Assembly (NCBI GenBank): GCA_963815195.1 | Contig: CAWFGE010000019.1 | Coordinates: 1-64,000 of the forward strand | Source of the DNA: an uncultured Planctomycetaceae bacterium | Lineage (GTDB): Bacteria > Planctomycetota > Planctomycetia > Planctomycetales > Planctomycetaceae | Length of the DNA: 64,000 nucleotides | Direction: 5' to 3' | Shown here: in pieces, positions 1-64,000 of the stretch | Position numbering within the stretch: the stretch's first letter is position 1 | How the letters are laid out: every line of letters starts with the position of its first letter | Translations under genes and position numbers: made by a program | The notes under the pieces: model-generated | The model's database searches: none | The model's input: only the letters and a program-made list of their open reading frames with translations | Told to the model about the DNA's origin: nothing

Positions 1-885
1 TGAGATGTTTAGGGAATTATGGATCGGACCAAAAGTTTGGCAACATAGGTATTGACAAGTTTTAGCCAAGTAGCCAAGTAGGGCAGGCTCCTGCCGGCTC
101 CCGCCTGCCGATTTCTCAGATGACCGGTGCAAAATGACCAAATCGTTTCCGCATGATGCCAGCCATGAACCAGCCGAAATCGTGAGGCCGCGTTCGGCTT
201 CGCCGATTCGGGTGGCTTTTGCGAGTCGGCCTGTTTTGAAGAGGGCGGATTTCGACGAACCCCCCCTCCCATTATCAGGCACATCGATCATTCAAACGGC
301 AGCGGAAAACTGGGAACCGATCTGGAAACTCATCCGCCCGTGTTGCCGGACTGTTTGCGGCGGACGGAGATTCAGACGGTTTGTCCATTGCCTCGGGCGA
401 AGAGGTGTGTGGCGACCGTGGGGTCGGCCCGTTATGCGGACCTCTTGGATAATCTGCTCGGCTCAGTTGCGCCAACGGCGGATTGGACGATGCGCTGTTG
501 GTCGTGTTTGTCGTGTTTGTCGTCAATGGGGATCCGGAGTGCTGTCGGATTCGCCGGGTGCCACGGGCAGCTTGCCTGCCCGTGTCTTTGATCCCAGCAC
601 CCCGCACTGGCAACAAGTTGCCAGTGGCACCCGGTGCACTGAACACGAGCCGACAGAAACTGTCATAGTTGTTATTTGCACCCTTAGATTTCGTGAGGAG
701 ATCTACATATTTCCTAAGTATCCCTACGGACCCCTGAAAGTAAAAGCACCAGGAATTTGTACGATCCTTGATTTATTAACAGAATTTTTCTTGCTATTTC
801 GGGTAATTCCCGGCATCTTCGATTCCCAAAACGACCTATGAACGATCGAATCGTCCCGCATCCTTGAGCACCACTGGACCGAGAC

Positions 886-1656
886 ATGGAATCGAGTCGT
901 CCCCCCGCTCTGTCGCACTCGCCGTGGCTGTCCTTAGTCGAGCAAACCCAACCGGCTCTGCACCTCCTCCTGCGGGCCTATGTTTACGCGAACGAAGCCT
1001 CGGACGAGCCTTGGCTATTCGCCGTCGAACTCGCCGACCTCCGGCACGGCGGCTTGATGCCCAGCGACCTCCGCTGGCTCATCACTCAAGGCCTCGTCGA
1101 ACTTCAGGACAAAGGTTCGGGGCCGTCTTCCTCCGGCAACGGCCACCCGGCGGAACCGGGCTTTTGCGATTGCAGCCGGTTTCTCCCAACCGCCGCCGGC
1201 TACGATCATCTCCAGCATCTCTTGCAAGGAGCGATCGGTGAGCGGCCGGGCGCTAGCCCCCGGCCCTCTGTTGAATGTCATCTCCCACATCTCTTGCAAG
1301 AACCGATCCATGAGCGGCAGGCCGCTAGCCCCCGGTCTGATGGCATCGTCAAACCGAATTGGGATTCGATGCTCCGCGAACTTCGCGTGGGCGACGTCCT
1401 GGTGAAGCGATACCGCGTCCCCGCGGAAATCCAGGAACTCATCTTAAACGCCTTCCAAGAAGAAGCCTGGCCCCGCCGCATCGACGACCCCCTGCCCCCC
1501 GTCCCCGACATCAGCCCCAAACGCCGCCTAAGCACCGCCATCACCGCATTAAACCGCAACCAAAAGAGTCGAGCCATCCAATTCACAGGCGACGGCTGCG
1601 GCGAAGGCGTGATTTGGGCGTGCGGTGTGGTGACACAGCAATCGGTCGCAGATTGA
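886..1656 (+). CDS. Hypothetical protein, probable C-terminal winged-helix DNA-binding domain
   Basis: 256-aa ORF. C-terminal PNWDSMLRELRVGDVLVKRYRVPAEIQELILNAFQEEAWPRRIDDPLP resembles a planctomycete regulator-like family. Contains an internal 72-bp duplication. Confidence 0.65.
   Translation: MESSRPPALSHSPWLSLVEQTQPALHLLLRAYVYANEASDEPWLFAVELADLRHGGLMPSDLRWLITQGLVELQDKGSGPSSSGNGHPAEPGFCDCSRFLPTAAGYDHLQHLLQGAIGERPGASPRPSVECHLPHLLQEPIHERQAASPRSDGIVKPNWDSMLRELRVGDVLVKRYRVPAEIQELILNAFQEEAWPRRIDDPLPPVPDISPKRRLSTAITALNRNQKSRAIQFTGDGCGEGVIWACGVVTQQSVAD
1207..1338 (+). repeat. Imperfect 72-bp in-frame tandem duplication with REP-like core
   Basis: Units begin at 1207 and 1279: catctcc..catctcttgcaag...tgagcggc..g.cgctagcccccgg. 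Confidence 0.85.
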
Positions 1657-1789
1657 CCGCCAATTGCTGGTGGACTGCTGCGCTGGGTTTGCGAGAATCT
1701 TTTTATCGAGATGATGATTTAAGGTCTCGTTCTTACCTACCCTAGGAGGTTTTCGATGAGTTTCGAACAAGCTGATACAGTACCCGCTA

Positions 1790-2299
1790 ATGAGCGAGTC
1801 CATGCAGGTCATGAAGACGGCGGCCAAAGCCGCCCCTGACCTGGAACACAAGGCGGTCGCCAAATGGGAAGCGACTATCGAGCGGGTGCAACTTACGACC
1901 TACTATTGGAATAATGTGCCGGTGACTGCCCCTTATCAGTTGCTGAACGATAGTGGGGGCAATCCGATCTGGGTTCTCGAAGCCATCTACACGTTCTCCG
2001 ATGTGGCGTGGCGGTACGCCCACGGTGGCGAAACCATCACCGACTTCTGCGGTAAGCACGGTCAAGTGGATCCATCGTTCACCTGCAGCAAATCAAACAT
2101 CTTCCAGATCGTTCCGGCGCTGCGCGAGAAGGGCGGGGCGAATATCTCCTTCGTCAACAATGCGTGTTACAACCCTGCTCGCATCGAATATGGGGTCGGT
2201 GGTCGCCTTATGGTCATCCCCAATGATCGTTGGGGGACCTACGAGGACAATAGTGGATCGTTCGATGTGAAGGTCGAGGTGGTCAAGTTCCTCCCGTGA
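1790..2299 (+). CDS. Hypothetical protein, possible lectin-like beta-sandwich
   Basis: 169-aa ORF; C-terminus NDRWGTYEDNSGSFDVKVEV recalls PA-IL-like jelly-roll endings. Confidence 0.55.
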   Translation: MSESMQVMKTAAKAAPDLEHKAVAKWEATIERVQLTTYYWNNVPVTAPYQLLNDSGGNPIWVLEAIYTFSDVAWRYAHGGETITDFCGKHGQVDPSFTCSKSNIFQIVPALREKGGANISFVNNACYNPARIEYGVGGRLMVIPNDRWGTYEDNSGSFDVKVEVVKFLP

Positions 2300-2416
2300 T
2301 GTTGCAACGCCGGACCACCGTGTTTTCCCCGCGCTGCGGTGGTGGTGGGAAATGATCAAATAACGTCCTGCTGAGCCTTCTTGATTTGCGCGTCGATCTC
2401 ATTTCGGAGGTTGCCG

Positions 2417-3418
2417 ATGAAATCCGTTATTACGACCTGGATTGTGCTGGCGGCAATGAGTCTTGCAAGTGCCCAGGAGACTCTCTCACCGTCGGAAGTC
2501 ATCAAGTTCCCCGATCAGGTTGATGAATCAACCGGACTCAGCGGCGCTGCCGTCGATGGGGATGGGAGGCTCTTTGTTGTTGCCGACGAGGGTTGCCGGC
2601 TTCGCGTCCTTCACAAGCGAGCCGCGAACCAATCGTACAAACTCCTTCGCACGATCCCGCTTTCTAGTAATCCCAAAACCGAATTCGATCTCGAAGGACT
2701 CTCTCAAAGTGACGGTTGGCTGTATCTGATTGGCTCCCATTCCGCCAAGCGGGAACGGGTCAAACCCGACGAAGCAACGCAGGATGAAAACCATAAGCGA
2801 TTGAGAAAGGTCGAGAAGGAATCCAGCCGTCGACAGATCCTCCGAATCAAGCTGGATTCTGTCCTTGATAATAATCCTGAGATCGAACAAGCCGACCTTT
2901 GGAACCGGATCAAGGACAGCACGACGCTCGAACGGTTTATCGAGATTCCAAGCAAGGAGAACGGAATCGACATCGAAGGCATTGCAGCGGATGGAGAGCA
3001 TCTTTATATCGGATTTCGCGGCCCCGTTCTCCGCGGCGGATTTGCGGTGGTGATGAAAACAAGATTCGCGTCCGACTCGGACGCCACACTGCTGTTCATG
3101 GACCTGGGGGGAGACGGAATCCGCGACTTGGTGAAGACCGAAACCGGATTTCTGATTCTTTCTGGCCCCGTTGGTGATCGAGGCGGCAGCATCAAACTCC
3201 ATTCGTGGACGGGGGAAGACGGGCTTCCAGGCAGCGACAAACCGAACCTGATGCCAACCCGCTTTCTCGGACTGGTGCCACCACCCGATAACGACGCAAA
3301 TGCAAATGCCGAAGGCGCCACGGTTCTGAAAGAAACAAGCAACTCCTATTCGTTAATGATTGTGTACGACGGTCCGAAAAACGGGGCACCGACCGTCTTT
3401 CAAGTCGCCAAACCCTGA
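2417..3418 (+). CDS. Secreted DUF3616-family beta-propeller-like protein
   Basis: GGAGG RBS; signal peptide MKSVITTWIVLAAMSLASA; motifs EFDLEGL, GSHS, PSKENGIDIEGIA, GFRGPVL, LGGDGIRDL. Confidence 0.8.
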   Translation: MKSVITTWIVLAAMSLASAQETLSPSEVIKFPDQVDESTGLSGAAVDGDGRLFVVADEGCRLRVLHKRAANQSYKLLRTIPLSSNPKTEFDLEGLSQSDGWLYLIGSHSAKRERVKPDEATQDENHKRLRKVEKESSRRQILRIKLDSVLDNNPEIEQADLWNRIKDSTTLERFIEIPSKENGIDIEGIAADGEHLYIGFRGPVLRGGFAVVMKTRFASDSDATLLFMDLGGDGIRDLVKTETGFLILSGPVGDRGGSIKLHSWTGEDGLPGSDKPNLMPTRFLGLVPPPDNDANANAEGATVLKETSNSYSLMIVYDGPKNGAPTVFQVAKP

Positions 3419-3664
3419 GGGGCAAGGCTCCGGTGGCCGTTTGACGGACAGGGGAGAAGACTGACTCAATCACTGAAAACCATCGCTTTTACCCACAAGA
3501 CGCGGGTTCGCAGATCCGCGATGCCCTCAACTACTCGACCTCGCGGTTATCCAGTTCCCTTGGAGAATGTATTTCCCTTTGAAGTGGCGGTCGCATTAAG
3601 CATACGAGTTGTTGTTGACAAATGGCACTGGCAAAACAGTTTTCCCAATGAATAAGGAAATACA

Positions 3665-5092
3665 ATGGCGAAAAAACGTTCCCGCACTTCACGTTCCGCT
3701 GCACAGAAAACACCACACCCTAACGCCGGCAGCGAGACCGAATATGGACTGGGATTCACGGGCAGGCACATTGTGCTGCTGCGTGACGATGGTGTAAAGG
3801 AAGGACTTCAAGCAATCAAGACCGCCGCGGGTTTGGCTGAGGTGTGTAACTCCGCTGATTACGAGGCGGCGGCAGTGGAGATGGCTGAGGCGGAAAATGC
3901 TGAAGTTTTCGTCCTGGATAAGTTGAAGGTCGCTATCGTAAATGCCGACGCAACCCAAGTCGTCGGGTTGACGGCGGCCGCGGCCGAAAACGGTGCGATC
4001 GTCGCCGTTGAGCCGGAACGGATGATGTACGCTCTGACTGTTCAAAACGAGTCACTTTTGCAGTTCCCGCTCCAATATTTGACGGGGTATAAGGACGCTG
4101 TCAACCACTTGTATTCGTCGTTGACCGGTGCACCGTCTGAGACTGAAGCCGCGGCTGCTGCTGTGCTAAGTTACGCCGACAATGCTCAGTTCACGTGGGG
4201 TTTGCAGGCGACACGCGTGAGTCAGTCGCAGTTCAGCGGACGTGGCATTCGTGTTGCAGTGCTCGACACAGGCTTCGATCTTGACCACCCCGACTTCGTA
4301 GGTCGCACCATTTTCAGCCAATCGTTCATTCAGGGCCAAGCTGTAAGCGATTTGAATGGTCACGGCACGCACTGTATCGGTACTTCGCTCGGACCCCAGC
4401 ACCCGGCTGGCGGAGTTCGGCGATATGGCTGTGCATTCCGAGCTGAAATCTACGCTGGTAAGGTGTTGAGTAATCAAGGTTCCGGTGCGGACGGGGGCAT
4501 CTTAGCCGGAATCAATTGGGCGATCACGAATGGGTGTCGCGTAGTCTCGATGTCGCTTGGCGCACCGGTGCAACCTGGTGAATCGTATTCGACGATTTAC
4601 GAGAACGTAGCCCGAAGGGCACTCCGATCAGATCCCGGCACGCTGATCGTTGCAGCGGCCGGAAACGACAGTCACCGTCCAGGGATGATTCAGCCGGTTG
4701 GTCGGCCTGCGAATTGCCCGTCGATCTTAGCTGTCGCCGCCCTAGATTCAACTCTTGGAATTTCGTGGTTTTCAAACGGCGGAATCAACCCCGACGGTGG
4801 GGGTGTGGACGTCGCAGGACCAGGTCTTAATGTGTTCTCGTCGGTTCCGGAACCGTTCCCCCCCAATGTCCAGCCAGGAGGTCCTGGCCGCCCGTGGCCC
4901 GCTCGGTACCACACAATCTCCGGGACAAGTATGGCGACGCCGCATGTCGCGGGGATCGCTGGGATGTGGCTCGAAGCTCGTGGTGCAGGAACCACAGCGC
5001 AATCGCTCTGGCAATTGCTGACGGGCAACGCTCGTCGGTTAATGCTCCCCAGCGGCGATGTCGGCGCTGGGCTCGTTCAGGCACCATTGTAA
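3665..5092 (+). CDS. S8 (subtilisin-family) serine peptidase
   Basis: Catalytic triad motifs VAVLDTG, NGHGTH, SGTSMATPHVAG; oxyanion AAAGN. Confidence 0.95.
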   Translation: MAKKRSRTSRSAAQKTPHPNAGSETEYGLGFTGRHIVLLRDDGVKEGLQAIKTAAGLAEVCNSADYEAAAVEMAEAENAEVFVLDKLKVAIVNADATQVVGLTAAAAENGAIVAVEPERMMYALTVQNESLLQFPLQYLTGYKDAVNHLYSSLTGAPSETEAAAAAVLSYADNAQFTWGLQATRVSQSQFSGRGIRVAVLDTGFDLDHPDFVGRTIFSQSFIQGQAVSDLNGHGTHCIGTSLGPQHPAGGVRRYGCAFRAEIYAGKVLSNQGSGADGGILAGINWAITNGCRVVSMSLGAPVQPGESYSTIYENVARRALRSDPGTLIVAAAGNDSHRPGMIQPVGRPANCPSILAVAALDSTLGISWFSNGGINPDGGGVDVAGPGLNVFSSVPEPFPPNVQPGGPGRPWPARYHTISGTSMATPHVAGIAGMWLEARGAGTTAQSLWQLLTGNARRLMLPSGDVGAGLVQAPL

Positions 5093-5190
5093 TCCGAAAG
5101 ATTCGTCGGGGTGGAATTCGCCACCGTCGGGTTCGTATAATTGCCATGTGGTTGGATCCTAAGGAACCGTATTTTAGTGGAGCTGATCCC

Positions 5191-5439
5191 ATGGCGAACG
5201 AAAATGTAGTGAACGTCACCGTCCTTGTGGAAGAGACGCATCGCGACAACTTGATCGGTGTGGCAAACGCCTTAAAGGAAAAAGGGTTTGAGGTCAACGA
5301 GTCGCTTGGAGAAATCGGCGTCTTGATTGGAAGTGTATCGCGCACAGCGCTTTCTGCTCTCTCCACGGTGGCTGGTGTAGCCGCAGTTGAGGAAGAACGC
5401 GCCGACTACCGCACACAGGCACATTCCCGCCCCAGTTGA
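5191..5439 (+). CDS. Small 82-aa protein, likely I9/propeptide-like fold
   Basis: GGAG RBS then MANENVVNVTVLV...VAGVAAVEEER; alternating beta/alpha pattern; directly downstream of the S8 gene. Confidence 0.7.
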   Translation: MANENVVNVTVLVEETHRDNLIGVANALKEKGFEVNESLGEIGVLIGSVSRTALSALSTVAGVAAVEEERADYRTQAHSRPS

Positions 5440-6088
5440 TTTCAACGTTAAATGAAAATGCCCTCGCTAAAATGGAGTCTTCCCATTAGAAAACGCTGGG
5501 GGTGCCAGCGCTGGCTTGCCCAGCGGCGGGGTGGCTGGGGTCGGTTAGTCGCGGATTGCGTGGCATCAAGAAAAAGTTGAATCGACAAACTGCCCCCAGC
5601 GATGGGGGCAGTTTGCTAATCTGGGGGCAGGCTGCCGCCGCTGCCTAATTCGTTGCACCTGGCGGCCGCCTGACCCCGCGGGGTGGCCCCGGTTGCTTGC
5701 AACTTGGGTGACGAAGTCACAAGAGGTTCAGCGTTTCGGAACTGAATTTTAACAAAACTTCCGACGGCTGCGCCGCCCCGGTTGCAAGCCACCGGGGCCG
5801 CTCCGGTTGCAAGGTTTGGGGATTTTTGATTCAACATTTTCGGCTTGGCTTCCTGAGCCGCCGCCATGATGTCTCCATCGACGACCAGTGCCGCCGCCGC
5901 GTGCTAAAATGCGGAAATGGCCAGGATGTTGGTGATGCGATGGACACACGCCTCCAAAACTCCAAAACGGAGGGAGTTGTTTGGGCTCGAAACCCTGAGT
6001 ATAACCATAGGAGGCAATCTGTTGGCGAGAACGCGGTTCTTGGAAATGCCGACGGTTGGTGCTTCGTGATCTGGTTGGGTGGTCTGCG

Positions 6089-7357
6089 ATGACTTCGGCG
6101 CCTCAAAACGGTTCCTCGGCAAACCCCCGCCCCAAACGGCCCCGGGTGCGGCGCCGTCTGATCTTGCTGACTTTTTCGGTCCTCGTTTTTCTCGCGGCGT
6201 TGAAATTGGCGGACGGGGTAATGGGCCGAGTCTGGCGGACGGAGCAGCGGCATTGGCTGCGGCTGACGCCGCATGCCAAGGTGACCCACAAGACGAGTGA
6301 ATTTGAATACGTGTACTCCACCAATTCGTGGGGGCTGCGGGGCAAGGAAATCCCTTTGGAGAAGCCCGCGGGAACGGTGCGGATCGCCATTGTGGGTGAT
6401 TCGTTCGTGGCGGGCCTGGGAGTGCCCGATGACTGCGTCTTTCCCGCGGTCCTCGAATCCCTGTTGAATGAAGCGTCCCCGCCAATGCGGTGCGAGGTCA
6501 TCAACGTGGGGCGGGCGGGTTCTTCGACGATTCGGGAAGCCGACCTGTACCATGCGGTGGGCCGGCGGTTTGAACCCGACGTGGTCGTCCAGGCCGTGTT
6601 CATGGGCAATGATCTGGTGGAGATTCTGGAGGAACACGATTCCGAAGAACTGAAAAGCTGGACGCCGCCCGGCTGGATTCGAGCCTCGGCGTACCGAGCT
6701 TTCCCCAATCTCTATTTGGAACTCGCGATGCGAAAGGCCGCTTACGAATCGCAAAATCGCGGCCGCGAGCAAACGCGTCAAGGCCTCTGGCAATTTGTCC
6801 GAAACGCGGCTGAAGAGCGCGGCGTCGACATTTCACAGACTCGCGCACGATTCGACAAGATGCCGCCGGAAATCGTAGAGAGCACACGCAAAGGCTTGTT
6901 CTCCCATTCGAGTTTTTTGCATGCCTGTCTACAGCCGCAGCGTTTGCTGCGGGCCTTGGATCCGGATGCGGAAATGATCCGCCGCGCCTGGCCGCGGATG
7001 ACAACACATTTCGAACGGCTGAAAGCCGATGCCGAGACTCAACACGCCCGTCTTTTGATCATCCTGATCCCGCATGCCGCACAGGTGGATCCGCGGGCTT
7101 GGAGGTTCTGCGAGGAGTTGGGTTTTGAGATGCGAGACGACTGGCTCCATAAACCTGTGTTTCTCCAGGAGGCGATCCCCGCCTGGTGCAGGTCGAATGC
7201 CGTGGCTTTCCTGGATTTGACCGCCGAATTGAGGGCGGCTCCGCGGCCGGTCTATTACGTCCAAGACGGCCATTGGAATGCCCAAGGGCACCGCCGCGTT
7301 GCGGAAACGCTGGCGCAATGGCCGGAACTGAAAGCCGCCAGGCTTGGAAAAAACTGA
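6089..7357 (+). CDS. Membrane-anchored SGNH/GDSL hydrolase
   Basis: N-terminal TM helix; motifs IAIVGDSF, NVGRAG, GND, DGHWN. Confidence 0.88.
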   Translation: MTSAPQNGSSANPRPKRPRVRRRLILLTFSVLVFLAALKLADGVMGRVWRTEQRHWLRLTPHAKVTHKTSEFEYVYSTNSWGLRGKEIPLEKPAGTVRIAIVGDSFVAGLGVPDDCVFPAVLESLLNEASPPMRCEVINVGRAGSSTIREADLYHAVGRRFEPDVVVQAVFMGNDLVEILEEHDSEELKSWTPPGWIRASAYRAFPNLYLELAMRKAAYESQNRGREQTRQGLWQFVRNAAEERGVDISQTRARFDKMPPEIVESTRKGLFSHSSFLHACLQPQRLLRALDPDAEMIRRAWPRMTTHFERLKADAETQHARLLIILIPHAAQVDPRAWRFCEELGFEMRDDWLHKPVFLQEAIPAWCRSNAVAFLDLTAELRAAPRPVYYVQDGHWNAQGHRRVAETLAQWPELKAARLGKN

Positions 7358-7723
7358 GGTGCATCTGCGCGGATCGTTCGCCATTTTTCAAACCAGCTTC
7401 GGCATCACGCCTTTTTCCAAAGCCTTCGCCGCGATCGGAGTGGCCAATCCGTTGACGATCCACGGCGACATCTGGCTCGCCAGGTCGTCCACAAGGGGAA
7501 ATTCGTTGGCGAGAACGCGGTTCTCCAAAATCCCGCTGCGCCTGAACCGGGCGTTGGGGTTGCTCGAATTGGTTTGAACTTTCTACAATGCAGCGAACTG
7601 GCGGGGTGGGGATGGTGTCTCTCTTAAGCGGGGGCCGGTGTCTCTCAGCGGAACGGTGTCTTTGTTCTGCGAAACCCCGGTGGAAAAGTTGGATAATCTT
7701 CAAAAGTGAGTCGCCGATGTCCC

Positions 7724-7751
7724 TTGAAAGGGGCCGCGGCGATGTTATATT
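7724..7751 (+). promoter_or_regulatory. Sigma70-type promoter of tRNA-tuf operon
   Basis: TTGAAA-16 nt-TATATT with extended TG, about 30 nt upstream of tRNA-Thr. Confidence 0.6.
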
Positions 7752-7779
7752 CACACCTTGCCGCTTTTCGGGGCGGCGT

Positions 7780-7852
<73 letters not shown>

Positions 7853-7959
7853 CCCGGTGAGTCGGTCTCACCTGTACAAATCGGTTGTTCCCACCTTTGA
7901 CAACCAAAACACAACGGGTTTTTCAACTTCGGACAATTCTCGGCAGGTTGTGATCACAC

Positions 7960-8041
7960 GGGGGAATACCCGAGCGGCCAAAGGGGCCAGACTGTAAATC
8001 TGGTGGCAAAGCCTTCGCAGGTTCGAATCCTGCTTCCCCCA
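7960..8041 (+). tRNA. tRNA-Tyr(GTA)
   Basis: Acceptor GGGGGAA/TTCCCCC, CTGTAAA anticodon loop, long variable arm. Confidence 0.95.
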
Positions 8042-8141
8042 CTCCTGGGAGATTTGCAATCCAAATCTCGAAATCTGAAACGAGTTACAGAGGCGTATTA
8101 TAAGGTTTCGGATTTCGAGCTTCGAATTTCGGATTTTCCCC

Positions 8142-8212
8142 GCGGGTGTAGCTCAATGGTAGAGCCCCAGCCTTCCAAGCTGGTTGTGAGGGTTCGATTC
8201 CCTTCACCCGCT
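8142..8212 (+). tRNA. tRNA-Gly(TCC)
   Basis: Acceptor GCGGGTG/CACCCGC, CTTCCAA anticodon loop. Confidence 0.95.
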
Positions 8213-8327
8213 CTGGACCCGTTTCGGTAGGTGGTGAACAATCAGGAATGAGGGGAGGCTGGCGGAAAGCCGCGGGTTCTTGCCTTTGAGGTGATGATGC
8301 GTCAGGAGGCCATCGGACACAGCAACT

Positions 8328-8400
8328 GCTGCTGTAGCTCAGTCGGTAGAGTGCGTCCTTGGTAAGGACGAGGTCATGGGTTCGAATCCCATCAGCAGCT
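8328..8400 (+). tRNA. tRNA-Thr(GGT)
   Basis: Acceptor GCTGCTG/CAGCAGC, TTGGTAA loop; canonical Thr-Tyr-Gly-Thr-tuf order. Confidence 0.95.
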
Positions 8401-8559
8401 TTTGAGGAGGGAGCGTGCTGTGCGAGCCGTCTGGCACCCTAGGGTTTGTGTGTTGCCGCCCTGGGCGGCGAATGGTCTGTTTTCCAATTTTCTATTCAAC
8501 AGCAACCAAGTTGGTTGGCAGCGATTCCTAGCTGAAAATCACAGGGAGAAAGCGAAACA

Positions 8560-9756
8560 ATGGCAAAGGACACATTTCAACGAACCAAGCCGCACGTGAA
8601 CGTCGGAACGATCGGTCACATCGACCACGGGAAAACGACTTTGACCGCGGCTTTGCTGGCTGTTCAGGGGGCCAAGGGTCTGGCCAAGTTCAAAAGCTAC
8701 GCCGACATCGCCAAGGGCGGGACCGTCCGCGACGAAACCAAAACCGTGACGATCGCCGTCAGCCACGTGGAGTACGAATCGGAAAGCCGGCACTACGCCC
8801 ACATCGACTGTCCGGGCCACGCCGACTATATCAAAAACATGATCACCGGGGCCGCCCAGATGGACGGGGCCATTCTGGTGGTGTCCGCCGCCGACGGCCC
8901 GATGCCCCAGACCCGCGAGCACATCCTCCTGGCCCGCCAGGTGAACGTGCCCCGGTTGGTGGTGTTCCTCAACAAGTGCGACCTGGTCGACGATGAAGAG
9001 TTGCTCGAACTCGTCGAAATGGAAGTCCGCGAACTTCTGAGCAAATACGACTTCCCCGGCGATGACATCCCCGTGATCCGCGGGAACGCCAAAGGGGCCT
9101 TGGACAATCCGTCCGACCCGACCTACAACGCCTGCATCGGCGAGTTGATCGATGCCCTCGACGCCTACATCCCCGAACCCGAACGGATTACCGACCGCCC
9201 GTTCTTGATGGCCGTCGAAGACGTGTTCTCCATCGAAGGCCGGGGCACCGTGGTGACGGGGCGGATCGAAATCGGCACCATCAAAGTCGGCGAAAAGGTG
9301 GAAATCATCGGTCTGAAAGATACGATGGAAACCACCTGCACCGGCGTGGAAATGTTCAACAAGACCCTCGACAAAGGCGAAGCGGGCGACAACGTGGGCA
9401 TCCTCCTGCGGGGCATCAAGAAGGAAGACGTGGAACGCGGCCAGGTGCTGGCGGCTCCCAAATCCATCAAACCACACGCCAAATTCCAAGGCGAAGTGTA
9501 CGTCTTGAGCAAGGAAGAAGGCGGCCGGCACACCCCGTTCTTCAGCGGCTACCGCCCGCAGTTCTACTTCCGCACGACCGACGTGACGGGCACCGCGAAC
9601 CTCTTGGGCGGAGCCGAGATGTGCATGCCCGGCGACAACGTCAACCTGGAAGTCGAGCTGGGCAAACCCATTGCCTTGACGGAAGGCAGCCGGTTCGCTA
9701 TTCGTGAAGGGGGACGGACGGTGGGGTCCGGCGTGGTCACGAAAATCGTCGAATAG
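8560..9756 (+). CDS. tuf: Elongation factor Tu
   Basis: [32 protein letters not shown]. Confidence 0.99.
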
Positions 9757-9921
9757 ACCCAAAAACGGTCAAACCGCAACCCTCGCCCGCATCCGGCCGC
9801 CGAGTCGTGTTCGGCGGCTGGACGCCACCACTACAAAAAATCGACTAAGAAACCCAAATCCCGCCCGAATAGCTCCGGGCGGGGTTTGTTGTCATTAAAG
9901 AAACGAGACGAAAAGGGTCCC

Positions 9922-10080
9922 ATGATGGCTCGTGAATACGTTTGGCTGGAATGCACGGAAACCGGCATGCGGAACTACCGCGTGAGCAAGGAAACCCGCG
10001 GCACCGAGCGGTTGGAGCTGAAAAAATACTGCCCCAAACTCCGCCGGCACACCGTGCATAAAGAATCCCGGAAGAAATAA
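9922..10080 (+). CDS. rpmG: 50S ribosomal protein L33
   Basis: REYVWLECTE...RLELKKYCPKLRRHTVHKE; position after tuf. Confidence 0.95.
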   Translation: MMAREYVWLECTETGMRNYRVSKETRGTERLELKKYCPKLRRHTVHKESRKK

Positions 10081-10156
10081 CGATCTGAGCCGCAGGGCGC
10101 TAGCCCGCGGGTCGGCGAACCCGCACGCGAGCGCACTCGTGCTCCTTTGGCAATAA

Positions 10157-10229
<73 letters not shown>

Positions 10230-10271
10230 TTTATTCTCGGCCAATCCCCCAACAAATCGGCGAAGGAAATC

Positions 10272-10709
10272 ATGGCGAAGTCCAAGGCGGAAACCACATG
10301 GACGGCGGAGTTGTGGAGACTCAACATCTACAAGCGCAACCAGGGACGGTTGACTCGCCAGCTCACGGCGATCTCGATTTCGCTGGTCGTGATTCTGGGC
10401 GCGTGGACCTTGTCCCAAGGGCCTTTGAACGGGTATTCCGAATCGGTGCAGACCGCGGTTCCCTTTGCGATCTCGGCCCTGGCGATCTGGATTGCCTTTC
10501 GCCTCGTGAATTACCCCCGCTTTGCGGATTTTTTAATCTCCGTCGAAGCGGAGATGGATAAAGTCACCTGGGCCGGCCGCGAAGAACTCCAGCGGGCGAC
10601 GATTGTGGTCATTAGCACCATGCTGTTTATCGGCGCGGTGCTGCTCGTTTACGATTTGTTCTGGGTGTGGTTCTTTACGCTCGTACGAATCCTTCAGCCC
10701 GTGATTTAA
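10272..10709 (+). CDS. secE: Preprotein translocase subunit SecE (three-TM type)
   Basis: FLISVEAEMDKVTW motif, YKRNQGRLTRQ, synteny. Confidence 0.93.
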   Translation: MAKSKAETTWTAELWRLNIYKRNQGRLTRQLTAISISLVVILGAWTLSQGPLNGYSESVQTAVPFAISALAIWIAFRLVNYPRFADFLISVEAEMDKVTWAGREELQRATIVVISTMLFIGAVLLVYDLFWVWFFTLVRILQPVI

Positions 10710-10974
10710 GCCGTCAACAGAGTTTTTTGGGCTTGTCCGATCACCAGCCCGCCGCGGTTGCGCTTCGGGCTCGTTTGGAAAACCATGGTTATCGGATCGG
10801 TTCTTATTTCAACCCGAAGCGCCGGCCGGGAAGTTTTTCCGAAAGCCCCCGCCCCGCGCTTCGGGTTGGTTTTGCTGTCATGGCGGCCTCTCGAATTGAT
10901 TTTGGATAGGGTGGTCCTGTGTGAAAAGGAGAGAAGCTTTCGGCGTAGGAACGTTGGAGTGAGGTCGTTTTCCC

Positions 10975-11205
10975 GTGCGATTTGAGAAACAGCCTTGGTA
11001 TCGCTGGCAATTTCACCTTGATCTAACCGTTCTTGCCGTTTTGTTCGGTTGGATGGCTTGGGATTCCGCGATGGATGCCACCAAATCCGGAAAAACGCGA
11101 ACGGCCGATCTGATTCTGTTTGGAGGCTTGGCCCTCTTGTTTGCAACAGTGTTGTGGCGTCAGTCCCGTCGCATCAAGTTTCGTTCCTCCCGCCATCTCC
11201 GTTAG
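10975..11205 (+). CDS. Small hypothetical two-TM protein
   Basis: GTG start after GGAGTGAGG; two hydrophobic segments; 76 aa. Confidence 0.45.
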   Translation: MRFEKQPWYRWQFHLDLTVLAVLFGWMAWDSAMDATKSGKTRTADLILFGGLALLFATVLWRQSRRIKFRSSRHLR

Positions 11206-11249
11206 CATAGATTTTTAATCGGACCCTCCCTCAGATGTTGGATGACCCA

Positions 11250-11858
11250 ATGGACGAACACCCCACGACCCCCGACACCGATCCGGATGAAAAGACCGGT
11301 GAAGAAGAGCCGAAGCACAACATGGAATGGTACGTGCTCAAGGTGCAGAGCAACCGGGAGAAGTCGATTCGCACTTCGCTCGAACGCCGCATCAAGCGCG
11401 AGGGGCTGGAAGAATACTTCGGCGAGATCGTGATCCCCACGCAGAAGGTGCGGGAGACGAAATCGGGCAAGACCCGCGTGTCGGAGCAGAAACTGTTCCC
11501 CGGCTACATGATGATCCAGATGGAACTCAACGATGACACCTGGTATCTCGTGCGGGATACGACGGGCGTGGGCGATTTCACCGGAGCCGCCGGCAAGCCG
11601 ATCCCCATGCGGCCGGATGAAGTCCAAACGATGCTCGGCGAAGACGAGACGGGCGAGAAGAAACCCGAAGCCGAACCCATCACCAAGATCGATTTCACCA
11701 CGGGCGAGATGGTGAAGATCAAAGAAGGGCCGTTCGACGGGTTCGAGGGCACGATCGACGCCATCGATGAAGCCAGCGGGCGGATCAAGGTGCTCGTCGA
11801 TATTTTCGGCCGGTCCACGGAGGTGGAACTGGAGCATTGGCAGGCGGAGAAGGTGTAA
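11250..11858 (+). CDS. nusG: Transcription termination/antitermination factor NusG
   Basis: [19 protein letters not shown] motif [14 protein letters not shown]; start could be 11235. Confidence 0.97.
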
Positions 11859-12002
11859 AAGAGAAATTTTTTTTCCCGATCCATTGCGTTTTGCGCACAA
11901 ATCGCGAGAATTTTCCCTCCCCATTGTGATATTTCACTGGAATGGGCCGCGGGGATCCGCGAAAAGTTTTCGGGCACATCGCCTTTGAGAAAGACCACAG
12001 GA

Positions 12003-12428
12003 ATGGCCAAGCAGGTTGTTACGCAAATCAAGGTCCAAGTTACGGGCGGGCAGGCCACGCCCGCGCCTCCGGTGGGGACGGCCCTCGGTCCGCATGGGGT
12101 GAACATCGGCCAGTTCGTGCAGCAGTTCAACGACCGCACCCGCGAACTGGCGGGGACCACGGTGCCGGTCGTGATCACCGTTTATAACGACCGCTCGTTC
12201 GAGTTCATCGTCAAAAGTCCCCCGGCGGCCGTGCTGTTGAAGCAGGTGGCGAAGATCGCCAAAGGCGCGGGCAATCCCCGCACCGAGAGAGTCGGCAGCG
12301 TCACCCAGGACGATCTTTTGAATATCGCCAAGACCAAGTTTGAGGACTTAAACGCCCCGAACCTGGAGCAGGCGGCCAAGATTATCGCCGGCACAGCCCG
12401 CAGCATGGGCATCGAAGTGTTGGATTAG
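12003..12428 (+). CDS. rplK: 50S ribosomal protein L11
   Basis: [22 protein letters not shown]. Confidence 0.98.
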
Positions 12429-12441
12429 AAATAGAAAACCA

Positions 12442-12502
12442 TCGCCCGAACCGCAAGCGAGGGGGGATTTGAGGGAAAACCCCTCGCTTGCGGTTCGGGC
12501 GA
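12442..12502. repeat. Perfect 23-bp inverted repeat (REP-like hairpin) between rplK and rplA
   Basis: tcgcccgaaccgcaagcgagggg / cccctcgcttgcggttcgggcga; related arms near 10757-10773 and 10812-10867. Confidence 0.85.
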
Positions 12503-12543
12503 ATCCAGACATAACAAAACACGTTTCAGAAAGTTGTCCGCCG

Positions 12544-13248
12544 ATGGCCAAACGATCCAAGCGCATCGAGTTTTTGCGCAACAAAGCCGCCGCGTTGGGG
12601 ACGGTCGATCTCTCGCTCGCGGTGAAAACCTTGAAGGGGTTCGAATCCTCGCTGCCCAAGCACATCAAGCCTTGCAAAGTCGACCAGACCGTCGAGATCT
12701 CGGCCCGGTTGGGCGTCGATCCCCGGCAGGCCGACCAGATTGTGCGCGGTTCGATCGTCTTGCCGCACGGCATCGGCAAATCGCAGCGGATTCTGGTCTT
12801 CGCCCAAGGCGACAACTTGGCTGCCGCGGAAGCTGCGGGAGCGGATCACGTCGGCGGCAAGGAGTTGGCGGACAAGATCAAGGAAGGCTGGCTGGAGTTT
12901 GACGTGGCAATCGCGACGCCGGACATGATGGGCGTGGTCGGTCCCCTGGGCCGGGTTCTGGGGCCGCGGGGATTGATGCCTTCACCTCGGGCCGGCACCG
13001 TGACGCAAGACGTGACCAACACGGTCAAAGAATACAAGGCGGGGAAAGTCGAGTTCCGCTGCGACGCGGCCGGAAACGTGCACTGTGTGGTGGGCAAGCT
13101 GTCCTTCGATCAAGACAAGCTCGTCGAAAACATCGAAGCCCTCCTCAAATACTTGAACCAATTGAAACCGTCGGCCGCCAAGGGCGTTTACATGCGGAAC
13201 CTCGCGGTCTCCGCGACGTTCAGCCCGGGAATCTCGGTGGCCGCCTAA
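12544..13248 (+). CDS. rplA: 50S ribosomal protein L1
   Basis: [30 protein letters not shown]. Confidence 0.98.
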
Positions 13249-13397
13249 TTGCAGACGCACCCAAGCCGCCGACTTGTCGGCGGACCGACGCCGGGCACCG
13301 CCCTTTGGGTGGTCCGTCAGTTGGGTTGAGAGAATTTGATGGAAACCTTTCTTGTTCGATTGAAAATTCACCGGCGTGCTGGCGTAAAGAATAAACC

Positions 13398-13928
13398 ATG
13401 AGCAAATTTGTCAAAAACATGCTGATCGATGAGATCACCGACCGCGTCGGCGAAAACCGCGACATGCTGGTCGTGGATTGCTCGAAGCTGGACGCCATCA
13501 CCAGCAACCGCTGGCGGCTGGCACTTCAAGAGAAGAACATCACCGCGCTCACCGTGCGAAACACGTTGGCCCGGCAGGCGCTCAACAAAGCCGGCGTGAC
13601 GTCGCTCGATCCGATTTTGGAAGGGCCGTCCACGCTGATCTGGGGCAGCGAAGACGTCGTGGCCCTCTCCAAGGAGATCGCCAAGTGGGCCAAGGAACTC
13701 GAGCCCTTGCAAATCAAGGGGGGCACTGTCGAGGGCACGACGCTCAATGCGGCGGAGGTGGATCAGCTCAGCAAGAGCCCGAGCCGGGAGGAATTGATCG
13801 GGCAGATCATGGGGCAAATCCTCAGCCCGGGAGCGAATCTCGCCGCCGCGCTGTTGGGACCGGGCTCCACGCTCGCCAGCCAGCTCAAAACAATCACCGA
13901 TGCCGAAGACGAAGAAGGCGGAGAATAA
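13398..13928 (+). CDS. rplJ: 50S ribosomal protein L10
   Basis: VRNTLARQAL, LSKSPSREELIGQI; synteny. Confidence 0.95.
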   Translation: MSKFVKNMLIDEITDRVGENRDMLVVDCSKLDAITSNRWRLALQEKNITALTVRNTLARQALNKAGVTSLDPILEGPSTLIWGSEDVVALSKEIAKWAKELEPLQIKGGTVEGTTLNAAEVDQLSKSPSREELIGQIMGQILSPGANLAAALLGPGSTLASQLKTITDAEDEEGGE

Positions 13929-14111
13929 AGCGAGCGCGGGGCGTCGGCCCCGTGATTGCGACATTTTGAGAGAGGCTGTTTTTGAAAGGGTGGGGCGGTC
14001 CTGTCCTTGGGGTTTTTTCAAACATTTTTGTGGTTTAGCACAACACCTGTCGCGGCCCGGAGTTGGGGTGGCCCGTTTCCAGGGTTGGGCGGATAAAAAA
14101 GGAACAGAAAC

Positions 14112-14528
14112 ATGGCGACTGCCGAAGCAAGCGAACAGGCCGTTGAATACGATGCAACGACCAAAGAACTGGGCGACAAGATCGTGGGCATGACGCTCCT
14201 GGAAGCCAAGAAGCTGGCCGACTACTTGGAAAACGTCCACGGCATCAAACCCGCCGCCGGCGGAGCCGTGATGATGGCCGGCCCGGCTGCGACGGAAGCC
14301 GCTGCGGTCGAAGAGCAAACCGAATTCGCGGTGGTTCTCACCGGGTTTGGGGACAGCAAAATTCCGGTCATCAAGGTCGTCCGCGGCGCGACGGGCCTGG
14401 GCCTCAAAGAAGCCAAGGAACTCGTGGAATCCGCTCCGAAGCCGATCAAAGAAGGCATTCCCAAGGAAGAAGCCGAGAAGCTCAAGGCCGAGATCGAAGC
14501 CTCCGGCGGTTCCGCCGAGGTGAAGTAG
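14112..14528 (+). CDS. rplL: 50S ribosomal protein L7/L12
   Basis: [26 protein letters not shown]. Confidence 0.98.
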
Positions 14529-14549
14529 ATTGCTGGCCGGTGTCGCAAA

Positions 14550-14630
14550 TGTGAGCGGAAGGGCGTAGCCCCCGGTTTTTTCGTGAGAATCTCGCGATAT
14601 CAAGACCGGCGGCTAGCGCCGTGCCGCTCA
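14550..14630. repeat. REP doublet (GAGCGG...GCTAGC family)
   Basis: tgtgagcggaagggcgtagcccccgg ... ccggcggctagcgccgtgccgctca, imperfect inverted arms. Confidence 0.8.
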
Positions 14631-14748
14631 CAGAAAAGTCACTGACTTGAGTAAAAAGACAAGGTTCCGGACGGGATTTATGATTGTGCGCCGGTCTGTC
14701 CGGAACCGGGGGCAACATGGGGGGCGTGGGGAGAAAAGCGCGGGTCGC

Positions 14749-14777
14749 TTGACTTCCCGCGGCCGGTCGCACACAAT
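14749..14777 (+). promoter_or_regulatory. Putative sigma70 promoter for rpoBC
   Basis: TTGACT-17 nt-CACAAT about 500 nt upstream of rpoB. Confidence 0.45.
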
Positions 14778-15279
14778 TGGGCTGCCGGGATTGCGATTTC
14801 GGTCGGCGGCAGCCGCCCAAAACAGGGCTTGGGGGAATTACGTGGGAAAGCGTTCCTTGAACGTGTCTTCTCGGCAGCGATGTGTTGCTGCGCTCGGGGT
14901 ACGCTTTGGCTTTTGGAACCACGTTTTGCTTTCGTTCCCCCGCGAACGGGCCGCTCTCAACACACCCCGTTCGCCCGACCTTCCACATTTTGGCGGACAC
15001 GATCCCCCCGCATAACCCCCAATGGCCCATTTTCAACGGATTGAATCGGAGATTCCCTGGTGATCGCGCGAAAGAGAAAACAAGTGAGAAATCCCCGAAA
15101 GCACCTGTTCTATTCGCCTCCAAACCGCTTCCTCTTCAATCTGCTCTTGCCTTGGCTGTTCGGCGTTAGTCCGAACTGACCGCCAAGCGCCGCCTTCCCG
15201 CGTTGGCACGACGCTTGCGTCGAACCTTTGGTTCAAACCGTCTGTCTGAGACTTGTCTCCATCGGAAAGAGAACGACTC

Positions 15280-19002
<3,723 letters not shown>

Positions 19003-19215
19003 TTGCGTTCGAAAAGGCGAGCGGGGGGCGTCAGCCCCCTGGTTATGCCAATAACAAAGTCACGTCGTCCAATTCGATCGGCCCGGGCACATGAGCGGTT
19101 TTGAATCGTTCGACGCAACCAGGGGGCTCACGCGGGCACCGACCGCAGGTTGGTCCGCTCGCCGGCCGGAACACATAAGACAAACGACCTTGCCATACTT
19201 TATGGGGGATGCAAA

Positions 19216-23522
<4,307 letters not shown>

Positions 23523-23543
23523 TTTTCATTTCAATCCCAATTC

Positions 23544-23586
23544 AAAAGGCCGCCGCCGGAATCACACTTCCGGCAGCGGCTTTTTT
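23544..23586. terminator. Bidirectional rho-independent terminator between rpoC and ribF
   Basis: aaaaggccgccgccggaa-tcacac-ttccggcagcggcctttttt. Confidence 0.85.
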
Positions 23587-23597
23587 CGATTCCGAGT

Positions 23598-24524
23598 TTA
23601 TCCTACGGCATTCGCGGCTCGGCGGACTTCGGCGAGGTCTTGTTCGATCTGAGCCTTGAGTTCTTCGGCGTTTGCAAACGTCCGGGTCCCGCGGATGCGG
23701 TTGAGGAGATCCACCGCGAGCGCCCGGCCGTAGAGATCGCAGGATTGATCGAGCAGATGCACTTCCACCTTCTGGCGGTCTTCCCCGAAGGTGGGGTTCG
23801 GGCCGATGTGGACGGCGGCGGCGCAGGGTATTCCCTCGACCCAACTTCGCCCCGCGTAGACGCCGCCGGCGGGAATCAGCGTGGGAATCTCCGCGAGGTT
23901 TGCGGTGGGGACGCCCAGCATCCGCCCGCGCTTTTCGCCCTGAACCACCCGGCCTTCGAGGCGGTAGGGATGCCCCAGCATGTCCACGGCCGGGCCGAGT
24001 TCGCCCGCGGAAATCAGCTCGCGGATTTTGCTCGAGGAAATCCAATCGCCGGCTGAGACCTCCGGCTCAATCACATGGAGTTCGCAACCCGCGGCCCCGC
24101 AGAGGGTTTTCAGGAGCGCCACGTCGCCCTGCCGATTTTTGCCGAAGTAAAAATTCGGCCCTTCGACCAACCCGATCGCGGCCAGCGTTTGAATCACAAT
24201 CTGCTCGAAGAACTCTTGGGGCCCCAGGTTCAAAAGAGCCAAATCCGTGGGATAGACGATCAGGCAATCGACGCCGTGCTGTTTGAGGAGTTCCGCCTTG
24301 GTCTTGATCGTCGTGAGCCGCGGCGGGGCTTGATCCGGGCGGAGCAGCTGCACCGGCGGCGGGTCGAAGGTGAGCACAATTGCGGGCACGCCGTGGGCCT
24401 TCGCGCGGTCGGCGAGCACCGCGAGCATCCGTTGATGGCCCCGGTGTACGCCGTCGAAATTGCCGATGGCCAGGACGCCGCCCCGGCAGGAAGCCGACTC
24501 CTCAAATCCTTCGAGCACGATCAT
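23598..24524 (-). CDS. ribF: Bifunctional riboflavin kinase/FAD synthetase
   Basis: IGNFDGVHRGH, ISSSKIR, GRMLGVPTAN, VEVHLL. Confidence 0.97.
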   Translation of the reverse strand: MIVLEGFEESASCRGGVLAIGNFDGVHRGHQRMLAVLADRAKAHGVPAIVLTFDPPPVQLLRPDQAPPRLTTIKTKAELLKQHGVDCLIVYPTDLALLNLGPQEFFEQIVIQTLAAIGLVEGPNFYFGKNRQGDVALLKTLCGAAGCELHVIEPEVSAGDWISSSKIRELISAGELGPAVDMLGHPYRLEGRVVQGEKRGRMLGVPTANLAEIPTLIPAGGVYAGRSWVEGIPCAAAVHIGPNPTFGEDRQKVEVHLLDQSCDLYGRALAVDLLNRIRGTRTFANAEELKAQIEQDLAEVRRAANAVG

Positions 24525-24541
24525 GGCGGTCGGTCTTCCGG

Positions 24542-24964
24542 TCAAATCTCAATTTCCGCGGCCCGGCGCTCGATCTCTTCCAGGCTGACAAAATCCCCGC
24601 GCCCGGCCCCGGGGCATTCGTGCTTGACGCGCTCCCAGGCGGCGGGCGATTCGACGTTCGACTTCCAGAACGGCCAGGTTCGGCATTGAACGGGACGGGC
24701 CTCGTAAACCGTGCAGCGGCGGCTTTCAGGATCGAAAAATGTGCAATCGCCGTTGGGATATTCGCGGAGCGAAACCCGGCCGCCCACGATGCGGGTGTGA
24801 AACAGCCGGACTTCCCCGACCGTCTTGCCGGAGGCGCGGGCGATCTCGGCGATCTCGTCGTCCGTAACCCACACCACGCCGGGCGAGCCGGTGCAGCAGT
24901 CGCCGCACTGGCTGCACGAAAAGCATAGCCCATCTTGGTACCAGGGGGTGTTGTTGTCGCTCAT
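24542..24964 (-). CDS. YkgJ-family cysteine-cluster protein
   Basis: FSCSQCGDCC...CTFF...CTVYEARPVQCRTWPFW...CPG. Confidence 0.9.
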   Translation of the reverse strand: MSDNNTPWYQDGLCFSCSQCGDCCTGSPGVVWVTDDEIAEIARASGKTVGEVRLFHTRIVGGRVSLREYPNGDCTFFDPESRRCTVYEARPVQCRTWPFWKSNVESPAAWERVKHECPGAGRGDFVSLEEIERRAAEIEI

Positions 24965-25097
24965 AAACCGAGTTTAGAAAACCCCACCCCGCCCGGCAAC
25001 GCAGGGACAATCGGCTTTCGCCGTGTGCGTATCACGAAAGTCGGTAATGGGCCAATTTGGGTGGCCATTGCAAAAACCACGCCCTTCGTGCCTTTCC

Positions 25098-25204
25098 GGT
25101 TCTTCCGGCGAATGAGGGGGGAGGTGAAATCCATCATTCCATTCATCATTGATCATCACACAAAAAGATCATCCGCGTCTACCCCCCGATTCGCTGGAAG
25201 AGCC
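25098..25204 (-). mobile_element. MITE copy 1 (107 bp)
   Basis: Terminal inverted repeats GGTTCTTCCGGCGAAT...ATTCGCTGGAAGAGCC; near-identical to 41401-41544 in opposite orientation. Confidence 0.75.
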
Positions 25205-25252
25205 CTTTTTCCGTGCGGAAAAGAACATGCCGTCATAGCTCGCGGCATTAGT

Positions 25253-25555
25253 TCATGTGCTGTGTGGATCGTTGACCTTCTTGTCCGCGTGCCCCAAATC
25301 ACGCCCAGGAGCAACTTGATCCCGCACGCGTTGTTTGAGTTCCTTGATTTCCGGGAACCGGCCCTCGGCTTCGCGAGACCAAATCAACTTGCCGTCGGCC
25401 CAAACCTCAAAGGTGCCTCCCGTTCCCGGCTTCAAGGTCAGTCCTGTGATCTCTTGCTCAAACGTCGTCAGAAGTTCTTGGGCCATCCAGGCGGCGCACA
25501 ACAGCCACCGGCACTGCGTGCAATACACAATTGTCACGTGATGATTCATCGGCAT
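25253..25555 (-). CDS. Rdx family (SelT/SelW/SelH-like) protein, Cys form
   Basis: IVYCTQCRWL..AAWMAQELLTTF, GGTFEV, GRFPEIKELKQRVRD, LGH. Confidence 0.92.
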   Translation of the reverse strand: MPMNHHVTIVYCTQCRWLLCAAWMAQELLTTFEQEITGLTLKPGTGGTFEVWADGKLIWSREAEGRFPEIKELKQRVRDQVAPGRDLGHADKKVNDPHST

Positions 25556-25587
25556 CGCTTTTCACTCAACCGGCGGATCGGGGCGCC

Positions 25588-26193
25588 CTATTCCTCCCGC
25601 AGCGACTTGGGTTTGGAGAGAACTTCATTCACGATCATCGCGTGGCGGATGCCTTGTTTGTCGCGGAGCAACGCGAGCATGGGCAAGGGGGTTTTGTTGG
25701 CGGCCCCGCGGGACGGCATGGCGGCCATTTGAGCCGCGGCGTCGACCTCGAGCACCTCCAACACGGGGCGCGGCTCGCCGACGTGGCTTTCCAGGTGATG
25801 GCTGGCCAGCGTCTCGCCCACGTGCGAATCCATATGGGACGAAATGTGCCCCAACCGGCCGCGCTGCCGCGGAGCAGGCGGGGCTTCCGGACGAGGAACG
25901 ACCGGCGGCGGAGGCGCCCCGCCGCGGCGGCGCGGCTCCGGCGGGAGCGACTCCACAACGATATCGTCCTCCGGTTTTTGGCCCCGGACCTCTTTGAGAA
26001 AAATGTCGATTTCGTTTTGAACGCGGTCCCGGCGGGGACGCGGCGGACGCGGACGGTTCTGCGGCGGCGGGGGCGGGTTGTTCTGGCTGTTGGCCAGGTT
26101 CACGAGCCAGCCCACGACCGTGAATATCAAAACCAACAAACCCACAACCGTGGTGGCATCGGCAAAAACCGGCGGGGGCAAATACATCAGCAT
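25588..26193 (-). CDS. Hypothetical single-TM Pro/Arg-rich protein in floA operon
   Basis: N-terminal TM helix; C-terminal IRHAMIVNEVLSKPKSLR, a motif typical of genes downstream of floA. Confidence 0.7.
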   Translation of the reverse strand: MLMYLPPPVFADATTVVGLLVLIFTVVGWLVNLANSQNNPPPPPQNRPRPPRPRRDRVQNEIDIFLKEVRGQKPEDDIVVESLPPEPRRRGGAPPPPVVPRPEAPPAPRQRGRLGHISSHMDSHVGETLASHHLESHVGEPRPVLEVLEVDAAAQMAAMPSRGAANKTPLPMLALLRDKQGIRHAMIVNEVLSKPKSLREE

Positions 26194-26278
26194 AAAAATC
26201 CTCTCCCGCAGGCCGGCCTCTGCCGATCCCGCGTCATCTCTTAAACTGTCCGTCCTGTTCGATTCTCCGGTTTCCCGC

Positions 26279-27310
26279 CTACCGCGGCATGTCCGTGGAA
26301 GATGGGGAATCGGTCGTGCCTTCGCCGGCGATGGCCATTCGCATTTTGGTGTCGGCCTGGACGTTTTTGAGTTCGTAATAATCCAACAGGCCCAACCGCC
26401 GGGTTTGGAAAGACTCGGCAATCGCTTTGGGGACTTCCGCCTCGGCCAGGACGACCTTGGCCCGGTTCTCCTGCACGTGGGCGACCATTTCCTGCTCGCG
26501 GGCGCGGGCGTTGGCCCGACGCTGCTCCGCTTTGGCCTGGGCCACGCGCATGTCGGCTTCCGCCTGGTCCGCCTGAAGCTGGGCTCCGATGTTCTCGCCC
26601 ACATCGATGTCGGCGATGTCGATCGAAACGATCTCGTAAGCCGTCTGCGCTTCCAGACCCTGATTGAGCACCGTGCGGGAAATGTAATCCGGGTTCTCCA
26701 GGACCTGTTTGTACGAAGGCGTCGAGCCGATCGCCTGCACGATCCCCTGGCCCACGCGGGCGATCACGGTTTCCTCCGTCGCCCCGCCGACGAGTTGGCG
26801 GATGTTGGTCCGCACCGTGACGCGGGCCCGGGCTTTCAGTTGAATCCCGTCCCCGGCGACCGCGTCCAAGGTCCCGGCTTTCTTCTTCGGATCGGGGCAG
26901 TCGATGACTTTGGGATACACGCTCGTGCGCACGGCTTCCAGCAAATCACGTCCGGCCAGGTCGATGGCCTGCGCGGCCTGCCAGTCCAAATCGATCTTCG
27001 CCCGGTGAGCGGCGATCAAGGCGCGGATCACGTTGGGCACGTTGCCCCCGGCGAGATAATGGGCTTCGAGAGCCTGCGTGCTGATCGGCTTGACGCCCGC
27101 CTGCACCGCCATGATCTTGCTCCGCACGATCACCGACGGGTTGACTTTGCGGAACGACATCATCACCAGGTTGGTGAAGCCGATGCCCGCCCGCGTCATC
27201 ACGCACTGAATGTACAACCCCGCATAGCGCGCAAAGACCAGGAGAAACAGGAAGACGGCGATCAATGCCGCGATCCCGATAATCAACCAGACATTATTTG
27301 GAATGTCCAT
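26279..27310 (-). CDS. floA: Flotillin-like protein FloA (YqfA family)
   Basis: [51 protein letters not shown]. Confidence 0.95.
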
Positions 27311-27433
27311 GACCGCAACGGCTCCTTCGGTGAAATGGGGATTTGAGTGGAGATGTCGGCGGAAAACGCAGGTGCCCCTAGTATAACGCATGCGGGGCAA
27401 ATCGGTTCAACCGATCCCGCCGCGTTTTTTGAA

Positions 27434-28096
27434 TTAGCCTTCGGGGATTTCAAAGTCAAGGGGGACGTGGTCGTCGCCGGCTTCGGCGAGATCGATTTCG
27501 GGTGCGGGTTCCAACGGAGCCCGGCCGCCGGCGGCTTCTTCGGATGCCGCCGCCCGCTCGTTCGTTTTCGCGGCCGGGGGTTTTTCCGCCACGGGTTCGT
27601 GGGAACGGACCACGACGCGGTTGCCGCGGACGGCGATGATTTTCACCGGCTGCTGCGGGTCGAGCATCTGGCCTTCGGTCTCGGCATGCAGCCGCTGGCC
27701 GTCCACGACGACCAAACCGCCGGGAGCCATCAACGTCAGCGTTTTGCCCACTTTGCCGATGAGCTGCTTTCGCTGCTCGGCTTCGTGGCTGTAGGGGGTG
27801 ACTTCTTCGAGCTTGGGGGCATCCAAAAAGACCCGGCTGCCCAATCGCGTGCGGGACAACAGAAACAGCGCCCCGCCGACCGTCATGGGAATCAACCCCA
27901 CAATGGAGCCGACAAACCACCAAAACGCGGGGGGGCTGTCTTCCCACCAGGCGTCGTAGGCGCAATAAATCGAGGCCCCGAGACACACGGCGCACAGGAT
28001 GCTAATCACTCCGCCCGAAGGCAGAAACAACTCCGCCACGATGAGGGCCAAGCCCATGGCCAACAAGACAAACGCAAAAACGACAGAATAATCCAT
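27434..28096 (-). CDS. NfeD-like membrane protein (TM helices plus OB fold)
   Basis: AELFLPSGG, LIGKVGKTLTLMAPGG, VRGNRVVVR. Confidence 0.88.
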   Translation of the reverse strand: MDYSVVFAFVLLAMGLALIVAELFLPSGGVISILCAVCLGASIYCAYDAWWEDSPPAFWWFVGSIVGLIPMTVGGALFLLSRTRLGSRVFLDAPKLEEVTPYSHEAEQRKQLIGKVGKTLTLMAPGGLVVVDGQRLHAETEGQMLDPQQPVKIIAVRGNRVVVRSHEPVAEKPPAAKTNERAAASEEAAGGRAPLEPAPEIDLAEAGDDHVPLDFEIPEG

Positions 28097-28193
28097 TCCA
28101 ACTCGCGGTCTGTTTTCTGTGATAAAACTCAACATCAGCCGCAGGGCGCTCGCCCCGGTTCGCTTCGAAATTCAACAAACGTCAAATGTCCCC

Positions 28194-28748
28194 TCAATAG
28201 GCCAGGTCTTCGGGCGTTTGAAGCCGATGGGAGTCGAACGGAGTGCCTTCAAACAAGCGGACGACAAACCGGTTGCCGCGGAGGTCGATGATTTCCACGA
28301 TCTGGCCGGGTTCGATGGGAAGGCCCTCGGTTTCCGCATGTTGCCGCTCGCCGTCGATGAGCACCAGCCCGCCGGGGTTCATCCAGGTCAAACTTTTGGC
28401 AAGCTCTCCGATCAGGGATTCCCGCCAGAGATCTTCTTCCATGGTGTGGGGGCGGACTTCATCGGGATCGGGCGCGGGGAAAAGCTCTTTCCCGGCGGGA
28501 GAATGGGGTAAGAGCGACAGGAAGGACCCGACGAGGACCGGGATGCCCGCGAACACGGCAAAGGCATACATCCACCACTCCCAGCCCAAGGGCTTCGCCC
28601 AGCCTTGCCAGGCAAACCACGCCGCCCCCAGCCAGCAAACCGCCGCCATGATAGACAGCGAGCCGTCCGAACCGAACAGCAGTTCGGCCAGAAAAAACAG
28701 CACGCCCAAGACGAGCAGAATCAAAGCGGTGAGGGCCGCGGTCTCCAT
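28194..28748 (-). CDS. Second NfeD-like membrane protein
   Basis: AELLFGSDG, LIGELAKSLTWMNPGG, HAETEG, RGNRFVVR; paralog of neighbour. Confidence 0.85.
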   Translation of the reverse strand: METAALTALILLVLGVLFFLAELLFGSDGSLSIMAAVCWLGAAWFAWQGWAKPLGWEWWMYAFAVFAGIPVLVGSFLSLLPHSPAGKELFPAPDPDEVRPHTMEEDLWRESLIGELAKSLTWMNPGGLVLIDGERQHAETEGLPIEPGQIVEIIDLRGNRFVVRLFEGTPFDSHRLQTPEDLAY

Positions 28749-28825
28749 ACCCTCAAGTGTACCGCGGCTCCAGTGGAGCAAGCCCGTTCGCTTGTCAGGG
28801 ACTGAAAAGTGCGCGTCGCACGGAA

Positions 28826-28857
28826 AAGGGCGTGGCGATCGAAAACGCCACGCCCTT
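28826..28857 (-). terminator. Rho-independent terminator
   Basis: aagggcgtggcg-loop-cgccacgccctt, ending in a T-run on the minus strand. Confidence 0.7.
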
Positions 28858-28911
28858 CGATTTTCATAACAAACAAATCGGCGGGAAATGCAATTCGGTG
28901 GAGGTCAAACG

Positions 28912-30654
28912 TCAGCGGTAGATGTTCAACTGGGCGTTCAATTCGCCGTCGAACGTGCGGTCGAAATTCTTGCGGAGCGGCGCGACGAACGCGGTGGAGA
29001 GCACGACGTTCCGGCCGAGCAGCATATGGCCGCCGACCGTGTAGTTGAGAATATCCACGCGGTTCGCGATGTTGCCCAACTGCGGCGGAGCCAACGGTCC
29101 GATAAAGCTGCCGCCGGTTGATGTGCGGATGGGCGTTTCGGGCACGGTGATGATGTCGGCGTTGTTCAAGGTGCCGGTGTAGTGGAGTTCCATCAGCCCG
29201 GCGAGTCCGGTCACGCCTTTCGTCTTGTGCAGATTCCGGTAAAACCAATACCCGCCGCCGGCATCGAGATGCAACAGCGTCTGGGCGCGGATTGTTCCGG
29301 AAGCCGAGTTGGTGTACTGCACGGGATTGCCTAGCGCCGGGTTGGCAAGGGCGCTCAAGTCCACATCGCGTTCGCTGAACGACCAGTTGCTGGAATTCAG
29401 CGGCACTTCCACCTGCGCGAAGGCGTTGACGAAGCTGCGGTAAGTCGGCGCGGCGGCCAAGGCGAGATAAGGCGAAAGCGCCCAGGTTTGGTTTCTCACG
29501 ATGAAATGCCGCGTGCGTTGGTCGTAGGCGAATTGGTTGCTCGCCGAACTCGGGTTGGAAAGGATCCGATCGTTCGGATCGAAGGGATCATCGTTCGAGT
29601 AATCCACAACCCGCGCGTTGAGGTCCGCCCCGGTGGGAATCGTCACGCCCAGGCCCGACGAAAGCAGCCAGTTTTGCGTGGGATCCCGCAACATGACCGC
29701 TTTCAAAATCACGTTCATGTCCTGCATTTCGAGGTCGGCGTTCCCCAAGGTCCCGCCCGGCGAAGGCTGCACCAAAGGCACCGTGCCGGGAACATCTTGC
29801 AGGAGCACGCCTGACACAAGGTTCAGGCTCGAGTCCAACGTCCGCGCAAAGGGTGCGCGCACTTCGACCGAAGCCATGTTGTTTAAGAATGTCTTTTCCA
29901 AGGCGAACGTAAACAGTTCGACGTTGTATTGCTTCGTGCCGGGCTGCACTTGATGGAACTGGTGAATCGGCGAAGTGGGCGTTTGCCGAATTTTTGCTCC
30001 CAACTCCGGCGAGAAGTCGAGGCCCTGCACCTTGAGGGCGTTCTTGAAATAGTTGTATCGGAAGGAAACCCGGTCGCGGGGCACGGCGCTGTTGTTCTCG
30101 GCGACTTTGGAATTGCGGAACGTCACCGCGCCCGAAGTGTTCGCCACCGCGAAGTCGCCCGCTTGCAGATAGCTGAACGACACGCTGCGGTAAGACCTGA
30201 GCAAATCGCCGATCATGTTCGGAGCCGAGCTGAAGGCGACATCAGGCGATCCAAAGCCCGCTTGAGGAGCCGTTAGCGAGACGTCCGGCGTCTGGGACAT
30301 GTCGAAATTCGTGTCCATCGGCGGAGGCGTTTCCTGCGGCGTCTCCGGAGTGGGGACGGGCGGCGTCTCCGTCGGCTTCGATTCCGGAGGCGGCGGAACC
30401 TCGCCGGGCTTCGTTGTTTCCCGAGGCATCGTCATCATCGGCGGAGTCCAAGGCGTCCCTTGCGGAGGGTGGGAAGGCCACGGCCAAACTCCCGGCGGCT
30501 GGGCCGACTGGCAGGGGCCTTGGAGCATCTGTGCGGGGCCGCCTTCCTGGGTCGCGGCACACGGCGGTCGGGACTGTTGTGCGTTCGCGCTCAGCCCCGG
30601 CATCCCGGCGGCCAGCATCACGGCAATCATGCCGCGCGTCCAAATCGAGGGCAT
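28912..30654 (-). CDS. Secreted protein with Pro-rich N-terminus and probable outer-membrane beta-barrel
   Basis: Signal peptide; KVAENNSAVPRDRVSFRYNYF; amphipathic beta pattern to the C-terminus. Confidence 0.7.
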   Translation of the reverse strand: MPSIWTRGMIAVMLAAGMPGLSANAQQSRPPCAATQEGGPAQMLQGPCQSAQPPGVWPWPSHPPQGTPWTPPMMTMPRETTKPGEVPPPPESKPTETPPVPTPETPQETPPPMDTNFDMSQTPDVSLTAPQAGFGSPDVAFSSAPNMIGDLLRSYRSVSFSYLQAGDFAVANTSGAVTFRNSKVAENNSAVPRDRVSFRYNYFKNALKVQGLDFSPELGAKIRQTPTSPIHQFHQVQPGTKQYNVELFTFALEKTFLNNMASVEVRAPFARTLDSSLNLVSGVLLQDVPGTVPLVQPSPGGTLGNADLEMQDMNVILKAVMLRDPTQNWLLSSGLGVTIPTGADLNARVVDYSNDDPFDPNDRILSNPSSASNQFAYDQRTRHFIVRNQTWALSPYLALAAAPTYRSFVNAFAQVEVPLNSSNWSFSERDVDLSALANPALGNPVQYTNSASGTIRAQTLLHLDAGGGYWFYRNLHKTKGVTGLAGLMELHYTGTLNNADIITVPETPIRTSTGGSFIGPLAPPQLGNIANRVDILNYTVGGHMLLGRNVVLSTAFVAPLRKNFDRTFDGELNAQLNIYR

Positions 30655-31209
30655 TGAGTTTCCTCCATGAATTTCCCATGCAATTTCACACCCTCCAATC
30701 CCGCCAGAAGTCCAAATTCGGCGTGAAAGGCATGACTGCAGTTATCGGCACGACCCGCACAATCAGACAACCGATTCCCTCCGGCAAATCCCCACTCCTC
30801 GTCAATCGTACCCCCGCACGTCCGGTCTCTCCGGTCGCGCAAACTGCGCGGCCTTTTGGAAGATTTAACGATTGTGCCGGTTCGCCGCCGCCGGCAAATC
30901 GTGCCTGCCTCCCGCCCGGACAAATCCTTCCGAAACTTCGTCTAAAATCGCACCTTTCACTAACAGGCCGGAAAAACATCTCGAATGACGCCAGACTGTG
31001 CCGGTTCTGCCGATTGTGCCGACAACGTCGCCCGTGGAAACCGCGGAATCCTTGACGATCGGGACACCGACGCCCGCAAAGTTTTTGACGGAGGGCATTT
31101 TCTAAGATATACAACTTCAGACGGTCCAATCTGAAGGAATATACATTCCTCCCTTGGCAATCCCGCTTGGCTCTAAAAGCGCATCCCCCGCGTTTTGGGA
31201 GTGACTTTG

Positions 31210-33259
31210 ATGGTGCAAATCACCGAACGCCCCGGCTCCTCCACGGAGAACGGAATCGACGAGACGCGACTGGTCCTGGAACCGGTCGGGCAACATTCAC
31301 CAACGCCGGTCTTGCTGACCCGGGGCCGGTACACGCTGGGATCGGCCGAGGATTGCACGATCCGGCTGGAGGCGGCGGGTGTGGAGCCTTATCACTGCGT
31401 GATCGACTCCAGTCCTGAAGGCGTCGTTCTGTCCGCGGACTGTTCGCGGACCTGGCACAACAAATCACGGGTCCGAGAAACGGCCCTCCAGCCTGGCGAT
31501 CACCTGGCGATCGGTCCGTTGGAGTTCCGTCTTCGCACCGCCTCGCGGGATGATTTGCTGCGAATCGTTCCCGCCCACTTTTCGCGCGAATCCGCACCGC
31601 CGGTCAACGGCGATTCTTTGTTCAAAACATCCCCGGACGAGGATCTGCGGTCGCTGCTGTCCGGGCTGCGAAAAGCGATTGCGCCCAACAAACCGGCCGG
31701 CCGGCGCGCGGCGGCTCCGCCCGGCGTTCGCGAAGGGCGAATCGGTTGTCGCAACCGTCGCCCAAAATGCATCGCCAGAGACTTCCTCCAAGAAGGCCTC
31801 GTTGGAAATGGAGTTCGCGTTGCTCCGCGAGCAGCGAAGCCGCATGGACCGCCGCGAACGCGAACTCGCCGCCCGCCGCCGCGAGGTGGAGGAACGCGAA
31901 CGCCGACTGCTGTGCCAGGAGGACCTGCACATTTCCGAAGGAGACCTCAGGCAGGTCGAACTCGCCGAGCAGGACGAGGTGTTCGCGATCCTCGCCGGCT
32001 GGCAAAGGCAACTCGAAGTGCAGCAGGCTCGGCTGGAGGAAGAAGATCAACGGCTTACCGTGCGCCTTGCCGAATTGGACGCCCGGCAGAAGAAGCTCGA
32101 TCGGGACCGTGAAGTCTTTGCCGAGCATCAGAAGAAATCCAGCCAAACCGTGCGCCGCGAAGCCGAGCTGAACCGGTTGGCGGCGGATCTCGAAGAACGC
32201 CAGGCATCGCTTGGCCGGGAACTTCGCGCGGCCGAAGAGAAACTCGCGGAACTCGACCGCAAACGAGCCGTGATGGAAAGCCTGGCGGCGGAGCAATCCC
32301 GCGTCCAACAAGATCTTCTCAGCGAGCAGCGGACGTTGTCGGATCGCCGGCGGGAGTTCGAGCAGGAAGACGCCCGAACCGCCAGGCAGTTCCAAGAACT
32401 CAAACAGGAACGTCAGCGGATCGCCGACGAGCAATCCGTCCTGGCCTATGTGCGGGCGTCACACGAAGCCCAGGTCGAGGCGTTCGAGGAACAATGCCGA
32501 AACGAAGCGGCCCGCCACAAGGCCCGGAACGCTGAGATCGAAACCGAAGAAAACGAGCTGACCGAAATCCGCCGTCAACTCGAAGCCGGCGTCGCAGCGT
32601 TTTCGGAAGACCGGGCGGACTGGGATCGCCGCGTTCAGAATCTCGCCCAGGCGGAACGGGATGCCCAATCCGAGCTGATCCGGATCGCCGATGCAGAAAA
32701 CGCCCTCCGCCAGGATCGGCAGGAACTCGAACACAAGCGCCAAGAACTCTTAAGTTGGGAAGCGGAACTCCAAACCGCGGCCGAGGCTCTCAAGGCGTCC
32801 CGCGCCGCATTTGAGGCAGAGCGGGAGCAACACAGCGTCCAAGCGGAATCGCAATCGGAGCAATTCGAGACCCAGCGCGAGTCCATCCAGGCGGACCTCG
32901 ACCAACTCGTCGAGATCCGCCAGGAGCTGAACGCCGTCTCGGAACGGGTGCACGTCGACCGCTTGGAGCTGGCCGCCGAAGCGGACCTCGTAAAGACCCG
33001 GCGGAACGCGCTGGAATCCGCCGAGGCGGAATTGGAAGACCGCATGAACCAGCTCGAGGCGGCGCTCGAGGACTTCGACCTGGAACGCCTGGCCGTCAAC
33101 CGCCGGCAGGAAGAACTCGATCAGATCGCCGACCAAATCCGAGCAGAGCGAATCGTTCTCCAAAAAGAGCAAAAGGAACTCGCCCGGCTTCGCAACGAAC
33201 TCCGCCGGCAATCGGCCGTCGTCCGGCCGTTGGGCGCGGCCAAGGGATTGCAAGATTGA
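31210..33259 (+). CDS. FHA-domain plus long coiled-coil protein (one apparent frameshift near 31720)
   Basis: YTLGSAEDCTIRL...HCVI...LQPGDHLAIGPLEF (FHA-like), then about 480 aa of E/R/Q/L heptads in the next frame. Confidence 0.75.
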
Positions 33260-33318
33260 CGGCCAGGCGCGACAGTACGACATAGGCTCTCGATTCTTTT
33301 CTGCGAGGAGTGGTTCGT

Positions 33319-34419
33319 ATGTTGCGAGACGTCAAGCGGCACATCCGGTTCGCGCGGCCGTTTACTCGGCGAACGCGGCCCGGCGCGGCACCGGGGGTGA
33401 TTCAAAGCCTCCCGGATGCCCCACCCACGGAAATCCGGGCGATCCAATTCGGCCCCGACCAATATTCCGACAAGATTCTCGAATCCCCGGACGAGATCGA
33501 AGTGCTCGTCGGCCAATCGCCCGTCACCTGGGTCAATGTCAACAGGCTCGGCGACGCCGAGACCATCCAACACATCGCGGCCATCTTCGGCTTGCACGCG
33601 CTGGCGGTCGAGGACGTGGTCAACGTGCATCAGCGGGCGAAGCTCGAATCCTACCACGACCATCTGTTTCTCGTCGTCCGCATGCCGTCGTCGAATGCGG
33701 AACTGCATTACGAGCAGGTGAGCCTGTTCATCGGGAAAAACTTTCTGTTGACCTTTCAAGAGGAGCCTGGCGATTGCTGGGACCCCGTCCGCGAACGGCT
33801 AAAAAGAGGCCGGGGGAAAGTCCGCGAGCAAGGCCCGGATTATCTGGCGTATTCCCTGGTGGATGCCGCGTTGGATGCGTATTTCCCCGTGCTCGAAGCC
33901 ATCGGCGAAGAAGTGGACCGCCTGGAAGAACGCGTGTTGTCCCGGGCCGATTCGCATTTGATAACGGAAATCCACAGCGTCCGGAGGGATTTGCTGTTGC
34001 TAAGGCGATCGCTGTGGCCGCACCGGGAAGCCATCAATTCCTTGATCCGCGACGACCATCCGCTGATTACGATGGAGACCCGCCTGTATCTTCGCGACTG
34101 CTACGACCACGCCGTGCAATTGATCGAAGTCAGCGAGATGTACCGCGAGATGTGCTCCGACCTGCGGGACTTTCATTTCTCGCAATTGAGTTGGCGGATG
34201 AACGAAGTCATGAAGGTGCTCACAATCATCGCCACGATGTTCATCCCGCTGAGTTTCATCACCGGGCTTTATGGAATGAATTTCGACCCCAACGTCTCGC
34301 CTTGGAACATGCCCGAGGTGAAATGGTATTTGGGTTACCCGTTTGCCTTGGGTCTGATGCTGTTGACCGCGGGCAGCTTTCTGTACTTCCTCTGGCGCCG
34401 CGGCTGGTTGCGGGACTAG
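33319..34419 (+). CDS. corA: Magnesium/cobalt transporter CorA
   Basis: HALAVEDV..HQRAK, YGMNF, MPE, two C-terminal TM helices. Confidence 0.96.
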   Translation: MLRDVKRHIRFARPFTRRTRPGAAPGVIQSLPDAPPTEIRAIQFGPDQYSDKILESPDEIEVLVGQSPVTWVNVNRLGDAETIQHIAAIFGLHALAVEDVVNVHQRAKLESYHDHLFLVVRMPSSNAELHYEQVSLFIGKNFLLTFQEEPGDCWDPVRERLKRGRGKVREQGPDYLAYSLVDAALDAYFPVLEAIGEEVDRLEERVLSRADSHLITEIHSVRRDLLLLRRSLWPHREAINSLIRDDHPLITMETRLYLRDCYDHAVQLIEVSEMYREMCSDLRDFHFSQLSWRMNEVMKVLTIIATMFIPLSFITGLYGMNFDPNVSPWNMPEVKWYLGYPFALGLMLLTAGSFLYFLWRRGWLRD

Positions 34420-34456
34420 CCCCCCCTTTCGTGTTTTTCGTTTGTTTCGTGGTTCC

Positions 34457-35518
34457 CTACCGTTCGGCAGCCAGCTCTTGACGAATCCGCAAACCCACGG
34501 CGGGGTCGAGCATCGCGGCCGTGGCGATGTGGACCGACTCGGCACCGGCTTTCAGATATTCGCGGACGTGCTCCGCGGCCCTGGCCCCGCCCACACCGAT
34601 GATGCGGGTTTTAAGGCCGCGATCGGCAATCAATCGGGCAAATATGGCCGCTTGCGCAATGGACGCTTCGCGGGTCGCCTCGCCGCAGATGCCCCGCTTC
34701 TGGCCATCGAATAGTAGATTTTTCGTCGCCGGGTCTTTAACGGTCGCCGCCACGCTGTTGGTCATCGCCAGGGCATCGACAAAGGGGGCCAGCGCATCGA
34801 GCAGATCGTCCGCGGCCTCGGCGTTTTCCACATGGCCGATCTTCGCGATGTAGGGAACCGACGGAATCGCTTCCCGAACCATGCCCGCGACCACCGCGGC
34901 ATCTCGGGGATTCTGATAAAGCTGCCCGTCGCAGGTGGCGACGTTCGGGCAGGAGAAATTCGTCTCCACACAGTCCGCCCCGCTCTCGGCCGCCCACTTC
35001 GCACACTGGGCATAATCCTCGGCGAGCTGCTCCAAAGTCCAACCCGGCTGAACCGTCCCCACGACCGACACCGAGAGCAGCTTTTCCTTGGGGAGACGCT
35101 TTCGCGTCCATTCCACATCTTTTCGCCAAGAGTCCGGCTCCGCGGAAGGCATCCCGAACGACACCGCCCAACTGCCGGTCGTTTCGTCCGTCATCGGCAA
35201 GGTTTCTTCGGTCCCATGGAGTTGCCCCGTGACCACGGGCTGCAAATTGGGCAGCGGATAGCACGCCCGCCGGCTGCTCCGCGTCGTCTTGTAGGTCAAG
35301 ACATCAAACCCGAGCGAAGCGTAATATAAAATCCATTTCCCATTTAAGAGCGGCCCCGCGGGCATCCCCAACGGCGAACCCACCCGCCGGCCGCAAAACG
35401 TCCACTCCCCCGGCACCTGCGGAACATGAACATGGACTGGCTCCGGCGCGTGGTCGTAATTCCATTGATAGGTTTTTAATGGATCGTAACGCGGAAGTTC
35501 GTCAGGTGAAGTCTGCAT
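34457..35518 (-). CDS. Dihydroorotate dehydrogenase-like FMN oxidoreductase
   Basis: PLGMPAGPLLN, TYKT, ETNFSCPNV, IIGVGG, GAESVHIATA. Confidence 0.8.
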   Translation of the reverse strand: MQTSPDELPRYDPLKTYQWNYDHAPEPVHVHVPQVPGEWTFCGRRVGSPLGMPAGPLLNGKWILYYASLGFDVLTYKTTRSSRRACYPLPNLQPVVTGQLHGTEETLPMTDETTGSWAVSFGMPSAEPDSWRKDVEWTRKRLPKEKLLSVSVVGTVQPGWTLEQLAEDYAQCAKWAAESGADCVETNFSCPNVATCDGQLYQNPRDAAVVAGMVREAIPSVPYIAKIGHVENAEAADDLLDALAPFVDALAMTNSVAATVKDPATKNLLFDGQKRGICGEATREASIAQAAIFARLIADRGLKTRIIGVGGARAAEHVREYLKAGAESVHIATAAMLDPAVGLRIRQELAAER

Positions 35519-35570
35519 TTCATCTTATCCATAATAAATGAACGGCCGGTGAATCCCAACGTGGTTTTTT

Positions 35571-35778
35571 TTTACCGCGTAGCGGTTGCATAACAAAGCC
35601 CAGGGTCGCGCAGCACACCCTGGGTAATCGGAATCACAAAATCCCTTTACGCCGAAGGCGTTACATAACACTTTTGTATAACGCCTTCGGCGTAATCCGA
35701 TGATTTCCAACCGAAACCCAGGGTGGCGCGGCTGCGCCGCTTACCCTGGGCTTTGTGATGTAACGCCTTCGGCGTAAA
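35571..35778. repeat. Composite palindromic REP cluster
   Basis: tacgccgaaggcgtta / taacgccttcggcgta (three copies) and cccagggt...accctggg hairpins (two copies). Confidence 0.85.
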
Positions 35779-35827
35779 GATTTTGTAGCCAATCCTCATT
35801 AAGGATTTGCGCAGGAAACAAATCTTC

Positions 35828-36946
35828 TTATCGTTCAGAATGCCGCAGGATCCGCGATCGTGATCGATCGGTTGAGCGACTCTCACCAAGTTGCACTCCC
35901 GGTGCGGTTTGTTGTCCGGCGGCGAAGACCAACGCCGGGGCGACGACGCTTCCAATCTCGCGGTTGTGATAATAAAACACCCACGCGTGCTCGGTACGGA
36001 TGGCCCAGGTCACGTCCCATTCCGTGAGCCGCGACGCGAGCGGTCCCATCAAGAAGCGGTCGCGGGGCGAAAAGCCGACGCGGCCAAGCGCCTGCTTGCC
36101 GTAGAACGTGCGGATGGGATAGAGATTGAGCGCAAAGTCGGACTGGTTTCGCATGTTGAGCAGCCATTCGGTCACCCACAAAGCCTGCCCGTAGCGCTCG
36201 CCGGGGTTGAGCCAGTTGCGATCCATCGCCGCCGCGACGAGCACCGCCCGGTACGACCGCGTCTCGACGGCTGGGCAACGAAAGTTGCAGCCGGGCACCG
36301 CGCCGCCCGCGAGCAGATGCAAGGTCGAGGCGACCACGCGGGCTCCGAAGCTGTAGCCGAAAAAACTCACCCGGGCGTTGGCGGGAAATTGCGAAACGAG
36401 TTTGGCCAGGTAGCAGCCGTTGAACTCCGCCCGCTCGCCCCGCGCGGTGATGCTGATCGGGGGCAGCGGCGTCTGCTCGTCGTCGCTCGGCCAGGTGTAG
36501 AACACAACCTGCACCGGCAGGCCCTTCGAGCTGGCGCGAATCCATTTCACAATCTCAGGGGCCACGCGGTGCACATCGCGAAAGGACGTCCGGTCGCCGT
36601 GAATCACAAAGCAAACCGGCACATTAAAATTGAGCGACGCCAGAAACGCGGGTTCGGCGATTCGGGTCAAGCGGTTGGCCGCATCGGCGGCGAAGTAATT
36701 CAAGGTGCCCCGCGGGCAGCGGGTTTGCTGACGCTGACAACACGCCCGGCTGCTGGCGATCCAATACTCAGCCCCCGGCAATGCTTGCGGAGCCGACTCG
36801 ACCGCCGGGAATTCCGGCCCATTGCCAGCAGGCGTTTGAGCAAACACGGACCCAGCGGACAGCGCAATCCCCATGCCGAGAACGGCGCGAACCAGTAACG
36901 ATCCGCACCGATCCATCGGTCGTTTTGATTGGGGACGGGTCCACAT
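35828..36946 (-). CDS. Secreted alpha/beta hydrolase (DUF900-like)
   Basis: FVIHG, YTWPS, GYSFG nucleophile elbow, LVAAA. Confidence 0.75.
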   Translation of the reverse strand: MWTRPQSKRPMDRCGSLLVRAVLGMGIALSAGSVFAQTPAGNGPEFPAVESAPQALPGAEYWIASSRACCQRQQTRCPRGTLNYFAADAANRLTRIAEPAFLASLNFNVPVCFVIHGDRTSFRDVHRVAPEIVKWIRASSKGLPVQVVFYTWPSDDEQTPLPPISITARGERAEFNGCYLAKLVSQFPANARVSFFGYSFGARVVASTLHLLAGGAVPGCNFRCPAVETRSYRAVLVAAAMDRNWLNPGERYGQALWVTEWLLNMRNQSDFALNLYPIRTFYGKQALGRVGFSPRDRFLMGPLASRLTEWDVTWAIRTEHAWVFYYHNREIGSVVAPALVFAAGQQTAPGVQLGESRSTDRSRSRILRHSER

Positions 36947-37046
36947 GATCGCCTCCGAGGGGCCGAAGACGGTCGTCCGGCTGACCGAAACGGCTTGCCG
37001 ATCCTGGCAAGTAAGTTTACGTCACCTGATGTAAAAATGACAAAAC

Positions 37047-38027
37047 TTAGAGCAAACTTCGGGTCAGAACATCGCGAGCTTTCTCAAAATACGGTTGCCA
37101 CGGAATCTCCGGATTTTCCTGTTTCAAACAGTCGCGGACTTTGGTCAACGTGTTCCGGGCCATGTGCGGGCAGCGGTTGCAGGCGCAGGTCTCGCCGGTC
37201 GACGCCATGATGCCCGGCACCGGCACGAAGCTGTGCTGCGGAGCCGCTTTTTCCAAGGCGTGGATCATGTTCGCTTCCGTGGCGACAAGGAACGTCGAAG
37301 GTTCGGAAACCGACGCGACGTACCGCCGCATCTTCTCGGTCCCGCCGATAAAATCGCTGATTTCCAAAATGTTCTGCGGGCATTCGGGATGCGAAATCAC
37401 CTGGCTGCCGGGATGGTTCCGTTTCGCCCGGTTCAAGTCCTGAATGCTGAAGACCTCATGCACCATGCAAGAACCGGGCCACAAAATCATGTCCCGGCCG
37501 GTGACCTCCATCAAATACCGCCCGAGGTGCCGATCCGGCACGAACAAGATTTCCTTGCCTTCTGGAAGTTGTTCGATAATCTCGCGGGCGTTGCCGCTGG
37601 TGACGATCCAATCGCACAGGCTTTTGACCGCGGCGGAGGTGTTGATGTAAGCGACCGTCAGAAAGTCCCGCCTCTGGTCCCGCAGCGCGGCCTGGTAGCT
37701 CGCCAACTTGTCATACGGGCAGCTTTCCGCGAGGGAGCAGCCGGCGAGCAAATCCGGCAGAAGCACGCGTTTTTCGGGGTTCAAAATCTTCGCCGACTCC
37801 GCCATAAAATGCACGCCGCTGAACACGATCGTGCTCGTCGTCACGCGGGTCGCATCGCGGGCGAGCTGCAAGCTGTCGCCGGCAAAATCGGCGATGTCCT
37901 GAATCTCGCCATCCACGTAATAATGCGCCAGAATGGTGGCGTCCTTTTCCTTTTTGAGGGCCTCGATTTCATCCATGAGGGCCAACGGATCTTCCGCGGT
38001 GTCGAGGGTCAAAAAATCAGTCGCCAT
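37047..38027 (-). CDS. nadA: Quinolinate synthase
   Basis: ILAHYY, GDSL, GVHFMAE, AGCSLA, YINTSA, HPEC, CPHM. Confidence 0.97.
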
Positions 38028-38080
38028 GATCCGCTCCTCTCACCCGGCCGCTCACGCGGCTCGGATCGCCTATAAAAAAA

Positions 38081-38140
38081 TCAGCCGCAGGGCGCTAGCC
38101 CCGGTTTTTGCGATAACCGGACGCTAGGCGTTCCGGCTGA
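38081..38140. repeat. REP doublet (GAGCGG/CAGCCG...GCTAGC family)
   Basis: tcagccgcagggcgctagccccgg...ccggacgctaggcgttccggctga; similar arms near 10086 and 28135. Confidence 0.75.
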
Positions 38141-38378
38141 TCTGAAAACTCCTGGCCTTCCCATTCCCGGGGCTTCGCGTGAATTTTACACTAAGTTTTC
38201 GCCGCGAACACTGCCATTGTCGCGGGTATGGTGGAGAAATCAACGCAACGCCGCTAAAAAGGGTGTGAGGGCCTGTGCTTAGAGCGATTTTTCCGTCAAG
38301 GTTTGCGCAACGGGTCCCCGCGGTATCGGCTTTTGGACACTTTTTGATCTGCGAATTTCCCTCCGGAGAGACCCCCGC

Positions 38379-39206
38379 ATGAGCGAGCAACCCTTAAGAA
38401 TCCTGGCGATCGGCGCCCACCCCGATGATTGCGATTTGACCGCCGGGGGCGCGGCGGCGCTTTGGAAACAGTCCGGGCACGAGGTGCGGTTTGTGAGCAT
38501 GACCAACGGCGAGTCGGGGCATCATCAAAAATCCGGGAAAGAACTCGCCGACATCCGCCGGCAGGAAGCCGCCAACGCGGGGAAGGTCCTCGGCATTCGT
38601 TATGACGTGCTCGACAACCCCGACGGGGCCCTCACGCCTTCGCTGGAAAACCGCAAACAACTGATCGGGCTGATCCGCGAATACGGTCCCGATCTCGTGC
38701 TGACGCATCGGCCCAACGATTATCATCCCGATCACCGCTACACGTCGCTTTTGGTCTGCGACGCGGCCTACATGGTCACGGTTCCGCCCGTGGTGCCGGA
38801 GGTTCCCGCGCTGCGAAAGAACCCGGTGATCTGCTACATGATGGATAATTTCCAAAGGCCTTATCCGTTTTCGCCGACGGTCGCAGTGGACATCGAGCCG
38901 GTGATCGAAAAGGTGGTCGACATGCTCGACTGCCACAAGTCGCAGTTCTACGAATGGCTGCCTTACAACAAATTCTTCCCGGAGCCTCCGCCGGACGATC
39001 CCGCCGCCCGCCGGGATTGGCTGGGCAAGCATTTTCGCAGCCGCATCGCGCATTACGCGGACAAATATCGGGAGCTGTTGATGTCGACCTACGGCCCCGA
39101 GCGCGGCCCGGCGGTGCGATACATCCAGGCCTTCGAGCCCTGCGAATACGGATCGCCCTTGACCGCGGACGAACGCTGGCGGCTGTTTCCCTTTTTGCCG
39201 CGATAA
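38379..39206 (+). CDS. PIG-L/LmbE-family deacetylase
   Basis: AIGAHPDD, MTNGESG, RRQEA, YHPDH, HKSQF. Confidence 0.92.
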   Translation: MSEQPLRILAIGAHPDDCDLTAGGAAALWKQSGHEVRFVSMTNGESGHHQKSGKELADIRRQEAANAGKVLGIRYDVLDNPDGALTPSLENRKQLIGLIREYGPDLVLTHRPNDYHPDHRYTSLLVCDAAYMVTVPPVVPEVPALRKNPVICYMMDNFQRPYPFSPTVAVDIEPVIEKVVDMLDCHKSQFYEWLPYNKFFPEPPPDDPAARRDWLGKHFRSRIAHYADKYRELLMSTYGPERGPAVRYIQAFEPCEYGSPLTADERWRLFPFLPR

Positions 39207-39270
39207 TGCGGCCCGACGGAACGGAACAAATCCCCCTTCCCGAAAAAATCGAAAAGGCCGAAAATTGGGC

Positions 39271-39298
39271 TTGCCTTTGGTCAACTTTCTGCGATTAT
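39271..39298 (+). promoter_or_regulatory. Putative sigma70 promoter
   Basis: TTGCCT-16 nt-GATTAT with extended TG. Confidence 0.45.
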
Positions 39299-39304
39299 TG
39301 GGAA

Positions 39305-39628
39305 GTCGTTTTCGTGCTGACGCGGCACGAAGGTTGTCAGCCTGTCAGGAGGCCGGATTGGTGAGCCGGTCGAAGCAGGGCGTTTTAACCAAGAAAGGAG
39401 GTGGTCAAGTGGAATACGACTGTAGTAGCCAACAACGAGGTGGTTCCGCCTAACCAGACAGCCGGCGGGTTGTCCTCGAGGCAACCACCGACTCGTAGGA
39501 TCGTCTCTTTTCTTGCGTCCGGTTTGATTCAGCAACCCTGAAATCAGCCGGTCAACAATCGATCCATCACGAGACACAAGCAGAACCCGATGCCCCTTTG
39601 ATGCGGGCATCGGGTTCTGTCTCGTTTT
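39305..39628 (+). ncRNA. Candidate structured RNA / leader with a 14-codon sORF (39409-39453)
   Basis: Between a putative promoter and a strong hairpin; several stem-loops; AGAAAGGAGGTG upstream of GTG; no long credible ORF. Confidence 0.45.
39581..39628 (+). terminator. Strong hairpin / probable terminator
   Basis: cagaacccgatgccc-ctttgatgc-gggcatcgggttctg, then tctcgtttt. Confidence 0.7.
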
Positions 39629-39656
39629 AGAGACCCCGTTTCGTAGCGGCGCGTCC

Positions 39657-40041
39657 AGCCTCCGGCCTTTGAATGTGAGCGGAAGGCGCTAGCCTCCGGC
39701 CTTTGAATGTGAGCGGAAGGCGCTAGCCTCCGGCCTTTGAATGTGAGCGGAAGGCGGCTAGCCTCCGGCCTTTGAATGTGAGCGGAAGGCGCTAGCCTCC
39801 GGCCTTTGAATGTGAGCGGAAGGCGCTAGCCTCCGGCCTTTGAATGTGAGCGGAAGGCGCTAGCCTCCGGCCTTTGAATGTGAGCGGAAGGCGCTAGCCT
39901 CCGCCCTGAGTCTTTGAATGTGAGCGGAAGGCGTCAGCCTCCGGCCTTTGAATGTGAGCGGAAGGCGCTAGCCTCCGGCCTGAGTCGATGAAGGGAAATC
40001 CCCACAAAACTCCAGGCCCGCGGCTAGCACCTTGCCGCTCA
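39657..40041 (+). repeat. Tandem array of nine 34-bp REP-derived units closed by one inverted REP arm
   Basis: Unit gcctccggcctttgaatgtgagcggaaggcgcta, core at about 39675, 39709, 39743, 39778, 39812, 39846, 39880, 39920, 39954; inverted arm aggcccgcggctagcaccttgccgctca at about 40014-40041. Confidence 0.95.
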
Positions 40042-40114
40042 TTTTTGTGAAAACTCGCCGCCCCTCCGTCGTATCAGGGATTAAGAAATCCTCACCTACA
40101 AAAACGACGGAACA

Positions 40115-40669
40115 ATGGACCCCAAACGGCAAAAACACATCAGCAAGTTTTTGAGCCTCGTCTTGCGGCATCAGCCGGAATGGATCGGCATTCAACTCGA
40201 TGCCCAGGGTTGGACGCCGGTGGACGCGTTAATCACCAAAGCCCAGCGCCACGGAACGCTGTTCTCCGAGGCGGAACTCCGGCAGGTGGCGGCGGATTCC
40301 GACAAACAGCGATTCGCCTTCAGCGACGACGGCACACAGATTCGGGCCAACCAGGGTCATTCAGTGACGGTGGACTTGGCCCTCGAACCGGCCGTTCCGC
40401 CGGAGGTGCTGTATCACGGCACCGTGGGAAAGTTCTTGGACAGCATTCGCCGGCAAGGTTTAAGGAAAGGGCAGCGGCATTACGTGCATCTTTCGCCCGA
40501 CGAGGCCACCGCGACCAAAGTCGGCTCCCGCCGTGGCCGCCCGGTGATTCTGCAAATCGCCAGCGGCCAAATGCACGCCGACGGCCTCGTGTTTTATCTC
40601 TCCGCGAACGGCGTCTGGCTCACCGACCATGTGCCGCCCTCGTACATGACTTTTCCCTCACAGGACTGA
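40115..40669 (+). CDS. kptA: RNA 2'-phosphotransferase (Tpt1/KptA)
   Basis: SKFLSLVLRH, DKQRF, IRANQGHS, LYHGT, RHYVHLS, NGVWLT. Confidence 0.96.
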   Translation: MDPKRQKHISKFLSLVLRHQPEWIGIQLDAQGWTPVDALITKAQRHGTLFSEAELRQVAADSDKQRFAFSDDGTQIRANQGHSVTVDLALEPAVPPEVLYHGTVGKFLDSIRRQGLRKGQRHYVHLSPDEATATKVGSRRGRPVILQIASGQMHADGLVFYLSANGVWLTDHVPPSYMTFPSQD

Positions 40670-40807
40670 TCGGTCTCCGCGAGATTTTCTCGCCGATGGA
40701 GTTGAAGATGGATGAGGGAAGATAGAGGATAGAGCAGAAACGCCGCATTGAAATGCGATCCTCCATCGGTCCTCATCAACCATCGCAGAGAAACCCGGGA
40801 GTCCCAC

Positions 40808-41372
40808 GTGAGCCGCGCCGACGATTTGGCCTTGATGCGGGAATACACGAACAGCGACAGCTTGCGAAAGCACATGCTGGCGGTGGAGTCCGCGATGCGG
40901 GCTTATGCGCGGAAGTTGGGCGAGGATGAGGAGAAATGGGGCGCGGTGGGGCTGCTCCATGATTTCGATTACGAGCGCTGGCCTGATCCGCCGGACCATC
41001 CGCTCAAAGGATCGGCGATCCTCAAAGAGCGCGGCTATTCGGACGAGATCATCTATGCCATCAAATCGCACGCCGACTACCTGCCCGACTGCCCGCGGGT
41101 GTCGCGGTTGGACAAGGGGCTTTATGCTTGCGACGAGCTTTGCGGATTCATCATGGCGTGCGCGTTGGTGCGTCCCACCCGGCTTGAAGGGCTGACGGCG
41201 AAGAGCGTGCGGAAGAAAATGAAGGCGCTGACCTTCGCGGCCGCCGTCCATCGCGACGACATCGTGCCGCGGGGCGGAGGATTTCGGCATGGAGTTGAAC
41301 GAGCACATCGAGTTTTGCATCGCCGCCATGCAGGGGATCGCCGGCGAACTGGGCCTCACGCCGGAATGCTAA
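40808..41372 (+). CDS. HD/HDIG-domain phosphohydrolase (one apparent frameshift near 41268)
   Basis: KHMLAVE, GLLHDFDYE, HPLKG, ACDELCG; C-terminus GAEDFGMELNEHIEFCIAAMQ...LGL continues in the shifted frame to TAA at 41370. Confidence 0.88.
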
Positions 41373-41400
41373 AACACCGGGTCTATCGCCCTGCGATTCT

Positions 41401-41544
41401 GGCTCTTCCGGCGAATCGGGGGGTAGACGTGGATGATCTTTTTGTGTGATGATCAATGAATGGAATGATGGATTTCACCTCCCCTTTGGGCCCTTTGGGG
41501 AGGTGAAAGACCGTCGTCGTTGCCCCTCATTCCCCGGAAGAACC
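41401..41544 (+). mobile_element. MITE copy 2 (144 bp, extra internal hairpin)
   Basis: GGCTCTTCCGGCGAAT...ATTCCCCGGAAGAACC termini; about 85 bp nearly identical to the reverse complement of 25117-25204. Confidence 0.75.
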
Positions 41545-41579
41545 TTAATTCTTTAACCCCCAGGAAAACCAACAGCCGA

Positions 41580-43730
41580 TCAAGGCACGCTCTTGAGGTC
41601 GCAGGACAGGCCGCCGGCGGCGGGGACGTAGGTGTGGCGGACGTAGTCCATCACCATGCGGTCCGCGTTGAACCGCCAGCCCAACGAGCGGACGGCGTGC
41701 TTCATGCGGAAGATCCACTCCTGCGGCAAGTCGTCGGCGTCGCGGACGTAGAACAGCGGAATGACTTCGTTCTTGAGCACGTCCATCAGGAACTGGCCGT
41801 CCCGCTCATCCTGGATTTCCACACTCGAATGGGTCCGGCCGGTGCCGATGGCAAAACCGTTCTTGCCGTCGTAGGCTTCGGCCCACCAACCGTCCAGGAC
41901 CGAGCAGTTGAGTCCGCCGTTCAAAACGACTTTCTGGCCACTGGTTCCCGAAGCTTCCAACGGCCGGCGAGGATTGTTGAGCCACACATCGACGCCTTGG
42001 ACCAGGTGCCGGCCGAGGTTGATGTCGTAATCTTCCAAGAGCACGATCCGGCCTTTGAACTGGGGATTTTCGGTCATCTTGTAGATCCGCTGCACGATCC
42101 GTTTGCCGTTCTCGTCGGCGGGGTGGGCTTTCCCGGCGAACACGAATTGCACGGGGCGTTTGGAATCGTTGATGATCTGGCCCAGAAAGTCGACGTCCTT
42201 GGCGATCAGGTCCGCGCGTTTGTACGGAGCAAACCGGCGAGCAAAGCCGATGGTCAGGTAATGCGGGTCGAGAGCTTCGGAGAGTTCCGCGATCCGGGCG
42301 TCGCTGTCGCCGCGGCGCTGGGCCTGCTTGACGAGTCGCCGGCGGGCGTAGTTGATGAGCCGGTTTTTGAGCGATTGGTGGGTTTCCCACAACTCGGCGG
42401 GGGTGACGGCTTGAAAGCCCGCCCAGACTTCCGGTTCGCCGGTGCGGAGAAACCACTCGCCCGGCAGCATGCGGTCGTAGATGTCGCGCATCTGGCCGGC
42501 GAGCCACGACGGAACGTGCACGCCGTTGGTGATGTGCCCGATCGGGATTTCTTCCTCGCTCCGCCAAGGCCACAGGCTGGCCCACATCCGCCGGCTGACG
42601 ACGCCGTGCAGACTGGAGACCGCGTTCGCCCGCCGGCTGAGCTTGAACGCGAGCACCGTCATGCAAAACGTTTCTTCGGGGTTCTGCGGATCGACGCGGC
42701 CCAGTCCCATAAGGCCCTCGTGATTGAGGCCCAATTGATCCGCGAGCGGCCCGACGTGCTCTTCGATGAGATCCGCGGTGAAGCGGTCGTGGCCGGCCGG
42801 GACGGGCGTGTGGGTGGTAAAGACCCCGGCGGCGGCGGTGTCGCGAAGGGCCTCATCGAAGGACAGGCCGTCTTCGTGCATCCGCATGCGGACGACTTCC
42901 AGCGGAGCAAACGCGGAGTGCCCTTCGTTCATGTGGTACACGCTGGGCTGAATGCCGAGGGCCGCGAGCGCCCGCACGCCGCCGATGCCCAGGATGATTT
43001 CCTGCCGAATCCGCGTGCGGTGGTCGCCGCCGTAGAGCCGGGCCGTGAGCCGGCGGTCTTCCTCGGGGTTCTCGGGCACGTCGGTGTCCAGCAAATAGAG
43101 GCGAATCCGCCCCACGTTGACTTGCCACACGCGGGCAAAGATCGATTGGTTTCGCGTGTGGACGGAGACCATCACCGGCTCGCCTTTGGGATCGAGGGCC
43201 GGATGCATCGGCAGGCGGGCGGTGTCCACTTCGGTGTAGGATTGCTGCTGCCAGCCGTCTTTATCGATCTGCTGGGAGAAATATCCCTCGTCATAGAATA
43301 AACCAATGCCCACGAGGGGCACGCCCAAATCCGAGGCGCTTTTCAGATGGTCGCCCGCCAGGACGCCCAGGCCGCCCGAATAAATCGGCAGCGACTCGTG
43401 CAGCCCGAACTCGGCCGAGAAATACGCGGCCGGCCGCTGGCCCAAAATCCCCGCGTGGGTCGTGCCCCAACTGTCGGTGGATTCCATATATTCCCGCCAG
43501 CGGCGGTAGGCGCGGTTGATCCGCGAATGAATCACCAGTTCCCGCACCCGCTCTTCGAGCTTGTCCGGCGGATATTCTTCCAGAAGCTGCACCGGGTTAT
43601 GGGCCAAGACCGACCAGCGGGTGGGATCGATGGATCGAAAAATCTCGGTGACCTCGGGCTGCCAGCTCCACCACAGATTGCTGGCCAGTTCCGTCAGTTT
43701 TTGGTGCGCGGTCTTTTGTTTGGCTGCCAT
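41580..43730 (-). CDS. glgP: Alpha-glucan (glycogen) phosphorylase
   Basis: [44 protein letters not shown]. Confidence 0.96.
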
Positions 43731-44061
43731 GGAATTCCATCCCGTTGATGTTGCGAAGGCGAGCGCACAGGCTCAGGGAAGCGCAAAAAACTCCCTTTCC
43801 CAAGCCTCGAAGTATATCGACTCTGGCGGGAAGGTCGAGAGACAATCGAAAATGTTCCTCCAGTTTTTCCGCCTGGGAGAGTTGCATCCGGGCACCAGAA
43901 ACCGCACGATGCAAGGGAACTTTTCGGAGAAAATCGCGAGATTTCCTGTTCTCCGCCGGAGTGAATTATAGCCGCTTCGTCCGACGGAATAACCCGAACT
44001 TTTTTCCGGGAACGCTCCAATTCCGTGTTTTTTTCCCACGAAAACTGCTGTGAGGTGCCTT

Positions 44062-45534
44062 ATGTCTAGTGCAAATTTCTGGATTTTTGTCTGCTCGATG
44101 CTCCTCGGCCCTTGGCTTTCCCTCGCTGCGAAGGCGGAGGTTGGTGAACAACTCAGCCCGGCTCAACAGGCGGCGGTCGAGTCCGTCGAACAGCACAAAT
44201 CCCAAATCCTCGACACAAATCGGAGAATCTGGGAGCACGCCGAGTTGGGGCTTCAGGAACGCCAATCGTCCGAACTCTTGATGTCCCAACTGAAAGCGGC
44301 GGGGTTTGAGGTGAAATCCGGACTTGCGGGCATGCCCACGGCGTTTGTCGCGGAATACGGCTCCGGAAAACCGGTGATCGGGATTCTCGCCGAGTACGAC
44401 GCCCTGCCCGGGATGTCCCAAAAAGTTTCGCCCGTCCGCGATCCCTTGAAAGCCGACGAACCGGGCCACGCCTGCGGGCACAGTGGCTTGGGTTCGGGCG
44501 CCTTGGGGGCCGCCCTAGCCGTGCGGGACGTGATGGAAAAGCAAAAGCTCCCCGGCACACTCAGGCTCTATGGAACGCCCGCCGAGGAAACCGTCATCGG
44601 CAAAGTCTATATGACCCTCGCCGGCGTGTTTAACGATCTCGACGTGTGCCTGCACTGGCATCCCGCGACAAAAAACCAGCCCTGGGCCGGCAGTTCCAAG
44701 GCGCTCATCTCCGCGAAGTTCACGTTCAAAGGCCTTTCCGCCCATGCCGCGGGCAGTCCGGAAAGCGGCCGCAGCGCGCTCGATGCGGTGGAACTCATGA
44801 ACGTGGGCGTCAACTACATGCGGGAGCACGTCAAGGAGGATGCCCGGTTTCATTATGTGATCACCAACGGCGGCGGGGCTCCGAACGTCGTCCCCGCCGA
44901 GGCCACCGTCTGGTACTTTGTGCGGGCCGACGCGCATGAAGACGTGGAACGCTATTACGATTGGATCAACGACATCGCCAAAGGGGCGGCCCTCATGACG
45001 CACACGAAGATGTCCGTCCAAATCGACACCGACTGCCACGAGATCATTTCCAACCAGGTGCTCTCGGAGTTGTTCTATCAAAACCTCAAAGCCGTCGGCC
45101 CGCCCAAGTTCACCGAAGAAGACCGCGCCTTCGCCCGCCGATTGCAGGAGCCGTTGATCGAGCAATTCGGGACCAAGTTCCCGCTGGCGATCGATGAAAC
45201 CGTGAAAACCGTTGCGGAGTCCAACAGTCCCAGCAAAGGCTCGACCGACGTGGGCGACATCAGTTGGTACGTGCCCACCGGCGGACTGCGGACGGCGTGC
45301 TTCATGGCGGACAGCCCCGGCCACAGTTGGCAAAATGTGGCCTGCATCGCCTCGCCCATCGGAGAGAAAGGGATCGTGTACGCGTCCAAAGTCATCGCGG
45401 CGACGGCGATTAAACTTTTGGAATCCCCCGAAACCGTCGCCGCCGCCAAACACGATTGGCAAACCCGCATGAAAGACCGAAAATACACGACGCGGATTCC
45501 CAAAGGCCAAAACCCGCCCAAACAAATCCGCTAG
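44062..45534 (+). CDS. M20-family amidohydrolase (AbgB-like) with signal peptide
   Basis: EYDALPG, GHACGH, GTPAEE, HWHP, GSTDVGDIS. Confidence 0.9.
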   Translation: MSSANFWIFVCSMLLGPWLSLAAKAEVGEQLSPAQQAAVESVEQHKSQILDTNRRIWEHAELGLQERQSSELLMSQLKAAGFEVKSGLAGMPTAFVAEYGSGKPVIGILAEYDALPGMSQKVSPVRDPLKADEPGHACGHSGLGSGALGAALAVRDVMEKQKLPGTLRLYGTPAEETVIGKVYMTLAGVFNDLDVCLHWHPATKNQPWAGSSKALISAKFTFKGLSAHAAGSPESGRSALDAVELMNVGVNYMREHVKEDARFHYVITNGGGAPNVVPAEATVWYFVRADAHEDVERYYDWINDIAKGAALMTHTKMSVQIDTDCHEIISNQVLSELFYQNLKAVGPPKFTEEDRAFARRLQEPLIEQFGTKFPLAIDETVKTVAESNSPSKGSTDVGDISWYVPTGGLRTACFMADSPGHSWQNVACIASPIGEKGIVYASKVIAATAIKLLESPETVAAAKHDWQTRMKDRKYTTRIPKGQNPPKQIR

Positions 45535-45693
45535 GCGAGCGGCCGATGGTCCATTCGCTTGAGCTTCGGCAACCCGATCGCGGGCACAAGGACGACTGCT
45601 GGCTTGCCCGCCCCATCCAGATACATTTCAAAATACCGCCGGGATCGGTTATCCTGCAGTCGCGATGTTTTGGGGTTTTTGAGGAGTTATCAG

Positions 45694-47040
45694 ATGCTGA
45701 AGATCGAAGGCAATTCGGTTCGGCTTTGTGATGGGCTGCCGCGGCGGTCCTTTTTGCAGATCGGCGGCTTGGCGATGGGGGGACTGGCATTGCCGCAGAT
45801 CCTCGCCGCGGAGGATCGGCAAGGCAGCGCTTCGCCGCACAAAGCCGTGATTATGATTTTCCTGGCGGGCGGACCGCCCCATCAGGACATGCTCGATCTC
45901 AAGCCGAACGCTCCGCAAGAAGTCCGCGGCGAGTTCGACCCGATTGCCACGAGCGTCCCGGGCATTCAGATCAGCGAACTCATGCCCCGCGTCGCGAGCC
46001 GGATGGACAAGTTCGCGATCATCCGCTCGCTCGTGGGGGCCGAGGGCCGGCACGATTCGTTCGAGTGCTGCACCGGGCATCACTTCGCGGGCAGGCAGCC
46101 GCAAGGGGGCTGGCCTGCGATGGGCTCATCGTTGTCCAAGCTCTTTGGGCCGGTCGATCCGTCCGTGCCGCCTTACATGGACCTGTCGCAGAAAATGGCC
46201 CACGATCCGTGGAACGTCAAAGGTCCGGGGTTTCTCGGAATGGCTCATGCGCCGTTCCGCGCGGATGGGGAGTCGATGAAGAACATGCAGGTCAGCCGGG
46301 ATGGAACCGCAAGGCTCGACCGCCGCGCTTCCCTTTTGGCCGAACTGGACCGCTTTCGCCGCGTGGCGGACGCGCGGTTGGACTCCGGCGTTTACGACAC
46401 CTTCACCGAGCAGGCCTTGGGCGTGCTCAGCTCATCCAAGCTGGTCAAAGCCCTCGATCTGGAACAGGAGGACCCGGAAGTCCGCGCTCGTTATGGGCAG
46501 GACGATCCGAATGTGCTCGGATATTCGCTCGAAAAGGGCTATCAGGCGCTGATGTCCCCCTTCCTGCAAGCCCGGCGGCTGGTGGAAGCCGGCGTGCGCT
46601 GCGTGACGTGCAGCTTCGCGCATTTCGACTGGCACGGCAACAATTTCGGCAGTGCCCGCAAAGTTGTTCCGCTGTTGGATCAGGGCGTGGCGGCCCTGGT
46701 CGAAGATCTGCACGAGCGCGGTCTCGATCGAGATGTGACAGTGCTGGTGTGGGGCGAATTTGGACGAACGCCTAAAATCAACGAACGGGCGGGGCGGGAC
46801 CATTGGCCGCGAGTCCATGCGGCCCTCATGGCGGGCGGAGGCATGACGACCGGTCAGGTCATCGGCTCGACAAACCGCCTGGCGGAAGAGGCCGCAACTC
46901 GGCCCGTTCCGATGCAAGACGTGTTCGCCACGGTTTATCACAATCTCGGGATTGATGTCGCCCAAACGACAATTCCCGACCACAATGGACGCCCCCAATA
47001 CCTCGTCGAGCGGCATGATGTGATTCGCGAGTTGGTTTGA
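45694..47040 (+). CDS. DUF1501 domain protein (Tat-like N-terminus)
   Basis: RRSFLQIG, IFLAGGPPHQD, ARRLVEAGV, WGEFGRTP, GRDHW. Confidence 0.93.
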   Translation: MLKIEGNSVRLCDGLPRRSFLQIGGLAMGGLALPQILAAEDRQGSASPHKAVIMIFLAGGPPHQDMLDLKPNAPQEVRGEFDPIATSVPGIQISELMPRVASRMDKFAIIRSLVGAEGRHDSFECCTGHHFAGRQPQGGWPAMGSSLSKLFGPVDPSVPPYMDLSQKMAHDPWNVKGPGFLGMAHAPFRADGESMKNMQVSRDGTARLDRRASLLAELDRFRRVADARLDSGVYDTFTEQALGVLSSSKLVKALDLEQEDPEVRARYGQDDPNVLGYSLEKGYQALMSPFLQARRLVEAGVRCVTCSFAHFDWHGNNFGSARKVVPLLDQGVAALVEDLHERGLDRDVTVLVWGEFGRTPKINERAGRDHWPRVHAALMAGGGMTTGQVIGSTNRLAEEAATRPVPMQDVFATVYHNLGIDVAQTTIPDHNGRPQYLVERHDVIRELV

Positions 47041-47126
47041 GGCCGCGGGGCGATGCCTTTCTAAGAGGGAGCTTGCTTGAACCGGCGGACTCCCTACCAA
47101 ACTGTGATAGAAAGCTTGTCACCCCT

Positions 47127-47425
47127 ATGAATCCAATTCTCAAGAGCGTGTGCTACGCGGTTGCCGTGCTGGGGCTGGGATTTCACGGCTTGTTTTCTGA
47201 TACGGAAGAACCGCCGACACCGCCGGTCAAAACGCTGATTCTTCCCGGTGAGTCGTTCCTCGTCGAGGGCCGCCCGGCGTTCATGTTGCTGCCGCCCCCG
47301 GATAAGCGACAAGACCCGCAGCCGTGGATTCTGTACGCCCCCACCCTGCCGGCCTATCCCGACAGCCATGAGAAATGGATGCACGAGCAGTTCCTCCAGG
47401 CAGGCGTGGCCGTGGCGGGGATTGA
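47127..47425 (+). pseudogene. 5' fragment of a secreted alpha/beta hydrolase
   Basis: PWILYAPTLPAYPD..EKWMHEQFLQAGVAVAGI, then coding character is lost and the frame runs antisense into the kinase gene; no GxSxG. Confidence 0.65.
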
Positions 47426-47507
47426 AGGTGGCAGAACACAAATATCAGATCAGATCAGACTGCGCAAGTGGCTTCAGGTTGTCGCTAAAGTTGCGTGGTG
47501 TCCACTG

Positions 47508-50500
47508 CTACGGTTCCGGTCTTCCCATCTGCGGACGCCCAGACGTGAGGTGGTTCGGGGCGAGCTTCTGGAGTTGAATTGTGTCCCAAACGCGCACAAA
47601 CCCGTTTTGATCCACGGTGGCCAGAACGCGTCCGTCGGCCGAAAGACACATGCACGACAGCGCGTTGTCCGAGGTGACCACGAATTTGCTCTGTTCCGGG
47701 TTTGAGATTTGCCAGAGGCGGACTGTGCGATCCATTCCCCCCGAAATCAGTTTGTCCCCATCGGCAAGGAACGCGATGTCAACAATCTCGTCGGCATGAC
47801 CGGCCAACATCGCGATTTCCCGGCCGGTTTCCGCATCCCAGACGCGGATGACAGGGTCTCCAAAACCTCCCGCCCCGGCAATCCGCCGGCCGTCCGGAGA
47901 AAAAGCCACAGCGGTCAGTCCCCACTTATGACCTGCCAAAGTCTGCTCGCACGCTCCGGTTTCGAGATTCCATAGTCGCACGGTGTTGTCCCAACTGCCG
48001 CTGGCTAAGCGAATCCCGTCTGGCGAAAACGCCACGCTACTGATGACGCTGGTATGCCCCTCAAGAGTCTTCGCGAGTTCGCCGGTCTTCGCGTTCCACA
48101 GGACCAGTTTCTTTCCGGCCCCGCCGCCCGCGAGCCAACGGCCATCGGGAGAATATCGGATGCATTCCACGCCGCCTTCCAGCGGAGCCAACGCAATGAG
48201 TTCGGCCCCGTTTGCCGCATCGTAAACTCGGATCGTTTGCTCGCGGCTGGCAACGGCGATTTGTTTCCCATCCGGCGAAAAGGCGACCGTTGCCCCTTGG
48301 CCGGTGGGCGGGAGTTCGAGCCGCGTGTTGCCGTTCGTCACGTCCCATATCGAGATCTGTGCCGAACCCGTGGCCCCGGCAATGGACTGCCCGTCCGGTG
48401 CAAAGGACATCGAGCGCACATACTTCGTGGTGGGTTGAAACTCCTTGCGGAGGAGATTCCCTTGTGCCGCGGCGGTTTTGGACTGGGCCTGAACCAATTC
48501 GCGGCTGGCCGCGTGCCAGAGTTTCAGTTGCCGGCCTACGCGATTGGCGGACCGCAGGCCGCTGCCCGCCGCCAGCGTTCGCCCGTCGTGCGAAAAAGTC
48601 ACGGAGTAAACGACGCCGGTATGCCCACCCAACGTCAGCAGAAGCTGACGGCTTTTCAAACTCCACAATTTGACGGTGCCGTCCCAACTGGCTGTGGCCA
48701 ATGTTCGGCCATCGGGCGAGATGTCAAGCCCGTAGATCACCTCCTGATGTCCTTTCAGAACGGCCTGAAGTTTCCAATCCGCCGTGGCCCAGATGCGGGC
48801 TGTGCGGTCGTGGCCGGCGGTGACGGCGAATTTCGCATCCGGCGTGAACGCCACGTCTTCCACGTTTTCCGTATGAAAACCATCTTTCCCGGATTCGAGG
48901 TGCGCGACCAATCGGCCGGTGGCGAGGTCCCAGACTCGCAAATCCGTGGCAGGCGGGCCTTCGCGATGGCAGCAACCGGCCAACCACTTGCCGTCGGGCG
49001 AAAAGGCCAAGGCCCGAATGGTCCTCCCGGAGCCTTCGAACCGCTTCATTTCGTTGCCGGTTTCCACATCCCAGAGTCGCACCGTATTGTCGTGGCTGCC
49101 GGTCGCCACAATCCGTGAATTGGGTGAAAACGCCAGCGACCACACGGCGTCATAATGAGCCTGGATCGTGTGCAAAACCTTTCCCGTCACCGCGTCGCGG
49201 AGGACGAGCTGACCGCCCCAGGCAATGGTGGCCAGCTTCGTGCCATCGGGCGAATACGCCGCCAACGCGTCCGGCCCGAGCACCGGGTACCTGGCGAGTT
49301 CTTCGCCCGTCGGCACATCGATGATGGCCGCTCCGGGCGAGCTCGCCGCGATCCGGCGGCTATCCGGTGAGAAGGACAAGGAATAGACGTTGGCGCCCGT
49401 GCCGGAAATCGTCGTTTCGGTCAATCGGCCATCGACGTACCACAACCGCGCGGTCCGGTCCCAACTTCCGGTGGCGAGAAGTTCGCCGTCCCGCGAAAAA
49501 TCGAGGGCAACCACATAACTTTCATGTCCCAGGAACGAGTGGATTTCAGTGACTTGCTTCAGGTCCCAGAGTTTGACTTGCCGGTCCCAACTGGCCGATG
49601 CCAATCGATCGCCGGTGGGCGAAAAGGCCACCGCGGTGACGCCCACACGATGGCCCCGCAGCCGATTTTGGAGATGAAGCTCCGCAGCATCCCAAAGGAG
49701 GATCTCAGCCGGTCCGTCCCATTTGCCCGCGCCGGTCGCGAGACGTTTGCCGTCCGGGGCGAACTTCACCGACCAGACCGGGCCGGTGTGGCGACGCGAA
49801 GTTTGCTTTTGAGCACCGCTTGCGACGTCCCAGGTCCGCAGCACGGCGTCCCAACCGCCGGCGGCCAGCCGTTCTCCATCGGGAGAAAAATCCAGCGAGA
49901 GAATCCCGCCGCTCGATCCGCTTAATGTCCGCACACGGTTGCCGTTTATCGCATCCCACAAGACGACTTCCCCGAAACGCTTTAGGCCCGAAATCCAAAT
50001 CAGCCGAGTCAGAGGCGTGCCGCCCTCTCCTTCATACCTCGCCGTGCCGGTCGCCACGGTTTTTCCATCCGGCGAAAATGCGACCGCCATGACGGTCTCG
50101 GGCATTGCGGTTGATGGTTCCAACGCCGAAAGCAATTTCGCATTAGCCGGATCCATCACGACGGCCCGCGCCAGATTTCCTTCGCCCTGTCCGCCGATCG
50201 CCAGACAATTTCCGTCGGGCGAGTAGTCGAGCGACCAGACCTCGTGGAATCCCGAGCGGAGCGAGCGTTCGGGTTTTCCGGTGGCGACCTCCCACAGAGT
50301 CACCCCGCCCCCCGCGCCGCCCGCGGTCGCCAACTGCCGGCCGTCGGGCGAAAACGCCACCGCCCGGACGGTGTCGGCCAAGGCCAGCACTTGCCGCTCG
50401 CTATGGCAAAGCTGCCAGAGGTAATACCACTCGAATCCCCGCAGATCCGTCTGACCTTGGGTCGGAACGTGATGATTCAAAAGCTCGAGCACCCGCTCGA

Positions 50501-52240
50501 TGTTGGCCGCCTGGAACTCGCGCTGCGCGAGCTGGATTTCACTGGCATAGAGATCCTGCCGGCGCTCGTCGGCCAAACGGTCCGCTTCCTTGCGCAGCCG
50601 CTGTTCCTCGCGCCGGGCCTTCTCGGCGACATCCCGCGCATCTTCAGCGCGTGCTTGGGCATCGACGGCATCTCCCAGAGCGGTTTCCCGATCGGCCGCC
50701 ACCTCGCGGTATTCCGTGGCGGCCAGCACGGATCCGAACGTCACCGCCAACAAGAGGGCGGCAATCAATCCGCAGAGGGATGCGATCGCCGGATTTCTCC
50801 GGGACCAGCGCGTCAGCCGCTCCACGCGCGAAAGCCGTGCGCCCGAATCGGTTCATCCGCCAGGAATCGCTCAAGATCGGCCCCCAGTTCCCCGGCGGTT
50901 TGGTAACGGCGATTGGGATCGAGATCAATGGCTTTTTGCACGATCGTCGCCAGGTCGCGCGGAATGGCCGAGTTGATATGCTCCAAGCGTTGGGGCTCAG
51001 AGCTTGTGACCTGCGAAATCAATTTGTGCCGGTCCTTTTCGCCAAACGCCGGACGCATGGCCAGGAGTTCGTAAAGCGTCAGTCCTAAGGAATACACATC
51101 GCTGCGAACATCGGTTTTTCCTTCAAAAGCTTCAGGCGGCATGTAGCGCAGTGTTCCGAGAATGTCTCCGGTGTGGGTGATGTCTTGTTGGTCGGCGGCT
51201 TTGGCGAGGCCGAAATCCGTGACCCACACCGTACCTTTCAAATCCAAGAGCAGGTTTGAGGGCTTGATGTCCCGGTGCAAGATTCCCTGCTCATGCGCAT
51301 ATTCCAAGGCGTCGGCCACTTGCCGGCCGACGCGGGCGATGCTGTGCCAATACGTCGCGTGTCGGCGGTCGCCCGACGATTCCGGCGCCCGTGTCGTTCC
51401 AAGCAAGGGAAGACTGGCTGAGGAATCGGAAATCTGGAACGTATCCGACAGCCGTTCCACCGTCGAAGGGGATTTCTCGGCCGGGAGACTTGCCGGAACC
51501 GCCGTTTCCAACGTCACGCCGGAATGGCCGCCGGACACCGCTTCGCCCAACACGGTCGGGGCCAGTTGTCCGCTCATCAACGAACGGGACACCATTTCCA
51601 CCGACACGTCCCGCCTCCGCTCAATCTTCAGTTCGGCCGTCGGCGGGAGGTTTTTCTGTTCGGCGGAATCGGACTGCAATTGCAGGAGCTCTTCAATGAC
51701 CTGGTCCAACCCCAGCCCCTGAATAAACTGCATGATGTAATAGTGCACGCCGTCCTGTTCCCCGACGCCAAACACCGGAACGATGTTCGTATGATGCAGC
51801 CGGGCTGCGGATTTCACTTCGCGATCGAATCGCCGGCGATGCTGCTCGTCGAGCAGCATTTGCTGGGGCAGTACTTTGAGGGCGACGTGCCGGCCCAGCG
51901 AGACTTGTTCCGCCTCGTAGACGATGCCCATTCCGCCACGCCCAATTTCACGAAGGATGCGAAAGTCTCCGAGTTGCTTGAGTTCCGGATTTCGCAACTC
52001 AGCCAACCCAGGCGGCGATGAGTCGTCAAACGATCGCACATCCTCCATTTCGACCAGAAGCGGAAACAACTCCCGAATCTCATTCGCCCATTCGGGATGC
52101 TGTTTCGTGTACTCGGAGAGAGCCGGCCGTTCTCCCCGCCGGAATCGTTCCACAAACTCGTCCGCCAGCATTTCCACCGGATTGCGAATTTCGGATTCGG
52201 TCATCGCTTGCCTCACAGGAATGGTTCGTGGATCGGTCAA
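47508..52240 (-). CDS. Ser/Thr protein kinase with TM helix and large WD40 region (one apparent frameshift near 50838)
   Basis: IGRGGMG, VALK, HRDIKPSN, DFG, GTLRYM; many GH...WD repeats; junction reads ADEPIRA(R)RLSRVERLTRW after restoring one base. Confidence 0.92.
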
Positions 52241-52869
52241 TGGGTTTCCCCGCGGGCTTCCTCCAGGATTTCCTTCATCCGCTTGAGCGCCCGCACGTAG
52301 CGATTGCTTGCCGCGGCTTGGGAGATTTCCAGCACTTTCGCCGCCTCCGCATTGGTCAACATCTCGAAATGCCGGAGCGTCAGCACCTCGCGGTCAATCG
52401 GATCCATCGCATTGAGCGCCTCTTGGATTTGCAGCTTCGACTCGGCCCGCATGGCGGCCCGGCTGGGTGAGGTCATTTTCCCAAGCAATTGGGCGGCCAA
52501 GGCAAACGAGGTCGCCTGCGGCATGGGGCCGCGATAGATCGAAACGTCGCGGCCGGCGTCGCGTTGTTGCACGCCGAGATGATGCCGATGCAAATCCGTC
52601 AGCTTCTGGCCCACGACCAGGCGCAGCCAAAGGAAAAACGGCAGGTTCTCCTTCTCCGAAAAAGACGGCAACCTGCGGCTGGCATCCAGATAAGCGTCTT
52701 GCAGGACATCGGACGGATCGACCCGGCCTTGGAGCCTGCGGTCCAGACGCAATCGGACCATCTGCCGGAGACGCTTTCGATACCGGTCGAACAACTCCGC
52801 CAGAGCCGCCTCTTCGCCGGCCTTCGCCTGGACCAGCAGATCGTCCAAGTTGTCGCTTTCCGCATTCAT
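52237..52869 (-). CDS. ECF sigma-70 factor (kinase-associated planctomycete type)
   Basis: RLDRRLQGRVDPSDVLQD, TSPSRAA, DREVLTLRHFEML, RYVRALKR; stop overlaps kinase start. Confidence 0.92.
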   Translation of the reverse strand: MNAESDNLDDLLVQAKAGEEAALAELFDRYRKRLRQMVRLRLDRRLQGRVDPSDVLQDAYLDASRRLPSFSEKENLPFFLWLRLVVGQKLTDLHRHHLGVQQRDAGRDVSIYRGPMPQATSFALAAQLLGKMTSPSRAAMRAESKLQIQEALNAMDPIDREVLTLRHFEMLTNAEAAKVLEISQAAASNRYVRALKRMKEILEEARGETH

Positions 52870-52899
52870 GATGACTCCCACATCAGGATACCCGAGATG

Positions 52900-53301
52900 G
52901 GAGGACGATCATAAACAGGAACTGTGCATTTTTTTCAACGGTTTGCGGGCCATAGTCCCACAATCCGCTCCGCGTTCCTTCAATCTTCACCAACCGCTGA
53001 TCGATCTTCTGTCGCTGGCCCGGACGAGGGCCAACCGTCTCGAACGATGCCTCGTCCACACGCGAGCCATGATAGATTTTGCCGGTCGTCAGGGTCTTAT
53101 AGCCGCCCAGAAGAGGATCACCGAGAAATCGCGGTCCACCCGCGACGGAGCGTTGTTGATTTCGGATTCGGAAGCCAGGAGCTGTGTTAGACTGGGCGGC
53201 AATCCTGCGGCGAGTGCTCCCAGGCTGAGCCCGCCGATTCGGAGCCATTCCCGCCGGGTGATCGGGCCAGGGGACCAAATGTCCTTCGATCGTGGCTGCA
53301 C
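52900..53301 (-). pseudogene. Chimeric remnant: DUF1501 N-terminus joined to a sulfatase-like internal fragment
   Basis: ITRREWLRIGGLSLG...SVILFW (DUF1501 start), then in another frame GYKTLTTGKIYHG...WDYGP. Confidence 0.55.
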
Positions 53302-53572
53302 GAACCAGTTCCCCCGCGTTTAATGATTTTTAGCATGTTCCAATACGGCATGCTACCCGATCGGTTGAGAACTTGACAATCATGGGCACATAGGCAGCTG
53401 GCTCGGCCTGATCGTCTTTCTGAATATCGAACTCCATGAGTCTTCCCGCACATAATCAAGTTGACATGCACTCGAACACTTGAAGTGAAGAACCTCTTAA
53501 CAGTAAAACTCGTCATTGACATTCATTTTAGGTTCTACAATAGCAACCGCTTTGAAAGAAAGGTTTCGGGTG

Positions 53573-53950
53573 ATGGCGAAAAAAGGGGGAGTCAACCGAA
53601 CGGAAAAAGTTCGCGAGTACATGCTGGCGAATCCCGATCAGACAAATGCCGAGGCGTTCCGCGGACTCGAGGCCCAGGGAACCCATGTGTCCCACAGTCT
53701 GATCAGCCAGGTGCGGAAGCAAATGGGCTTCCCGCAGGGCGGTAGCACAAAAAAAAGGGCCGGCAAGAAGAAGGCCAAAAAGAAAGTCGGCCAGAAAAAA
53801 ACATCGATGGCTCAACCTGCCTCAGCACCGACTGCCCGGGGACGGGCCATTACGGCAGAAGATCTGTTTGAGGCCAAAAAGTTGGCCGACGATTTGGGCG
53901 GGCTGGAGCGGGTACGAGAGGCATTGGATGCTTTGGAGCGGTTGCGGTAG
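53573..53950 (+). CDS. Small basic protein, probable DNA-binding
   Basis: N-terminal HTH-like NRTEKVREY...VSHSLISQVR, Lys-rich linker, C-terminal EAKKLADDLGGLERVREALDALERLR. Confidence 0.8.
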   Translation: MAKKGGVNRTEKVREYMLANPDQTNAEAFRGLEAQGTHVSHSLISQVRKQMGFPQGGSTKKRAGKKKAKKKVGQKKTSMAQPASAPTARGRAITAEDLFEAKKLADDLGGLERVREALDALERLR

Positions 53951-53968
53951 CAAAACCCAGAAGCCGAA

Positions 53969-54009
53969 ATGACAAAGCCTCACGCGTTTTGTGGTGAGGC
54001 TTTGTCATT
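53969..54009. terminator. Hairpin between convergent small genes
   Basis: aatgacaaagcctcac-loop-gtgaggctttgtcatt. Confidence 0.75.
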
Positions 54010-54026
54010 CAAGGACAAAGAAAGGC

Positions 54027-54185
54027 TCATGCCGATTTTCGCAGTCGAGCCAACTCATCCAGGGCGAGTTTCGCTCGCTCAACCCCGCCCATCTTCTGCA
54101 CAAAGTCCTGAATCTTCAGAACCTCCTGTTCCGCGATCCCCTTTTTGCCCCTGATGGCGTTTTGTTTACTCTTTCCTTGTTCCAT
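54027..54185 (-). CDS. 52-aa protein, not in the ORF track; paralog of the neighbour's C-terminal motif
   Basis: GGAGG RBS then MEQGKSKQNAIRGKKGIAEQEVLKIQDFVQKMGGVERAKLALDELARLRKSA*. Confidence 0.75.
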   Translation of the reverse strand: MEQGKSKQNAIRGKKGIAEQEVLKIQDFVQKMGGVERAKLALDELARLRKSA

Positions 54186-54329
54186 TTGAGCCTCCCATTG
54201 GATTTCGATAACTCCCTAATTGCCATCTCTATCATCGGCAGGCAAAGTTACGCTATTCCACCAGACTTCCCCACCTGCCGCTCAGGAAACTTGGTGAAAC
54301 TGTTCCACCAAGAAAGGAACGTCTTCCAA

Positions 54330-54620
54330 GCATTTTGACGGCCGCCGACTTGAACCCGTTCTTCGCCCGATTGCCTGAGGGAACGGCGGTCTGGTTTCCG
54401 GCCGGGGCCAAATACCGGATCGACGGGACCTTGCTGCTGGATGAAGAACAACCTCACCCTTGAAGGAACGGCGTTCTGTTTCGTGCCTTTGATCGCGGTG
54501 AAAACCACAGCAAACAGGAGAACTACACCGACTGGAAACAGACCCGGAATCGCGCCCATTTCCGTATCGTCGGCGGGCGGAATGTTGCGTCCGGGATGTC
54601 GAAGTGCATGGGGCGCGTCC
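54330..54620 (+). pseudogene. Frameshifted fragment of a right-handed beta-helix (pectin lyase-like) gene
   Basis: ADLNPFFARLPEGTAVWFPAGAKYRIDGTLLL / KNNLTLEG / NGVLFRA split over several frames. Confidence 0.5.
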
Positions 54621-54717
54621 TGACGGTGCTTGCCAAAATTCTTGCCACCAAGTGCGCTTGCCAGTAATGGCAAATGAAAAAGCCTCGCAAGTCATTAACC
54701 TGCAAGGCTTTAAGTAG

Positions 54718-54792
54718 TGGACGATACTGGACTCGAACCAGTGACCTCCACGATGTCAACGTGGCGCTCTAACCAAACTGAGCTAATCGTCC
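54718..54792 (-). tRNA. tRNA-Val(GAC)
   Basis: GGACGAT/ATCGTCC acceptor, CCACG-TTGACAT-CGTGG anticodon arm, GGTTCGAGTCC. Confidence 0.95.
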
Positions 54793-54823
54793 GCTGCTTC
54801 GGGATTATTTTGGTGTATTGGGA

Positions 54824-54852
54824 AATCTATGTCTTCCCGCGGGGAATGTCAA
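54824..54852 (-). promoter_or_regulatory. Sigma70 promoter of tRNA-Val
   Basis: TTGACA-17 nt-TAGATT on the minus strand. Confidence 0.65.
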
Positions 54853-55019
54853 ACCCGAACGAACCTCGATGGCACAATTTGCGTCTTGAGGAGACGCCCG
54901 CGACCGATGCGGGCTTGCGGATGCGGGTTGATCATGAGTTTGTGAACCGTGATTCTGTTGGATCGCCAACGTCGCCACTCCATGACCAACAAACGGTTGC
55001 GGGACGGCGGGAACGGCGG

Positions 55020-55049
55020 TTGACGTTGTTTGGCGGCGTCCGATATAAC
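55020..55049 (+). promoter_or_regulatory. Putative sigma70 promoter of thrS
   Basis: TTGACG-18 nt-TATAAC. Confidence 0.5.
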
Positions 55050-55104
55050 CGAATCCGTTTCCCTTTCTCTTTTTAAGTCGCGTTTTAGATCGCGTTTCAA
55101 CATC

Positions 55105-57330
55105 ATGCTGGAAATTGAACTCCCGGACGGAAGTCGCAAAGAATACCCGGAAGAATCCACAGCGCTCGACGTGGCCGAGAGCATCAGCGGGCGGTTGGCC
55201 CAGGAAGTCGTCGCGGCGGAAGTCGGTGGGGCGGTTGTGGATGCGATGCGGCCGCTCCAAGACGTGGCCGGCCCGGAGCGGCCCGTCAAATTGACCTTGA
55301 TCACCCGCTCCAACCGCGGCGAGCGGGCGGCGGAACTCGATCGAAAGGCCTTGGGCGTCCTCAGGCATTCGTGCGCCCATGTGATGGCCCGGGCAGTGAT
55401 GCGGCTGTACCCCGGCGTCGGGCTGGCCTTCGGTCCGACCCGCGGGCATGGCTATTATTACGACTTCGATCTGGAAACCCCGATCAGCGAGGAGGATTTT
55501 CCGAAGATCGAAGCCGAGATGAAGAACATCGTCAAGGACGCCGAGCCGTTTGAAAGGTTCTCGCTGCCCCGCGAGGAAGCTGTGCGGTTCTGTGCCGATC
55601 TCCAGCAGGAGCTCAAAGTCGAGCACATAAGCACTGGCCTCGCGGAGCATGGGGATTTGAGCTTCTATCGGCAGGGCGAGTTTGTCGATCTCTGCCGGGG
55701 GCCGCATGTTCCCGACGCGGGAAAGATCAAAGCCTTCAAGCTGCTGTCGGTGGCGGGGTCGTATTGGAAAGGCGACGCTTCGGGCAGACCGCTGCAGCGG
55801 TTGTATGGCACCGCGTGGTTCGACAAGAAGGACCAAAACCGCTACCTCGAACAACTCGAAGAAGCCAAGAAGCGCGACCACCGCGTGCTCGGCAAGAAGC
55901 TGGGGCTGTTTAGCATCTCCGAAGAGGTTGGGCAGGGGCTGTGTTTGTGGTTGCCCAAGGGGGCGACGGTGCGGGCGATTCTGGAGGATTTTATCAAGCG
56001 GGAACTTTTGAACCGCGGCTATCAGCCGGTGTATTCGCCGCACATCGGGCGGGTGGAGCTTTACGAAACCAGCGGGCATTTTCCGTATTACCGCGATTCG
56101 CAGTTCGCGCCGATATTCGGCCATTCCGCAGGGCAGCTTGTGGATACTTGGATCCGCATGCTCGATCCGAAAGACGAACTGCCGGCCCCTTCGCCCGAGG
56201 ATGAAGAGAAGCTCTTGGATGCCGCGCGCGTGCTGGGCTTCGATGTGAAAGACATGAAACTCGCGGCTTCGGCGGAAGATAAAATGGCCGTCCTCAAAGC
56301 CTGGCAGAAGCAGCAGGAGCGGTATCTCTTAAAGCCCATGAACTGCCCGCATCACGTGCAGATGTATAAAGCGATGCCCCGCAGCTACCGCGACTTGCCG
56401 GTGCGGTTGGCGGAGTTTGGGACCGTGTATCGGCACGAGCAATCGGGCGAGCTCAACGGCATGCTGCGGGTGCGGGGCCTCACCCAGGATGATGCCCACC
56501 TGTTTTGCACCCAAGAGCAAGTCGAAGACGAGTTCCGCGAAACCTTGGAGCTTGTCAAGTTCGTGTTGAACAGCGTCGGCTTGGAGGATTACCGCGTGCA
56601 GTTGTCCTTGCGGGATCCGGAAAGCGATAAGTACGTCGGCAGCGAGGAGAACTGGCAGCGGGCGGAATCGGCGCTCAGGAACGTGCTCACCGATATGGGC
56701 ATGTCCTTTGAAGCCCGCGAAGGCGAGGCGGCGTTTTATGGTCCCAAGGCCGACTTCATGGTCCGGGATTGTTTGGGCCGGGAATGGCAGCTGGGCACCG
56801 TGCAGCTCGATTACAACCTGCCGGAGCGGTTCGAGCTCGAATACATCGGCCAGGACAACCGCCCGCATCGCCCGGTGATGATCCACCGCGCCCCGTTCGG
56901 TTCGATGGAGCGGTTTGTGGGCATGTTGATCGAACATTTCGCCGGGGCGTTTCCGTTGTGGCTCGCGCCCGAGCAAGCCCGCGTGCTGCCTTTGTCGGAT
57001 AAGTCGCTCGATTACGCCCGGCAAGTCGAACGCCAGTTTCGCGAAGCCGGCTTCCGCGTGACCACCGATGCGAAAAGCTCGAAGGTCCAGGCGAAAATCC
57101 GCGAGGCCCAGTTGGAGCTGATTCCGTATATGCTCGTCGTGGGACCGAAGGAAGCCGAGGACGGAGCCGTCGCCGTCCGCGACCGCATCGAAGGCGACCT
57201 GGGCGCGATGCCGATCGCGGACGCCATCGCCAAACTCCGCCAGGAAGCGGCGGGCCGCGTCGTCCGGCAAGTCGTCAAATCCAGCTTCGCCAGCCTGGAA
57301 GCCGCGGGCGGGGAAGCGAACGAATACTGA
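55105..57330 (+). CDS. thrS: Threonine--tRNA ligase
   Basis: TGS start [46 protein letters not shown]. Confidence 0.98.
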
Positions 57331-57420
57331 CCGCCTGCGGCGGCATGACCAATGACCAAGCACCAATGACAATGTGGTATGATCCATCGGCCGGTTTGGT
57401 GCGTTTTTCATTAATGACAG

Positions 57421-57469
57421 CCCAAGCCGGCGACTTGTCGTCGGTCCGACCGCGAGCGGTCGGCTTGGG
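57421..57469. repeat. REP-like palindrome (CCCAAGCCG family)
   Basis: cccaagccggcgacttgtcgtcgg...cggcttggg; related copy cccaagccgccgacttgtcggcgg at 13260-13284. Confidence 0.65.
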
Positions 57470-57497
57470 ATAAATCGACTTCTCCCGCGCAATCTCT

Positions 57498-60400
57498 ATG
57501 TCCATTGCTTCTCCTCAATCGCAATCTGCTCCCCTGACTGAGGCCGAGTTGAAGCGGCGGATTGATGAGGTGGAGCAGCGGCTCACGGCGTTCCGGCGGG
57601 AGCAGGAGTCCCGAACTCTGACCCTCCCCCAAGAAGCGGCGGAAACGTTGGCGGAGATCGAGCAGGAGGTCATCGAGCTCGCGGGGCACTTAATTCAATC
57701 CGGAGCCCGGTTGGACGGCAATGCGCTTCTGGCCGATGTCCAGGGGCTTCAAGCTCTTTGCGAGCGGCTGGGATTGGATTCCGCCGCGATCGCCGCCGCG
57801 GAGTTGACGTTTGCGGATTTGGAATATACCGCGGAGGCTTGGAAGGAATCGCTGTCGCCGATTCTGCAAAACCCCGAGCCGGATGCGTGCTTCACGGCTC
57901 TTGTGCAGACGACGGCTTACGAACTCGAAGCGGAAAGCCACGATCCCAATCGCATGACCCGGCAGACGGTGTTCGCGGAGATCCGCCAGGACCTTCGGCA
58001 GGCGTTTCGAAGCGCAATCGAAAGAGACGCCGCCGAGTTTGGAGACCCGCAATCGCTGGGTGCGGGATTTGATCGACCGGGCGGATTTGACGCTCACCAG
58101 CGTGGACAGCCTGCCCAGCGACCGGGCGGCGATGCAGCTCGAAATCGTCGCCGAGGATTTGCGCTGGCATTTGGAGCATGTGGAAACCCGCCGAAGCAGC
58201 CGCCGCCGCCGGCTCAAGCGGAAGCTGTTCCAACTCGAAGCCGAGCGGCAGGAACGCGACCTGCAAGCCCGGCTGTACCAGAAGTTCGGCCGGCCGTTGG
58301 TCAAGTGGATGGATCGCTTGATCCTGTTTTTGATCCTCGCAGTCGTGGGGTTGATTCTCGTCGACAGCTTCAGCGATCTCTCGGAGCGCACGAAGATCGC
58401 GCTTTACATCTTCGACGGCACGGCGTGCTCCATTTTCCTGTTGGAGTTTTTCGTCAAGCTCGCGATGGTCCGCCGAAAGTGGCTGTGGTTCTGGCGGCAT
58501 TTCTTCATCGACTTTGTGCCCTCGGTTCCGATTGGACTTCTGGTGATCCTTCTGCCGGGAGCGGCCGCGCGGGCGATCAAGTATGTGTTTCTGCTCCGGT
58601 TCGCGAGGTTTCTGCGCGGGTTCGGTTTGATGGCCCGCGGGTTTGATCGGTTGGCCCGGCAGTATGGGCATGTGCTCAATCAGAACGTGATCCTCTATCC
58701 GACCCGCGAGGAACTCGACAACTCCCGCAGCCGATTGCCCACCCATTGCGCCCGGCTCGTGCGGTTGCGGGAGCAGGTGCATCAAAGTTGGGGAGCCTGT
58801 TTGACGAACATGCCGGCCGCCGACCGTCCCGCGGCGGTGGGCCGCCGATTGGCGATGTTTTCCGAAGCCTTGGCCCAGCGGCGCGAGCGGGAAACGATCT
58901 CGGCGTTGGCACCGCGGGCGCCGGCCCGCGAGATCGCGGCGGAGGTGTTGATTCAGCATCTCTCCACAATGACGCCCCAAGCCGCGGAGGTCGGGCTGGG
59001 ACCGGAACTGGTTATGCAACTTGCGGGCGGCGTGCGGATGCTCGCGCGGGTGCCGTTTCGCTGGCTGCCGATCATTTCTTCGCTCGTGCCTCGGATCACG
59101 AAGGGCATGACCGATGCCGACGTCGTCGCGGCGGCGTCCCGGCAGACGGCCCGCGTGGTCCGGCGGTTTCACAACGCCTACTTCTGGTTCGCCGACCTTT
59201 ACGGCACCGTGACGCCGTCGCAGTTCGTGGACCGGGTGGGCGGGATGCTCGTCAAAAGCTCGTTTCGGCCGGCGTATCGCATGCTGCTCTTTGGCGGTTT
59301 GTATGGCCTGATCCTATTGCTGTTGAGTGTCGTCCCGTGGCTCAGCGAGTTGGAATCGTTCAAAAAATACTTTGAACGCTTTGTCGGCGACGTGGTGTTG
59401 ATCGTGGGCAGCGTTTCGTTTTTGATTCTGGGCCTGGGCTGGTGGCTGCAGCGCGTGGCCCGGGAGGCGACGGAGTTTTTCGAGCGCTCTGCGCAGGCTC
59501 AGTTTTTGTCGCTGACGGAAATTATCCGCAGCCGTTATTTGGAACGCGACGCCGAGCTGCTCTGCGTCCGCGTGTTGGGACCGGAACGCCAACTCATGCT
59601 GCCCGAAGAGCCGATGCCCGAGGAGGCCGAGGTCCAGCAGGTGCTCGGGCGGATTCACCAGGCGCTGGTCGAAGCCCACTTGGGTTCGGGCAACGGCGGC
59701 GGCTGGCGGGGGCTGGATACCGTGATGCTTCTGTACCGCGACTGGCTGGACGGGGCGATTCTTCACGACAACGACACGCGATCGACCAGCCAGCTTCTGG
59801 GCAGCCCCGCGGTCCGACAAGTGCTGAGTTTGTCCTCGCGGATTCGGCCCAAAGAACTCAAGCAGCTTTACGCCCTCGATCTCGTCCGGCAGAAGTCGCT
59901 GTTTGGCGGACCTTATCTCTGGTTCAACTTCGTCGCCCGCTCGATCGCGCATGGGGCGGCGAACCTGATCATCGATTACAACCAGAACGCGATCCCCTTA
60001 AACGAAGTCCCGCACATCAGCGAGAGCCAGCGGCGGCATTATGAGAATTGGGCCGAGGGCCGAACCGAGAACAACGTCGCCACCGAAACCCCGGAAGAAG
60101 ACGTCGAGCGGGATTACGTCACCAATGCATTTACCGCGCTGCATTTTTTGGACTTCGACGAACAGCGGGATCGGGAAGTCGCCGAGCGATTCGGCGGCGA
60201 AGTGTTGGACCGATTGGTCCGCGACCGCAGCCATTTGATCCGCCGCATCTTCGGCACCTTCCCCATGCACGACCGGCCCAAGGAGCAGCGGGTCGTCAAT
60301 TTGTATTCGCTGTATGGCTCGTGGCTCTCCGGCGGGCGGGCGCTGTTTCTGCCTTGGTTCTTGTTTCTGCTCGGGCTCAAGCTGTTGGGAAACCTCTTGG

Positions 60401-61338
60401 TGTGGGTCGCGCGTTCGGTCGAGCAAATCCGCCGGCCGGAATCCCGCCGGGACAGCGGCGACGCGGCGAAGGCCCATTTCCTCACCGCGGTGCGAAAGAT
60501 CGAACGCATCCGAGGCCCGGTGGTTTATGCGAGCACGCGCCTGCGGATGCGGATCGATCCCGAATTCCTGAACGTCCCCTTGCCGGGGCAGACGCGAACG
60601 ATGCTGGGCGATGCCTCGATCGAACGCGACCTGCAGTTCTTGCATCCGGTGCCGGAGTTTCTCGACGAAGTCAACGAGCAGCGCCGCCGGGCCCAGGCCG
60701 ACATGGCCCGGCTCAATGGCTTGATCGAAACCGGCCTGCTCGAACGGTGCGCGAAACAGAGGGGATTGCCCGACGATGCGTTCCTGACGCCCGAACATTT
60801 GAGGGCCTGTGCGGTGGCGTATCTGGCGGATTACCGCGGCGTGCGGTCCAGGCTCTCGGCTCCGGCGATACTCGATGAAGTGGTTCGCCTCGCGGAGAGC
60901 GAACCCGTCCGGCCCGGCAAACGGATTCCGCATTGGCTCTTCAAGCGAAAGTTCAAACGCTATTGGGCGAAGCGGGGTTTCGGCGACCGCCACGCCCGCC
61001 GCTGCGCCTGGCGGGCGATCCTCAACAACCTCTGGGGTTCCGCCGACGCGTTGGCGGAGTGGTCCGAAGAAACCGAATCGTCTCGGAAGTCAAAATTGAA
61101 ACCTAACGCGACCTTCGCGGAGCGAAGGACGACCGCCCCGGAATTCTCTCCAAAGCGCGGCGAAGAACTCTTGGGCGAACTCTTGCTGCATCCCGGCCGG
61201 ATTTCCGAGCAGCTCGTCACCGTGCGGGCCATTCAAACCTTGGCGGTGATGGACGTGCTCTGCTACCGCGAACACATCTACCACCTCGGCCGCTACCACG
61301 AAATGGGCGACGCCGCCAACGGACTGTTGACATGGTGA
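57498..61338 (+). CDS. Large membrane protein (~1280 aa) with voltage-sensor-like four-TM domain (one apparent frameshift near 58030)
   Basis: Coiled-coil N-terminus; S2 IFLLEFFVKL, S3 FFIDF, S4 LLRFARFLR; long C-terminal region with extra TM helices. Confidence 0.75.
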
Positions 61339-61393
61339 GACAAGGCGAGCGGCCGGCGTAAGCCGGCTGATTAGGCACAACAACCAAAGACGA

Positions 61394-63004
61394 TTACCGA
61401 TGGCGGTTCCAAGCGAGCATCAAAGGAGCCGCCGGGATCGGCAGCAGCGCGGCCAAAGCATAAAGGCACACGAGCGTTCTACCGCCCGCGTTCACAGGCA
61501 GCAGGATTTCTAAGAATGCCAACAGACCGATGGTCAAGACACCCAGCAGGGAAAGGGTTTGGCGGGAGATCAACTCCTCTCGCCACGCGGCGATGGTCCA
61601 GTCGATCGTGACGAGGGGGATCACGATCGCGGGCAGCCACAGGCCCGCCCTGGTCAGGAACCCGGCCCACTCTCGGGGAAGGACAAACTGCACAAACAGC
61701 AAATACAGCACCGGCACGCCGGCGATCAAACCGATGCCCCAGGCCATGACTTTTTCCCGCCCAGACCAGCCCAAAACGGCCATCCAACTCAGCCCGGTCC
61801 AAGCCGCCAAAAACGAACCGACCAGCATCAAGGGAATGGCGGCCATTCCGAATTCCGAGTTATGAATGTGCCACCCCAAATAGCGGTGAGGGTGGAGTTC
61901 CCGAAAGAATTCCGTGCAATACGCCGCGATCCCCACAACGAGAATGCCCCAGGTCAACAGCGTGCATTTGAAAGCATTCCAGAGCAGGCTGCGGGCCAAC
62001 TGGCTTGTCGTTACCGGCCGCGTGGAAAGAAAAGGCATCAAGACAAACTGAACCCGGTGCCGAAGATCAAGCCCCAACGCCACCCCGACGATCGTGCAGA
62101 TGAGGGTGGGAACGAAAAAGCTCAAACCGGCGAAGGTTCCAAGCACTTCTTCAACGTGAAGCTTCTCTGCCATGAAGTAATACAGAATGCCCATACAGAG
62201 CACAATCGTGCCCGATGATCCCAGCGAGTATGCGAGCCCGCGCCGCCAGAAGAACCAGTTAAGAGCTTGAGGGATTGTCGCCAGCCTCGGCACGCGGCGG
62301 CTGACGTAGTTGTCGGCGATGTCTTCCGGTTCGTTCGCGCCGGAAAACCCGCCGGATTCATGCCGGGCCAGCGACAACCCGCGCAGGCCCCAGAACACGG
62401 CGACGACGGAAACGGCGAGCATCGTCGCCAGTTCCTCCATTGACGGAGAAAACCAGGGCTGCATCGGCTTATGAAAGCCTTCCGGATGAAACCGCCGGGC
62501 GAACCAGATCACGGCCCCGGGAATCAACGCGAACGCGGCGAGCAGCTTGAAGTACGTCGGCTTCAAGAGATTCCAATTGATGCACTGCGCGAGCAACGTG
62601 AAGCTGATGAAGAACAAAGTGGGCGCGAGGAGCGGCCAATACACTTCCAACAGAAAGCGATAGGCGAGAAGGATCAGCAAGTTCGTTCCCGCGATCGTGA
62701 CGACTCCCGTGGCCATCAGCCACGCCGCCAGCGCCCGCGTCGAGATCGGCCGGGCATACAGGTGTGGATAAATCTCCCATTGAACGATCAGCGTAAGCAG
62801 CGGGAGCACCAACACGGCGAGCAGATGGTACGTCGGGTTAAAAGCAAAGGGGCCAAGCACATCGGCCGACAGACTCTGGCCGTGCAGCCACAACAGCCCG
62901 AGAATCGCGAGCGGTCCGCCGACGAACAAGATCACGGTGACGTACCAGTAAAACCGGATTCGGCGGACATATTCGACGGTCAACACCCGGTAGAGGCTGG
63001 TCAT
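61394..63004 (-). CDS. Multi-TM ABC transporter permease-like protein
   Basis: About 12 TM helices in two similar halves (YARPIST / STRPVTT); ATGA overlap with the ATPase gene. Confidence 0.75.
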   Translation of the reverse strand: MTSLYRVLTVEYVRRIRFYWYVTVILFVGGPLAILGLLWLHGQSLSADVLGPFAFNPTYHLLAVLVLPLLTLIVQWEIYPHLYARPISTRALAAWLMATGVVTIAGTNLLILLAYRFLLEVYWPLLAPTLFFISFTLLAQCINWNLLKPTYFKLLAAFALIPGAVIWFARRFHPEGFHKPMQPWFSPSMEELATMLAVSVVAVFWGLRGLSLARHESGGFSGANEPEDIADNYVSRRVPRLATIPQALNWFFWRRGLAYSLGSSGTIVLCMGILYYFMAEKLHVEEVLGTFAGLSFFVPTLICTIVGVALGLDLRHRVQFVLMPFLSTRPVTTSQLARSLLWNAFKCTLLTWGILVVGIAAYCTEFFRELHPHRYLGWHIHNSEFGMAAIPLMLVGSFLAAWTGLSWMAVLGWSGREKVMAWGIGLIAGVPVLYLLFVQFVLPREWAGFLTRAGLWLPAIVIPLVTIDWTIAAWREELISRQTLSLLGVLTIGLLAFLEILLPVNAGGRTLVCLYALAALLPIPAAPLMLAWNRHR

Positions 63005-63900
63005 TGGTCGATCTCCGCGGTTCGGGATCGCACGACGAAAATCTCATCGAGCGTGGGGCTGCTTTCCTCAACAATAATCGCCTGCTCCGACGACAGGCCG
63101 CGGAGGAACTCCTCCTTTTGGCCGTTGCAGTAAACCGTCCATTCGTGACCTTCCCCCGTGCCATAAAGCATGCCGGGCAGCGCGGGCATGTGTTGTTGCG
63201 ATTGCTCGAAGCGGACGGTCAACCGCGAGTGCGATTCCAGAATCGTCTCCAGCGGACCGCACAGCACCAGCCGGCCCTCGTGGAGCATGGCGACGTGGTC
63301 GGAGACCCGTTGGACCTCGTCGAGCAGATGCGACGAAAACAGAATCGTCCGCCCCTCTTCCGAAACGGTGCGGATGATCGCGGTGATGATTTCCCGCCGG
63401 ACGATCGGATCGAGCCCGGAGGAAGGCTCGTCTAACACCAGCAAGGGCGGCCGATGGGCCAAAGCCTGAAGGAGCAGGATTCTCGCCCGCTGCCCCCGAG
63501 ACAGCGATTTCACTTTCTGATCGGCCGCCAGTTCAAACATGTCCCGCAGCTCTTCCGCGAACGTGTCGTCCCAATCGGGATAAAACGGCTTCACGAACGC
63601 CAAGAGCTGGCCGACGGTCATCCAGTTGGGCATTTCGCGGTCTTCTGAGAGATACCCGATCCGCCCCAAGACGCCGACCGGATCGCGGACCGGATCTTTG
63701 CCGAACACCCGCACATCCCCAATTTGGGGCTGGTAAAGCCCCAGGATGTGTTTGATGAGCGTCGTCTTCCCGGCCCCGTTTTCTCCCACCAGGCCGAACA
63801 CGCTGCCGGCGGGGATCTCGAGACTCACATCCCTAAGCGCCGCCTTCTTCCGAAACGTGCGGCAGAGACCTTGCACGTCCACGATGATGTCGCCGTTCAT
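63001..63900 (-). CDS. ABC transporter ATP-binding protein
   Basis: GENGAGKTT, LSRGQ, LLVLDEP, SSH. Confidence 0.96.
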   Translation of the reverse strand: MNGDIIVDVQGLCRTFRKKAALRDVSLEIPAGSVFGLVGENGAGKTTLIKHILGLYQPQIGDVRVFGKDPVRDPVGVLGRIGYLSEDREMPNWMTVGQLLAFVKPFYPDWDDTFAEELRDMFELAADQKVKSLSRGQRARILLLQALAHRPPLLVLDEPSSGLDPIVRREIITAIIRTVSEEGRTILFSSHLLDEVQRVSDHVAMLHEGRLVLCGPLETILESHSRLTVRFEQSQQHMPALPGMLYGTGEGHEWTVYCNGQKEEFLRGLSSEQAIIVEESSPTLDEIFVVRSRTAEIDQ

Positions 63901-64000
63901 GATGGCTCCCCTTTAGGCGGGTGATCTTGAGGATACTTGAGATGCCGTTGTTTGATCATGTTGATCAGCACATCCAGCCCGACGGCCAATTGATGGGCCT
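63897..64000 (-). CDS. 3' end of a probable GntR (YtrA-like) regulator, truncated by the window edge
   Basis: ...AHQLAVGLDVLINMIKQRHLKYPQDHPPKGEPS*; ATGA overlap with the ABC ATPase; typical operon layout. Confidence 0.55.
   Translation of the reverse strand, partial: AHQLAVGLDVLINMIKQRHLKYPQDHPPKGEPS

Follow-up and report, generated by a model that had tools for sequence, protein, structure and literature searches.

The window, a 64,000-nucleotide stretch of DNA from an uncultured Planctomycetaceae bacterium, contains a real, conserved and uncatalogued planctomycete RNA gene, which is present in a single copy. We lean towards regarding its product as a stand-alone RNA of the rre type, which is named after the rre small mRNAs of alphaproteobacteria and in which the complex of RNA and ribosome, rather than the encoded peptide, would be the working part, by a mechanism that we infer. 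The element is flanked by a PIG-L deacetylase gene (38379-39206) and a KptA/Tpt1 gene (40115-40669), and its features are collected in Table 1. All features that an earlier note on this DNA had listed (the promoter-like TTGCCT and TGcGATTAT, the hairpin at 39311-39331, the SD, the ORF, the second GAGG and the stems) lie where it had placed them.

Table 1. Coordinates of the element within the window.
Feature	Position	Strand	Remarks
Sigma-70-type promoter	-35 TTGCCT 39271-39276; extended -10 TGcGATTAT 39290-39298	+	16-nt spacer
Predicted transcript, ~320 nt	39305-39628	+	ends placed from promoter and terminator
P1 hairpin	39310-39332	+	loop GACGC 39319-39323; predicted loop-loop partners C39321-G39322-C39323
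P2, variable-length stem with internal loop	39341-39380	+	spacer arm between P1 and SD1; covariation
SD1, extended complement of the 16S 3' tail	39392-39406	+	complementarity, duplex energy
Micro-ORF, GTG start, 14 codons, TAA	39409-39453	+	ORF kept in relatives
SD2, second GAGGTGGT	39437-39444	+	GAGG 11 nt before last sense codon, 14 nt before stop
3' domain, state X, long hairpin	39439-39489	+	39439-39451 with 39479-39489; upper stem 39457-39463 with 39468-39474
3' domain, state Y, alternative hairpin ggttgtc/ggcaacc	39468-39486	+	masks the strand that otherwise covers SD2
Internal anti-SD strand	39499-39515	+	predicted 17-bp helix over SD1, in the window's genus only
P5	39492-39573	+	39492-39502 with 39561-39573; encloses lineage-specific insert hairpin 39519-39551
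Intrinsic terminator	39583-39628	+	stem 39583-39617 and T-rich tail; terminator-like site kept in relatives

The promoter agrees with the consensus at 8/12 positions and, for this reason, was not called by a stricter promoter scan. Among the relatives, the pattern TTG..N16-18..nAnnnT occurs within the 50 nt upstream of P1 in 114/127 loci (10.4 in shuffles), and a terminator-like site is present in 123/138 (7 in one shuffle). The fold of 39305-39630 has a z-score of -5.37, and none of 100 shuffled sequences was equally stable. P5 carries a CTCG..GATC motif at 72/139 loci; the insert hairpin that it encloses, already recorded in the earlier note, is present but varies even inside the genus. A GATCRYY motif, which copies the 16S tail, lies in or near P5, 3' of the 3' domain, at 84/139 loci (as GGATCACC in 37). 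The element is separated from the KptA/Tpt1 gene by a tandem array (39657-39981), which follows directly after the terminator and consists of 9.4 copies of a 34-bp unit with 93% identity. Its 14-16-nt cores are nearly restricted to the array and one of its 10-mers has 87 copies in the genome, which suggests that the array is a member of a REP-like family. The window also contains a tRNA-Thr/Tyr/Gly/Thr cluster, a tRNA-Trp and a tRNA-Val at 7780-10229 and 54717-54792.

Relatives were collected by BLAST, pattern and covariance-model searches, the route that had been proposed for Planctomycetota, and are conserved and possess covarying stems. A covariance model built from 25 sequences of the class found exactly one match in each of 88/101 Planctomycetia genomes that were at least 90% complete, absence here meaning not found by that model; the same class-trained model detected the element in 34/151 genomes of the phylum. 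BLAST matched 39/61 genomes at E <= 0.1, some of them by chance, and the element was present in 30/30 loci retrieved. A pattern scan of GTDB returned at least 119 matches, and among those listed 117 are titled Planctomycetota, so that the window falls in that phylum. Two planctomycete-type elements (L082 and L145) were located on short contigs of metagenome-assembled genomes labelled Novosphingobium and TA06; these contigs are probably misbinned and were omitted from the class counts. The L082 genome also carries an alphaproteobacterial-type site. A pattern confined to the SD matched 80/151 genomes of the phylum, many of these matches being ordinary long ORFs or chance, and adds further divergent members, from which 20 candidates were chosen by eye. 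A looser scan of metagenomes yielded 61 matches, comprising planctomycete-type loci and other micro-ORFs with an extended SD; as this pattern required GAGG and GRCGGG, the matches are no proof that these boxes are universal. Viral contigs gave two chance matches and otherwise none. No report of such an RNA in planctomycetes was found in the literature searched, which covered few subscription papers, and the searched text of PMC11109978 and PMC8632094 does not mention planctomycetes.

Rfam models found no match on the element, as was expected for a novel RNA, and none among its planctomycete relatives; three chance matches (E 5-6) fall outside the element. The earlier note was unable to assign the region to tmRNA, RNase P, SRP or 6S, and this holds: ARAGORN reported nothing at the element, which has no tRNA-like domain and no RF00023 match, and the genome encodes its tmRNA on contig C8, its 6S RNA on C10, its RNase P RNA on C20 and an SRP candidate below the cut-off on C5. 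The claim of novelty is sound with regard to Rfam; the combination of an extended SD, a GUG and a micro-ORF, however, has already been published as rre (PMC5711450), and the similarly arranged CC2171 is in Rfam.

Outside the genus, the genes on either side of the element are unrelated to one another; of 238 ORFs extracted, 45 on the downstream and 45 on the upstream side were scanned. Since a promoter and a terminator flank the loci and the neighbours are unrelated, the element is a stand-alone gene, in line with the stand-alone transcript proposed earlier, for which the contigs of RNA libraries also speak. With its upstream-type ORF, alternative hairpins and terminator, the locus resembles a cis-acting leader or attenuator of a downstream gene; however, the ORFs found downstream fall into many families without relation to one another, 40/75 of the longest ones listed (mechanical ORF picks) are located on the opposite strand, and the micro-ORF contains no run of one amino acid, so that this explanation is very improbable and already largely refuted. 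Part of the region was contained in 19 RNA-library runs; the evidence comes from four of them, which had been picked as known carriers. One contig from a near relative covers 39314-39505 with 3 differences in 192 nt and a depth of 95, and further contigs of relatives cover 39316-39574 (depth 59), 39365-39619 (depth 58) and 39365-39593 (depth 2.4). The contigs are confined to the element, and near relatives appear in four studies, with depths of 58-110 in three; the contigs give neither strand nor ends nor level, DNA may be present in the libraries, and the uncovered flanking gene says nothing of low expression. Thus, the element is apparently transcribed.

The sequence upstream of the micro-ORF had been described as 12 exact bases of 16S complement followed by further pairing, which proved correct for the genome's own 16S tail: SD1 forms 15 contiguous pairs (one G.U), followed by a mismatch and by further pairs that reach into the start codon. 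In the 8.87-Mb genome, the exact 12-mer occurs three times, twice antisense to rRNA and once at SD1. By duplex energy, SD1 ranks fifth and not first among non-rRNA sites, with four sites scoring slightly better. Some relatives carry a fully complementary form. The spacing from GGAGG to GTG is 12 nt in 133/134 loci; L036-L154, unlike L001-L030, were found with a pattern that already contained the GTG. In the window's genus SD1 is masked (unpaired probability 0.02-0.05). Full masking as a general switch was dropped, as SD1 is less than 0.2 unpaired in just 25/123 loci and the duplex energy is only slightly better than that of shuffled sequences (-18.0 versus -16.1).

A covarying long-range contact between two loops, which the earlier note missed together with the register of SD2, is predicted to enclose SD1 and the micro-ORF. 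P1 was found in 151/181 loci (25.6 in shuffles), although several divergent members have no detectable P1; its stem shows compensatory changes at 7/7 pairs and is 98% paired, and the outer helix of P2 is 84% paired with compensatory changes at 4/5 pairs. Insertions of 100-130 nt between P2 and SD1 are tolerated in L013, L026 and L028, and the size of the putative ring is therefore not fixed on its 5' side. The P1 loop follows the pattern N-ACG-Y, and a GRCG (NRCG) box is located about 8 nt after the stop codon. A tetraloop hairpin of at least 3 bp that presents NRCG is found in 30/30 of the BLAST-found loci (1.1 when shuffled), 18/26 model matches, 11/20 SD-only candidates and 0/8 alphaproteobacterial loci. 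The combinations of loop and box are ACGC:GGCG in 127 loci, ACGT:GACG in 7, ACGG:GACG in 6, ACGC:GACG in 5 and ACGT:GGCG in 2, which corresponds to C:G 127, U:A 7, U:G 2, C:A 5 and G:A 6 at the variable position. Forty later loci, mostly of families outside the alignment, served as a held-out set; in the 32 that could be scored, the pair is U-A in 25, C-G in 4, U.G in 1 and C.A in 2, one C.A being a mis-picked loop, and a fourth pair (C-G) is possible in 13. Both loop and box are switched in L011 and L026, which represent two genera of the window's own family, and only the box in L013; a C is kept opposite A in L013, L172, L171/L178, L183, L296-L298 and L364. The contact comprises 3 bp, two of which are invariant, and the independent covariation events amount to a handful because kin share states. 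The P1 loop and the NRCG box appear, from this sequence comparison, to pair and to close the RNA around the SD and the ORF.

The hairpin ggttgtc/ggcaacc noted earlier is present, but it is one of two alternative pairings. In state X, the stop codon is located at an internal loop and the GGCG tetraloop (39464-39467) exposes G39465-C39466-G39467 as partners of the P1 loop; the upper stem is 92.5% paired, and under crude constraints the energy favours this tetraloop hairpin in 135/139 loci. State Y is 95% paired with compensatory changes at 4/7 pairs, one of which is C-G in 90 loci, U-A in 13, U.G in 14 and C.A in 2. A single 3' fold was rejected, since energy favours X and yet covariation backs both. 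The alignments thus support a 3' domain with two alternative states, of which X would hide SD2 and expose the tetraloop, and Y would leave SD2 free. The two covarying folds would also suit a protein-binding or base-pairing regulatory RNA, a dual-function sensor: translation of the micro-ORF would change how this RNA folds or how long it lasts, and the two ACG-type loops would bind a protein or join RNAs into dimers instead of encircling the ribosome. The decay of rreB depends on its start codon according to the text of PMC5711450, the GACG hairpin persists in some members in which no P1 can be recognised, and GACG tetraloops make intermolecular RNA contacts in retroviruses, as stated in the part of PMC516450 consulted. 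However, loop and box covary inside one molecule and alignment A1 contains no conserved free seed outside SD1, and we regard such a sensor as unlikely.

The GAGG of SD1 lies 11 nt before the GTG, which is the distance of the SD2 GAGG from the last sense codon. As both registers are the same, a ribosome with the stop codon in its A site could re-pair with SD2 through the 16S tail. The distance from SD2 to the stop codon is 14 nt in 27/30 BLAST loci and 97/105 pattern loci and 13 or 16 nt in 17/20 divergent covariance-model matches; among the 20 SD-only candidates, SD2 is found at 12-16 nt in 12 and is missing in 8, and in 8 alphaproteobacterial loci the distance is scattered. Testing the conservation of SD2 is confounded, because the same bases pair in the 3' hairpin.

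An ORF of 12-16 codons is present in 133/134 unique loci, the remaining one reading through 96+ codons, and the stop codons are TAG in 47, TAA in 44 and TGA in 42. The stop follows 2-3 codons after a GG dipeptide in 135/135 loci (6.6 in shuffles), these being the loci with GG among 139 class-type loci from which ORFs of more than 30 aa had been filtered out. This strict conservation of frame and stop with all three stop codons, as well as a Cys at codon 5 in 103/135 Planctomycetia ORFs and the common occurrence of RGG there, would be expected if the element were an mRNA under tight repression that encodes a functional peptide of 10-16 aa and whose structure does no more than throttle translation. 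The text of PMC5711450 describes the RreB and RreR peptides as conserved within clades, but also as unstructured, and reports that overproduction was without effect. Furthermore, codons 2-4 and the residues after GG vary freely, the planctomycete peptide is hydrophilic and thus unlike type I toxins, and the conserved GAGG box, which invariably lies 12-17 nt ahead of the stop codon, falls into each of the three frames and is translated as RGG, RRW/RRL or EVV. Cys is encoded by TGT in 103/103 cases at codon 5 and by TGC in 30/35 at codon 4; this positional codon bias and the box in three frames place the constraint at the nucleotide level. A peptide mRNA of this kind therefore appears distinctly unlikely. 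The micropeptide that had been suggested is accordingly backed by a frame-conserved ORF, which is real, but judged from its sequence and the frame change of the box the peptide is probably secondary and not the main product. TACGAC was considered as a mimic of the complement of 16S h44 and dropped, as those codons vary. In five loci (L187, L190, L193, L211 and L212), a conserved RNA with an extended SD has an ORF without ATG, GTG or TTG and with ATA at the start position; its GAGG box lies 15 nt before TAG and is followed by GGCGG.

The role as a CsrA sponge, which had been proposed on the basis of several GGA motifs, could not be upheld. Nine matches to the CsrA family exceed the Pfam cut-off in this genome, an unusually large set spread over seven contigs; however, the element contains 5 GGA where 6.2 are expected, none is located in a hairpin loop of the predicted fold, and the sites fall in SD1 and variable stems, which makes a CsrA/RsmA sponge extremely improbable.

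In the preferred reading, that of an RNA-ribosome complex, SD1 would dock a 30S subunit by pairing with the 16S tail over about 15 bp. The P1 loop would pair with the NRCG box through 3 bp, or through at least 4 in some lineages, and the RNA would thereby form a ring that encloses SD and ORF. By analogy with tmRNA, this ring may encircle the bound small subunit. Weak initiation at the GUG would be followed by slow translation, which would unzip the 3' hairpin, and a ribosome at the stop codon would, given the length of ribosome footprints, melt state X and permit state Y. With the stop codon in the A site, SD2 could then re-pair with the 16S tail while the Y hairpin keeps SD2 free, and the ribosome would be held at termination until the RNA is reset or destroyed through release or cleavage. 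Most likely, the RNA serves to retain or meter free 30S subunits or terminating ribosomes, or to report translation capacity via fold and turnover. A bolder proposal, which we put forward tentatively and consider rather doubtful, is that of an ancient, near-universal housekeeping-type RNA of planctomycetes that acts beside tmRNA, is clamped round the neck of the 30S subunit through its loop-loop closure and parks or meters ribosomes by two SD anchors at start and stop; rre, CC2171 and rre-like RNAs of other phyla would then be reduced or convergent forms. To the rre-type RNAs, whose purpose has been a question since 2016, the form found in planctomycetes adds covarying structure and a fixed geometry that the short alphaproteobacterial form lacks, and it offers specific, mutable predictions, namely rescue of the loop-loop pairing, the SD2 register and a ribosome peak at the stop codon, as well as a target for cryo-EM. 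That almost nine in ten of a class's genomes carry one copy of an RNA outside Rfam suggests a layer of translation control that has gone unrecognised.

Among known RNAs, T-box riboswitches carry a UGGNACC bulge and precede an aminoacyl-tRNA-related gene; this identity was rejected, as the ACC is not conserved, the neighbours are unrelated and Rfam gives no match. tmRNA has a ring-like topology. The element resembles it as a structured RNA of the housekeeping type that contains a short ORF and would act on ribosomes, but this ORF is equipped with an SD and a start codon of its own. In prfB, an internal SD at the stop codon pairs with 16S rRNA while the stop is in the A site, and SD2, likewise an SD-like sequence near a stop, could pair in the same way; however, the spacing here is that of initiation, and a terminator follows instead of a conserved shifted frame. 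The Rfam model Ms_IGR-5 (RF02471), an sRNA of Actinobacteria, has no match at the locus and reaches at best 15.1 bits elsewhere in the genome (cut-off 45). The model of the Caulobacter sRNA CC2171 (RF01867) starts with the same extended SD and GUG, but its best score in the genome is 18.4 bits (cut-off 75), not at the locus, and it matches solely the alphaproteobacterial-type L207 and L307 among 35 sources; one locus of the metagenome scan matches it. CC2171 is expressed and its function is unknown, according to the part of bioRxiv 10.1101/2022.01.24.477521 consulted.

The closest counterparts are the rre small mRNAs, rreB of Bradyrhizobiaceae and rreR of Rhodobacterales (Hahn et al., PMC5711450), which were compared here through the text of that study; its figures and alignments lie outside this comparison and could bear on an SD2 in rreB. 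As described there, rre genes are reported from alphaproteobacteria only and their function is called elusive. rreB co-sediments with 30S subunits, its translation is weak, and its own start codon makes it less stable; 20-fold overproduction of rreB left growth unaffected, and simple sequestration of ribosomes is a role that the authors argue against. In five alphaproteobacterial loci (L196, L197, L223, L226 and L241), an rreR-like gene of 18 codons with an extended SD lies directly before an ORF. Judging by its N-terminus, this ORF may encode the ribosome-rescue factor ArfB/YaeJ, which would connect these genes with the idea of ribosome rescue raised in PMC5711450. The text and supplement text of PMC5711450 do not mention planctomycetes, kissing loops or pseudoknots, and no homology to rre was detected beyond the SD, the P1/NRCG module being absent in 8 alphaproteobacterial loci. 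Against the published text, the P1/NRCG closure, the SD2 register and the two-state 3' domain are three features not described for rre. The planctomycete RNA is also longer (~320 versus 165 nt), its SD1 begins ~90 instead of ~8 nt into the transcript, and it pairs over 15 bp with a G.U where rre has 16-17 perfect pairs, so that with 12 exact and 15 contiguous bases, one of them G.U, it falls narrowly short of the complement of at least 16 nt to the 16S 3' end that defines rre. Its complement does extend up to the GTG of a small ORF, and it is a stand-alone gene with promoter and terminator. Both RNAs are stand-alone transcripts with a 16S 3'-end complement that reaches the GUG of a 14-codon ORF, an SD partly masked by structure and a variable genomic context. 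On these sequence features, the planctomycete RNA is an elaborate relative of the rre kind and would work as rre does.
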